Shown: positions 1-64,000 of the stretch, piece by piece
How the letters are laid out: each line of letters opens with the position of its first letter
Numbering within the stretch: the first letter of the stretch is position 1
Assembly: GCA_052327205.1 (NCBI GenBank)
Contig: JBMRGM010000040.1
Location: 35,960,001 to 36,024,000, forward strand
Source of the DNA: Somniosus microcephalus
Taxonomy: Eukaryota
Reading direction: 5' to 3'
DNA length: 64,000 nt
The notes under the pieces: generated by a model
Databases searched by the model: none
What the model was told of the DNA's origin: nothing
The model's input: only the letters and a program-made list of their open reading frames with translations
Program-made: the position numbers and the translations under genes

Positions 1-87
1 AGCGACAGAACAGTCAGTGAGCGGTTTGTACTGAGAGCGGAGGCGAGATCCTCGGCACAAGAATCTGTGAGTCCGACATCAACCAAC
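1..87 (-). CDS. LRR exon (partial, runs off the window) of NLR/ribonuclease-inhibitor-like gene
   Basis: Acceptor ...tgatccccag at 88-89, then LVDVGLTDSCAEDLASALSTNRSLTVLS, an RI-like leucine-rich repeat and a paralog of the exon at 226-396. Confidence 0.9.
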
Positions 88-225
88 CTGGGGATCAGAG
101 AAATAACAAGAATCGGAGTAAATCCCCAGAGTTTATTAATAACACTGTTACTGATACTAATAATAAATATTCAGTGTCAGACATCCAGTTATTATAAACA
201 CAATCTCACACAGTCTGGTACTTAC

Positions 226-396
226 CGCAGTTTCTGTATTTTAAATTCCGGGTTCCTCAAAGCCACAGACAGAAGTTTCACTCCTGAATCTCCCAGTTTA
301 TTATTACCCAGGTTCATAACCGTCAGCGAGCGGTTTGTACTGAGAGCGGAGGCGAGATCCTTGGCACAAGAATCTTTGAGACCGACAGCCTGTAGA
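226..396 (-). CDS. 171-nt LRR exon of NLR (NLRP3/NLRC3-like) or ribonuclease-inhibitor-like gene
   Basis: cag acceptor and gtaag donor, phase 2/2, 171 nt (canonical NLR LRR exon size). Reads LQAVGLKDSCAKDLASALSTNRSLTVMNLGNNKLGDSGVKLLSVALRNPEFKIQKL. Confidence 0.92.
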
Positions 397-442
397 CTGG
401 GGATCAGGGAGAGAAATAGTAAGTATCAGAGTCTGAATCAGG

Positions 443-3400
443 GAGGCTCCGGGATGGGGTCGGGGGAGAGCTGGGGTCGGGGGAGGGCCGGGGGAGGGCC
501 ATGGTTCAGGACGGTCATGTTCGGGTTTGGGGGAGGGCCGGGGGAGGGTCGGTGCTGGGGGAGGGTTGGGGCCAGGGTCGGGGGAGGGTTGGGGCCGGGG
601 TCGGGGAAGGGCCGGGGGAGGGGAATGGAAGGGGCTGGAGGAGGTTTGGCGTAGGGCCAGTGGAGTGTCGGGGCTGAGATCGGGTCGGGGGCTGGTCGGG
701 GGAGGTGGAAGGTAGGGGGAGGGTCAGGGATGATGGAGGGTCTGGGGCTGAGGAGGGTCTGTGGTGGCTCGGGGCCGGGGTCAGTGTCGGGTCCGGGCCG
801 GGGTAAGGGTAGGTTCGGGGGAGGGTCGGGGGAGGGCCAGGGAGGGTCGGGGGAGGGCTGAGGCCGGAGTAGGGCGAGGGTTGGGGTCTGGGCCGGGGAC
901 CCAGGAGGGCCATGTGAGGGTCCAGCCCAGGGTTGGGGGAGGGTCAGTAGAGGTTCAGTGGAGGTTTGTTGGAGGGCCGGGTGAGGGCCGGGGTCGAGGG
1001 AGGGTCGGGTTCGAGGGAGGGTCGTGGCCGGGGGAGGGTTGGGGGAGGGCCGGTTTTGAGGGGGGTCGGGGGAATGAAGGGGAGTGTCGGGGTCGTGGGA
1101 GGGTCGGGGCCGGGTGAGGGGGCGAGCCGGGGGAGGGTCGTGGCCGGGGGAGGCTCGGGGGTAGGGCTGGGGATGTGGGAGGGTCGGGGAGAGCCGGGGG
1201 AGGGTCAGGGGAGGGCCGGGGTCTGGGGACGATCGGGTGAGGGCCAGGGACAGGGGAGGGTCAGGGACGAGGGAGAGGAGGGGGAGGGCCGGGGGTGATT
1301 CACGTTCGGGGGAGGGTCGGGGCCGGGGGAGGGGAAGGGGAAGGGCCGGGGGAGGGCCAGGTTTGGGGGAGGGCTGTGGTAGATGGAGGGCCGGGGTAAA
1401 GGGAAGGTCAGGGGAGGGCTGGGGTGGGCCAGGGGAGTGTCAGGTGAGGATCGAGGTCGTGGGAAGGTCGGGGTAGGCCAGGGGAGGGCTGGGAGAGGGT
1501 CGGGGTCGAGGGAGGGTCGGGGTTGATGGAGGGGTAGGGGAGTGCTGTGGCCGGGGGTGGTTAGGGCGAGGCTCGGGGCCGGGGTCGGGGGAGGGTCAGA
1601 TGAGGGTCGGCGGAATGTCGGGGGAGTGTCGGGGGATGGTCGGGTCGAGGGAGAGTCGGGGTCGAGGGAGGGTCAGTGTAGGGCCGCGGGAGGATTGGGA
1701 TTGTGCCAGGGGAGGGTCGGGGGATGGTCGGGATCAAGGGAGGTTCGGGGGTGAGCGGCGGTCGGGGGAGGGTCGGGGACGAGGGAGGGTCGGGGGAGAG
1801 TCGTGGTCGGGGTAGGCCCGGGGTCAGAGGCGGGCTGGGGTCGGGGGAGGTGGAGGGCTGAGGGAGGATCAGGGCATGGTCGGCGGATGGTCAGGGCCGA
1901 CGTCGGGGGAGAGTCAGCGAGGGCCGTGGCTGGGGGAGGGGGAGTGATGGGGTCGGGGGAGGGCCGTGGGAGTTTCGGGGCCGGGGGGAGGGATGGGGGA
2001 TGGCAGGGGTTGATGGAGGGTCTGGCTCGAAGAGGGTCGGGGAGGGTCGGGGTCGGCGATGGAGGAGAGCCGGGGGAGGCACTGTGCCGGGGTCGTGCCA
2101 TGGTCGGACGAGGTTCGGGGTCGAGGGAGGGCCAGTGGAGGCCCGGGGGAGGGCCGGGGGTGGGTCGGGGCCGGGGGAGGTCCCCGTTCGGTGGAGTGCT
2201 GGGGTCGGGGTAGGGCCGGGGTCCAGGGAGGTTCGGGGGAGTGCCGGGATCGAGGGAGGGCCGGAGAGGGCCAGTGTTGGGGGAGGGTCGGGAGAGGGCC
2301 GGGGTCGAGGGACATTTGGGGGAGGGCCGGGGTCGGTGTCGGGCTGGGGTCGAGGGAGGGTCGGGCGAGTATCGGGGTCGAGGGCGGTTCGGGGCAGAGT
2401 CGGTGTCGAGGGAGTGCCAGCGGAGGGCTGGGGGAGGGCCGGGGGATGGTCGGAGGAGGGCGGGGGTCAAGGGAGGGTCGGATGAGGGCCAGGCTCGTGG
2501 GAGGGTTGGGGAAGTGCCGGGGGAGGGCCGGGGTTGTGGGAGGGCCAGTTTCGACGGTGGGTCAGATGAGGGCCGGGGTTGTGATAGGGTCGGCTGAGGG
2601 CTTGTGGAGGGCCGGGTCCGAGGGAGCGCTGGGGCTGGGGGAGGGTCGGGGTCGAGGGAGGTTCAGAGGAGGGCAGGGGTCGAGGGAGGTTCAGAAGAGG
2701 GTCGGGGTCGTGTCGCGGGAGGGCCTGCGCCGGGGGAGGGCCGTGGTCAGGGGAAAGCAGGGGTCGGGGTAGGGCCAGGGTCGAGGGAGGTTCGGCGGAG
2801 GGCCGGGGACAAGGGAGGGCAGGGGAGGGCCAGGTTTGGGGAAGGTTCTGGGTCGTGGGATGGTCGGGGAGGGCCGGGGCTGGTGGAGGGTCGGGGCCGG
2901 GTGAGGGTCGGGTCAGGCGGAGGGCTGGCCCGGGGCAGGGCTGGGGGAGAGCCGGGGTCGGGCCGGGGTCGGGTGAGTGTTGGGGAGAGCCAAAGTCGGG
3001 GGAAGGCCAGGGTCGAGGGAGGGCCGGGGTCGGGGGAGGGCCGATGTCAGGGGAGGGACGGTGTCGATGGATGGTCGGGGGAGGGTCGGGGTTGGCAGTT
3101 TCGGGGGAACGTCCGGTCGAGGGAAGGTCGGAGAGGGCTGGGGAGGGCCAGGGTAGGGTCATGGGAGGGTCGGGGTCGAGGGAAGGTCGGGGGAGGGTCG
3201 GGATCGAAGGAGTGTCGGGGTCGAGGGAGGGTCGGGGGAGTGTCAGGGGAGGGCCGGGGGAGGGTCGGGGGAGAGCCGAGGGAGGGCCGGGGGAGGGTCG
3301 GGTGAGAGCCAGGGGAGGGTCGGGGAATGCCGGGGGAGTGCCGGGGGAGGGCCAGGGCCAGGGGAGGGCTGGTGTCAGTGGAGTGGGAGGGATGGGGTCG

Positions 3401-6252
3401 AGGTAGGGTCCGGGTAGAGGGAGAGTTGGGGGAGGGTCAGTGTCGAGGGAGGTTCGGGGGAGGGGCGGGTCGAGGGAGGGTCGAGGAAGTGTCGGGGTCA
3501 ATGGAGAGCTGGGTGAGGGTTGGTGTCAGAGGCGGGTTGGGGGAGGGTAGGGGGAGGGTCGGGGTCGAGGCAGGGTCGGGTTATGGTGAGTGTTGGGGGA
3601 GTGTTGGGGGTGGGTTGGGGCAGGGCCGTGGGAGGGTCGGGGTCGAAGTGGGTCAGAGGAGGGCCGGAGTCGAGAGAGTGTCAGAGGAGGGCTGGGGTCG
3701 GGGGAGGGTCGGGGAGGGCATGGTGAGGGCCAGGGTTGGGGGAGGCCTGGGGTCGAGGGAGGGTCGGAGGATGGCCGGGTTTGGGGTAGGGTCGGGGGAG
3801 AGCCTGGGGAGGGCCGGGGCCGAGGGAGGGCTGGTGCCGGGGGAGGGCCGAGGTCGAGGGAGTATCGGGGAGTGCCGGGGTCGGGGGAGGGTGGGAGAGG
3901 GCCAGGGTCGAGGGAGTATCGGGGGAGGGCCGGGGTCGGGGGAGGGTCGGGGTTGATGGAGGATCGGGGGAGGGTCAGGTCAGTTTCGGGTTCGAGGGAG
4001 GGTCGGGGGAGAGTCGGGGGAGGTTCAGGGCCGGGGTCGGGTGCCGGTCGGGGTTGGGAGTTTCGGGGGAGGGACGGGTCAAGGAAGATTTGAGGGAGTG
4101 TTGGGGTGGAGGGATAGCCGGGGGATGATCGGTGTTGGGTGCGGGTTGGGGCAGGGTCGGGGGAGGGCCGGGGGTGGGTCCGGGGAAAGTTGGGTTCGAG
4201 GGAAGTTCAGGGGAGGGTCGGGCTCGAGGGAGTGTCGGGGTCGAGAAAGGGTCGGGAGAGGGTCAGTTTCGAGGGAGGTTTGGGGGATGGGCAGGTCGAG
4301 GGAGGGTCGAAGAAGTGTCGGGATCAATGGAGAGCCGTGCGAGGGTCAGAGCCGGGTTGGTGGAGTGTCAGGGGAGGGTCGGGGTCGAGGCAGGGTCGGG
4401 GTCGGTCGAGGCTTCGAGGAGTGTCGGGGGAGGTTCGGGAGAGGGCCGGGGGAGGGTCGAGGTCGAAGTGGCGTGGAGGAGGGCCGGGGTCGAGGGAGGG
4501 TCGGAGGAGGGCTGTGGTCGGTGGAGGGTCGGGGATGTCCGGGGGAAGGCCGGGGTTTGGGGAGTGTCAAGGCCGTGTTCGGGGGAGGGTCGGGGCCAGT
4601 TTCGTGGGAGGGTCGGCGGAGGGTCAGGGGAGGGCCGGTGGAGGGCAGCGGACGGGTTCGGGGGAGGGCCGGGGCCGGGGTCACAGGAGGGCCAGGGGAG
4701 GGTCGGGCCGTGGTCGGTGGAGTGTCGGGGGAGGGTTGGGGGAGGGTCCTGGTTGAGGGAGAGATGGGGGAAAGCTGTGAAAGGCCGGGGGAGGGTCGGG
4801 GGAGGGTCGGGGCCGGAGGAGAGTCGGGGGATTGGGAAGGTCGTAAGAGGGTCAGTGCCGGGGTCGGGTGAGGTTTGGGGCCGGGGTCAGCAGAGGTCCG
4901 TGGCAGTGGGTGGGGGAGTGCCGGGGTCGGGGGAGGGCCAGGGCTGGGGGAGGATTGGGCCGCGGTAGGGCCGGGGCCAGGTGAGGGGAAGGGCCGGGGG
5001 AGGTTCACGGCCAGGGGTCGGGGCGGGCTGGGGGAGGGACTGGGTCGAGGGATGGTCGGGGAGTGCCGGTGGAGGGCCGAGCCGGGTGAGGTTGGGGGCC
5101 GGGGGAGGTCCGGGGCAGGGCTGGGGGAGAGCCGGGGGAGGGCTGGGGTCGGGGGAGTGTCGAGGTGGGCCAAAGTTGGGGGAGGGCCAGGGTCGAGGGA
5201 AGGCCGCGGGAGGGGGAGGGCCGGTGTCGGGGGAGGGTCGGTGTCGATGGATGGTCAGGGGAGGTTCGGGGTTGGGAGTTTCAGGGGAGGGTCCGGTCGA
5301 GGGAGGGTCGAGTGAGTGTCGGGTTCGAGAGAGAGCCAGGGGATGGTCGGGGTCGGGGGCGGGTTGCGGGAGGGTCAGGGGATTGCCGGGGGGGTGTCCA
5401 GGGAGGGGAGGGGTCGAGGGAGTGTCGGGGGAGGGCCGGGGGCGGGCAGGGTTGGGTCAGGGGAGGGTAGGGGTCGAGAGAGGGTCGGGGTAGTGTCGCG
5501 GTTCGGGGAGAAGGAGGGTCGGGGGAGGGGGAGGGGGAGGGTCGGGGCGGGGTCGGGGTAGGGTCGGCAGAGAGCCGGGGTTGGGGGCAGGGTGGGCCGG
5601 TGTCGGGGGAATCTCGGGTGAGGGTCGGGGGAGGGCTGGGGGAGGGTCGGGGGAGGGCCAGGGGAGGGCCGGTTGAGTGTCGGAGTGGGTCAGAGCCAGG
5701 GGAGTGTCGGGGGAGGGCCAGGGCCAGGGGAGGGCCGGGGTCGGGGGGAGGGGCAGCGACGGGGTCGAGGTAGGGTCGGGTTCGAGGGAGGGTCGGGGAG
5801 GGTCGGGTTCGAGGGATGTTCGGGGGATGGGCGGGCTCGAGGGCGGGGGAGAGCCGGTTGAGGGACGGGGCCAGGGGAAGACTGGGGAAGGGCCTGTGTT
5901 GGGGTCGGTCGTGGTCGAGGGAGAGTAGGGGGAGGGTCGAGGTCGAGGGAGGGTCGGGGCCGGGTCGGGGGATGGTCGGGGAAAGGCCGGGGGTGGGCCG
6001 GGGGTGGGTTTGGGTCGGGCGGGGGCTGGGTCTGTGGAGGGCCAGTGGAGGACCGGGTGCAGGGGTGGGGGAGGGCTTTCGGATCGGGGGTGGTTCGGGG
6101 CCGGGGGAAGGGGAGGGGCGGTATCAGGGGAGGGTCAGGTGAGGGTCGGGGGAGGGCCGGGGGAGGTTCGGGGGTTGGTCAGGTCCGCGTTCTGGCGGGA
6201 GTCGTTGGAAGGTTGGGGGAGGGTCGGTGGAGGGCCGGGGCAGGGGGAGGGT
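443..6252 (+). repeat. G-rich degenerate minisatellite (GGGGAGGGTCGGGG / GGGGAGGGCCGGGG units), ~5.8 kb
   Basis: Continuous short G-run units with strong strand asymmetry; all ORFs here are low-complexity G/R or P-rich artefacts. Confidence 0.95.
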
Positions 6253-6254
6253 GC

Positions 6255-8200
6255 ACAAATACAGCAGAACACCACGTAAAATCCAGAGAGTGCATGTGGC
6301 AATTGAAAAACGATATAAGAAGGGCAAAGAGAGATTATGAAAACAGATTGGCGGGTAACATTAACAGAAATACAACAACCTTCCATATATAAAACCTCAA
6401 AGTTCAGTTAAAGGAATGGTGGGGCCGATCAGAGTAAAAAGGTCAATATTCTTGTGGAGGCTGATGCTATAATTGAGGTGCGGAATGAGTATTTTGCATC
6501 TGTATTCACAAAAGAGGATGAAATAGCAGTAGAAGATGGGAAGTATATATATTGGATAGGATAAATATAGGTAGAAAAGTGGTGATAAATGTGTTGGAAT
6601 CATTCAAAGGTAACAAGTTTTCTGGTACACAAGGGATGCATTCTACAGTGCTTGGTGAATCTATGGTGAGATGGCAGAAGTTCTGACCACCGTCTTGCGA
6701 CCCTCCTTGGAAATGTGAGTGTTTCCAGAGGACTGAATGATTGCAAATGTCAGTGACTGTTCAAAACGGGGAGACCGATGAACCTGGTAACTACAGGCTA
6801 ATCAGTCTACGTTCAGCAGTGGGACAACTACTGGAAACCACAGTCATTGACAACATTAATTCTCATTTAGAGAAACATGGTTTAGTAAGGGAGAGCCATT
6901 TGTCCCTTATTAATGTATATTGTTCAGGGATAATATTGCTTGATTGCCCTGATTGAGTTATTTGATGAAGTGGGAATGAGGGTTGGAGAAGGTATTGCAG
7001 TAGCTGTTGTGTATATCACGAATTTCAATAATATATCACATAACAGATTCACTAGAGATGTAGAAACACGTGGTATTAAAGGGACGGTGGTGAATAGTGT
7101 TCTTAAATGGCTAAGGGATAAGAGGCAGAGAGTAGTGGTGAACAGGTGTTGTTCTGACCATGTGGAAGTACGCAGTGGTGTACCCCAGGAGTCGGTGTTA
7201 AGACCATTGATTTTCGGGTTATGTAGAAATGAGCTGGACCTATGATTAAGGGATAAAATTTCGAATTTGCGTTTCATGCTAAATTTGGCAAAGTTGTAAA
7301 TTTTGAGCAGGATAGCAGCAGACTGCAGGCGCATATAGTCAGAGTGTTGAAATGGAAAAACATATGACAGATTCAATTTACTGCGGCTAACTGTGCAGTG
7401 AAGCACTTCGGGAGAAAAGCCATGGAGAGGCCGCATAATGTAAGTCACAATATCTTCAAGGGGTAAAAGCTCAAAGAGAACACACTCACAAAGCATTGAA
7501 GCTGGCACGGCAAGTAAATAAAGCAGCATAGAACGTGTATGGGATATAACAACAGAAAATGCTGGAAAAACTCAGCAAGTCAGGCAACATCCGTGGGATA
7601 ATTGGCTTTCAAAAAAGAGCCATTGAATACAACAACAATAAAGTCATGCTAAACATTTTCAAATCACTTTTTAGGCCTCAGCTGGAGCATTGTGTACAAT
7701 TCTAAGCACCGCACTTTATGAACGATGTCAAGTTCTTTGGAGGGTAGGGAGAAGGTTTCCAGCATGATACTAGGGATGAGGGACCTCAATTGGAGAGGCT
7801 GAACTTGTTCACCTTATAACAGAACATGGCAATGGGAGAGCAGATAAAGGTACTCGCAATAATGTGGTGCTTTGATAGAGCAAATAGCGACAAACTTGTT
7901 CCCCTTAAAAGTGGGTCGGCAACCAAAGGTCACAGATATAAAATTAAACTGAAAATCGCAGATAGGGGAAATGACAGGAAATTATTTGACACGGGATGTT
8001 GGTAATATCTGGAAAGCACCACCTGAAGCAGTGGTGGGATCAGGTTACATAGGATCTTTCCAAAGGCCATTGGACATATACATGAAGAGCACTAATTTGC
8101 ATGGTTACGGGTAAAATGTTCCAGGCTGGGACTAATTTGGACAGATCTTTCAAAGAGCCGACACATGGAGGACAGGCCGAATACCTCATTCTATGATTCT
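6255..8200 (+). mobile_element. Old degraded CR1 LINE (RT region to 3' tail)
   Basis: PGNYRLISL and SGVPQESVL motifs, attctatgattcta 3' tail; paralog at 24480-25960. Confidence 0.85.
7547..7593 (-). mobile_element. Short Penelope-type 3' fragment inserted into CR1
   Basis: Reverse complement matches tgcctgacctgctgagt...ccagcattttc at 15393-15430. Flanked by a TGGGATA duplication (7540-7546, 7594-7600) and absent in the paralog at ~25660. Confidence 0.7.
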
Positions 8201-10249
8201 AACTAAATAAGGTCAATTGAGATGAGCGTTTGTAAACAATTCCAATAACCCAAGGCTAGGATAAAGCTGTACCTTGGGCCTAATGAAACAAAGCAGCTTT
8301 AAATGATGATCAGATACACAAACAGTCCATTATGTGACTGAGTGAATCTATCAGTAAAAGCTAAAGGAAAGCAGTTGGGTGGAGTATGTGTGCAAACACT
8401 GAGCATCTTTACAAATCTCCACATGCAAACATACCACGGAACAGGATGGCAATGCAAGTGACGTAGATCCATTATGGACTGGCTGGTGGCATTAACGGTG
8501 GGAATTCAGATTGAACATGATGGAGATTAAGAGATAAATTTTGAGCACAAAAGGCAGCTGTAGCATAGTGTTTGTTGAAGGACGTTGGTCTCTGCCCTCT
8601 GTGCAGATCTATCTCTCAGTGAGCTGCTCAGCTCTAGCAGACTGAATGAGGAAGGGGACTTTAAATAAATTCATAGATCTGAAAACAGCCTAAATTATTC
8701 ACCAGAAAAGTTTAGTTTTACAGACAATACACACACGCTCATAAATACCTCAAAGTGCCTTAAATGGAGGTGCAAGATGTCAAAGAGAATGAAAAATAAG
8801 CAAACAAAGGGAAAATGGTCTGTGCTGCAGAGAACAGTAACAGCAGTTAGTTGTCATAACGGAAGGCAGTGGTTTAAAATTGAAGGAGCTTTAGTTCAAA
8901 TGAAGAGGAACTGATCTGCTCACAGAAAGAACAGTGTCTCAGCACCAACGGAAGAGCTGAAAATATATTTTCTGGATAATCCACTGACTGTTAATATTTT
9001 TTATTGTTGATTCCCTCTCCAAATCTCCTGAATCATAGAATCAGATAAGCGTCCAGCACAGGCACAGATCATTCGGCCCGTTGTGCCTGCGTCAGCCGGA
9101 AAGACTTTGCCTTTGCCCACTGAAAACAATCCTGTTCTGTTCAGCAAATTACCAGGCTTTACAGAACCGACAGAATAACATTATTTCAAGTGAACATCTT
9201 TGTGAAACCTCAAACATAATCAGCTGCTATTGTGAATTATCAGACACAAATATAACCGTTTTATTTCAATTCGTCTAATCCTTCCCCTTTCCTTTTTAAA
9301 CGAGGCGACTCACACTGGAATGCGATTGTAAGGGCGACATTTTTCTGTTTTGCCCTTGGGGAGAGTGGAAACTTTCCATGTCTGAGCCCAGCCGCTGTGT
9401 GTCCGTGAACAGTCTGATTACAGAAGGTGTAAACATGGACCCTGAGAGTGTTCTCAGTGGACATCCACTAATCAACACTTTATAAAGGAGACACGTGGTA
9501 ATGTCCAGCAGCGGGCATTCTCTCTACTTCACACTCCGCCCAAAATCACTCATCTCTCCGGAAAACTGACACCAGGAGCATTCTTTTAACTGAGAATTCT
9601 GCAGAAACAAGTATCCACTCCGAAGGCTTTCCAATCTAAACAGTTTCAATCCAAACGAGGAGATACTTTCATCCACTGAGCGACTGGACATCGGACACCG
9701 CCGGGCTCAGTCCCGAACTACAGCTTACATTTGCCCACTCAGTTACTTCACAGAACTGGAATGCAATAATTTAGGTACAAAATTGTTTCGCGACTCACCA
9801 AACATCAGTAACAAGGCGGCTGTGTCCATGTTCTAGAGTGAGCTACTTTGAGACATGAGAGCTGCCAGGAACGGTGACTGAGTCGCTTGCAACGCCTCCC
9901 AGAATATCATACCTGGAAGCGTTCAGAGAATGAGAGCAGAAACAGAGGTTGAGAGGAAGTGATGTGGCCCCACAATTAAATGAACAGCACCACAATAAAA
10001 TAAGGATTGGATCTTAGCAAGGTCCAACATGGGAGCATTTTAATTTCACACCATAACCTCAGATGAAGAGCCTAGATTGGACAATGAACACAGTACAACC
10101 CCATCAATAATTTGTCATTAGTTAGAACCGTCACTCTCAACATGGTCAGAAACTCAAGTTCTGGCGACAGATCGCTTCATACTTCAGCCTCTTGGTGTCA
10201 GCATCAAACAATCAAAAGTCATGCGCACTAGAGGAAAATTAATGACAAA

Positions 10250-10900
10250 GTGATTCAAAGCAAACCTCTGAAGTGCGCCCCTTACTGTACAGATCATAGT
10301 TTCTGAATTTAGCTCAACGAATTTAGAAACTACGTGACATGACAAAGTCAAAAGTACGGTCGTGAATATTGGCAGGAGCTAAAGGAAGAATAGTAGGGCA
10401 GTGAGCTCAGAGCAGACGCATAACAATGAGCTGAGATGGAGAGTGAAATCACAGAAGATGAGGAGTCTGTAACTGATTAGGCTAAGGTAGAATGTGAGTG
10501 GACATCTCCCGAAGAGAAACTCAGAGTGTTGCTATGGACTGCGGTTGTAAATTAGAAAACATAAGATTCGAAAGAGATGGAACAGGGTGAGCTCCTCAGT
10601 TGGGATGGTGCCAGATGAGTTTGAGAACATATGAAACTGAGATTTTCAGATGATGGCCACACTGCCACTGCAGTGAGAGGACCAAATAATGGAAGTAATA
10701 TCCAGGCAGGTCGTTTCAACGAAGGGCAAGTTATTACCATAACTGAGAAAAGATCCGTCAAAGCCATGATAAGATTACATTAATACACACTATGGTGCTA
10801 GATGGGAAACGATTTATGTGAGAATGAATGGACATTCTGCCGGGAAAGACAGCGGGCGACATTGGTTGCTGATCTTCCAACAGAGGCCAGTAGTCTAATG
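10250..10900 (-). mobile_element. Degraded L2/CR1-group endonuclease fragment
   Basis: Minus-strand remnants resembling IMALTE, PGYYFH and GDxHxH motifs of APE endonuclease. Confidence 0.5.
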
Positions 10901-11864
10901 TGGGTGACGTTTGAGGAGCAGGAATAATATTGGCGTGGTTCGATACTGCAGTGCACACTAGACAGGAAGGTCGGTGGGAGAGTTGGTTGGTGCAGTTTTG
11001 GTTGGTGTTCAGCAGTCTGCAGCGACGGATACCTCCATGGGGCCTGTCGAGAATGCCGAACGAGGCACAGTGATCGTCCTTGGCTTATTCAAGCCATATT
11101 CAAGCCTGGAACGGCGTCATTAGAGTAGAAACTCAAAGCAATAGTGGATGTTTGTGGCACAGATTAACAGAGTTATGTACCCGAACGTGGAGAGATGGCA
11201 GGTGTCCTGACTTTGTCAAAGGAACGGGAGGAGACATGAAAGAACAGCCCAACAGGAGTGAAGGTAAACAGATCAATCAAAAATTGGAAGATAGAAGTAA
11301 AATGGACTCTGTTGTTCAAAGTCAGCCAGAATGCGCAGCCGAATGAATACAGAACGAATTCGGGTTCCATAGCAATGACAATTTAGGAAAGACTAGTCCT
11401 GGAAATGAACAGAGAGCAGAGGAACATCTGAGAGAGTCTTTGAGTCATAAATATGAGGTAGAATGAAACATACTTGTTCCAAAAAACAGAGGAGAAATAT
11501 AGATTAAATGAAAATAAGACATTCAGGGGGAAATCTCATCCGCCTATGTGTCCGTAGAATATCCACCAGCGCTGTGCCTGGTTGAACACAACTGTTAAGA
11601 AAGATGGATTAAAGACTGCGTCATATATCCTGAATTTGAATGCAATACATTCAGCTTTATCTATATAATATCTGCTGACTCCAGTGGTTCACGTGATAAC
11701 AGTGTGTTCGCAAACCATAAGTTATGTTTAAACAGTGAAAACAGAACTGGAAGAACAGCTGCTGTTCCAGGTTTACTGAACGTCACGAGTCCCTAGTCAT
11801 TTTGATGAACTTTATTCGCCGTTACTTCAAACTCCTGTGAAAATGTAATGCCAATATCTGCCCA

Positions 11865-12240
11865 ACGAAAGACGAATGGGCCATTCAGCAACTCGAATGC
11901 GTTCTGCAGTTCAGTTAGATCATGGCTGATCTGTACCTCAACTAATGTGTACCTCCAGCCTATGGTCTGTATTCATTGATAAAATTAAATAAAAAAACTA
12001 AAGATCTCAGTCTTTAACCATCAGTGACCCACCATCCGCAGCCTTATGTGAGACTACTCCAGATTTCCACAACTCGATGCTTGAATGAATACTTCCTAAA
12101 TTCACTCGTAAATGTCCTAGGTTTAATAATAATATGGATTACCTCAGTATAACTGAATACTTTATCAGGAGAAGTTATTTCCAATAATTGTTGGCAAGTT
12201 TCAAAATATGTCCTTGTGCCTAATAGAAACCAGCGTGAAA
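11865..12240 (-). mobile_element. CR1 3' end fragment
   Basis: ccattcag...agatcatggctgatctg tail; FRKYSFKHRVVEIWSSL C-terminus. Confidence 0.7.
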
Positions 12241-12494
12241 AGTAACTCAAAATAGACAATGCCTTCAATTTGTGGCGGAGAAACCGTCACTGAAAGAAGA
12301 GGAAAGCAGCTCGGTGGAGAGTGTGTGTAAATATTGAGCATCTTTACAGATCTCCTAATGCGGCCACACAATGAACCACAATTGCAATTCATTATTCGGA
12401 GCTCCATTTTTGAATGGATGGATGTATTACAGTTGGGAATCGCGACTCAAAAGTTGGATATTAATAGATAACTGCAGAGCTCAACGGGCAGCTC

Positions 12495-12735
12495 AAGCAT
12501 TGGCTTTATTGACGGACTGCTGTTTCCATCCATTGCGCTGTGCCATATCTCAGTGACATGGTGAACTCAACAGTTATCTGAAGCACTGCGTTTATTGAAG
12601 GACAGCAGTTTAAACACATTGTGCTGATTTATATCTCAGTGACATGATGAACTCAAAGGTTATCTGAAGCATTGTGTTCATTGAAGGAAAGCTATATCCA
12701 CCCATTGTGCTGAATTATATCTCAGTGACAGGAAG
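12495..12735 (+). repeat. 86-bp tandem repeat, ~3 copies
   Basis: ctcagtgaca recurs at 12549, 12635 and 12721. Confidence 0.85.
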
Positions 12736-13459
12736 AAATCTAGCATGCTGAATGAGGAAGTTTGATCTAAATAATTAATAACAAATTCTCCGTCAATCCA
12801 CTGAAAAGCAGGAATAACACACATATCACAATTCGCCTTTCATCGGTATGGAGGCAGGAAGTACAATTAAACAGCTATAGGTAAGGTATCGGAAAATATT
12901 TCAGGCTGAAGTTAGCCGTGACGCTTAAAGTTTCCAATGGAAACCTGTGGTTTCAGGGTGAAGCGTGTTCACCTTGGAGCAACAGGAAGCGAACGCTGAC
13001 ACTCAGAACAGTGCATCAGAACTGAGAATGTGATTAAACATACTGAATGAAAATATATTGTGGAAATATTTCTCATTCGGCAGTACAGAAATATATCATA
13101 CTGTCGAACAATTATGCACAGTATTATTCCCCTGGTGTAAATCCGCTCCCCTGCTCACTTCCCATCAGCTTTTACATTACTTCTTCTCGAGGCAGAGCCC
13201 AATTTTATTTGTAACTTTTTATGGACTGTGATTCGAGAATGACACGTGCCAGAGTATTCTGCATTCTCACCAACCTCAGTGTAAATCCAAGAGCTACAGA
13301 AAGATCAGACATTTAGTTGGCGGCTTTACTGTAAAGAAATGATGTAACGCACTTCACACTAGCTTAGTCACGTGATATAACCAGGGGAAAGTCTGAGAAA
13401 CAGGAACACAGTGTAACTTGGACAAAGGAGTCAAGGGAAAGGGAATTGCCTTAAATATG

Positions 13460-14880
13460 GACAAAATTCTAAATTGTTTGTATTATTTTACTCTGTGTGG
13501 AAAAAACTTTGGGGGAATTAGAAACAATTATATCACCGGAAGATATTGATGTAATATCAGTAACAAAACATGCCTATCAACTGGCCAAGTGAGGAATATA
13601 AACATAGCACGTTATATTCTATTGAAGAGGTATGCAATAGAGAAGAATAGGTTGCACTGCGAATGAGGTAAAATCTGCTGTAGAGCGGACTAATTTACAC
13701 AAAACAATGATTGAAACAGAATCAGTATGTTCAGAGGTCAAAGATAACAAAGGGATTGTTAAATTACTGGGGTAGTAGTAATGGGCCCCAATTATGAAGT
13801 AAATTGACAGATCAGGGATGAGTCGGAATAAATTGTTGTTCTGAGAGGTCATAATTACCGAATAATCTATCAGAACAGGGATTAAAAATAGAGTAAAAAT
13901 AATGAACTTCATCAAATGCGAGGGGTTTTCAATCCTCAAGCAACATATTGGAACCTTACTGGAGGGGAGTTAATGTTAGACATAGTTACCAGTAATAATA
14001 TAGATCAGGGAGATGATTCATTTGTGGGAGAGATCCTTAGAGGTAATGACCATTATATTATAATTGATAAAGTCCATTAGTGAGCGAACACATAATGGAG
14101 AGAGATTGGGGCACTAGATTGGAATGGGCCATGTGTTAGAAAGAGGAAGCCTGTGCTTGGCAAGGTGAGATGGAAAGACACATTGGTACTCTGGGTTAAA
14201 GACAAGCAATAGGACATTTTGCAGAAGCCTATTGTAAAGTTGCAGGATAAAGATATACAATTGGAAATTAGTACTTTATCGTTCACAATCTTGTAGCTAA
14301 GAGATTAGAATCAAAATAAAATTGGAGAATGATCCATATTTAGTCGCCAAGATTAATTTAAAAAAATCTAAGAGTGAATATGAGAAAATAAGAAATATGG
14401 TAATGAAAAATGATAAGTAAAGCAAGGAGGGAGTGGGAGGATAGAATTTTCAAACGGTAGAAGAACAGAACCTTATTGTACAAGTGAATCAGTAAAAAAT
14501 AATTATTCATCATGAGGTGGTAGACTGAGAGGGGAGGATTGTAAGTCAGTACAGAACATAGCTCTGGGTGCTTAGCGATTTCTACATTCACGTGTTTACA
14601 GAGCAGAAGCTTAATGGGAAGTGGGTGAATCATGCACAGGTTAAAAGTAAGATCAGAACAATTAGATTAAATAAAAGGAAAGTTTCAAATCAGTTATTTA
14701 AGCTGGAAGTAGGGCAAAGTAGCGAGAGCCATTGATGAATCCTAGGAGATATGGGGGAAGACATTGCTGTAGTAATCAAATTTCAGTGTCCTATAGAGAG
14801 ATGATGTCTGCTGTAGAACTGAAGAGTGGCCAATACAATACACGTGTTCTAGGGAGCTAACCCGCAGAATCTGTTAACGG
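13460..14880 (+). mobile_element. Very degraded CR1 (endonuclease to RT)
   Basis: LNCLY..GELE..DIDVI-like endonuclease start, LDIV, NDH and DWRVAN-like motifs. Confidence 0.6.
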
Positions 14881-14924
14881 TAGAAAACAGAACCTTATTG
14901 TACAAATGTGTCAGTTAAAGGTAA

Positions 14925-15432
14925 TTGTCCTCGGCCTCTTCCATAGTTCCATGGAAGCTCATCGTAAGCTCGAGGAACAGCACCACATCTTTCGATTAGG
15001 CACTTTACAGCCTTCTGGACTCAAGATAGAGTTCAACAATTTCAGATCATAACCTGGCCCCTATCATATATATATTTTTATCCACTCTTTCTGTTCTTCT
15101 CTTCCACAAGGCTGCTGCCTTTCATTCTGCCAGCGCAATTTACACTTCATGTGGAGCCAGTCTTTGTTTCTTAACCTGTCCCATTAACATGTCCTTTTGC
15201 CTTGAATATCTCTTAATATCTCATAAACTTTCCGGCCTTCCATTCACAGGCCTTCCCTTTTGCCCTTTCGGGCACTCCCCCATTTCTCAGCCCCGACACT
15301 TGCTTAAAAATCGGTTCCATTTACTGCTGTTTTCCAGAACTGACGAAAGGTGATACACCTGAAACGTTAACTCTATTTCTTTCTTCTGACGCTGCCTGAC
15401 CTGCTGAGTATCTCCAGTATTTTCGGTTTTTA
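14925..15432 (+). mobile_element. Penelope-like element 3' end (GIY-YIG C-terminus plus terminal repeat)
   Basis: VLGLFHSSMEAHRKLEEQHHIFRLGTLQPSGLKIEFNNFRS* followed by gctgcctgacctgctgagtatctccag tail. Confidence 0.85.
15334..15374 (+). ncRNA. Degenerate minimal hammerhead ribozyme motif of Penelope element
   Basis: CTGACGA core (15340-46), stem II aggt/acct, GAAAC, palindromic AACGTT; stem I appears mutated. Confidence 0.6.
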
Positions 15433-15639
15433 AAGCTGCGGAGGTTAAATCTGTGCCATGGGAATGATCTGAAACTTTAATTCAAGATGAAATCACTACA
15501 AATGTAGCTGAAAGTAAAATAATCAGATGCAGCAAACACAGTTTTCAGAAAGTAAGAATATACTTGTCAAAGCGGAGAGAATTATTTGCGGATGTGACAG
15601 ATACAAAATATATGTTTGGCAAAAACGTTAAACAATTAT

Positions 15640-18600
15640 TTTTTACCTGTCTAAAACAATAGAAGACACAAGACTCGTAACAAAAATGGTGGGGAACCAT
15701 GGGTCTAAATAGGGCGAGGAACGTAATGTAAATAACATAAGTGGAGAAAAAGTACTAGATAAATTAATGGCACTACAAGCCGACAAATACCCTGGACCAC
15801 ACGGTCTACATGTTAGTGTTCTGAAAGAGGTGGCAGATGAGAAAGAAATATAGATATATAGAATATAGGAGCAGGAATAGGCCATTCGGCCCCTCCAGCC
15901 CACTCCGCCATTCAATGAGATCATGGCTGATCATCCAAACACAGTACCCTATCCCAACCTTCTCCCCATATACCATGATGCCTTTAGCCTCAAGAATTAT
16001 ATCCAACTCCTTCTTTAATATATTTAATGAATTGGCCTCAAATGCCCTGTGTGGAAGAGAATTGCACAGATTCGCCAATCTCTGGGTGAAGAAATTCCTC
16101 CTCATCTCGGTCATAAATGGCTTACCCCTTATCTTTGGACTGTGTCTCCTGGTTCTGGAATTCCCTGCCATCGGGAACATCATTCCTGCATTTAGTCTGT
16201 CTAGTCCTGTTAAAATTTTATAAGTTAAATTGAGATCCCTCTCATTCTTCTAAACTCTAGCGAATATAAGCCCAATCGACCCAATCTCTTCTCATAAGTC
16301 ATTCCTGCCATCCCAGGTATCAGTCTGGAGAAACTTCGCTGCACTCTCTCCATGGCAAGAACATCCTTCCTTAGATAAGGCGACCAAAACTGCAGACAAT
16401 ACTCAAGGTGTGGTCTCACCAAGGCCCTGTGCAACTGCAGCAAGTCGTCCTTGCTCCTGTACTCGAATCCTTTCGCTATGAAGGGCAATATACCATTTGC
16501 CTTTTTAACCGCCTGCACCTGCATGCTTACCTTTAGCGACTGGTGCACAAGGACACTCAGGTCTCGTTGCACTTCCCCCTTTCCCAATCTATTGCAATTG
16601 AGATAATTATCTGTCTTCCTGTTTTTGCTACTGAAGTGGATAACGTCGCATTTATCCAACATATACTGCATTTGCCATGCATCTTCCCAATCAACCAACC
16701 TGTCCAAATCATACTGGAGTTTCTCTGCATCCGCCTCAGAGCATACACGCCCATCCAGCTTTGTGTCGTCTGCAAACTTGGAGATATTACATCTAGTTCC
16801 CTCGTCTAGATGATTTCTATACATTGTGAATAGCTGGGGTCCTAGCACCCATCCGTGCGGTACCCCACTAGTCACTGCCTCCCACTCAGAAAATTACCCG
16901 TTTATTCCAACACAAGCTTCCAGTCTCCCAACCAGTTCTCTATTCAAGACAGTACCTTACCCACAATCCCATGTGCTTTAATTTTGCAAGCTAATCTCTT
17001 ATGTGGGTCCTTATCAAAAGCCTTATGAAAGTCCAAACACACCACATCCACTGCTCCTTCCTCATCTATTCTATCAGTTACATCCTCAGAAAATGCCAGT
17101 AGATTAGTAAAGCATGATTTTCCTTTTGTAAATCCATGTTGACTTTGACAGAGCCTGTCACTGCTTTCCAAGCGCTTTGCTATTACATCTTTTATAATGG
17201 ACTCCAGCATTTTCCCCACTACCGATGTCAGGCTTATCAGTCTATCATTCCCCGTTTTCTCTCTACCACCCTTTTTAAATTGTGGTGTTAAATTAGCTAC
17301 CCTCTAATCGATGGGAACTGGTCCAGAGTTTATGGAATTTCAGCAATGCATCTACTATTTCTAGGGCCACTTCCTTAAGTAACCTAGCATGTGGATTATC
17401 AGGCCGTGGGGATTTATCAGCCTTCAATCCCGTCAATTTCCCTAACACCATTTCCCTACAAATACTGATTTCGCTCAATTCCTCCCTCTCATTCGAACCT
17501 ATGTTGCCCGACATCTCTGGGAGGTTATTTGTTCCCTCCTTTTTGAAGCCAGAACCAAAATATGTATTTCATTCTTATGCCATATATTTGTGCTCCATTA
17601 TAAATTCCCCTTAATCTGACTGCAAGTGACCTATGCTTGACTTCACCAATCTTTTTCTAGATAGTGGCGGCTTTGGTTTTGATCTTCCAAAATTCCCCAG
17701 ATTCTAGAATGGTCCCAGCGGATTGGGAGGTCGGAAATGAAACACCACTATTAGATAAAGGAAGAAGAGTAATAAGAGAGAAATACAAACCAGTTAGCCT
17801 GACATCAGTCGTCGGGAAAATGCTGGAATCCATCGTTAAGGAGGCTGTATCATGGCGCTTAGAAAATCAAAACATGATTAGTCAGAGTCAACATAGTTTT
17901 ATGAAAGGGAATCCGAGCTTGAGAAATTTATTAAACATTTTTGAGGTGGTAACAAGCAGGGTAGAGAAAGTGGAACCAGGGAATGTAGTACATATGGATT
18001 TCCAAAAGGTATTCGATAAGGTGCCATATAAAAGTTTATTACACAAGATTAGGGCTCATGGGGTTTGGGGTCATTACAGTAGCATGGGTACATGATTGCT
18101 TAACAGACAGAAAACAGAGAGTAGGGATTAAACGGATTTTTTCAGTTTAGCAGGCTGCAACTAGCGGTGAGCCGCTGGGGTCATTGTTGGCGCCTCTGCT
18201 ACTTACAATATATATTGTTGACGTGGACGAAGGGACCGAGTGTATTGTATCTAAGTTTGCTTATGATACAAAGCTAGTTGGGGCAGTAAGCTGTGAGCAG
18301 AACATTAATGTCTGCAAAGGGATATAGATAGACTAAGTGAGTTGGCAGTAAGGTGGCAGATGGAATATAATGCATTGCAATGTGAGGTTATTCACTTTGG
18401 CAGGAAGAATAGAAAAACAGAATGTTTTTTAAATGGTGAGAAACTTTCAAATGTTGGTGCTCAGGGAGAATTATGTGTCCTCGTGCAAGAAACACAGAAA
18501 TCTCGCATGGACGTACAGCAAGCAATAAGGAATGCAAACGGCATGTTGGCCTTCATTGAAAGGAGATTTAAGTATAATAGTAAGTAAGTCTTGTTACAAT

Positions 18601-18690
18601 TGTACAGGGCATTGCTGAGATCAAAGCTGGAGTGCTCTGCACAGTTCTGACCTCCTTATCTAAGGAAGGTTACACCTGCCTTGGAAGGGA
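15640..18690 (+). mobile_element. CR1 host element split by a nested CR1 (15845-17657)
   Basis: ADKYPGPHGLH..LKEVA before the insertion resumes as IVAALVLIFQNSPDS...YKPVSLTSVVGK after it. Confidence 0.85.
15845..17657 (-). mobile_element. Younger 5'-truncated CR1 LINE
   Basis: ORFs with SGVPHGWVLGPQLF, KFADDTK, LVRPHLEYC; tail ctcctgctcctatattct. Confidence 0.92.
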
Positions 18691-19578
18691 AATAGAGGCC
18701 AACTATTAAAATTAAAATGGGTAGATATTTGTGGAGATAGAGATAACGGTAAGAGAAGGGGATTTCCAAAAGGATGATATTTAATGCAGAGATGTGTAAA
18801 GTGATGCATTTGGGAGGAATAAGGAGGGTAGGCAGTATTACCTAAATTATTAAATTGCACATGTGAAGCTGAATCAGGGCCATGGCGGTTGACATAGACA
18901 ATTATGTGAAGGGGTTAATTGGAGCTTAAGGTGTATAAACTGGGCACAACGTGCATCTGCTGCACTACTTTTTGAAGGGAATTATTCTCCGCCCACTGTG
19001 CAGATCTGAATGTCAGTGATACGGCAACTGAAGCATACTGAAGGAGGAAATGGACTCTATATAATTAGAACCGAATGGTGTTTGAACTCAGTTGACACTG
19101 GTGCTTATACCAAAATTTCAACCCTGTCACAAATATCACTCTGATGAGTAATCTGGATGGAAGAAGGAAGGAAAATTAAATACCGATAAGTAAAGCATGT
19201 AAAATATATCAGGCTTAATTGAAAAGTGAGAGCAAATGCTTGCAAAGGAAGCCTGTGGTTTCAGATCAGAAGCGCTTCACCTCGTCCAAAGAGGAATTTA
19301 ACCCCTGACAGCAAGAACAGTGCAGGAGAAAAAAGAATGTGCTCAAACAAATTGAATGAAAATATAAACTGGCAATCTTTCTGATACGCTTTCAACCTTA
19401 TAAAACACCCACATATTAGACGCAGTAGCACAGAGTTTCTTCATATATACATTTATTAATATAATTAAATTTTAGTTACTTCAAATACAGAAAGATATTT
19501 AATATTACTGATCATCACCTAAGCTATCAATAAATGGTCTTATTCGATTCTGCCCCCTGGTTCTGCATTCCACAAATA

Positions 19579-20066
19579 TCTTCTTCTTCTTAGGCAGTCC
19601 GTCAGAACCGAGGATGACTGGCTTCCACATTAAAAATGAGTTCGCTGGTGACTAATGAGTCCAATGCGTGACCTACCGTCTCTGAAACAGATGGGGCAGA
19701 CGGTGGTTGAAGGGGTGGGTGAGGTGAGAGCTTGGGTTGAAGTGCGCTCCTTGCTCTGCCTGCGCTTGGCTTCCGCTTGCTCCCAGCGATGAGACTTAAG
19801 GTGTTCGGCACCTTGCCGGATGCTTCTCCTCCACTTTGTGCGGTCTAGGGCCAGGGGTTCCCATGTGTCGGTGGGGATGTTACACTTTATCAAGCAGGCT
19901 TTGCGGGTGTCCTTGAAGCATTTCCTCTGCATACCTGGGGCTCTCTTGCCATGCCAGAGCTCCGAGTAGAGCGCTTATTTTGGGAGTCTCATACCGGGCA
20001 TGCTGACAATGTGACCCGTCCATCAGAGCTGATTGAGCGTGGTCAGAGCTTCGCTGCTGGGGATGT
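19579..20066 (-). mobile_element. RTE-clade LINE 3' end
   Basis: DRTKWRRSI and CPIC..SRIGLISHQRTH zinc-finger C-terminus, with a (GAA)n tail. Confidence 0.85.
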
Positions 20067-20069
20067 AAA

Positions 20070-20335
20070 GAATTTAAGAGACACTTCATCACTCAGTGAA
20101 TGGTTAGAAAATGAAACATGGTAGCACATTGAGTAGTTATCGATAATAACAGAAGCATTTAACGTGAACCTAGTTGGGAACATGCGGGAGATAGGAATAG
20201 GGGGATATGCTGAAAGTGTCAGCTGAATTAGAATTGAAATAGAGTGGGGGAGGCTGGTGTGGAGTATAAACAACGGCATAGACCTGTTGGGGTCGAATGG
20301 CCTTGTCTCTGTGCTGTAAGTTCCATGTAATTCTA
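20070..20335 (+). mobile_element. CR1 3' end fragment
   Basis: gacctgttggggtcgaatggcc...ccatgtaattcta tail. Confidence 0.7.
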
Positions 20336-20841
20336 TTTAATTTCAGGCTGAAGTTCACAGTGACAGCACATGATGTAAAGGGAAGCCTGTGTTTTCAGCT
20401 CAGACGCACATCAGCTCAGAGAGAGAGTAATTTAACCCCTGACAGTAAGAGCAGCTCATCAGAACCAAGAATGTGTATTAACACAGTGAAATAAATACCT
20501 TGTGGTAATTTTCTCATACACTTTCAACCGAATAATTAATAAATTATTGGATCAAACACCACCATGTGTGGTGCAGTATCAGGCTGAAACTCCATACTGT
20601 CATTTATTAATACAATTCAATTCAAATTATGAAAATTCAAAACGTTATTGCATATTCCACTATTATCTACTAAACTATGAAAAGGCGATGATGTTAGGGA
20701 GACCACACGAGCAGAATGGGATCAATCGGATGATACTCTTTGCCACAATGCAGTTTTCCAAGAGAATGACAGTAACTGAAGAAACTGATGATGCATAACT
20801 TCAGCTGGTTTCAGCTCTGAAAGGAAGTTAGATGGTCAGCA

Positions 20842-22550
20842 GTCATAGAGAGTCATAGAGAGTTATACAGTATAGAAAGAGGCCTTTCAGCTCATCGTGT
20901 CTGCGCCGGCCATCAAGCCCTGTGTATTCTCATCCCATTTTCCAGCACTTGGTCTGTAGCCTTGTATGCTATGGCGTTTCAAGTGCTCATCTAAAAGCTT
21001 CTTGAATGTTTTGAGGGTTCCTGCCTCTGCCACACTTACAGGCAGTGAGTTCCACATTCCAACCACAGTCTGGGTGAAAAGGTTTTGCCTCAAACCCCTC
21101 TAAACCTACTGCCCCTTACCTTGAAACTATTCCCCCTGGTTATTGACCCTTCGAGTTAGGGGAAAAGTCCCTTTCTATCTACCCTATCTATGCCCCCCAT
21201 TTTTTTGTGTACCTCAATCAAGTCCCCCCTCAGCCTTCACTGCTCGAAGGAAAGCAACCCCAGCCTGTCCAATATCTCTCAATAGCTGCAGCACTGCAAC
21301 CCAGGTAATATCCTGGCGAATCTCCTCTTCACCCTCTCCAATGCAATCACATCTTTACTCTAGTGTGGCGACCAGAACTGCACACAATATTCCAGTTGTG
21401 GCCTAACTAGCGTTTTGTACAGCTCCAACATAACCTCCCTGCTCTTATATTCTATGCCTCGGCTAATGAAGGCAACTATCCCATATACCATGTTAAGCAC
21501 GTTATCTACCTGTCCTGCTGCCTTCAGGGCTCTATGTACATGCACACCAAGGTCCCACTGATCCTCTTTTATTCCTAGGGTCCTACCATTCATTGTGTTC
21601 TCCCTTGCCTTGTTAGTCCTCCCAAAAATGCAACACCTCCCACTTTTCAGTTTTAAATTCCATTTGCCACTGTTCTACCCATCTAACCAACCCGTCTATA
21701 TCGTCCTGTAGCCTAAGGCTTCCCTCCTCGCTATTTACCACTCCACCAATTTTCGTGTCATCTGCGAACTTACTGGTCCCTCCAGTGCACCACTGGACAC
21801 AGGCTTCCAGTCACTTAAACAACGTTCGACCCTCACCCTCTGCCGCCTGCCACTAAGCCAATTTTAGATCCAACGTGCCAAATTGCCCTGGATCCCATGG
21901 GCTCTTATCTTCTTGACCATTCTCCCATGTGGGATTTTTTCAAAACCCTTACTGAAGTCCATGTAGACTACATCAAATGCACTAACCTCATCCAAACACC
22001 TCCTCACCGCTCGAAAAATTCATTCAAATTGATTGCACATGATCTCCCCCTGAAAAAGCCCCGCTGACTATCCGTGCTTAATCCTTGCTTCACCAAGTGG
22101 AGACTATTTCTGTCCCTCAGAGTTGTTTCCAATAATTTCCCGAACACTGATGTTAGACTCACTGGCCTATAATTCCCTAATATATATTCCCTCTAACCTT
22201 CTTGAATAATGGTACTACGTTAGTTGGATTCCAGTCCTCTGTCACCTCCCCTGTGGCCAGAGAGATTCTTAAAATTTGTTTCAGACAACCTGCCATCTCC
22301 TCCCTTGCCTCACACAGCAGCCTGGCATACATCCAGTCAGGGCCTGGGGACTTTTGCACTTTTAGCCTGCTAAAAGCGCTAATACCTCCTCTCTCTCAAT
22401 ACTAATTTGATCAAGTAATTCACAATCCCCCTGCCTGATTTCTATGCCTACTTCATCCGTTCCATAGTGAACACAGATGCAAACTATTCATTTAAAACCT
22501 CACCTGCATTTTTCGGTTCTAAACATAGATTGCCACTTTGGTCCCTACAG
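20842..22550 (-). mobile_element. CR1 LINE fragment
   Basis: LVRPQLEYCVQFWSPH and KSPGPD motifs; catagagagt tail repeats. Confidence 0.9.
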
Positions 22551-23769
22551 AGACTGCATACTGCGAATAATGTCAAGGTAAAGGTGGTGATTGTCATTTG
22601 CAAACTAAACAGCAGAAGAACATGTGTGGGATAGGAGATATATTGTGGGAATAGTCAGAATCAGAGCTTGGAGATGACGGAGGCACAAAGGAGTGTAAAC
22701 GTTGTGACAAGTGGAATTATGGGATGTAGCAGAGGCAACTGAACGGATGGTCCGAATCATAGTGACTTCGGCTATGTAGAGAGGCTAGAGAATTAGGATT
22801 CTTCTCCTTAGAGCACAGAGATTTCAGGGGAGTTTCACCAGTTGTGTACATGGGATGCGTGGCTTCAGTTCTGTGGAGACACTAGGGAATGTGGGATTCT
22901 TCCCCTTAGAGCAGAGAGTTCTAAGTGGAGATTTACCAGTGTGGTAACAGGGAAAGGGACTGAAGTGAGATGAGAGAGCCTGGGGCAGTTCGGGTGCAAT
23001 CTGCGTGAAACAAGCACTGATAAGCGAAGAATATGACCATATTTGAGGCAGAAGTTTAAAGTGACAGAAAATCCTTACGACAGAAACCTGTGGTGTCTGC
23101 TCAGAAGCGTGTTATCTCGGGCTATGAGGAATTTAACCCCTGACTGTAAGATCAGGGCGTCAGAATACAGACTGATGCTAAACATATTCAATGAAAATGC
23201 AGCGTAGCAATCTGTGATATTGTTTAAGTGTATAATTAGTTACTGCTTTGAATACCATCACAGATAGAATAATAAAATTATAGAACTTTAGAGCAGAGAA
23301 TGAGGCCACTAGGTCCAACCTGCCTCTGAGGCTCTTTCAAATACCCTCTCATATGTTTCTTCCACGGAGCCCTGAAAGTTGCTTTCTGTGCAAGCATTTA
23401 CCCAATTCACTTTGGGCATTTAAATTTGGAGTGCAGTAATGGATTGAGTCTTAGACATTCATTTATTAATAAAATTTACCTCAAGTCTCTTAAAATACAT
23501 GAGTGATAATATTCTACCTAGAATCTCCTAAACTATAAATTAAGGGCTGTGTACACAAACACAACGTGAGAAACAGGAGGATACAAACTGCCTCTTAGTC
23601 TTGTATTGTGCTACAGATGTAATTGTCCATTGAAATCAATGTAGATTGTTTCAGAGTTGAAAGAATTAAGTGAGTAAACTGCTCCGAAACTACAAATTTA
23701 AACCCCCTTTGCAAGAAAATGAAATCCTGTTGTTTTATATTTCTTTTATCTAAAATCAAGTCTTCTTGG

Positions 23770-24370
23770 AGCACGGTTGGAAATGTAGTAAACTTGACAT
23801 TGTAGTAAGCAGTGTGGTGGATAGCAATAGACTTCAGGAGGGCAGAGACAGGCTGGTGAAATGGGCAGACACATGGCAGATGACATTTAATGCAGAGAAA
23901 TGTGATGTGATGATCTTTGGGAACATGAATGAGAAAATACAATATAAAGGAAATGATAAAATGTTACATGGCATTCAGGATCAGAGTGCCTGTAAAGAGG
24001 AGAACTTGGTCAATATGTTCAACGAAAACTTTAAAGTCTGTGTCCTTAAAAGTAGAAGCATAAAGTAAAAACGGAAGAAGGTTATGCTAAACCGCCATGT
24101 ATCACTGGTTCGGTCTCAGTGGAAGCATTGTGCCCCATTCTGGGCACCACATATGAAGAAGCATGTCACGACCTTGTAGAGGCTGCGAGGAAATTTACCA
24201 AAATGGTAGCAGGGATGAGGATACTCAGTTGTGTAGAATAACTAGAGAAGCTGGTATGGTCTCCTTATGGCAGAGAGGTATAAGGGAAGATTTACATCAC
24301 TGGTTCCAGTGATGGTGAACTTCAGTTATGTGGAGAGACTGGAGAATCTGTGGTTGTTCCCCTTGGTACA
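23770..24370 (+). mobile_element. CR1 RT fragment
   Basis: LVKWADTWQMTFNAEKC motif. Confidence 0.75.
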
Positions 24371-24479
24371 AACCAAACATGTGCCCATAAGGAGGAAAGA
24401 TGGGGTTTCCGTAACTGGATTGCCGGATGAGAAAGGAATAGAGGTTAAAATAAACAGAGACGGGAATTTATGACAGATG

Positions 24480-27400
24480 TCAAGTGCAGAACATCACATA
24501 GAGTCCAAGTTTGCAGGCGGCAATTGAAAAACGATATAAGAATGGCAAAGAGAGATTTTGAAAACAAATTAGTTGATAACATGAAAGCGAATGCAAAAAT
24601 TGATTTGTGTGGAGTCAGAGAGCATGACTGAGGTACTGAATGAGGATTTTAGATCTGTCTTCACAAAAGAAGAGGCTGAAATTAATGTTTCCGTACAGGA
24701 GGGGTTTATATATATCGGATAGGTTAAAATAGATAGAAAGGAGCTTGCTAATAGGTTGGAATCACTCAAAGGTAACAAGTCACCTGGTCCATATGGGATG
24801 CATCGTACTTTGCTGAGAGAATCCATGGTGGCAATTGCCGAAGCTTTGACCACAGTCTTCCAATCCTCCATGGAAATGCGAGTGTTGCCAGAGGACTGAA
24901 GGATTGCAAATGTCACTGAATGTTCAAAAACGGGGAGAGAGATAAACCTGATAACTACAGGCTAATCAGTCTACCTTCGGCAGTGGGAAAACTCCTGGAA
25001 ACCACAGTCATTGAGAAAATTATTTGGTTTAATAAGGGTAGCCAGCTGTCACTTAATGAAATATATTTTTCAAGTATAATCGCGTTTGACTGACCTGATT
25101 GAGTTCTTCGATGAAGTAGCAATGAGGATTGATGAAGGTAGTGAACTAGATGTTGTATATCTGGAATTTAAATAATGTATCACATTGCAAACTCACTCGA
25201 AAAGTAGAAGCACATGGTATTAAAGGGACGGTGGTGAATTGTATTCTTAAATGGCTAAGGGATAAGAGGCAGTGAATAGTCGTGAACAGATGTTGTTCTG
25301 ACCATGTGCAGGTACATCCAAGGGGTCGGTGATTTTCCTGTTATATATAAATGACGTAGACTTCTGCATAAGGGATAACATTTAGAATATTGTGTTTGAT
25401 TCTAAACTTTGTAAGCTTCAGCAGGATAGCAGCAGACTTCAGGAGGTTACACTCAGAGTGGTGAAATGGGCAGAAATATGTCAGGTGCAATCTACTGCGG
25501 CTAATTGTGCAGTGAAGCACTTTGGGAGAAAAACCATGGATAGGCAGTATAAATTAAATGGCACTAATGTTAGGTGGTGAAAGAGAAGACAGAACCTGGA
25601 GTACATGCTCACAAATCATTGAAAGTGACAGGTCAAATTGATAAGGCAGTAAAACACGTGTATGGGATAACTGGCTTCTAAAAATGAGGAACTGAACACA
25701 AGAACAAGGAAGTCATGCTAAACATATACAAATCACTGGTTACAGCTCAGTTGGAGCAGCACCTGAAAGGGTGGTGGAATCAGCTTCCATGGGAAATTTC
25801 ATGAGGTCAATGAACATGTACTTGAAGAGCACTAATTTTCATGATTATGGGTTAAAAGATCGAGGGTAGGACTAAATTGGACAGATCTCTCAAAGACCCG
25901 ACACAGACACGATATGCGGAAGGGCCTCCTTCTGCAATGTAAGATTCCAAGATTCTAACTGAATAAGGTCTATTCAGAAGACCGTTTGTGAACAATTATA
26001 ATAATTCATGGCTAGGAGCAAGATCTGCCTTTGGGCTTAAAGGAAAAATAAACGTTAAATGATGTGCAGGTAAAAAAGCGGTCCATTTTGTGACTGGGTG
26101 AAACCAGCACTGAAACACAAAGGGAAGCAACAGGACAGTGGGTGTTCGAAAACACTGAGCATCTTTACAGAGCCCCACATGCGACCATACCACAGAACAT
26201 TTTGGCAAGTCTAGGTTGGAAGGTTCTTTATGGAATGGTTGGAGCCATTAACGGTGGGAATTGAGATTGAAAAACATTAAGTTTAAGATCAAATTCTATG
26301 CACAAACGGCAGCTGCAGCACTGTATTTGTTGAAGAACATTAGACTCCGCCCACTGTGCAGATCTATATCTCAGTGAGGTGCTCAGCTCCTGCACATTGA
26401 ATGTGGAAGTGGAGTTAAAATAAATTCCTAGACCTGAACGCTGCCTGAAATATTCATCAGAATGATTTACTTGTACAGACAGTACACACACGCTCACAGA
26501 TATCAAAAAGTACCTTAAATTGAGATGCAAGATCGAAAAGAGAACGAAAAATAAGTAAACAAAGGGGAAATGATCAATACAGAAGAGAACAGGAGCAGCA
26601 GTTTGGTGTGAAAACTGAAGGCTGCGGTTTCAACTCGAAGGAGCTTTTGTTTAAAGAAAGAGGAACTAATCTGCTCACAGAAATAATAGTTTCTTAGGAC
26701 CAACGGCAGAGCTAAAAATATATTTACTGGAGTATCCACTGTGTTAAGATGTTTCTCCTCCTTCTCTCTCCAACGCTCCTGAACCATAGAATCATAGAAG
26801 TGTACGACACAGGAGGCCATTCGGCCCATCGTATCTGTGTCGGCTGGAAAGGATTTTCCTTTGTCCACTGGACACCTTTCTGTTCTGTTCCACAAATTAC
26901 CATGTGTTGCCGAATCGACAGAAGAACTTTTAGTTCAACTGAACACCTTTGTGAAACCTCAAATCTCATTAGCTGATATTGTGCTTTATCAGACATAAAC
27001 TTAACCGTCTCAGTTCAATTAGTCTAATCTTTCCCCTTTCCTTTGTGAAGGAGGCGACTCACTCTGGAATACGGTTGTAAGGGCGTGGCTTTTCTGTTTT
27101 GCCCTCGCCTATAGTGGACAATTTCCATGTCTGAGCTCAGACGCTGTGTGTCCATGAACGGTTGATTACAGAAGGTGTAAACATCAGTGTCCTCAGTGGA
27201 TATCCACTCATCAACGCTGTACAACGGGGCCACGAGTTAACGATCAGCAGCGAGCACTCTCTCTACTTCTATGTACGCACTGAACCCACCACCTCTCCCG
27301 AAAATCGATACCACTTGCAATCTTTCAATGTTACACATGGAGAATTCAGCACCAGCATGGAACCGCTCCGAAAGGTTCCCAATCTAAAGTGGTCCACACC

Positions 27401-27738
27401 AAACTAGGAGCTGCTTTAAGCCACTGAGCTACCGGAGATCGGAGACCAACGGACTCAGTCCCAGTTTCCCACTTATCTTTGCCCACTCATTTATCTCACA
27501 GACCCGGAATCCAGTAATTTAGGAATAAAATTGTTCACGACTCACCAAACAGCATTAACATGGCGGCTCTCTCCATGTTCTAGTGTTACCTGCGTTGAGA
27601 CTTGAGAGCTGTAAGAAAAGCAACTGAGTCTCTTGCTCCACTTCGCAGAAGATCATTCCCGGAAGCGTGGAGGCAATGAGAGCAGAAAGAGAGCCTGGGA
27701 GGAATTGAGGTGGTCCCCAAAATTAAAGCAACAACACT
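24480..27738 (+). repeat. Segmental duplication copy 2 (includes old CR1 at 24480-25960)
   Basis: Collinear with 6255-9990. Confidence 0.85.
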
Positions 27739-28134
27739 GAGTTATTTTTACATGCTGGAATGCAATATGGTTTGGAAAGTTGAAAGGTCCAACGTGACAA
27801 CGTTGGATTATTAGACACTAATCACTGGCAACACAAATCAGGAGGGTTGAGAAACGGGCCTCCAAATCTCTACCGCCCGTTTTCCACCCGGCGGTGTGAC
27901 AATTCACCCCATACTGTAGACTATCATTCTCTTCCCTGAAGGAGATTAATTATCCAGTTGACTTTTTACGACCTCCCGCTTGTTTCATGGTTATTTTCCT
28001 GCCGCCAGCCCATCAATTGCCCTAATTCAAGATTCAGTTTCCTAACCTGTTACAGTGAGGTTATGAATTCATTCACCTCTGGGCAGCTGGTTGTCTGGGA
28101 TTGACATTACAGAATACACACATGTTTGCCTCGA

Positions 28135-31100
28135 AAATCATAGAATCGTAGAATTATAGAAACAAATACACACTTAAGGAGACCATTCGGCCCAACGTAT
28201 CCGTGCTAACCAGCCTAATCACACCTACTACCACTAGTTCCGTAGCCCTGTAGGTTATGGCTCTTCAAGTGCATAATCAAGTGCTTTTTAAATGTGATGA
28301 GGGTTTCTCCCTCTATCAACCTTTCAGGCAGTGAGTTCCAACTTCGCACCACCCTCTGGGTGGAAAACGTTTTCCTCAGCACCCTCTTATTCTTTTACCA
28401 ACTCCTTTAAATGTATGCCCCCTGGGTCTTGTCCCCTCTACTAACTGAAAGAGCTCAATCCCATCCACACTATCTAGGCTGCTCATAATATTGTACATCT
28501 CAAATAAACCTCCCCTCAGCCTCCTCTGTTTTAAGGAAAACAACCCCAGCCTATTCAATCTTTCCTCATAACTATTTTTTTCCAGTCAACGCAACATCCT
28601 CGTAAAACTCCGCTGCACCGACTCTAGTGTAATCACATTCTTCCTGTAATAGGGTGACCAGAACTGCACGCAGTATCAAGCTGTGGCCGAATGAGTATTG
28701 TATACAGTACTAGCACAACTTTCCTGCTCTTTTATTCTATGCATCGGCTAATAGAGGAAAACATTCAACAAGACTTTTTAACTACTTTTTCAACGTGTCC
28801 TACAGCCTTTCAGGATCTGTGTACATATACGCCAAGCTCGCTCTGTTCCTCCACACCTCTCTGTATCCTCCCATTACTTGTCTATTCCCTTGCCTTGTTG
28901 CCCATCCGCAAATGCATTGCCTCACACTTTTCCGGACTGAATTCCATTTGCCTCCTTTCTGCCTAACTGACCAGTTTGTCGATATCTTCCTGCAGTCTAA
29001 AGCTTTCCTCCTCACGGTCAACCACACAGCCAATTTCTTTGTCATCTGCAAATGTCTTTATCAAGCCCACTTTAGTTCTAACTAAATCATTAATATATAC
29101 CACAAAAATAAGGGACCGAGCAATGAGCCCTTTGGAACACCACTGGAAACAGCTTACCAGTCGCACAAACACCCCTCAACGATTACGCTTTGCTTCCTGC
29201 CACTCACCCAATATTGAATCTAATTTGCCACTCTCCCTTGGATCCCGTGGGCTTTTTATTTTTGGATCAGCCTGCCAACCGGGATCTTGTGAAAAGTCTT
29301 GCTATAAGCCATCTGGACAACATGAAACGCACTGCCCTCACAGAGCCTCCATGTTACCTCCTCATAGAATTCAATCTGGTAATTCGGACACGATCTTCCC
29401 TTAAAAAAACCATGCTGACTGTTCTTGATTAATCTGTGTCTTTCTAAATGAAGGTTTATACTGTCCTTCAGAATTGATTCCAGTAATTTGCCCACCACCA
29501 CGGTTAAACTAACTGGCCTGTAATTGCATGTTTTATCCCTTCCTCCCTTTTTAAATAATGGTACAAAGTTAGCCGTTCTTTTATTCTGTGGCACTATTCC
29601 TGCAGCCAGGTCGGATTGTGAAATTATGGTCAAAGCCACCGCAATTTCCTCACTTGCTTCTTTTAATAGCCTCTGATATATTTCATCTGGACCTGGCGAC
29701 TTATCTAATACCAACGACGCTCAACCCCTTAATACAAGGCTGCTCAACACTTTAATGTCTCCTCCGCCTCCACGCATAGATCACCACTTTGTTCCCGGAT
29801 AGGCCCGACTATCTTTCCAATTATCCTTTAAGTTTTATGTAATTATAAAAGATCTTTGTGTATTCTTTGATTCTACCAGTATTATTTCATGCCCACTTCT
29901 GCTTTCCTAATTTCCTTCTTAATTTCACCCTATATTTTCTAAATTCTTCTTGGCTTTCTGCAGATTTGAACTTAGGGTATCTGCTATAGGCTTCCCTTTT
30001 TTTGCCTTACCTTACCCTGTATGCACCTTGTCATCTAGGGGGCTCTAATTTGGGCAGTTCCTTCGGGGAACATGTTTACCCTAAACTCCATTTATCTCCC
30101 TCTTGAATGCCATCACCGGTCTGACACTGATTTACCATCAAGTAACTGTTTCTAGTCTACTTTTGCTAAATCACTTCTCAGCCTAGTAAAATTGGCCTTA
30201 GAACATAAGAAATAGGAGCAGGAGTATCCACACGGCCCCTCGGGCCTGCTCCACCATTCAAGAGGATCATGGCTGATCGGAATCTAGACTCACATCCGCT
30301 TCCCTGCCCTCTCCCCATAACCCCCAATTCCCTAATCTGCTAGGAAAATGTCTATCTCCATTTTAAATGTATTTAATGTTGCAGCTTCCACAGCTCTCTG
30401 GGGTAGCAAATTCCATAGATTTACTACCCTCTAAGTGAAGAATTTTCTCCTCATCTCAGTTTTGAAAGGGCAGCCCCTTATTCAAGGATTAGTTCTAAAC
30501 TCATCCTTCAGTGGAAACATCCTCACCGCATCCACCCGATCAAGCCCCCTCACAATCTTTTATGTTTTGATAAGATCGCCTCTCATTCTTCTGAACTCCA
30601 ATGTGTAGAGTCCCAACCTACTCAACCTTTCCTCATATGTCAACCCCCTCATCTCCGGAATCAACCGAGTGAACCTTCTCTGAACTGCCTCGAGAGCAAG
30701 TATATCTTTTCTTCAATATGGAAACCAAAACTGCACTTTAACTTAGAAGCCTTTCCCCATGTTTTTTATTTGTCCTTATCCGTAATTATGCAAAAACTAA
30801 ATGAATTATGATCACCATTACAAAAATGCTCTCCACCTAATAATCCTTCCACCTGGCCAGCTATTTTCACTAAAACTAAATCGAGAACTGCGCCCCCTCC
30901 TTTTGTGTTTGCTACGTATTGGCTAAAATGGTTCTCTAGAATACCATTTAGGAAGTCTGTGCCTTCTATACGTTTTACACTGGTAGTATCCCATTTAATA
31001 TTGGTGTAATTGAAATCCCCCACTATTATTGCCTAATATTTTTGCACTTGTCAGAAAGTTGCATACAAATTTGCTCTGTTAACTCCATCGGACTCTTTGG

Positions 31101-31700
31101 CGTTCTATAGCATACACCCAGCAGTCTGATTGACCCTTGTTTGTTAGTTAGTTCAACCGATGTGGCATCATTTGATGATCTTCCCAAAATATCACAACTC
31201 CACACAACTGAAATTGACTCTTTAATCAATATGGCACCCACCGTTGATGTTCTCACTGCCTCTCTATCTCGCTTGAAAATGCTGCGACCAGTATGCCATT
31301 ACTACCCATCTTTCTGCCATGCGTCAGTAATGGCTTTCTTATTATACACCCACCTGTCTATTTGTGCCAAGAGCTCATCTCCTTTATTTCCTAGACTCCT
31401 TTCCTTGAAGTATATAACATTCAGCCTTGCCAAACTGCCTTGTTGTCTATTTGCTAGCCCTTGTTTCCTCTGCTTTCCCAACTCGCTAAACTAATTTTCT
31501 ACCGCAATTTCCAGCTTTGCTTCTCTCCCTTCTGAAAATAATCTCAGGTTCCCATCGCCCTGCCGAGCTAGTTCAAACCCTCCCCAACAGCACGAGCAAA
31601 CCAGGACACACCCCCCACCCCCGACCCGCCCCCATTCCCTCGCGAAAATATTTGAAGCGGCTCTGTTGAGGTGTCAACCGTCCGGCTCGTACAGGTTCGA
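28135..31700 (-). mobile_element. Long CR1 LINE (endonuclease plus RT) with nested CR1 3' end at ~30200-30737
   Basis: GDFNY, LDLVL and GDHN endonuclease motifs; KSPGPD, YRPVSLT and FADD motifs; second tail agaacataagaaataggagcagg at 30200. Confidence 0.9.
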
Positions 31701-31723
31701 CTAGCACCAGAAACGGTCTTATA

Positions 31724-34700
31724 ATCATAGAGTTATGCAGCACAGAAAGTGGCCCATCGGACAATGGTGTCCGCGTCGGCCATCAAGCCCCATCTGTTCT
31801 AATCCCATTCCCAGCACTTGGCCCGTAGCCTTGTATGCTATGGCGTTTCAAGTGCCCACTTAAATGCTGCTTCATGAATCTTGTGAGGGTTCCTGCCTCT
31901 ACCACCCTTTCAGGCAATGAGTTCCAGATTCCAACCACGCTCTGGGAGAAAAAGCATTTCCTCAAATCCCCTCTAAACCTCCTGCCCCTTACATTGAATC
32001 TAAACCCCCTGGATATTGACCCCTCTACTAGGGGAAAAGTTCCTTTCTATCTACCCAATCTATGCCATTCATAATTTTATACACCTCAATCAGGTACCGC
32101 ATCAGCCTTCCCTGCTCTAAGGAAATCAACCCCAGCCTCTCCAGTCTCTCTTCATAGCAGCAGCACCTCAGCCCATGTAACATCCTGGTGAATCTCCACT
32201 GCACCCTCTCCAATGCAATCACATCCTTCCCAAAGTGCAGTGACCATAACTGCACACAGTATTCCAGCTGTGGCCTAACCAACGTTTTATAAAGCTCCAT
32301 CATAACTTCACTTATATTCGATGCCTCGAGTAATGAAGGCAAGTATCCTACATGAATTTTAAAAATCTTATCAAAATGTCCTGCTTCCTTTCGGTATCAA
32401 TGTACATGCAGACCAAGATCTCTCTGATCCTCTATCCTTCCTAGGGTCCTACCATTCACTGTGTATTCCGTTGCCTTGTTAGTCCTCCCTAAATGCATCA
32501 CTTCACACTTTAAAGGGTTAAATTCCATTTGCCTCTCTTCTTCCCATCTAAGCAAACCTTCAATAACGTCCTGTAGCCTCAGGCTTCTCTCCTCGCTATT
32601 TACCACTCCCCCAATATTCGTGTCATCTGCGAACTTAATGATCATACCTGCTAAATAGAAATATAAAAGGTAGGAGCAGGAGTAGGCCATTCGACCCCTC
32701 GACACTTCTCCGCCATTCAATACGATCAGGGCTGATCTTTCAAATTCAGTACACTGTCCCTGCTTTCTCCCCATATCCCTTGCTCCCTTTAGCCTCAAGA
32801 AATATATCCAAATCCTTCTTGAATATATTTAATGAATTGGCCCCTATTGACTTCTGCTGTAGATCATTCCACAGGTTCACCAGTCTCTGGGTGAAGAAAT
32901 TCCTTCGCATCTCTGTCCTAAATGGCTTACCTATTATCCTTAGATTGTGACCCCTGGATCTTGACTACCTGTCCATCGGGAACATCCATTCTGCATGTAA
33001 TTTGTCTAGTCCTGTTAGAATTTCATAATTTTCAATGAGATCGCCTCTCATTCTTCCATAGTCCAGCGAGTACAAACCCAATCGACCCAATCTCTCCTCA
33101 TACTTCATTCTTGCCATCCCAGCTATCAGCCTGGAGAATCTTCACTGCACTCCTTCCATGGCAAGAACATCCTTCCTCAGATTAGGCGAACAAACCGCAC
33201 ACAATACTCAAGATGTGATCTCACCAAGGCCCAGTACAACTGCAGCAAGACATCCTTGTTCCTGTACTCAAAACCTTCTCGCTATGAAGGCCCACATACC
33301 ATTTGCCTTCTTACCCGCCTGCTGCACCTGCATGCTTCCCTTCAGCGACTGGTGCACAAGGACGCCCAGGTCTCGTTGCACTTGCCCTTCTCCCAATCTA
33401 TTGCCATTCAGATAATAATATGCTTTCTTGTTTTTGACACCATCGTGGGTAACCTCGCATTTATCCACGTTATATTGCATCTGCCATGCTTCTGCCCAAT
33501 CAACCAACCTGTCCAAACCATACTGGAGTTTCGCAGCATCATCCTCATAGCACACACGCCCACCCATCTTTGTGTCATCTGCAAACATGGAGATATTACA
33601 TCTAGTTCCATCGTCCAGGTCATTAACATATATTGCGAATAGCTGGGGTCCAAGGACAGATCCGTTCAATACCCCACTAATCACTGCCTGCAACTCGGAA
33701 AAAGAGCCATTTATTCCAGCTCTTTGCTTTCTGTCTGCCAACCAGTTCTCTATCCAAGTCAATACCTTGCCCCCAATTCCATGTGCTTTAAATTTACACG
33801 CTAATCTCTTATGCAGGACCTTATCAAAAGCCTATTGAAATTCCACTTTCACCACATCCACTGGTTCTCCCTTGTCTATTTTACCAGTTACATCCTCAAA
33901 AATTCCAGTAGATTAGTCAAGCACGATTTAACTTTTGTAAATCCATGTTGACTTTGTCCGAAACAGTCACTGTTTTCCAAGTGCTCTGCTATTACATCAT
34001 TTATATTGGACTCTATCATTTTCCCCACTACCGATGTCAGGCTTACCAGTCTGTAATTCCCCGTTTTCTCTCTACCACACTTTTTGAACAGTGGGTTAAC
34101 ATTAGCTACTCTCCAATCCATGGGTAATGTTCCAGAATCTATTGAATTTTGGAAGCTGACCAGCAATGCATCTACTATTTCTAGGGCCACATCCTCAAAT
34201 ACCCTAGGATGTCGATTATCAGGCCCTGGGGATTTATCGGCCTTCAATCTTGTCAATTTCTCTAACACCATTTCCCTACAAATACTGATTTCTATCATTT
34301 CCTTCCTTTCATTAGACCCTATGCTCCGTGACATCTCTAGGAGGTTATTTGTGTCCTCCTTTGTGAAGATAGAACAAAGTATGTATTTAACTGGCCCGCC
34401 ATTTTTTTGTTCTCCATTATAAATTCCCCTGATTCTGAATGCAAGGGACCTACGCTTGACTTCACCAAACTTTTTCTCCTCACATATCTACAACAGCTTT
34501 TACAGTCAGTTTTAATGTTCGCTGCAACCTAACTCTCACACTCTATTTCCCCCCTCTTAATTAATCCCTTCCCCTCCTTTGTTGAAACCTAAGTTGCTCC
34601 CAATCCTCAGGTTTACTGCTTTTTCTGGCTACTTTTTCTGCCCTCTCCTTGGTTCTTATGCTATCTCTAATTTCCCTTGTTCACCACGGTTGAATCACCT

Positions 34701-36300
34701 TTTTTGTTTTATTTTTATGCCAAACTGGGATTAACAAATTCTGTAGTTCATCCATGCGATCTTTGAATGTTTGCCATTGCCGATCCACCGTCAACCATTT
34801 GAGTGACATTCCCCAATCAATCCTACCCAACGCGCACCTCATACCATCTTAGTTTCCTTTATTTAAATTCAGGACCCTGGTCTCTGAGGCAACAACTTCA
34901 CTCTCCATCTTAATGAAGAATTATACATTCATATCTAAATCATTAATGTACACTACAAACAGCAAAGGACCCAGCACCGATCCCTGCGGTATAGCACTGG
35001 ACACATTCTTCCAGTCACTAATACAACCTTCGACCATTACAATTTGCCTCCTGCCACTAATCCAATTTTGGATCCAATGTGCCTAATTGCCCTGGATCCC
35101 ATGGGCTCTTACCTTCTTGACCAGTCTCCCATGCGAGACTTTATCAAAAGCCTTACTGAAGTCCATGTAGACTACATCCACTGCACTACCCTCATCCATG
35201 CATCTAGTCAACCCCACGAAAAATTCAATCAAATTGGTTAGACATGATCTCCCACTGACAAAGCCATGCTGGCTATACTTGATTGATTCTTGCCTCTCCC
35301 TGTGGAGAATAATTGCATCCCTCAGACTTTTTTCCCCAATTATTTCACTACCGCTGATGTTATGCTCACTGACCAGTAATTCCCAATGCCTCAGAAATCT
35401 AAAGCCCTCGCTCCTGCAACGTCTCTCCAGCCACACAATCATCTGATCTACTAGACTCTCTCTGTACTCACTGGCACGTGGCACCTGGAGTAACCCGGGG
35501 ATTGCTATCTTTAAAGACCTGCTTTTTAGTCTATTCTTGCTCCCTAAAAGCTGCCTGCAGGACTTCATCCGTCGTTCTACTTATTATGTTGTTACCGATA
35601 TGGACTAAGGCCTCTGGCTGCTCACCGTCCTCCCTCAGAATGTCCTTCAGCTGTTCAGTGACATCCATCGACCTCACCATTAGGCAGAGCTGAAAATCGG
35701 TTACCGAGCGAGATGCGCTCAGGGGATTCCTGCCCTACCTGCCTGGTCCTCCTCCTCTGTTTGCCATTTACACATTTCATCTCTGCCTGCACACTAATAA
35801 GCTGGGAGATGACCACCTCCTGAAACGTGCTATCCACAAGTTCTCAGCCTTGCGAAAGAACTGCAGTGTCCCCAACTGCCGCTCACGATCCGAAACCGGG
35901 AACTCGACCTGCTGTAACTGGAGGCACTTCCCATTCACGTTGTCGTCCAGGCTAGGAGAAGCATCCAGGGGTTCTTGCTTGTGACAGGATGTGCACTCCA
36001 TGGGACTGAGCTGCCCTGCCAAGCCTCTATTTATTTGATACATTAACAAAACATTTAGTATTCCCATTTGCCCTAAATTAAAGTCTAAACAACATTAGTC
36101 AAGTAAAAAAAACTATGACGCTTACCAGAGCGGAATCTGAATTGACAGGAAATCGATACAACCATTGACAACCAATCTGTTACCACCTCTCCTATGACAT
36201 CAATTCCTGTGTTTATTTTCCCCCTCACCGCTGCTTCTGTCAGTGAGTCTGGGTCTCACTTTCTCTCCCGCAGCTTAAATCCTCGGTGTGCTTGCTCAGT
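31724..36300 (-). mobile_element. CR1 LINE (3' end to ORF1/5' region, internally deleted) with nested CR1 at 32654-34922
   Basis: Host breaks at atcatacctgcta (32653) and resumes at atacattcatatct (~34923). ORF1-like CTSC and GFRFLRHW remnants at 35400-36060. Confidence 0.85.
32654..34922 (-). mobile_element. Nested CR1 LINE (same subfamily as 15845-17657)
   Basis: ADKSPGPDN, YRLVSLTSVVGK and FADDTK motifs; near-collinear with 15845-17657. Confidence 0.9.
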
Positions 36301-39300
36301 AAATGGAAACTGCTCCACTCGAGAGATTCTGTGTTTGTTTTTTCTGTGATAATAAAGTGTGAGTACGATCACAACAACCTAACACCATCCTGGGGCTGGA
36401 GGCATCTGACGGTTGTTTTTAGACATCCTCAAATATGTACCAGATTCCTGTGTTGAGAAATTGTAGCCTACCTGTTTAGTCAGCTTTATTTCCAGTCCCG
36501 CTCAGAACCTCCGCTCAGAGGGGACCAGCCACAAGGGCTGATGACAGATTCCTAATGCACACTTCAAAGTGTTGCCACCACCTGGAGAAACAACAACTGG
36601 GAGACATCGTTCGGCCCATCTGCCTCATTCTCCTGCCTTTACAATGACTACGCATGTTCTGAGCACAGATACTCCACCACTATCCCAGGGGAAGCTTTGG
36701 GAATTCTAGGGATGGAGGGACAGCGTCACGTGTCTCCACCCTTTTCGCCAGCTTTGCAACTCGGGACAACGATTCTCCAAATGAATAGTAATGGAATTCA
36801 GGGGCCTGAATCACATCCGACAATTCCTCCTCCTTCCCTTATATGATGCAATCCGGGGCATTGTCCTTTGTCCCCAGACACATGATATCCCTCTGTGACA
36901 GGTAGCCAGCGACTCCCTACGCCTCCTTAAATGACCCCAGAGTGTTGCCACTCTCAACTGCTTGTCCAACCGTGAAATCTCGCTGAGTCAACATTCGCTC
37001 CAGATTAATGTCAGGCAGACTGATGCTGCCCTCTATTACTCCCACGAGCACCATCGCAATAGCAGCATTGACTTTATCAGTCAACCCAAAGCAACCTCAT
37101 GATAAGTCCATTAGTGTGGAACCTTTGTGTCCTGCTCGACCCAGAAAAAAGCTTCCTCACCCCACTCCCAATCCATTACCAGCCTGTTATAGATCACCAC
37201 CAATACATTGCCTGCTCACCCACCGCTGCCAAAACCATTATTCAACCTTCATCACTTCGATGTCCAAAGTCTCCAGCGCTCTCCTTACCATTCTCCCCAC
37301 AACAGCTTCACAAACTAAACCGTAACCAGAATTCCACAGTACCCATCTTGAAATGAAAAAAAGTCAGTCCCGTGTTGTGCCTTCATGCGATGTTCCACTC
37401 CCCCCCTGTGCTCCTGTGAGTTGATATGTAGATCGTTGCCCACCCCCTCCAATCGCATTGTGTCTGACTTCCATCCAACCACAGCGATCTCCTACAGCGA
37501 TCATTCCCAATGCGGGCTCTCCACTTCTCGCTGCGCTCCTGTGGCACTGCATTATTCCTCAGCAACCGCTGCTCCTGCTCCACCATCGCAAGATGTTCCT
37601 CAAGGAACTGCGCCCACAGCATCTGGAACTCCAGCCCTCAACTAGTCCCCATATACCCTGCCTCAAAAACCCTCCTCAATAACCTTCTCCCTCACTCAGT
37701 GCTCAACACGCTATACCATTTACAATGTTTCTCACATGCTTGCCCCAGTGGGTGCCCCTGCCATATACACAATATTCTGTGCCATCTCTCTGTATATGCG
37801 GAGTACCATACTAATTTAAGTTGTCATGGCTGAAGTGAGTAGTCAGATGTGTGCAGAGCTATTGTGCATTGGTACTCCGCAACTTGGGGTGGAGGCTGTT
37901 GTGCTTGCCCCTCGGTGTTCACCCGCTACACCCTCGTCGCACTGGAAGTGATAATGGTGCTTACCAAAGGAGGAGAGGAACCATTACAGGCCGAGAGATA
38001 ATGGGCAACAGTCGTACCAGTCCTAGCGGCTGGTTTGAGTCGAGAATCTGTACCTGGAATAGAATAGGGCACTACTTGTAACTCTGATTATAATCATGTT
38101 CACTATATTTGTAATTAATAGTATTTGATTAAATAACTTTAATATTAATTTGTGCGTTTCTGTCCTTTCCTCTATTTGGATGGAGTAAATTCACTCACAG
38201 TGTCAGCTGCCAACTCCAGCTCCTTCCCACGGTAATGACAACTGATGAACCGTAACCAGGGTCTGAAACCAGTCTCCTGCTGACAGCACAAACGGTGCCA
38301 GCAGACAATCACACAGCAGCCAGCACAGGCTCCGCACACTGGCGGTAAGACAGGGTCACATGGCAAGGCTCTGCACGTGGTGCAATGTCACTGGACTGGA
38401 GCACATGTGACAGGATCAGCTCTATAGTGTGATGAACCTGCCTCAGACCCCAGATCCTGTCTAACGACGTACCAAGCTGGTAGCACAACCACCAAAAATT
38501 AGCCTTCATTAATCCTGTCTCCTGACCTCGTTATGTGAACTCTCACTACTCTATGCCCTTCCCACCACTCGTCCTCCTCTTGCTTCATTGAACCAAAGAT
38601 CCGACCAGCAGACTTATGAGCAGGATGCGGTAAATAATGTTTTGCTGCTGGTGGAGGAAATTGTCACAAGGGCAGTGTTGGTGTCTTTAGATAGACCAGC
38701 AAGATGGACGCCTGAGCATCTTACAACCAGGAATATTTAGTACACAATCCCGCCCTTTTCTTTGCAGGTCTGCGTTATCGCTACTGCATCATCTTCAAAT
38801 TTGGCTACTTGAGCCTACAGCTCACCACTTTTTGTGCGTTTACATACATGCACTGTAAATCTATCTTAGAACTTTTTATATTCTCTTAATGTCTGACCTT
38901 CTCTAATAACGTACTATTTCTTACTCGAGTGCTATATTTCTCTCCCAAAACTTTGTGCACCTTGTTTCTCCTTCCTAATTTTACACCCTGGTGTCCGACC
39001 CACTGCCAAATTAGTTTAAATCATCCCCAACAGCACTATGGAACGGCTCACTCGGCGCCACCCTCAGCGAAAACATTGGTCCCGGTTCTGTTGAGGTACA
39101 AACCGTCAGTCCTGCAAAGGGCTCATCTCCCAGAAGCGGTCCCAAGGTCCAATGAATCTGAAGCTCTCTCGCCAACTTTCCAGCCATGCATTTATCTGCT
39201 CTCTCCCCCTACGTGTATACAAGTTTACCAAAAGTTTCCTTTTTCTGTTTAATTTTAATCTCTATGGTTTTCGTCATCCAGAGAGCTCTATGTATGGAAT

Positions 39301-39412
39301 CCCTTCTTTTGCTATTGTTGTGTGTAGGATTCATGCATGTGGGAATCTGTTATACCCTCTAATCATGGTTCCTGCCTGGGTTTGTAATTTTAAATATATC
39401 AGAACACACAAA

Positions 39413-39443
<31 letters not shown>

Positions 39444-39446
39444 ACT

Positions 39447-41297
39447 CAATTTCAATTCAATTCAAATTGCTTTATTGGCATGACAAAGTACATCTTATGT
39501 TGCAAAAGCACCAAAGAAACATTTATGGTGGAACACATAAACGCAGATCTATCCATACAGTGTATAAACATATATATCCCTGTGTGTATAAATATACACT
39601 CATATAATATGCATATAATTTTTTCTTAGGTTTAATGGTTGTCTCTCTGCATATGGCAAGCTGTAACATAGTGTGCCGCTAATTTACACAATTTCTCTTT
39701 TCCTCTAATAAGTATGGGAGTTTTTGGTCGTCATTCAAATTTTTGAATTCAGGGCATATTTTTATGAATTTTGGGTAGATATTCCCCCTTTTGCCCTGAT
39801 AGTTTCCCCAAGCTATGCGGAAGTGCATCTCTGTCTCCACCACTCCCTGACTGCAGTGAGAGCATATCCTGCCCTCTCTTGGCAGCCAGGTCTGCCTGTG
39901 TCTGCCTTTTTCGATGGCCAGACTATGCTAACTAAGTCTGTACATAGTCAAGGTTTTTCTCAATTTGCTATCTTTTACCGTGGTCAGGTATTCAGCCATG
40001 GTGTAATGTCTGTTTAGGGCCAAGGAGCAATCGAGTTTGTTTTGGGTTTTTGTTGTTTCTGTCCAATAGGTCAGATATTTTTCCTTTTGTTTAGTGACAA
40101 TTGTGTTGGGTCGAATTCTCTGTGCTACGATGTCACTGTCCTGGAGCTGGTTATTATTAGTACTGTTAGTAGTTACATCACTGAGTCCCAGGACTAGTTG
40201 ACTGAGGGGACTCTTCTTTATGATCCTCTCTTGGCATTTCAGGGCTTCGTAACGATAGCAGTGGGGGTTGCTCATTTTTAGGTGTTTCCAAGATTTGGTG
40301 GCTCTTTTTTGGATATTGATTAGTAGTGGATATTGGCCTAGTTCTGCCCTGCATGCATTGTTTGCGGTTTTCCTCTGAGTCCGGAGGATGCTTTTACAGA
40401 ATTCTGCATGTAGGATCTCAATTGGGTGTTTGTCCCATTTTGCTAATTCTTGTTGTGTTAGCGGACCACACACCTCACTGCCAGGGAGTTCAATTGGTTC
40501 AATGACTGATTTAAATTTTTTGAGCCAAATGCCAATTGGGATTTCTATTTGTATTGATATTTTAATGGCATAGAAAGCCCTTTTTGCTTTCTCTTTCAGT
40601 TCATTCACATCCAGATGAAAATTTCCCATAGAACTGATTTTTAAGCCTAAGTATGTGTAGTTTGTAGTTTGTTAAATTTTAGTTGTTCCTAGTGTGAAAT
40701 TTATTCTGGGTCCCTGATGTCTGAATCTTTGCTGGAACACAAGAACTTTGTTTTGTTGGGGGTTTATTGTCTGGGCCCAGGTCTGACAGAACGAATCTAG
40801 CAGATCCAGGTTCTGCTGTGGACACTCCTCTGTTGGTGAGAGCAGGACCAGGTCATCTGCATAGAGGAGGAATTTAACCTTTGAGTCATCTAGTGCGAGG
40901 CCAGGTGCTGTAGATCGTCCAAATAGTTTTGCCAATTCATTTATGTAAATATTAAAGAGTGTCGGTGAGATGGGCGAGACCTGCGCCACACCACACCCCT
41001 TGAGAAGTATTTTGTTTATTTGTCTCCAATTTTAACTGCACATTTATTGTTTGTATACATTGATTTAATTACATCATATGTTTTTCCCCCTACACCACTT
41101 TCAATAAGTTTCAAGAATAGACCATCGTGCCAAATAGAATCGAAAGCCTTCTGGAAATCTATTATGCAGGCAAAAATTTTGCTTTTGTTTTGGTGAACAT
41201 GTTTGCCAATTAGGGTGTGTGGAGTGAAGATATGATCCGATGTTACATAATTTGGTAAGTACCCAATTTGGATTTTACTCAATACATTTTGCTCCTC
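39447..41297 (-). mobile_element. RTE-X-like LINE (RT plus C-terminus), truncated by assembly gap
   Basis: DFQKAFDSIWH, SPTLFNIYINEL, LLYADDLVLL and ACRAELGQYPL motifs; AATAAA then (TTGAA)n tail abutting (GA)n. Confidence 0.8.
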
Positions 41298-41436
41298 NNN
41301 NNNNNNNNNNNNNNNNNNNNNNNNNNNNNNNNNNNNNNNNNNNNNNNNNNNNNNNNNNNNNNNNNNNNNNNNNNNNNNNNNNNNNNNNNNNNNNNNNNNN
41401 NNNNNNNNNNNNNNNNNNNNNNNNNNNNNNNNNNNN
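41298..41436. other. Assembly gap
   Basis: Run of N. Confidence 1.
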
Positions 41437-43044
41437 ATCTATCTTTTTCTCTATGTTTCACTTAGCAAGACGATTGCCCTGCACGAAACGTTAAACTTTA
41501 TTCTTTCTGTCCTGTTATGTATCTCTAACATTTTCTGGGTTTTACTGCAGATTTATAACACTTTATTTTTTTGTTACAGTGCTGCGTGACGCTGTCCATT
41601 TTTGTAACACAGGTTAAGAGTACATCTGTATATATTACACAATAAAGCAGGTCACTGGGATAGTTACGCATTGCACAGATCAGCTCTGACACTGGAAACC
41701 TCCTACAGTAATAAATGGGCAGGGTCAGTTACACAAGACTCGGTGCCTTCATTGTGCAGACTCCAGGAGTCACCTTTACAACTGTCAAAGTTAGTCCCAA
41801 AACGTTGTTTTCCCAGAAAACACATTAACTGACCCCTTAGCTTTATCTGCTTTTCTGCCAGTCTGCTCTCCCACTCACAAGGCTGATTACAATGCGAGCG
41901 TGAAATGTATGTTCTAGTGCTTTATGTGTGTTAATCTAATTTCTATCTCTGCCGGCCTTTTTTATTTGTAGCTGTCTGTCTTTCATTTTCTCGCTCTCCC
42001 TGTGCATATATGGTAATCACAGTCTTTTTTTGTCTTATTTCTTGAAGTATCTTTAATATCTGTTTTTCACTCTTCTATTTCCCTTTTTTGTTTTCTATCA
42101 CACTCTGTCTCACTCTGTATCTCTATCATGCTTCATGTCTTCTTAGAATCTTATATAATAGAATAATGCTATTGTGCCCATCATATCTTTAATCGAGCTC
42201 TCCAAGACATTCCACTCTCCTACTCGTTCCCCATAATCCTGCAATGTTCTCCCCTTCAAATGCTTATCCAATTATCTTTTGAAAGTTACAATTGAATCTT
42301 CTTCCACCATCATTCATGCAGTGCATTCCAGGAAACCCCCCCCCCCCCAATGACACCTCGCTGTGTAAAACAATTCTTCTCGTCTCTCCGCTGGTTCTTT
42401 TGCCAATTACTGCAATTGCCTCCCCTCTGTCTCAGCCTTCTTTGTCTCCTCTTTCCATTTCACTTGCTCTCACCCTGGCTGTTTCTCTCATCTCTGCCTG
42501 TCTCTCTTTTTTTACCTTTCCTCCCAGTCTACAACTCTTTCTATCTCTTTCCGTCTCCCTCTGACTATCTCCGACTCAATTGTTGCATCACTTCCTCTTT
42601 TCTACTTCGTTCAGTTTGTATTTTCATCTCAGTCTTTCTGTACCATCCCGATGGTCTTTCATTCCATTTCGCTGTTCTGTCATTATCTTTCGTTCTTTTA
42701 CTATTTTCTCTCACTTTCTATAGACCATCTCCTTTTCATCTACCCCTGATATTTTATATTTTCATTTCTCCCTCTCTATCTCATTATTTCCTTCTCTTCC
42801 GTATCTTTCTTTCTGTGTTCCATCTTTCCATTCAGCTTTATCTCTATCTCGTTCCTCTTTTTTTCTCAATTGATCTCTCTGATTGTGTGCCTTTGTCTGT
42901 GTGTTCTGTCTCTCCATTTCTCCCTTTGTGCATTGCTTGATCTCTCTCTCTACTGCAACTCATTTGCTCCATCTCTCGTTTCACTCCCTCTCTGGTCTGT
43001 CTGTCTTATGTAACTCATTTTCATCATTGCTTTGTACCACAGTG

Positions 43045-43495
43045 TATGCCTCTGAGTTAGAAGGTTGTAGGTGTAAGTTCCACTCCAGAGATTCAAGCTC
43101 CAAAGTCTAGGCTGACACTCCAGTGCTGTGCTGTGGTAGTGCTACACTGTCAGAGGTGCCATCTTTCCGATGCGATGTTAAACCGAGTCCCCATCTGCCC
43201 TCTCAAGTGCATGTAAAAGATCCCATGGCGCTCTTTCAAAGAAGAGCAGGGGAGTTCTCCCAGGTGTCCTGGGGCCAATATTTATCCATCAAGCAACAGT
43301 TTGCTCGTTTTATTTAAAACATATTATCTGGTCCTCATCACATTGCTGTTTGTGGGAGCTTGCTGTGTGCAAATTGGCTGCTGCATTTCCCAGATTTCAA
43401 CACTGAGAACACTTCAAAAAAACGTACGTCATTGGCTGTAAGGCGCTTTGGGGCGTCCGGTGGTCGTGATATGCGTTATATTAATCCAAGTATAT
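43045..43495 (+). mobile_element. Deu-domain SINE (SacSINE1/AmnSINE1-like)
   Basis: gatgttaaaccgag...gtaaaagatcccatggc...gaagagcaggggagttctcc...cattgctgtttgtggga core. Confidence 0.85.
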
Positions 43496-44094
43496 ATTTC
43501 TTTCTTACACACTCTGTGTCCTTTCTGTACATTTATCGTATGTGCTTTTCTTTTTCTCTTCAGTCTCTCTTTTTACCTCTTTCCTTCTCTGTCTCTCTGC
43601 CCTATCTAAAAGTCTCTGTTTGTCCCCTCATGTTCTTCAGCTGTATTTAACGTGATTATACAATCAATTGTAATTTTTGGCTCGTAGACTACATAACTGC
43701 ATTACGAATAATTGCACATCACTCGAACATTAGCATTGATACCAAAAAGGAAAATTAAATCTATAATGCAAAATTCGTAAATCAAGATAAAGACACTATT
43801 TGTATCTGTTCAGACACATAGCATGAAACTATATTCATTTCAACATTTTCCTACAGAACCATCGCCACACTTCAGAAGTAATTCATTGTGTAAAGTGTTT
43901 TGAGACACCTAAATATAATAGCCACTTTAAAAAATTCATTTTTAATTAATTAACTTGTTCAGTTGTAGACGAGAATGTAGCCGCAAAATTTTAGTCTCAC
44001 TTTGTCTCATTTGCTGTCTGTAGATCTCCTGCATTGTTTATTTCTGTGTCTCTAGTTTGCTTTGATTGCCTTATTCTGCCTATAATAACATAAC

Positions 44095-45630
44095 AATTAA
44101 GAACGAGCAGCAGGAGTAGGCCATAGGACCCCTTGGGCAGTCACCATCATTTAGTAGGTTCATTGCTGAACTGCTAGACAAAAGCCACTTTCCCAACCTA
44201 TTCATGCATCCCCTGATTCCCTTTATATCCAAAAATCTATCGATCTCAGTTTTGAATATACTCAATTAGTGAGCATCCAAAGTCCTCTGGTGGAGAGACT
44301 TCCAAAGATTCACAACATTCTGAGTGAAGAAATTTCCACTCATCTCATTCCTAAATGTCCAATCCCTTATCCTGAGTCCATGACCCCTAGTTCTATACTC
44401 TCCAGTAGGGGAACAGCCCCTCAGCATCTCCCCTGTCAAGCCCTCGAAGAAGTTCATACGTTTCAATAAGATCACCTCTCATTCTTCTAAACCTCCAGAT
44501 AATATAATCACACTCTACTCAATATCTTCTCATAGAACAGACCTCTTATACCAGGAATCAATCTACTGAACCTCTGTTGCACCCTCTCTAATGCAAGTAT
44601 ATCCTTCCTTAATTAAGTGGATTAAACTGTACACAGTACTCCAGGTGTGGTCTCACCGATGCCCTATTTAATTGTAGCAAGACCTCCTTATTTTATAAAG
44701 CAAGCCCCTTAAAATAATGCTGAACATTTAATTTGCCTTCCTAACAGCTCGCTGTACCTGAATATTAACTTGCTGTTAATCGTGAAACAGGACACACAAA
44801 TCCCTCTGTATCCGACATTTACAAGTCTGTTGATTTATGTAATGTCTTCTGCTTTTCCATTCTTCCAACCAAAGTGGATAATTTCACACTTCCTTGCGTG
44901 CTCCACTAGTTCCACCCTGACAACATGAAAGTGACCCGTTTATTCCTACTCTCTTTTCTGTCCGTTGACAAATCTGCAATTCGTGCTAATATGGTACCCT
45001 CAATCCCATGAGCCCGATTATTGTTTAACAACTTATTGTGTGGCATCTTATGGAATGGGTTCTGAAAATCCAATTGTACATCCATTGGTTCCGCCTTATT
45101 TAGCCTGCTAGTTGCACCTGGAAAAAACGCTAATAGGTTTGTCAAACACCATTTCCCTTTCATAAAGCCGTGTTGTCTCTAACGAATCACATTGTGATTG
45201 TCCAGGTGCCCTGTTACATCTTCCTTAATAGTAGATTTTTTCCCTTCCCAACTACAGACGGCAGTTCCCCGTTTTCTGCCCAATCCCCCTCCTTTATTTT
45301 ACATTGTGTTTACCTTTGTTGCAGTCCAATCCATGGGGATTTTTCTGGAACCTAGGGACTTCTGGAAGATCAAAACCAATACTACATCTACAGATACCTC
45401 TTTCACAACCCTATTATGTTGGCCATCAGGTCCAGCAGATTTGTCGGCTTTAAGTCCCATTCATTTCTCTGGCATTTTCTCTTTACTAATATTAATCACT
45501 TTACGTTCCTCACGCTCTATAGGTCCTTGGTTCCCGAAAATTTCAGGTCTGTTCTTTGTGTCTTCCAATGTGAAGGCAGAAACAGAATATTTGTTTAACG
45601 TATCTCTTTTAATCTCGCTATTTGTCTGTA
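44095..45630 (-). mobile_element. CR1 LINE fragments
   Basis: caggagtaggccat tail; CLTNLLAFF and NFFTQNVVNLWKSL motifs. Confidence 0.85.
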
Positions 45631-46189
45631 TTATTCCTGTTTAACTTACCCTCTGCCTCTCGCAGTTTCTTTCTCAATTTGTCTAACAACTTCACACAAC
45701 TTTCCCTTTTCACAATCTCCTCTCTTTCCCTTAATCTGTGTTATACGTTCTATGTTTTCTTATGCATGTGCATGTGCCTTTCCTGTTTCTGCTTTTCTTC
45801 TGTGTATTTTATCTCCTTATATTTGTCTCTTTCTATTTTTCGCCACCTCAACTTTTACCGGTTTCTCTCTCTGCCTTCTCAGTGTGTCTACACGTCTAAT
45901 TTCTCCCACTCTCCCTCTTTCTCTCTATTCCATTTTCGCTCCTTTTTGTATCCATTTCAACATCTCCATCTCGTAATCTTTGCTTATTTGCTGTTTTTGC
46001 TTTCTTTAGCTTGTTATATCGCAAATCTATGCTCGGCAATCACTTTCAATCTCTGTTTCTCTACGTTTCCATTCTGTCTCTCTCTCAGGTTCCCAGTTCT
46101 GACCTCTGCTTTTCTCTCTTTTTAGGGCTCACGCTATCTCACATTTTCACTTTTCACCTGTCTCTTTATGTATGTTTATCTGTCTATTT

Positions 46190-46215
46190 GTCCGTCTATC
46201 TATCTATCTATCTAC

Positions 46216-46270
<55 letters not shown>
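46190..46270 (+). repeat. (TCTA)n microsatellite
   Basis: About 20 copies immediately downstream of the GPCR stop codon. Confidence 0.95.
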
Positions 46271-46271
46271 A

Positions 46272-47176
46272 CTATGGTTTAATTAATTTAACAATTCGCT
46301 TGAATGGGTATTTCACCGCGATCTTCAGCTCCTCTCTGAATTTATTCTGGGTCAGGACATAAATACAAGTGTTGGTGCAGGAACTGAGAAGCTGAAGCAT
46401 TGTTGCTGTCAGTTCTGTGATATAACGAGGGTCGGTGAAGGAGTAATAAAACCGAATATCTGAAATTCGCCGGTAAATGTTAAACAAAACCTGGGTCACC
46501 CACAACATTATAAAGCTGCCGGTTATGCTGAAGAGTAAAACAATGGATTTCTTTCGGTTTTCCATCTCTGGGTCCTTGTGATTCTCTCCATTGCTGCGGC
46601 CCCGGAGTCCCCTGCGGACTCTACTGGCCGCTAAAATACGTCTGACCGTCAGAGCATTGAGCAGCAAAATCAGGAAGAACGGTGCACAAGGGGTTAAAAT
46701 GAGGTGCAACAACTCAAATGCTCCCCATGCAACGGAAGTGTAGAAGCTCGGTTGAATGGAACATTCCCAGGGAACATTATGAAATATATAGGCAGGTTCA
46801 TATCTGAAGTACCAGGGGACAGACACTAAAAAGCCGAGCATGCTCACTGTCCCGATAACCACGACCGCAGTTTTCTCGGTGCAATATTTAGTTTTCAGCT
46901 TCTCACAACAAATGGCCACAAACCGATCAAAGGTGAAAGCGACTGTGAGCCAGACAGAAACCACCGTGGTTGCAAAACCCAAGAAGCCAACGAGACTGCA
47001 CACAGGAGTAATGTTCAAGAATGAAAATGGGAAATAGATCAGAACAATCCACTTCAATACGGGATCAGTGATAACGACCAGGAGATCTGCCGCTGCCATT
47101 CCCACCAGGTAGTGAGTGATACATTTGGAGAGACCGCACTTTCCTCGGGACAGGATCACAATCGCCACCACGTTAA
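46272..47176 (-). CDS. GPR139-like class A GPCR, exon 2
   Basis: Acceptor ctctcttacag at 47177-78; NVVAIVILSRGKCGLS, AADLLV, FTFDRFVAIC, LLSSCTNTCIY; remaining TM helices intact, TAG stop. Confidence 0.92.
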
Positions 47177-47399
47177 CTGTAAGAGAGAGAAAAAGAAGCA
47201 GATAAATTACTGATCAGGCCTGGAGCCCAAGCAGCAGTTTGACAGGATCTGGGCTGAAATTTCCAGAATTGTTGCTGCATCGAACAGTGGAAACTCATTC
47301 ATGGACCTGGGCAGCACTTTCCAGCAAGTAATATTTTTTAAAACACAATTATCGAGAATGAATTGTGAAATCCACACAGAAAGTGAATAAGCACCGGAT

Positions 47400-47850
47400 A
47401 CACTGGAAGGGCTGACTGAGGGCACATTGCCGGTGGGGAAGAGAAAAGGGGTTTTACAGAGTCGGAATCCAAAGTGTTAAATCTGGATTTGATCTCCAGA
47501 CCGAGGGAAAGTGATTCAAGCGGGAAGGTTTGGGGACAGGTGGAGGTGCAGCTGGTTCGTTGCTCTGGGTTCAGAGAGCCGACAGGGGCTGGCATTAAAC
47601 GGGAACGGCCGAGAGCCGCTGTGGTGTGTTTGAGGATTTGGATCAGATTGAAAGAGGCAGCTGCAGGCCGAGCCAGTGAGTGAGATTGAAGCGGAGAAAA
47701 GGAAAAGGACATGTGGGAGCTGCAGGGGAGTCAGGAGCACAGGTTTTGGGAAATCCTACAACCTGAAGCAACGGAGGAGGAGCTAGAGGATTCAATGCAG
47801 TCGGAGGAGAGGATGGCATTCACAGGGAGAGACGGTAGCAGAGTTAGTGG
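47400..47850 (-). mobile_element. L2-like fragment in GPCR intron
   Basis: Purine-rich degraded L2-type sequence. Confidence 0.45.
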
Positions 47851-48309
47851 AAATCTAATTCATACATTTCAGTAACACAACTCAATTAATGCATTCAATC
47901 AGTAATGTCTGTGGTTACCGGTGTCGGTGAACGGTTCGTTGGTGTAAATTGTCATCAATATTTTTACTCAGCACATCAGTTGCATCAAATTCAAATGAGT
48001 TCAACCTCATTTTTTATTGAATTCAACTGATGTACAGCATTTACAATCCACGATTTAATAACTCATTATGATCAATAAATCATGGATCCTATTATTTAAA
48101 TCAATAGAATTACGTGCAATAATAATTCATAACGTAAGGAAAAATAATATTTACCAAAACAGACTGAAGTGCTGACGGACAAACACACAACAATATAATC
48201 TCTCCCAATTTGACCACAACCTAATAACACATCTCTTACTTATAATTATACTTGAAGTTTCAGTAGCTCTCTCTCAATCACTTTCACTCTAACATTTGCT
48301 TCTCTCTTG

Positions 48310-49360
48310 CCTTCTCACTCTCTTTTTCTCTATACCTCCTCTATATATCCACACTGTCTGTGTTCTCTTTGTCAAAGCTCTCTCTCCCTCTCTCTTTCTC
48401 AGTTACTCCTTTATATTTCTGCACTGTCTGTGCCCTCTTTGTCAAAGCCCTCTGTCCCTCTCTCATTCTCTATCCCTCCTCTATATTTCCACACTGTCTG
48501 TGCTCTCTTTGTCAAAGCTCTCTCTCCCTCTTTCTTTCTCTATCCCGACTCTATATTTCTGCACTGTCTGTGCTCTCTTTGTCAAAGCTCTCTCTCCCTC
48601 TCTCTTTCTCAGTTACTCCTCTATATTTCTGCACTGTCTGTGCCCTCTTTGTCAAAGCTCTCTCTCCCTCTCTCTTTCTCAGTTCCTCCTCTATATTTCT
48701 TCAATATCTATACCCTCTTTTTCAAAGCTCTACCTCGCTCTCTCTATCTCTATTCCTCCTCTATATTTCTGCACTTTCTGTGCCCTCCTTGTCAAAGCTC
48801 TCTCTCCCTCTCTCTTTGTCCATTCCTCCTCTATATTTCTGCGCTGTCTGTGTTCTCTTTGTTAAAGCTCTCTCTCCCTCTCTCTTTCTCTATCCCTCCT
48901 CTATATTTCTGCGCTGTCTGTGTTCTCTTTGTTAAAGCTCTCTCTCCCTCTCTCTTTCTCTATCCCTCCTCTATATTTCTGCACTGTCTGTGCTCCCTTT
49001 GTCACAGCTCTCTCTCCCTCTCTCTTTCTCTATCCCTCCTCTAGATTTCTGCACTGTCAGTGCACTCTTTGTCACAGCTCTCTCTCCCTCTCTCTTTCTC
49101 TACCCCTCCTCTATAATTCCACACTGTCTGTGCTCTCTTTGTCAAAGCTCTCTCTCCCTCTTTCTTTCTCTATCCCTTCTCTATATTTCCACAATGTCTG
49201 TGCTCTCTTTCTCAAAGCTCTCTCTCCCTCTCGCTTTCTCTATCCATCCTCTATATTTCCACACTGTCATTGCTCGCTTTGTCAAAGCACTCTCTACTTC
49301 TCTCTTTCTATATCCCTCCTCTATATTTCCACACTGTCTGTAATCTCTCTGTCAAAGCTC
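48310..49360 (+). repeat. 70-bp pyrimidine-rich minisatellite, ~15 copies, in GPCR intron
   Basis: Unit tatccctcctctatatttctgcactgtctgtgctctctttgtcaaagctctctctccctctctctttctc at exact 70-nt period. Confidence 0.95.
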
Positions 49361-50346
49361 ATGTTCATATCCGATTCAATCCTAAAATCCTACGCCCAAA
49401 TTCTGCTCACCAGCTCCTTGCTCAGTGATCGTATTATCAGCGTAAGTTTGTCCAATGGTGAACCGTTTAATGTTTATTCAGGGCACTCATTTCGCCACCT
49501 GTTCCTCTGCACAGTTAACTTCATCTGCAATGCAAGGAAGAGACAGACTCGAATGCCTCTTCCAGACAGAGCTGACAAAACTTGAAGTCCCTTCTCCGGT
49601 AATTATAAAATACAGCGTTAGATGGCGGGAATGTACAATTAACTCAACTCCAACCTCACCGCTGCTATCTATAAGCTCCGGATCAATAGAAGGGCTATTG
49701 ATTCCAACAGATACAGTGCAAACTTATAAAACATAACCTCAAAACATTTCATTTTACAATGAGGTCCAGTGACAGTCAGTGAATCCATCGCCACTGAAGG
49801 AGAGAAGGAGATGTTAAAGAGACAGCAGCAATCTTAGTTCAGTCGACAGACCTCTGGAGCGCCGTCACATACACACACAGTGAAATAATATTTCATAACA
49901 GTGATAACCAATGCACACATTGAAATCACAGTCAAACTGAACCATGTTATCGGGGAGGGAATACATTGCACTCCCTCATTGTAACACTGACACCGTGAAC
50001 TTTCTCATTATTAATCACTGAAAAAACATTTGCGGTAAAAATATTCCAGAACAGGGTAGTTCCACAAGATGAAACTGATAACAGCTAATACATACTCTTA
50101 GCCCAGGCAGCTGATTCAGTACAGATAATAATCCCAGAGCAATGCCAGGGCTGGATGTACAAAGATCATTACAGATATACTGCAGCTGCGACAAGACAGA
50201 AAGAGCAGAGATTGAGGACATTTCATTCTTCCACTGGTTGAAATGAACAGGCAGCTGTGTAAAACATGGAGAGAGTGAAACATTACCCAGTGCAGCAGCA
50301 CAGTTAACACCGATTTACACCATTAGTAGCAAAGATACAGGCTTAC

Positions 50347-50416
50347 CAGGAACTCCAACGGCTGCAAGGACAGTATAGTAAATGTCTTCTATCTGATAGA
50401 TTACTGGATATCCCAT
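50347..50416 (-). CDS. GPR139-like GPCR, exon 1
   Basis: MGYPVIYQIEDIYYTVLAAVGVP plus G|gtaagc; phase 1 joins exon 2 in frame (GVPVN), giving 324 aa. Confidence 0.88.
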
Positions 50417-50500
50417 TTCCGTGAGAAGCGGTGACTGCTGTTGGAGTGGAACCCACAGCTCCGGCAGACACACCGAGCTGATCCGTTCCAATGGGCCCTG

Positions 50501-50507
50501 ATTTATA
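50501..50507 (-). promoter_or_regulatory. Candidate TATA box of GPCR gene
   Basis: TATAAAT 85 nt upstream of the ATG. Confidence 0.45.
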
Positions 50508-51099
50508 CAGGGGATAAGTCTCCAATGACACAGTTATATCCCTGATCATTGCTATTATTTACAGTCACTTGAACAAACACATTACATCATTGACACTGAT
50601 CCAATTAATGTGGTGGATAAAACACAAACATCTCAATGACCACAAGTTAATCACACCTCTCTGGGGAATAAGGCAGAAAGCTCTCACCTACAGGGCGGAT
50701 CCAACAATAATGAGCGCCTTCATTTACAGTTTCCTGTAGTTGTATTGGCCACGTTCACTGCTATCGATCGATTATAATTGTTAATGATTTCTCCGCAGTG
50801 TACGCTGAACCCAGGGACTCGAGCAGACACGCTGCACTCTGTTCCTGGAGTTTCCCAGTTAAAATGTGAAGTTTCAGTCTCTGACTCAGGGACAGTTAAA
50901 GTCCATGTTCAGGATTTGAAACTAGAAATTACCGTGGATTATATTAGGATTCAGTAACTGAACGTGCCCCATTGACATTCCTCTCTCAGCTATTTTACAG
51001 CAGAAATTTACCTGTTTATTCTACATAGGTTAACGGCTCCAGTAAATTTAGAACAGTGCCAACAGCTGACTCCATTCTTCCTGTTCACTCCTGGCCGGA

Positions 51100-52230
51100 A
51101 CCAAACCTCCACCTTCCATGAACTTCAACCGAACCCAAACTCTGCTGTCAACCTCCAGCCCTGCTCAAATCCCGCTTTCCCATCACTCTCGCCCTCACTG
51201 AGACTCATTGTCCCTCAGTCTGCCAACGACTTAAATGTAAATTCTCATCCTTGATTTAAATCCCTCCATGACCTCACCCCTCGCCATCTCCAACCTCGCC
51301 TCCGAACCAGCAGCAAACCCACCCGTGATCTCTCCATACCTCTGACACTGGCCTCTTTCGGTGGGGCTGCCCTCACTTGTTTCCAGTCTTACAGATCTGA
51401 TCGTAGCCAGCGCATCTCCAGCAATGGATTCTCTTCCCATAGCAGCACATTTATCTCTGGAGTCTCTGAACTTTCGGTTCTTGCCTCTCCTCTTCTTCAT
51501 CTACATGCTGACCTTTGTGACATCATCTACAGACATGTGGTCTGTTTCCACATGTCTGCTGACAACATCCAACTCCGGCTCGCCGCCATCTCTTTCGACT
51601 CTCCACACCCTCTGTGTTATCAAACTGCAACAACCTGATTCCATGAGATGCTATTTACTCCAGTAAAATATTGGGAATAGCGTGGCCTTCATATTTGGCC
51701 CCAACGCAAACTCCATACCCTTGTCGCTGATTCCATCCTCATCCCTCGCTGTTGTCTCAGGCTGAGTATGAGGATTTTTAACCTCAGATCCCTATTCATC
51801 TCTCACCTGACAATCCGACCGAATATCATCTCCATCACAAGAGGCGTGTACTTCTGTCAGCATAACATGGCCGTCCTCTGCCCTGCCTCAGCTGAGACTG
51901 AAACCCTCAATCTTACATTTATCAACTGTAGAAACTCCGTCTCTCCTCTGCTCCGTTGCCTCTTATTTTCTCTGACCTTGGCCTCCCTTCTGATGTGACT
52001 CCCCTTGATATTTCCACGTTTACCTATCTGATCGGAGCAAGAGAATCTCCAGCAATGCTTTCTCTCCACAGCCACCACCCCACAGCTCCGTTCCCTTTGT
52101 TGCCTCTAAAGTATCGATCATCGGCCGCTCTTTGTCCTCATCTACATGCTCCATTTAGAGATTTCATCCATGGATATGCGATCAGCTTTTAAATGTACGC
52201 TGACGACAATCGTTTTAACTCCATCTCCTA
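51100..52230 (+). mobile_element. L2 LINE fragments
   Basis: Degraded LGPLLFxxYM and YADD-like RT remnants; L2-type 3' region. Confidence 0.6.
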
Positions 52231-52649
52231 GTACTGCAAAATCATGGAGTCATAGAATAGTTCATCCATTCGCCCCATCGAGGCTCTTTCGAAGAGCAAT
52301 CCAGTTAGTCCCACTCTCCTGATGTTTTTCCACATCCCCACACTTGTTCCTCCATCAAGTGTTTTCCAATGCCCATCTGAAGCCGACTATTGAATCTGTA
52401 TCCACCACACTATCAGGCAGTGCATTGCAAATCCTAACCACTCGTTGGATAAAACTGATTTTCCTCATGTCGACTCTGGTTCTTTCCCCAACCATCTTAA
52501 ATATGTGTTCTAAGGCTTTCGACCCTTCAGCCAGTGGAAACAGTTTACCTTAATTTACTCTATCTGAAACCGCTCTAGATATAAAAAAAACTCTATGAAA
52601 TCTCCTCCACCCTTCTCTGCTCTAAGGAGAACAACCCCAGCTTGGCCAG

Positions 52650-53225
52650 ACCAGGTCAGAAGCAGGGTAACCTGGGGACTCCCCAAAACATTGGCACCTT
52701 CTATGAGGCCCAGGTTAGGAGTGTGATGGAATAACTTCCACTTACGTGGATGAGTGCAGATAGAACAACATTGTAAAAGCTGTATAACATCCAGGATGAT
52801 GCAGCTCGCCTTATTGGCACCTCAACTACCACATTAAACATTCACTCCCTCCACCATCGGCGTACCGTGGCTGCAGTGTGGACCATCTACTAGTTGCACT
52901 GCAGCAACTCGCCGAGGCTTCTTCGGTAGCAGCTCCCAAACCCGAAACCTCTACCACCTAGAAGCACAGTGGAGCGGGAGCATGGGAATACCATCGCCTG
53001 CAAGCTCCCCTATAAGTTACGCACCATCCTGACTTGGAAGTATATCGCTGATCCTTCATCGTCGCTGGGTAAAATTCCTGGAACTTCCTCCCTAACAGCA
53101 CTGTGGGTGTGAATTCACCACAGGGACTGCAGCGGTTCAAGAAGCTGGCTCTTCACCAACTTCTCAAGGGCAACTAGGGACGGAAATAAATGCCATCGAT
53201 GCCCACTTCCAATGAACGATTAAAA
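52650..53225 (+). mobile_element. CR1-group LINE 3' end nested in a minus-strand CR1 (52240-53560)
   Basis: AQVRSVME, HSLHHRRTVAAV and KSWNFLP motifs; aataaatg tail. Confidence 0.75.
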
Positions 53226-53879
53226 CGTACATTATCCAATCTATCCACGTAACTGCAACTCCTCATCTCTGGATCCTATATAGTAAATACCTCCGGTACC
53301 CTCTGCAATGCTTCACGTCCTTCCTAAGTTGCAGTGCCGAGAATTGGGCAAAACACTCCACCTGCCCCCATTTATATAGGTTTAACATACCGTTCTGGTG
53401 TTTGTAATCTACGCCTATGTTTATAAAGCCCAGGACTGCTTAGGCTTTATCAGCTGCTTGGTTACACGGTCCTGTCACCTTCAAAGATTTGTGCCCAAAC
53501 TCCCACCGAACTTTCTCTTCTTGTACCCCCGTTAAAATTCTATCATTCTCGATCCCCCTCCCCACCGCACATCCTACCACCTCCACTCTGTCACCATGTC
53601 GTCTGACTACTGGGCCAACATTCCTTTTTGGATGCATCACAAATTTTTCGATGCACACATTGACAAGACTGAAGCCTGCATCTTTAGTCCCAGGCACCTG
53701 CTTTATATCATAACCATAAGTTCCACCTTAGCTGTTAGCTCAGAATGACACTTGTTGAACATTATTTATGCTTCAGTCCTATTTGTCATTCCATAGCAAT
53801 GATGCCCTACGTAAACCTCCATTGCATCCTCATACAATCCGATATCAAAATGCTCATCAATGCCTGATGAATAAACTGA

Positions 53880-54112
53880 CACCGACCGGTACAACATGCA
53901 GCTCTGCAGTGTAAGGGCGCAGACCGTTACAACACACAGCCCTGCAGTGCAAAAACACAGACCTGTACAACACACAGACCTGCAGTGTAAGGACTCAGAC
54001 CTGTACAACATCCAGCCCTGCAGTGTAAGGACATAGACCTGTACAACACACAGCCCTGCAGTGTAAGGACACAGACCTGTACAACATTCAGCCCTGCACT
54101 GAAAGATCACAG
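53880..54112 (+). repeat. 38-bp tandem repeat, ~6 copies
   Basis: Unit agacctgtacaacacacagccctgcagtgtaaggacac. Confidence 0.9.
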
Positions 54113-54129
54113 AGCTTTAAAAAAGAAGT

Positions 54130-54935
54130 AGCCTTATGAAAAATGCCAGAAAAAAGATTACGTTAATAACCAGGAACATTATGTAAAGTACAGGAGGGAA
54201 TTGAAAAAGTTAATACGGGTGGCAAAGACATGCTACAATAAAATTGTGTCAAAAGGTGCGTCAGCGGGAGGCTCCGAATGTAAAACAACAAAGAGTGACG
54301 TTTTAGAGGAGCAGACAGGTGATTGGTTAGTGAGTGTTGCAGCTCTGTTTTGCTCTCTATGTTAGCGAAGGGGGGAAATTAAGAGCTGATAAACAATAAC
54401 TTGCTAGTATTATTAAATTACTAAATTAAACTAAATAAAATGATACAACAATTAACCAGAAAAATATCGATTGAATAAAATCATTAACTAATAATTAATA
54501 AATAAAACAAGTTTTGTGATGGTAGGACAGGTGGTGTGTCGTAACTGCAGCGACTGGATTCTGTGGAGAGCATCACGATCCCGAGCCACCACATCTGCAG
54601 TAAGTCTCTGCAACTCGAGGAACTTGGGCTCAGAATTGTTGAGCCGGAATACGAGCTTAAGACATTGCCATGCAGAATGGATGGGGAGAATGATCTGGTC
54701 ACTTAATTCCAGGAGGCAGTCACAGCCTTCAGATTAAGTAGCACTTTAGATTTCATCAGTTGTCAGGGACAGGAAGTAGTGACTGCGATTCAGGAAGGTT
54801 TGGGGAACCAGGATGTAGTGATGGATGAGCCTCTGCCTGGACCTTTTCCAACAGGGACAAGGTAATTTCTACCTGTATGGATGAGAAAAAAGAATGCAGG
54901 GAGGATGGGCAAACTGACCACGGCACTGTGGTTCC
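54130..54935 (+). mobile_element. CR1 fragments including 5'/ORF1 region (ERV insertion target)
   Basis: CRNC..HICSKS..LEEL ORF1-like remnant. Confidence 0.6.
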
Positions 54936-54946
54936 TTAGGATAGGG

Positions 54947-55900
54947 TGTAACCATAGGATTTAGTAAAAATTATTAAGATTCTATAACCATTTTTACATA
55001 ACTATAATATGTGAAATTGTATGTTAAAAGCATACAAGCCTGTATAAAATCGCGAATGGCTGAGAGCAAAGCAGGATGGGAAATTATGCCAACCTGACTA
55101 AAAACACTGCTGAGTTTACAATTAATGAAGTAATGGAATGTAGTGCTAAGTTTATGGAGACGAGGAATTCAGCAATATTATGCGTAAAGAGATAAGAACT
55201 AGAGAGGGAGATAGGAGTTGGATACATCCTTCAGTAGTATAGCTATAGGATGGAGAGTCTGTTTAGAAAATGTTCAAGGAAATCCTTTGTGCAAAGTGAA
55301 CATCTAAGATAAGGATACTTAGTAATGCATAGAGACAAAACTACTGGGATCAACCTGGTCATAAAATGGCTACCGAGGGAAGCAAGACTTTTTACCTGGT
55401 GTCAGAGGGTTAATTACTGCCACGTAGGCAAAACGAGAGGTAAAAGGATATAAAGATTCAGGTTTTGAACATCGAAAGCAGCGCACCATGTAGCCAGAGA
55501 TTGATAGCAGCTTCGGTCAACAGAACACAGCGAGATACCAAGGAAGCGAGCTTCGGTCAACAGAACACTGCAAAATCCCAAGGAAGCGAGCTTCGGTCAA
55601 CAGAACACAGCAAAATCCCAAGGAAGCGAGCTTTGGTCAACAGAACACAGCAAACTCCCAAGGAAGCGAGCTTCAGTCAACAGAGCACAGCAACATAAAA
55701 TCAGGAGACCACGCAGCAGTCACTGGGAAGGAACGCCGAGTTCGAGGAACAGACTCTGACTATCTCCTTGTTCAGTACTACTGATTTGTACTGGATGTTT
55801 AATGTTTAATAAACCTGTTTAACTGATACACAATATAGCTGAACCCGGAGTGGTTTGTGTAGTCACGGACACATTATTATAAGAGCTTTTAAAAGCTACA
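54947..55900 (+). repeat. 5' LTR (~954 bp)
   Basis: TGTAAC...GCTACA termini, TATAAA at ~55449, AATAAA at 55808, followed by PBS. Left boundary inferred from the inverted repeat only. Confidence 0.75.
55505..55695 (+). repeat. 40-bp tandem repeat (~5 copies) within LTR
   Basis: aggaagcgagcttcggtcaacagaacacagcaaaatccca at 55541, 55581, 55621 and 55661. Confidence 0.95.
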
Positions 55901-55903
55901 GAT

Positions 55904-55921
55904 TGGCTCCCAACGTGGGGT
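55904..55921 (+). promoter_or_regulatory. Primer binding site, tRNA-Lys1,2
   Basis: TGGCTCCCAACGTGGGGT versus canonical TGGCGCCCAACGTGGGGC (16/18). Confidence 0.9.
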
Positions 55922-56061
55922 AGTGAATATTAATTGAGATCAGGTCTATTGTGCATAAGGCAGGCGTTTGGATTTTCGTTTGGCTTTTCGTCTGATCAAT
56001 TAAAGTTGTTGTGAAAGGTTAGGTTATCTATCAGATAGTGTCTCTTTAAGTTGATATTAGA

Positions 56062-58800
56062 ATGTCGAGTGAGATTGTTTTTTTTAGATTATAAAGCGAA
56101 GTTAATGAAGAAGTGCGATGATGCACAATTGCAGCCATTGATAGTAGAATGTCTAACAAAGGATGTGAGAGTATCTTTGGAGGACGTTTTTGCATTCATT
56201 GAAAAGCAAGTTAAGGAGAAGTGATGGAAGGCGGATAGGGCAGTGCAGCTACTGATCTATGCCGCAGTGTATTGTGTGGAACAAGATAAAGAAACCTTCC
56301 TAGAAATGGAAGATGATCAGGATGAATTAGAAAAAGACAAACTACGGGTGATACAAGACAATCTAACGTTTACGGGTGCAAACTCGCAGCATGTAGAGGA
56401 GAATTTAACGTTTCAGTGGGAAAAGTTAAGAGAGAATCTAACGTTACAGAGTGAAAAGTCAAAATCGGAGAAAGAAGCCTTAGAGTTAAAAAACAAGAAT
56501 ACAATTGTTCAGGGACATGTCGGTGACTCGGCAGCAATAATGCAGCAACAGATTATTAACACCGTTCACGCCAGCGCTGCAATGCAGAACCTTGAAGAGG
56601 CTAAAAGCCAAATAGCCTTCTGAACAAAAGATAATGGCCCAGAAATTCGGGTCCCAACACGTGAGTATGCACGGAGCAATCACGCATGGACCAAATGGAA
56701 CTGCCGGTATCTTGCATGCACTACGCATGCGCGGAAAGCCGGCACTTCCGTTCATCTGAACGAAGGGGTTCAGAGGTCGAACACATGCGTGCGGGAGTCT
56801 GTGCGTGCGTGTTGAACTTCCTTTTTTTTACAGGTTTTTCCGTGCACATAAGTCTCTACATTTTAGAAATGTAATAACCAGGCATAAGGACGTCATTTTA
56901 AAAGGTAAGTGGTCAATTACTTAAAATTGAAATTTTTTTTCCACAGGTTTAATATTTTTAAATACTTTAATCTAAGGTAGGTGTATTTTTAGCTCCGCTT
57001 TAAAAAAATTATTATTTTTTTTTAATTTAAATTATTGTTCAAATTGTTATGTAATGTTATTTATAATTTATTTAAAAAGTGTGATGTGTTTAAAAAAATT
57101 ATTTGAAGGTTAACTACTGTTTTGGTGGCTGGAGTATACATAAGGTTGACAGGTCTGTCTGTCAATCATATGAATGGGCTTTTACCCGCTCCAATTGGTT
57201 GCCCATGGCTCAAGTGATCCCAGTGGACGCATTGCACTAACTACGCCGCTGGATCACGCAAGCGCAGCATGCCGGGAGCTGGAACGGGCCACAGAGAGGA
57301 AATCCACGCAGGCCCAAGCCTCAAATGTCGGTGCGCTAGTTTAGTGTAGGTCGGGGGCTTTCACCTGCGGGAAGCCCCCGACCCGAATTTCTGGGCCATT
57401 GACGGCCTGATCAGTCAACTAAATGAGTCACGAGGGTCCCTTAGAGAGGCTCTTCAGTGTCCCCACAGGGAGTTAGACCACCAACAATGCCACAGTACTA
57501 TACAACAATTAGAAAAACTGTTGGGGAAACAATGGGCTGGAACAGCGGCAGTTACAGGAATAGACTCCCCCGGGTGTTGCGATCAGCAATACGAGAGGTT
57601 AAATGGACAGCTATTCTCTCCCTTGGTGTCTGCTTCCCAAAAGGCCCCCATCTCGTATGCCACCAATAACTTGGCTGGGAGGCCCCCAGCCTACGCGAAT
57701 AACAGTATAAAATCCTCAGTGAGCGAGCCTGTACTTGTTAAAGCCCCAGTTAAAATTCTGACCCGCACCCAAGTGATTCCTAACCCACCACCAGCACCAG
57801 CTGCGGTAGGTGATAAGGCTCAAGCAGCACAAGCAGTACCACCAGCGGCAGGCCCTCCGGGAATGTTGTGGGCAGGTACTTACGAACGATCCAAGCCCCT
57901 GAACTATGCAGAGTTACAGGGATGTGGCCAGCAATTCGGACCAGTTAACCCACATAAATGCTGTCTAGAGCTAAGGCAACGTACAGTGGCATTCCGGAAT
58001 TAACACACCAATTTTGAGGATAGTGACATGAAAAATGTTGTACTGTCTACCCTGACTCCGGATATATGGACCAGTCTCCCATTCCTGGCATTTAATGTGG
58101 GAAATACCCTAAATGCTTTAATCACATACATAAAGACAGCTCTAGGTTTGGATACTATTGATTTGGTCCAGGAATTAAACCAGACCCAACAAGGGGCTCA
58201 TGAGACCCCTGCTGCAATCGGGGATCGGTTGTACACTATTGATGAGATGACACAGGCCCGCCCCAATGCTGATGCATTAAACGGGAAAGATGAAGCAGCA
58301 TTTAAGACAATATACTTAAAGAATATTCAGACCTCACTGCGAACAGCCTTGGGGCACACTGTCACCCACAACTCACAGCGGACCAACCTATTAAGAGATG
58401 CTACTTCTGAATGGGATTATGTAAAATTCAGGTCCGGACACCAATAACAGAAACGCCAGTGAATGTAGTTCAGGGGCCTCAGGCCCCTCCGGTGTCCAAC
58501 TCCTGAAGAAAACAGTTCATATGTTATAACTGTGGAAACGTGTGATACTTTGCAAAGGATTGGCAGAATCCGAGACAGACAGGCTCAGGAGGTGGGAGGA
58601 AGAATAATAATTACTCGAAATATGGTTCGTCCCGCTCACCCAATCCAATGGACTGTAAAATAGATGCCCTAGGCTCACAAAAGGAGAGAATAATGCAAAC
58701 TCTTGCATTGAACCAGAGTTCGGGGAGTCCAGTGGCTCCAGCCATGAGCTCATTATTCCCACCCTCACCACCGCCCCAACAATTTAATGGCCCACAATGA
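56062..58800 (+). pseudogene. gag: ERV gag (coiled-coil N-terminus, PPAY, capsid-like, degenerate CCHC), interrupted by MITE
   Basis: ORF fragments 56243, 57521 and 58028; QQGAHETPAAIGDRL MHR-like; CYNCGNV*YFAKDW knuckle at 58522-58563. Confidence 0.8.
56636..57397. mobile_element. MITE (PIF/Harbinger-like non-autonomous), 762 bp
   Basis: Perfect 18-bp TIR GGCCCAGAAATTCGGGTC, 3-bp flanks AAT/ATT, AT-rich core. Confidence 0.85.
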
Positions 58801-61800
58801 CGGAGTCCCACCCCACTGGCCTGGTCTGAAGTGGGGTTCAGACGAGATGGCCATGGTCGACCAGTTTTCTCAGCTTTGCTGCCTGCGGGCCGACAGCTGA
58901 CTATGCTAATAATCACTGGGTTATCTGTTACAATCCTGCATTCCCCAGACACCGAACTCCAACTTGAAATAGGCAAAAGTAGCGTCGTCATAACGGGAGT
59001 CACCGGTGCACAAGCACCCGTATATCCAGGGGAGGCACTTAGTATTTACCTTGAGACCTTCCCCGTAAAAATACCGATCCATTGTATATGTGTATGACAA
59101 ATAGAATGGGAATACTTGGGAATGATACCCTAAGGGGAATGACAGCTATTATAGATTACAATCAGAACTGTATATGCTTTGAACCTAAACCAGGAGACAT
59201 AGTGCAGATTTCAGACGCTCACGGTGTTTGCTATAAAGAAGCCTGAGCAGATCACGCTGCCGAAACATTCCCTGCCTGTTGTTAAATCCTTAGTGACCAA
59301 ACATGCAGCTGCCTTTGCTATATCTGAACACGACTGCGGGAGAAAGGAAGGGGAAACACAAATTAATGAGCCACTCCATCGTGCAGGCAACTGGTACCCG
59401 ATTCCCCGAGAAAGTATTTTGTATTTGCGAACAGCCATTGTCTCATTAGAAGAACAGGGTCGTTTGCCACTAATTCCCCTGCATGGCCGGTAAGGAAGCC
59501 AGATGGATCGTGGAGGCTTACTATTGATTACCGAGCCCTAAACAAAGCTTCCCCACGTCAGAGTCCGACTGTTAGTCGAGCCCCTTCTCTGTTAACATCC
59601 ATACCCACCAAGGCCACAGTCTTCTCTGCTCTAGGCATAGCGAATGGTTTCTGGAGTACTCCTGTTGCTCAGGAGAACCAGCATAAATTTGCGTTCACTT
59701 TTGAAGGGCAGGGCTACACATTTAAGTGTTAACCGCAGGGGCTTCATAACTCGCCATCGATCTTTCATCAATAAATGGCACAAGAGTTAAAGATTTTTCT
59801 AAACCATCGGTCCATCTACAGTATGTTGATGACCTGCTCCTTGCTACTGAAACAATGGAGGAATACCTAGAACTTCTAGATGAATTGATAGGGTTAGTAC
59901 AGAAGGCAGGGCTCAAAGTAAATCCAAAAAAGGCTCAGCTGGCAAATGATGAGGTTACATTTTTGGGAGTAAAAATTTCAGAAAACGGCCTGTGTCTGGA
60001 CGATCTAAATGTAGAGACTTTTCAGCGGCTTTCACTGCCAGTTTCAAAGACTGCACTGCGATCCTTTCTAGGCCTGGTTGGATATCAATGAAATGTTATT
60101 CCGAACTTTGCAGACTTGGCTAAACCTTTGTATGATCTTTTAAAGGGCGACGTGGAAGAGATACAACCCGTATCGGGAGAATACCATTCTGCTGCGGTTA
60201 GTGCTTTGAAACGAGTCAAGATACAGGCTACAGCTCTCATTTCCCCGGATCATATTCAGCCCCTTCACCTTGAAGTAGGCTCCACCCCTTCCAGCTAAAG
60301 TGCCATTTTAAGTCAGAACCAGGCAATTAATGAGATACTACACCCCATCGCTTATGCCTCACATATCTTACGAGGGCTGGAAGGCACATTCTCAGTGTGT
60401 GATCGGCACCGGTTGGCAATATTTTGGGCTGTCAATCATTTTACTTATATCAGCGGACTACAGAAAGTAATTTTGCATTTACCACACACGCCCCTTAATC
60501 TGCTGCTAAAACCAAGTGAGACTAAGATGCCCTCTCAGCGAATCATACCTTTCTCCTAAACGAACTACACTGATACCCCTTATGCTCGCCTATGAGGGAA
60601 GCTTACACCAGTGTCCATTCCCAGTACTAGATATGGAACCAAATCCAATAAAGGCTAATGTCATACCTGGAACTTGAAATGTGTACATAGACGGATCATC
60701 ATACTATGTGGATGGCCAAACTATAACTGAATGTGCCCTCATTGATATGGACACCCCAAAATTGCCGGTGGGATTTCACGTTCCCGCCCAATCCTCTCAA
60801 CAAGCAGAAGTAATTGTAGTAATTCTCGCCACTCACTACACAATTACGGATGAAACTAATATCTGGTCCGACAGCAGCTACGTCTGGCCCTTCCCCTATA
60901 TCATATAAATGATTTTTGCTCATCAGATGGTAATTCTTTATTACATTCTGCTCTTCTCTGTAAGCTATGGGAAGTGCTCCAGGAGCGATTCGCCCCTTGT
61001 CATGTAGGAAAGGTAGCAGCCCATCAGAAAGCTTGATCCCCCACTCCTTGGTAACCTAGCAGCGGATCGCCTTGTTAACAGTCTATCCAATACCTTGGTG
61101 GGTGATGAATGACACACAGGCACCCGTAGTGGTAGCGGTTACCAAAGTTATAACCATTGATCTCTTGGCCATGCAGGACTCACATACACCCTATGCACAA
61201 GTAATAGCCTAGCATGAGCAAGGGCGCCCATTATCTGCACCAGCCTCATGGGCAGACTTAACTTTAGTACAACATGGTGCGGTGAAAAACCCTCCCCTGC
61301 TCATGGCGAGGAATATAGAGGGAGACTTAGTAGTTTGCATTCCTCCCCAATTGAAGGAAGAGATTCTGGTCCTTTTCCATTCTCACCCTACAGCGAGACA
61401 TTGCTCAGTGGCCACTACACTCCAAAACGTATTACCCGTTTCTTGGTGGCCTGAAAAGGAGCAGCATGTGGAACAATATGTTAATCGCTGCCTGCCATGC
61501 CGACAAACAAACCCTCCTTCATATTCTAATCACTCCTTACTTAGGTCACAGCCTCCTACCGAGGGACCATGGACACACCTGCAGATTGACTTTATTGGCC
61601 CGCTAACAATATCCAAGTGTAACTACGAGTTCACACACGTTGTCATTGTTCAGTTCACTAAATGTTTGGAGGCGTTTCCCACAAGAAATAATACAGCACG
61701 CACAGCAGCCCGAATTCTATGGAGTGAGGTGTTCTGTAGGTGGGGATTATCACTACAAGTGGATAGCGATTAGGGTCCACACTATACGGGGGCAGTTTTC

Positions 61801-62717
61801 ACAACCCCACAAGAAATGTTACAATAAAATATCATTTGCACATTGCCCACCATCCACAATCATCAGGGATCGTGGAGTGGTGGAATCGAACTTTAAAGAC
61901 AATGTTGCAGAAGTTGTGTACTGAACACCCCACTCAATGGACTGACATGTTGCCCTTATGCTTAATGGCAATACGTTCAGCCCCACACGAGACTACGAGG
62001 GTAAAGCCATATGAAGCCATGACTGGGAGGCAGATGCAAATACCAGGACATCAAACACTGGGGAATAATACAACTTTAAAATTGCAACCATGTAGCCAAA
62101 AATGGTTACAAACCCTGATATATTATATGGCCGAGGTGAACAGAATAGTGTCCATTGACACAGGCAAATCACGTGAACAAATCAAGCGATATTATGATAA
62201 GAGGGTCAACCATTTCAGTATGATGTTGGAGACCAAGTGATGTTACGAAATTTCTCTCCAAGGAAACACTCATTCGAGGTAAAATGGACAGGCCTGCATA
62301 CCTTAGCAGATAAAAGAAATCCAGCTGTGTAACATAGAAACATTGAAACATAGAAGATAGGAGCAGGAGAAGGCCGTTCGGCCCCTCGAGCGTGCTCTGC
62401 CATTTAATTAGATCATGGCTGATCATCCGAATTCAGAAACCTACCCCTGCTTTCTCCCCATATCCCTTGATCCATTTAGCCTCAAGAAATATATCTATCT
62501 ACCTCTTGAATATATTTAATGAATTGGCCTCAACTGCCCTGTGTGGTAGAGAATTCCATAGGTTTACCACTCTCTGGGTGAAGAAATTCCTCCTCAACTC
62601 AGTCCTAAATGGCTTACCCCTTATCCAGTGTACCTACTGAATGTTCCATATGGTCCAAAGGGAGAATGTAAACGTAAATGGATCCATATCAGCCAGATGG
62701 AAACTGTTACGAATTAA
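58801..62717 (+). pseudogene. pol: ERV pol (protease, RT, tether, RNase H, integrase) with stops and frameshifts
   Basis: LIITGLS (decayed DTG), WRLTIDYRALN, PQGLHNSP, YVDD at 59822, YIDGSS..AE..SDS RNase H, HHCC, GPWTHLQIDFIGPL, HHPQSSGIVE. Confidence 0.93.
62332..62627 (-). mobile_element. CR1 3' end inserted in integrase C-terminus
   Basis: CR1 tail with GTGTA duplication; removal restores NPAVYLL...KWIHISQM. Confidence 0.88.
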
Positions 62718-62743
62718 GATGTTACATTCTGGTCTACCCACAG

Positions 62744-64000
62744 ATCAGAGATGTAGCGCTGCTAACTGATATTGATGATTGGATGTGCAGTGAAACTTCT
62801 GGAGGTACATCTGTACACTGGGCGAAGGAGGCAAATGCGCCCCATTCCCCATCTATGGAATGGAACCTCCAATCATTGGTGGACATAAACAATCAAAAGA
62901 CCGTAATGGTACATCTGAGACATATAAGGAAGATGTTCACGTTTGGATTTGAAATAGTACAAAAGATAATATAACAACACCATACGTAATGGGTTGTGGT
63001 ACATTACAAGGCAAGGTGTATAGTTGCGAAATAAATCACGGAGATGGTGTGTGTTTCAGATGCAGGAAAGGGACAACAAAAGCCCAAATATATGGAAATT
63101 CCTGAAGAAAAGTAATTGGATCTGGGAACATGTACAAGAATCAAACCAGGGCCCAGTGGTCTCGAAAAGGAAGGAAAATATACAATTGTGCTGGGCTCGG
63201 TGGTGTAAGAAAAAGACCGGTCAGTATTCTTATATTGGATCAAATATTATCACGAAACTTAAAAATCAGGATGATGAATGGCCTCCTATCCACGAATATA
63301 ATGTAAAGATTACTAATTCAGCAGGATATGAGATTCCCAAAGATAATGTAGAGATCACCTCAGCAGAAAACAAACACTATATGGTACCCTTTAGCCGTTG
63401 GGGGAAATTAGAAGCATTCCAGATTTGTCAGTTACCAGGATCCCGGGCATGAAAATACCATGGTAGAATTCAAAGATTCAATAACTGGGTGTATGAGGGA
63501 AGGTGGATATGTCTACAGCGTTGAACTCACACGTTATAAGAAAACAAGCCATTCAGAACCCCAGGAAGAACTGGAGAAACAATGTCCCCACTTAAAACCG
63601 GGACCTGGGAACGGCCATGTAATTATACCCACCTCTAAAGCAGTTTATCATCAAGTAATACCGGAATTGGCCCCTGTTATCCTCAGTTTAACAGAACTAA
63701 TACTACCAAAGTGCTGCCCTGACAAAACAGCGCAATTGACTGAAAGAATGTTGCAGCAAGTTTTTAACCAATACTGGGAAAATGCGACTTTGTTGGCAAG
63801 CATGCAGAAAACAGAAGGGGCCTTCCGCCATGAGCTTAGTACCACTCAAGAGGAAAGCCAGGAAAAGAATAGACAGAAAAGATGATTAATAAATGATGGC
63901 CTCACGGATTCCAACAAAGTAACCTGAGTAATCAACGCAATGACAACTGCAGATTTACAGAGTCAATTACAGACGGTAAGGGAAGAGTTGAAGGAGATAT
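62744..64000 (+). pseudogene. env: ERV env (partial, decayed)
   Basis: Candidate acceptor ctacccacag at 62743 just after the pol stop; ORF fragments with Cys/Trp; RQKR furin site at 63871-63882 followed by fusion-peptide-like and heptad sequence. Confidence 0.75.

Follow-up and report, generated by a model that had tools for sequence, protein, structure and literature searches.

The 64,000-nucleotide stretch of DNA analysed here (the window) ends inside a provirus, which runs from a 5' LTR through a primer-binding site, a broken gag, a broken pol and a repeat insertion to an env that begins at 62751 (Table 1). This provirus is a broken member of an abundant family of endogenous retroviruses, likely from a shark or ray; among named proteins, the closest come from Rhinoraja and Pristiophorus. 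The 5' LTR matches the 3' LTRs of 13 other copies and is 84-85% alike to a downstream 3' LTR (L088:6550-7355). Tandem repeats of 55 bp lie in the LTR at 55500-55870, with a long expanded array in the 3' LTR (L088:7410-8900); no target-site duplication was found, and the 3' LTR end is masked by the 55-bp array. The primer-binding site is one that we take to be tRNA-Lys-like. Repeats have inserted into gag at ~56640-57400, and a decayed zinc knuckle lies near 58520. The gag pieces of the window had no Pfam match, and the Gag of a sister family matched zf-CCHC below the Pfam cut-off (E=0.001). Pfam searches of the pol pieces returned RVT_1, RT_RNaseH and Integrase_H2C2, and the tether is also present in the window. 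RNA reads lie very deep, but only in part aligned, over the repeat between pol and env, and they leave the match at 62340 and 62626. Elsewhere, positions 1-6000 of the window are very G-rich (GC 0.67-0.73, skew ~0.6) and probably represent a simple satellite.

Table 1. Proviral features located in the window
Feature	Position	Strand	Basis or remark
5' LTR, TG...CA	54947..55900	+	Start possibly 10 nt further left; 55-bp tandem repeats inside
Primer-binding site	55904..55921	+	Sequence directly after LTR end
Broken gag	56063..58800	+	Position and translation by eye
Broken pol: PR, RT, tether, RNase H, integrase	58801..62330	+	Pfam and tblastn
LINE/SINE-type repeat insertion between pol and env	62331..62626	+	Repeat head recurs at L011:2215
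env start and signal peptide, two stops	62751..62807	+	Aligns to open-frame start in copy L014
N-terminal arm before Ig domain, one stop at 62950	62809..63015	+	tblastn to L014/L024
Probable immunoglobulin-superfamily domain, frame change near 63065	63016..63250	+	Pfam, PDB profile and fold searches
Family-specific spacer, ~110 aa, frame change near 63408	63251..63582	+	Alignment
F2-like subunit: Cys-Pro/PGPG start, strand, Cys, HRC-like helix, furin site RQKR	63583..63882	+	
F1-like subunit start: fusion-peptide position, first heptads; stops 63883, 63925	63883..64000	+	

The first-pass annotation, made from the letters alone, had opened env at 62744 and estimated ~0.85 kb of coding sequence upstream of a fusogen-like region. 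The start codon is at 62751 instead; the estimate agrees with the arm, which measures 832 nt from the env start to the first F2 cysteine (63583); in the order of parts, the arm amounts to ~250 aa. The motifs quoted for 63583-63996 are all present, including the in-frame stops at 63883 and 63925. These are two of the five env stops in the window, the others lying at 62754, 62763 and 62950. The arm changes frame near 62808, 63065 and 63408, with segments 1 and 3 differing in frame from segments 2 and 4. Env is cut 205 nt beyond the window by ~13 kb of other repeats: the F1-like part continues to L011:2205 and resumes at L088:5594-6397, a remainder that includes the membrane anchor and is followed by the 3' LTR. 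Extension past the window, as had been proposed, located the TM in this remainder; the open frames of other copies show a Cys-rich region and a TM. By eye, the env-splitting insertion contains a gypsy-like gag/protease piece and long LINE-like frames of 997 and 505 aa (L011:4249-5450, 5457-9983).

Searches of the genome with the window env gave 40 matches at the DNA level (81-100% identity) and 116 at the protein level; the feature is, therefore, not a product of chance. Twelve of the 40 DNA matches were 98-100% identical and confined to three contigs. Both stops were common to all ten near-identical copies fetched, and in the three long near-identical copies examined the matching ended at one common point. 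The locus was, therefore, duplicated after its death: the window copy died and was then copied within the genome. Distinct broken copies have each been multiplied as near-identical sets on single small chromosomes (C39: L048-L057; C36, C38, C40), pointing to large segmental or tandem duplications there. Older copies, at 81-91% identity, hold natural open frames of up to 628 aa, and in sister families, at ~40% amino acid identity, the env frame stays open over 784-852 aa; by hand count, 41 of 98 scored sister-family rows had a frame of at least 780 aa without a stop in the match. Several related families show large young expansions with many open env frames, which is unusual for vertebrate endogenous retroviruses. 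All searches and folds reported below used the natural open frames of copies, unaltered.

In two RNA runs of one study, whose organism may differ from the species of the window, a sister env was covered over all 30 bins and on both strands by 1359 and 1349 reads, mostly 90-99% alike; depth over the window env was 0-1.3. These reads fit transcription of some family copies, with read-through or DNA carry-over also possible; for the sister env, the listing of RNA holders was empty.

Downstream of the arm, the window env shows a PGPG strand from 63598, a Cys pair at 63709-63720, a helix at 63730-63777, the RQKR site at 63871-63882 and a heptad region at 63952-63996. Open frames in other copies give the complete order: signal peptide, arm, F2-like segment, RxKR, long helices, Cys-rich beta region, second coiled segment and TM. 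The signal peptide has a hydropathy of 1.8 over residues 1-19 of L014 and the TM one of 2.9 at residue 547 of the 594 in L039, where the post-cleavage segment is only mildly hydrophobic (mean 0.67 over 20 aa). The F2-like segment is kept across shark, frog, coelacanth and eel relatives.

Two identities, gamma-type and foamy Env, had been set against an F-like reading in the first-pass annotation. Gamma-type Env was rejected: neither ISD nor CX6CC occurs in any of the three open frames examined. A CxxC, which had been reported missing, does exist at 63052-63063; it is the B-strand Cys of the probable Ig domain and not a gamma-type motif. As for foamy Env, its post-fusion form was the top Foldseek row for the core, a weak match (E=0.007) in a search where no PDB row reached E=0.001. 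However, the accessible text of PMC11468914 shows foamy Env to be homologous to F, with a receptor-binding domain (RBD) inserted into it; foamy and F matches are, therefore, not alternatives, and opposing them was ill-posed.

Several searches bear on an F-like core. The env had no match in Pfam, in PDB sequences or in the first homologue search. None of 27 aligned members matched the Pfam F or Baculo_F profiles (PF00523, PF12259), and no F chain appeared in the PDB profile searches, including one with a deeper profile; a homologous piece in P0173 matched Baculo_F below the cut-off (E=0.0011). In an ESM Atlas feature search, P0002, which is 68% identical to the sister-family Env, had PF00523 ranked first (0.92, 201 of 256 features), against a background in which 4-10 of 100 shuffled proteins reach 0.9, and its Atlas structure had a TM score of 0.58 to a Baculo_F cluster. 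The AlphaFold model of the core is poor (pLDDT 37.8) and its Foldseek rows are leads only, with foamy post-fusion Env, hMPV F and RSV F at ranks 1, 3, 4, 5, 7 and 9; in a viral structure library, the top rows for the core were unrelated class III proteins. The F2/F1-like layout claimed at first pass is, thus, borne out by the Atlas result and by the motifs in common with lokiretrovirus (Loki) Env, with a low-confidence fold of its own and with Pfam and PDB profiles falling short of F. The env core is very probably a paramyxovirus-F-like class I fusogen.

The suggestion that the upstream sequence forms a separate N-terminal domain is also supported, and that domain now appears to be of the immunoglobulin type. 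Pfam returned Ig_3 in 11 natural frames, at the same place in both families and always below the cut-off (E=0.001-0.6); in one test, the Ig row was absent from 4 of 12 proteins, three of which have no arm. PDB profile matches of the arm were CRTAM (E=0.004-0.02), basigin and CD8a. The B-strand Cys, C-strand Trp and F-strand YxC are kept in 29 of 37 alignment rows, and the window copy itself is without the F-strand Cys. An AF2 model of the arm of L024, a member of the window family, contains a beta-sandwich at residues 48-123 (pLDDT ~60, below 50 elsewhere, including residues 124-230, within a spacer that is longer than that of the sister families). In Foldseek, this model drew antibody and basigin rows, the best of them at E=0.004 with none below 0.001, and in VIA mostly V/I-set rows (Z 4.7-5.5, rmsd ~3, ~80 aligned), although a Z of ~5 is common for beta-sandwiches and the top two rows are not IgSF. 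The Pfam, PDB-profile and fold lines are each weak but in agreement, and we regard an Ig fold in the arm as likely. A viral beta-sandwich that merely converged on Ig motifs, rather than descending from a host IgSF gene, would sit well with the weak scores and with the extra cysteines that flank the canonical ones. So would a genome search with the arm, in which all 150 scored rows were element copies and no host donor gene emerged, an outcome that is itself no evidence of absence. Such convergence nevertheless seems improbable, as the Cys/Trp/YxC spacing and strand order fit the V/I-set and a clearer V-set-like head is found in P0147 and the P0008 tail.

A search of 1.84 billion representatives yielded 58 proteins. 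Among 18 Env rows looked up, the named sources are sharks, frogs, coelacanth and eel, and the fronts of these proteins differ. Shark P0126, named 'Ig-like domain-containing' in UniRef, has an Ig head akin to that of the window family (hhalign 30.6, shuffles at most 15.1); its arm has an Atlas score of 0.86, which is a lead only. P0147 and the tail of frog P0008 carry a V-set-like head, and the heads of frog P0130 and P0153 are Ig-like by eye only, without a Pfam row. In shark P0125 and P0141 the head is Cys-rich, and P0151, coelacanth P0156 and eel P0188 are headless, the signal peptide leading directly to the F2-like start. Distant relatives, then, keep the fusion core, and the arm differs or is absent. 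Only 2 of 15 head profile pairs scored clearly above shuffles (window-sister 36.4; window-P0126 30.6); the shark, V-set-like and frog Ig heads gave no mutual match above shuffles, a non-match that is no proof of separate origins. On an Env-core tree of 20 rows, the Ig label needs four changes, at least three of them forced by starred branches; the tree is unrooted with long branches and does not distinguish gain from loss of heads. Env pieces also occur fused to host genes (Niban-like, C2H2 zinc finger, cadherin, F-box) in the shark gene models P0006, P0122, P0128 and P0173, which are either exonised ERV pieces or annotation errors.

By best summed tblastn score, the window pol is closest to Xenopus tropicalis P0012 (45% over 1175 aa). 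The nearest Pol relatives are frog proteins at 48-50%, and the nearest named ones are 'NYNRIN-like' frog proteins. Several frog 'NYNRIN-like' proteins are the Pol of the window element's lineage; in one such gene model, P0008, splicing joins a retroviral Pol to the signal peptide and Ig head of an env (residues 1195-1310). In a 31-row RT/tether tree, built without Loki, foamy or FLERV references, the window RT groups with P0012 (98/91) on a retrovirus side separated at 100/100 from 15 gypsy-type rows. It falls outside a clade formed by L087 (a 10.7-kb retrovirus-like IMG/VR record; RT 46% over 215 aa), two fish retroviral rows and five epsilon-like rows. RT bit scores were 201 for MLV, 189 for foamy virus and 144 for Ty3, and, of the structures solved so far, PFV gives the best integrase match (114 bits vs 89 for Ty3). 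The RT motifs of the element are of the LPQG/HNSP type, and those of teleost FLERVs differ from them. In the accessible portion of PMC7947760, the motifs CPFG/TPFG-x-x-NSPAEF and VPLSR occur in every one of the 12 Loki Pol passages displayed, out of 144 YVDD places; both are absent from the window element. A dual RNase H (tether plus RNase H) is present in the sister-family copies L061 and L066. Gag and pol of the sister family lie in one frame with a single stop between them (L061:1472-1474), suggesting read-through as in gamma and epsilon retroviruses. The L061 Pol also has a long Pro/Gly-rich tail after the integrase. In L013, env ends ~150 nt before the 3' LTR, with no room for accessory genes.

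These features bear on the lokiretrovirus link drawn in the first-pass annotation, which holds for Env, through motifs shared by eye, and fails for the virus, whose RT is without Loki motifs. If the element were a true lokiretrovirus, the first in cartilaginous fish and with an added head, the common Env motifs and dual RNase H and a tether that by eye is much like Loki's would be accounted for. The 'NYNRIN-like' names of the nearest Pol proteins would fit as well, the Loki integrase being closest to CGIN1/NYNRIN in the accessible part of PMC7947760. However, the LPQG/HNSP-type RT falls with canonical retrovirus rows, and in that same part of the paper Wang and Han report no Loki from cartilaginous fish, none of the six chondrichthyan genomes in their screen being marked for it. 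We consider this origin very unlikely; judging by its sequence, the element probably lies outside the lokiretroviruses.

A fish foamy virus that had shed the RBD insert and leader peptide from its Env would agree with foamy Env as the top Foldseek row, with the integrase nearest PFV and with what is presumably a Lys-like primer-binding site. Shark and frog FLERVs, moreover, cluster together in the accessible text of PMC5512871, as do the window RT and P0012. Against this stand a Gag with a zinc knuckle, the single frame that gag and pol share across one intervening stop, and the lack of space for accessory genes before the 3' LTR. The Env has a short signal peptide and no TM1 leader, with ~35 aa rather than 327 between HRC and furin site, and the RT is no closer to foamy virus than to MLV and differs in its motifs from teleost FLERVs. 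A reduced foamy virus is, on these grounds, an unlikely reading. From the RT motifs, and from a tree whose references include neither Loki nor foamy rows, we infer instead that the virus belongs to a basal, spuma-like shark/frog lineage and not to the lokiretroviruses proper. A wider proposal, which we make tentatively and with the balance somewhat against it, is that sharks, rays, frogs, coelacanth and eel are host to a retroviral lineage of a third kind, distinct from both Loki and foamy viruses. It would combine an F-type Env chassis with repeatedly added N-terminal attachment heads (at least three unrelated Ig domains taken from immune or adhesion genes of the host, and a Cys-rich head), and its recent invasion of this shark genome would have left dozens of open env frames, perhaps with the virus still circulating.

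Proviral context, copy family, order of parts, modularity, decay and the absence of gamma-type motifs are matters of direct observation. The best explanation, which we rate as probable, is that the locus holds the broken env of an endogenous retrovirus, likely from a shark or ray, and that its product was likely a paramyxovirus-F-like class I fusogen with a probable N-terminal Ig domain, likely for attachment. By analogy with F and foamy Env, furin cleavage at RxKR would free the fusion peptide, and the protein would form a trimer in which HRA and HRB refold into a six-helix bundle. The Ig head would perform attachment, the job of H/HN/G in paramyxoviruses and of the inserted RBD in foamy Env, a role assigned to it because a retrovirus is without a separate attachment protein. 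Receptor binding by the head is the least-supported step of this scheme, and we would give it an even chance. With the core still F-like and the head still Ig-like, the head might instead be an immune decoy, a shield or a spacer, with attachment residing in the F core: the headless P0151, P0156 and P0188 and Loki Env must attach too, heads are interchangeable, and the Ig matches are to immune and adhesion receptors. Attachment modules, however, usually sit in the N-terminal, most variable part of Env. The arm is both N-terminal and most variable, with an identity of 20-25% between the window and sister families against ~40% for the core, as expected for a receptor-binding part, and we find a decoy, shield or spacer unlikely.

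F-type Env is known from lokiretroviruses and, by structure, from foamy viruses, and the envelopes of the two had been regarded as unrelated or independently gained. A lineage that pairs an RT of canonical type with a Loki-like Env lies between the two groups and is relevant to the question whether retroviral Env began as an F-like protein. The present analysis adds the non-Loki placement of the RT and a series of heads that differ among relatives. The literature compared yielded no account of a retroviral F-type Env with an Ig head, recent cartilaginous-fish foamy virus work and some Loki supplement material lying beyond its coverage. Besides the papers cited individually, that literature comprised the accessible parts of PMC9040795, bioRxiv 2023.10.26.564294, PMC8227577, PMC13709493, PMC12690878, bioRxiv 2024.07.05.601823, PMC10699275 and PMC4422223; bioRxiv 2021.11.23.469661, in its accessible part, deals with gamma-type Env only. 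CmiFLERV and XtrFLERV are basal, spuma-like elements of shark and frog that group with each other, just like the window RT and P0012, and are set beside the window lineage by description and not by sequence; only their pol, and no env, is reported in the accessible text of PMC5512871.

The paramyxo- and pneumovirus F (PF00523) and the baculovirus and errantivirus F (PF12259) share with the window Env the F2/F1 order, furin site, HRA, Cys-rich domains, HRB and TM. They differ in having no N-terminal Ig head, their Ig-like domain II lying inside the core, and they give no profile-level match to it. Loki Env, as far as the accessible part of PMC7947760 shows it, has in common by eye the signal peptide, PGP-type F2-like start, RxKR, coiled coil, G-x-I/V-P-S, the Cys pattern of the beta region and the TM, and Loki Pol shares the dual RNase H. 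In the Loki Envs shown there (Pma, Xtr, Xla, Aro; ~580 aa), the signal peptide leads straight to the PGP start, whereas the window family adds ~250 aa with a probable Ig domain. Foamy Env, in the accessible text of PMC11468914, is likewise an F-type retroviral core with a built-in extra module and no separate attachment protein, and most relatives of the window Env have a sequon just before the HRC-like helix, like foamy Asn183. The foamy RBD, however, spans 327 aa between HRC and furin site, behind an N-terminal TM1 leader, whereas the module of the window family is N-terminal, Ig-like and placed behind a short signal peptide, with ~35 aa between HRC and furin site. An N-terminal head would, thus, add a third place of insertion to the ones in foamy Env and coronavirus spike, and the headless, Ig-headed and Cys-headed forms on one core offer a natural series for a fusion-only protein gaining an attachment module.
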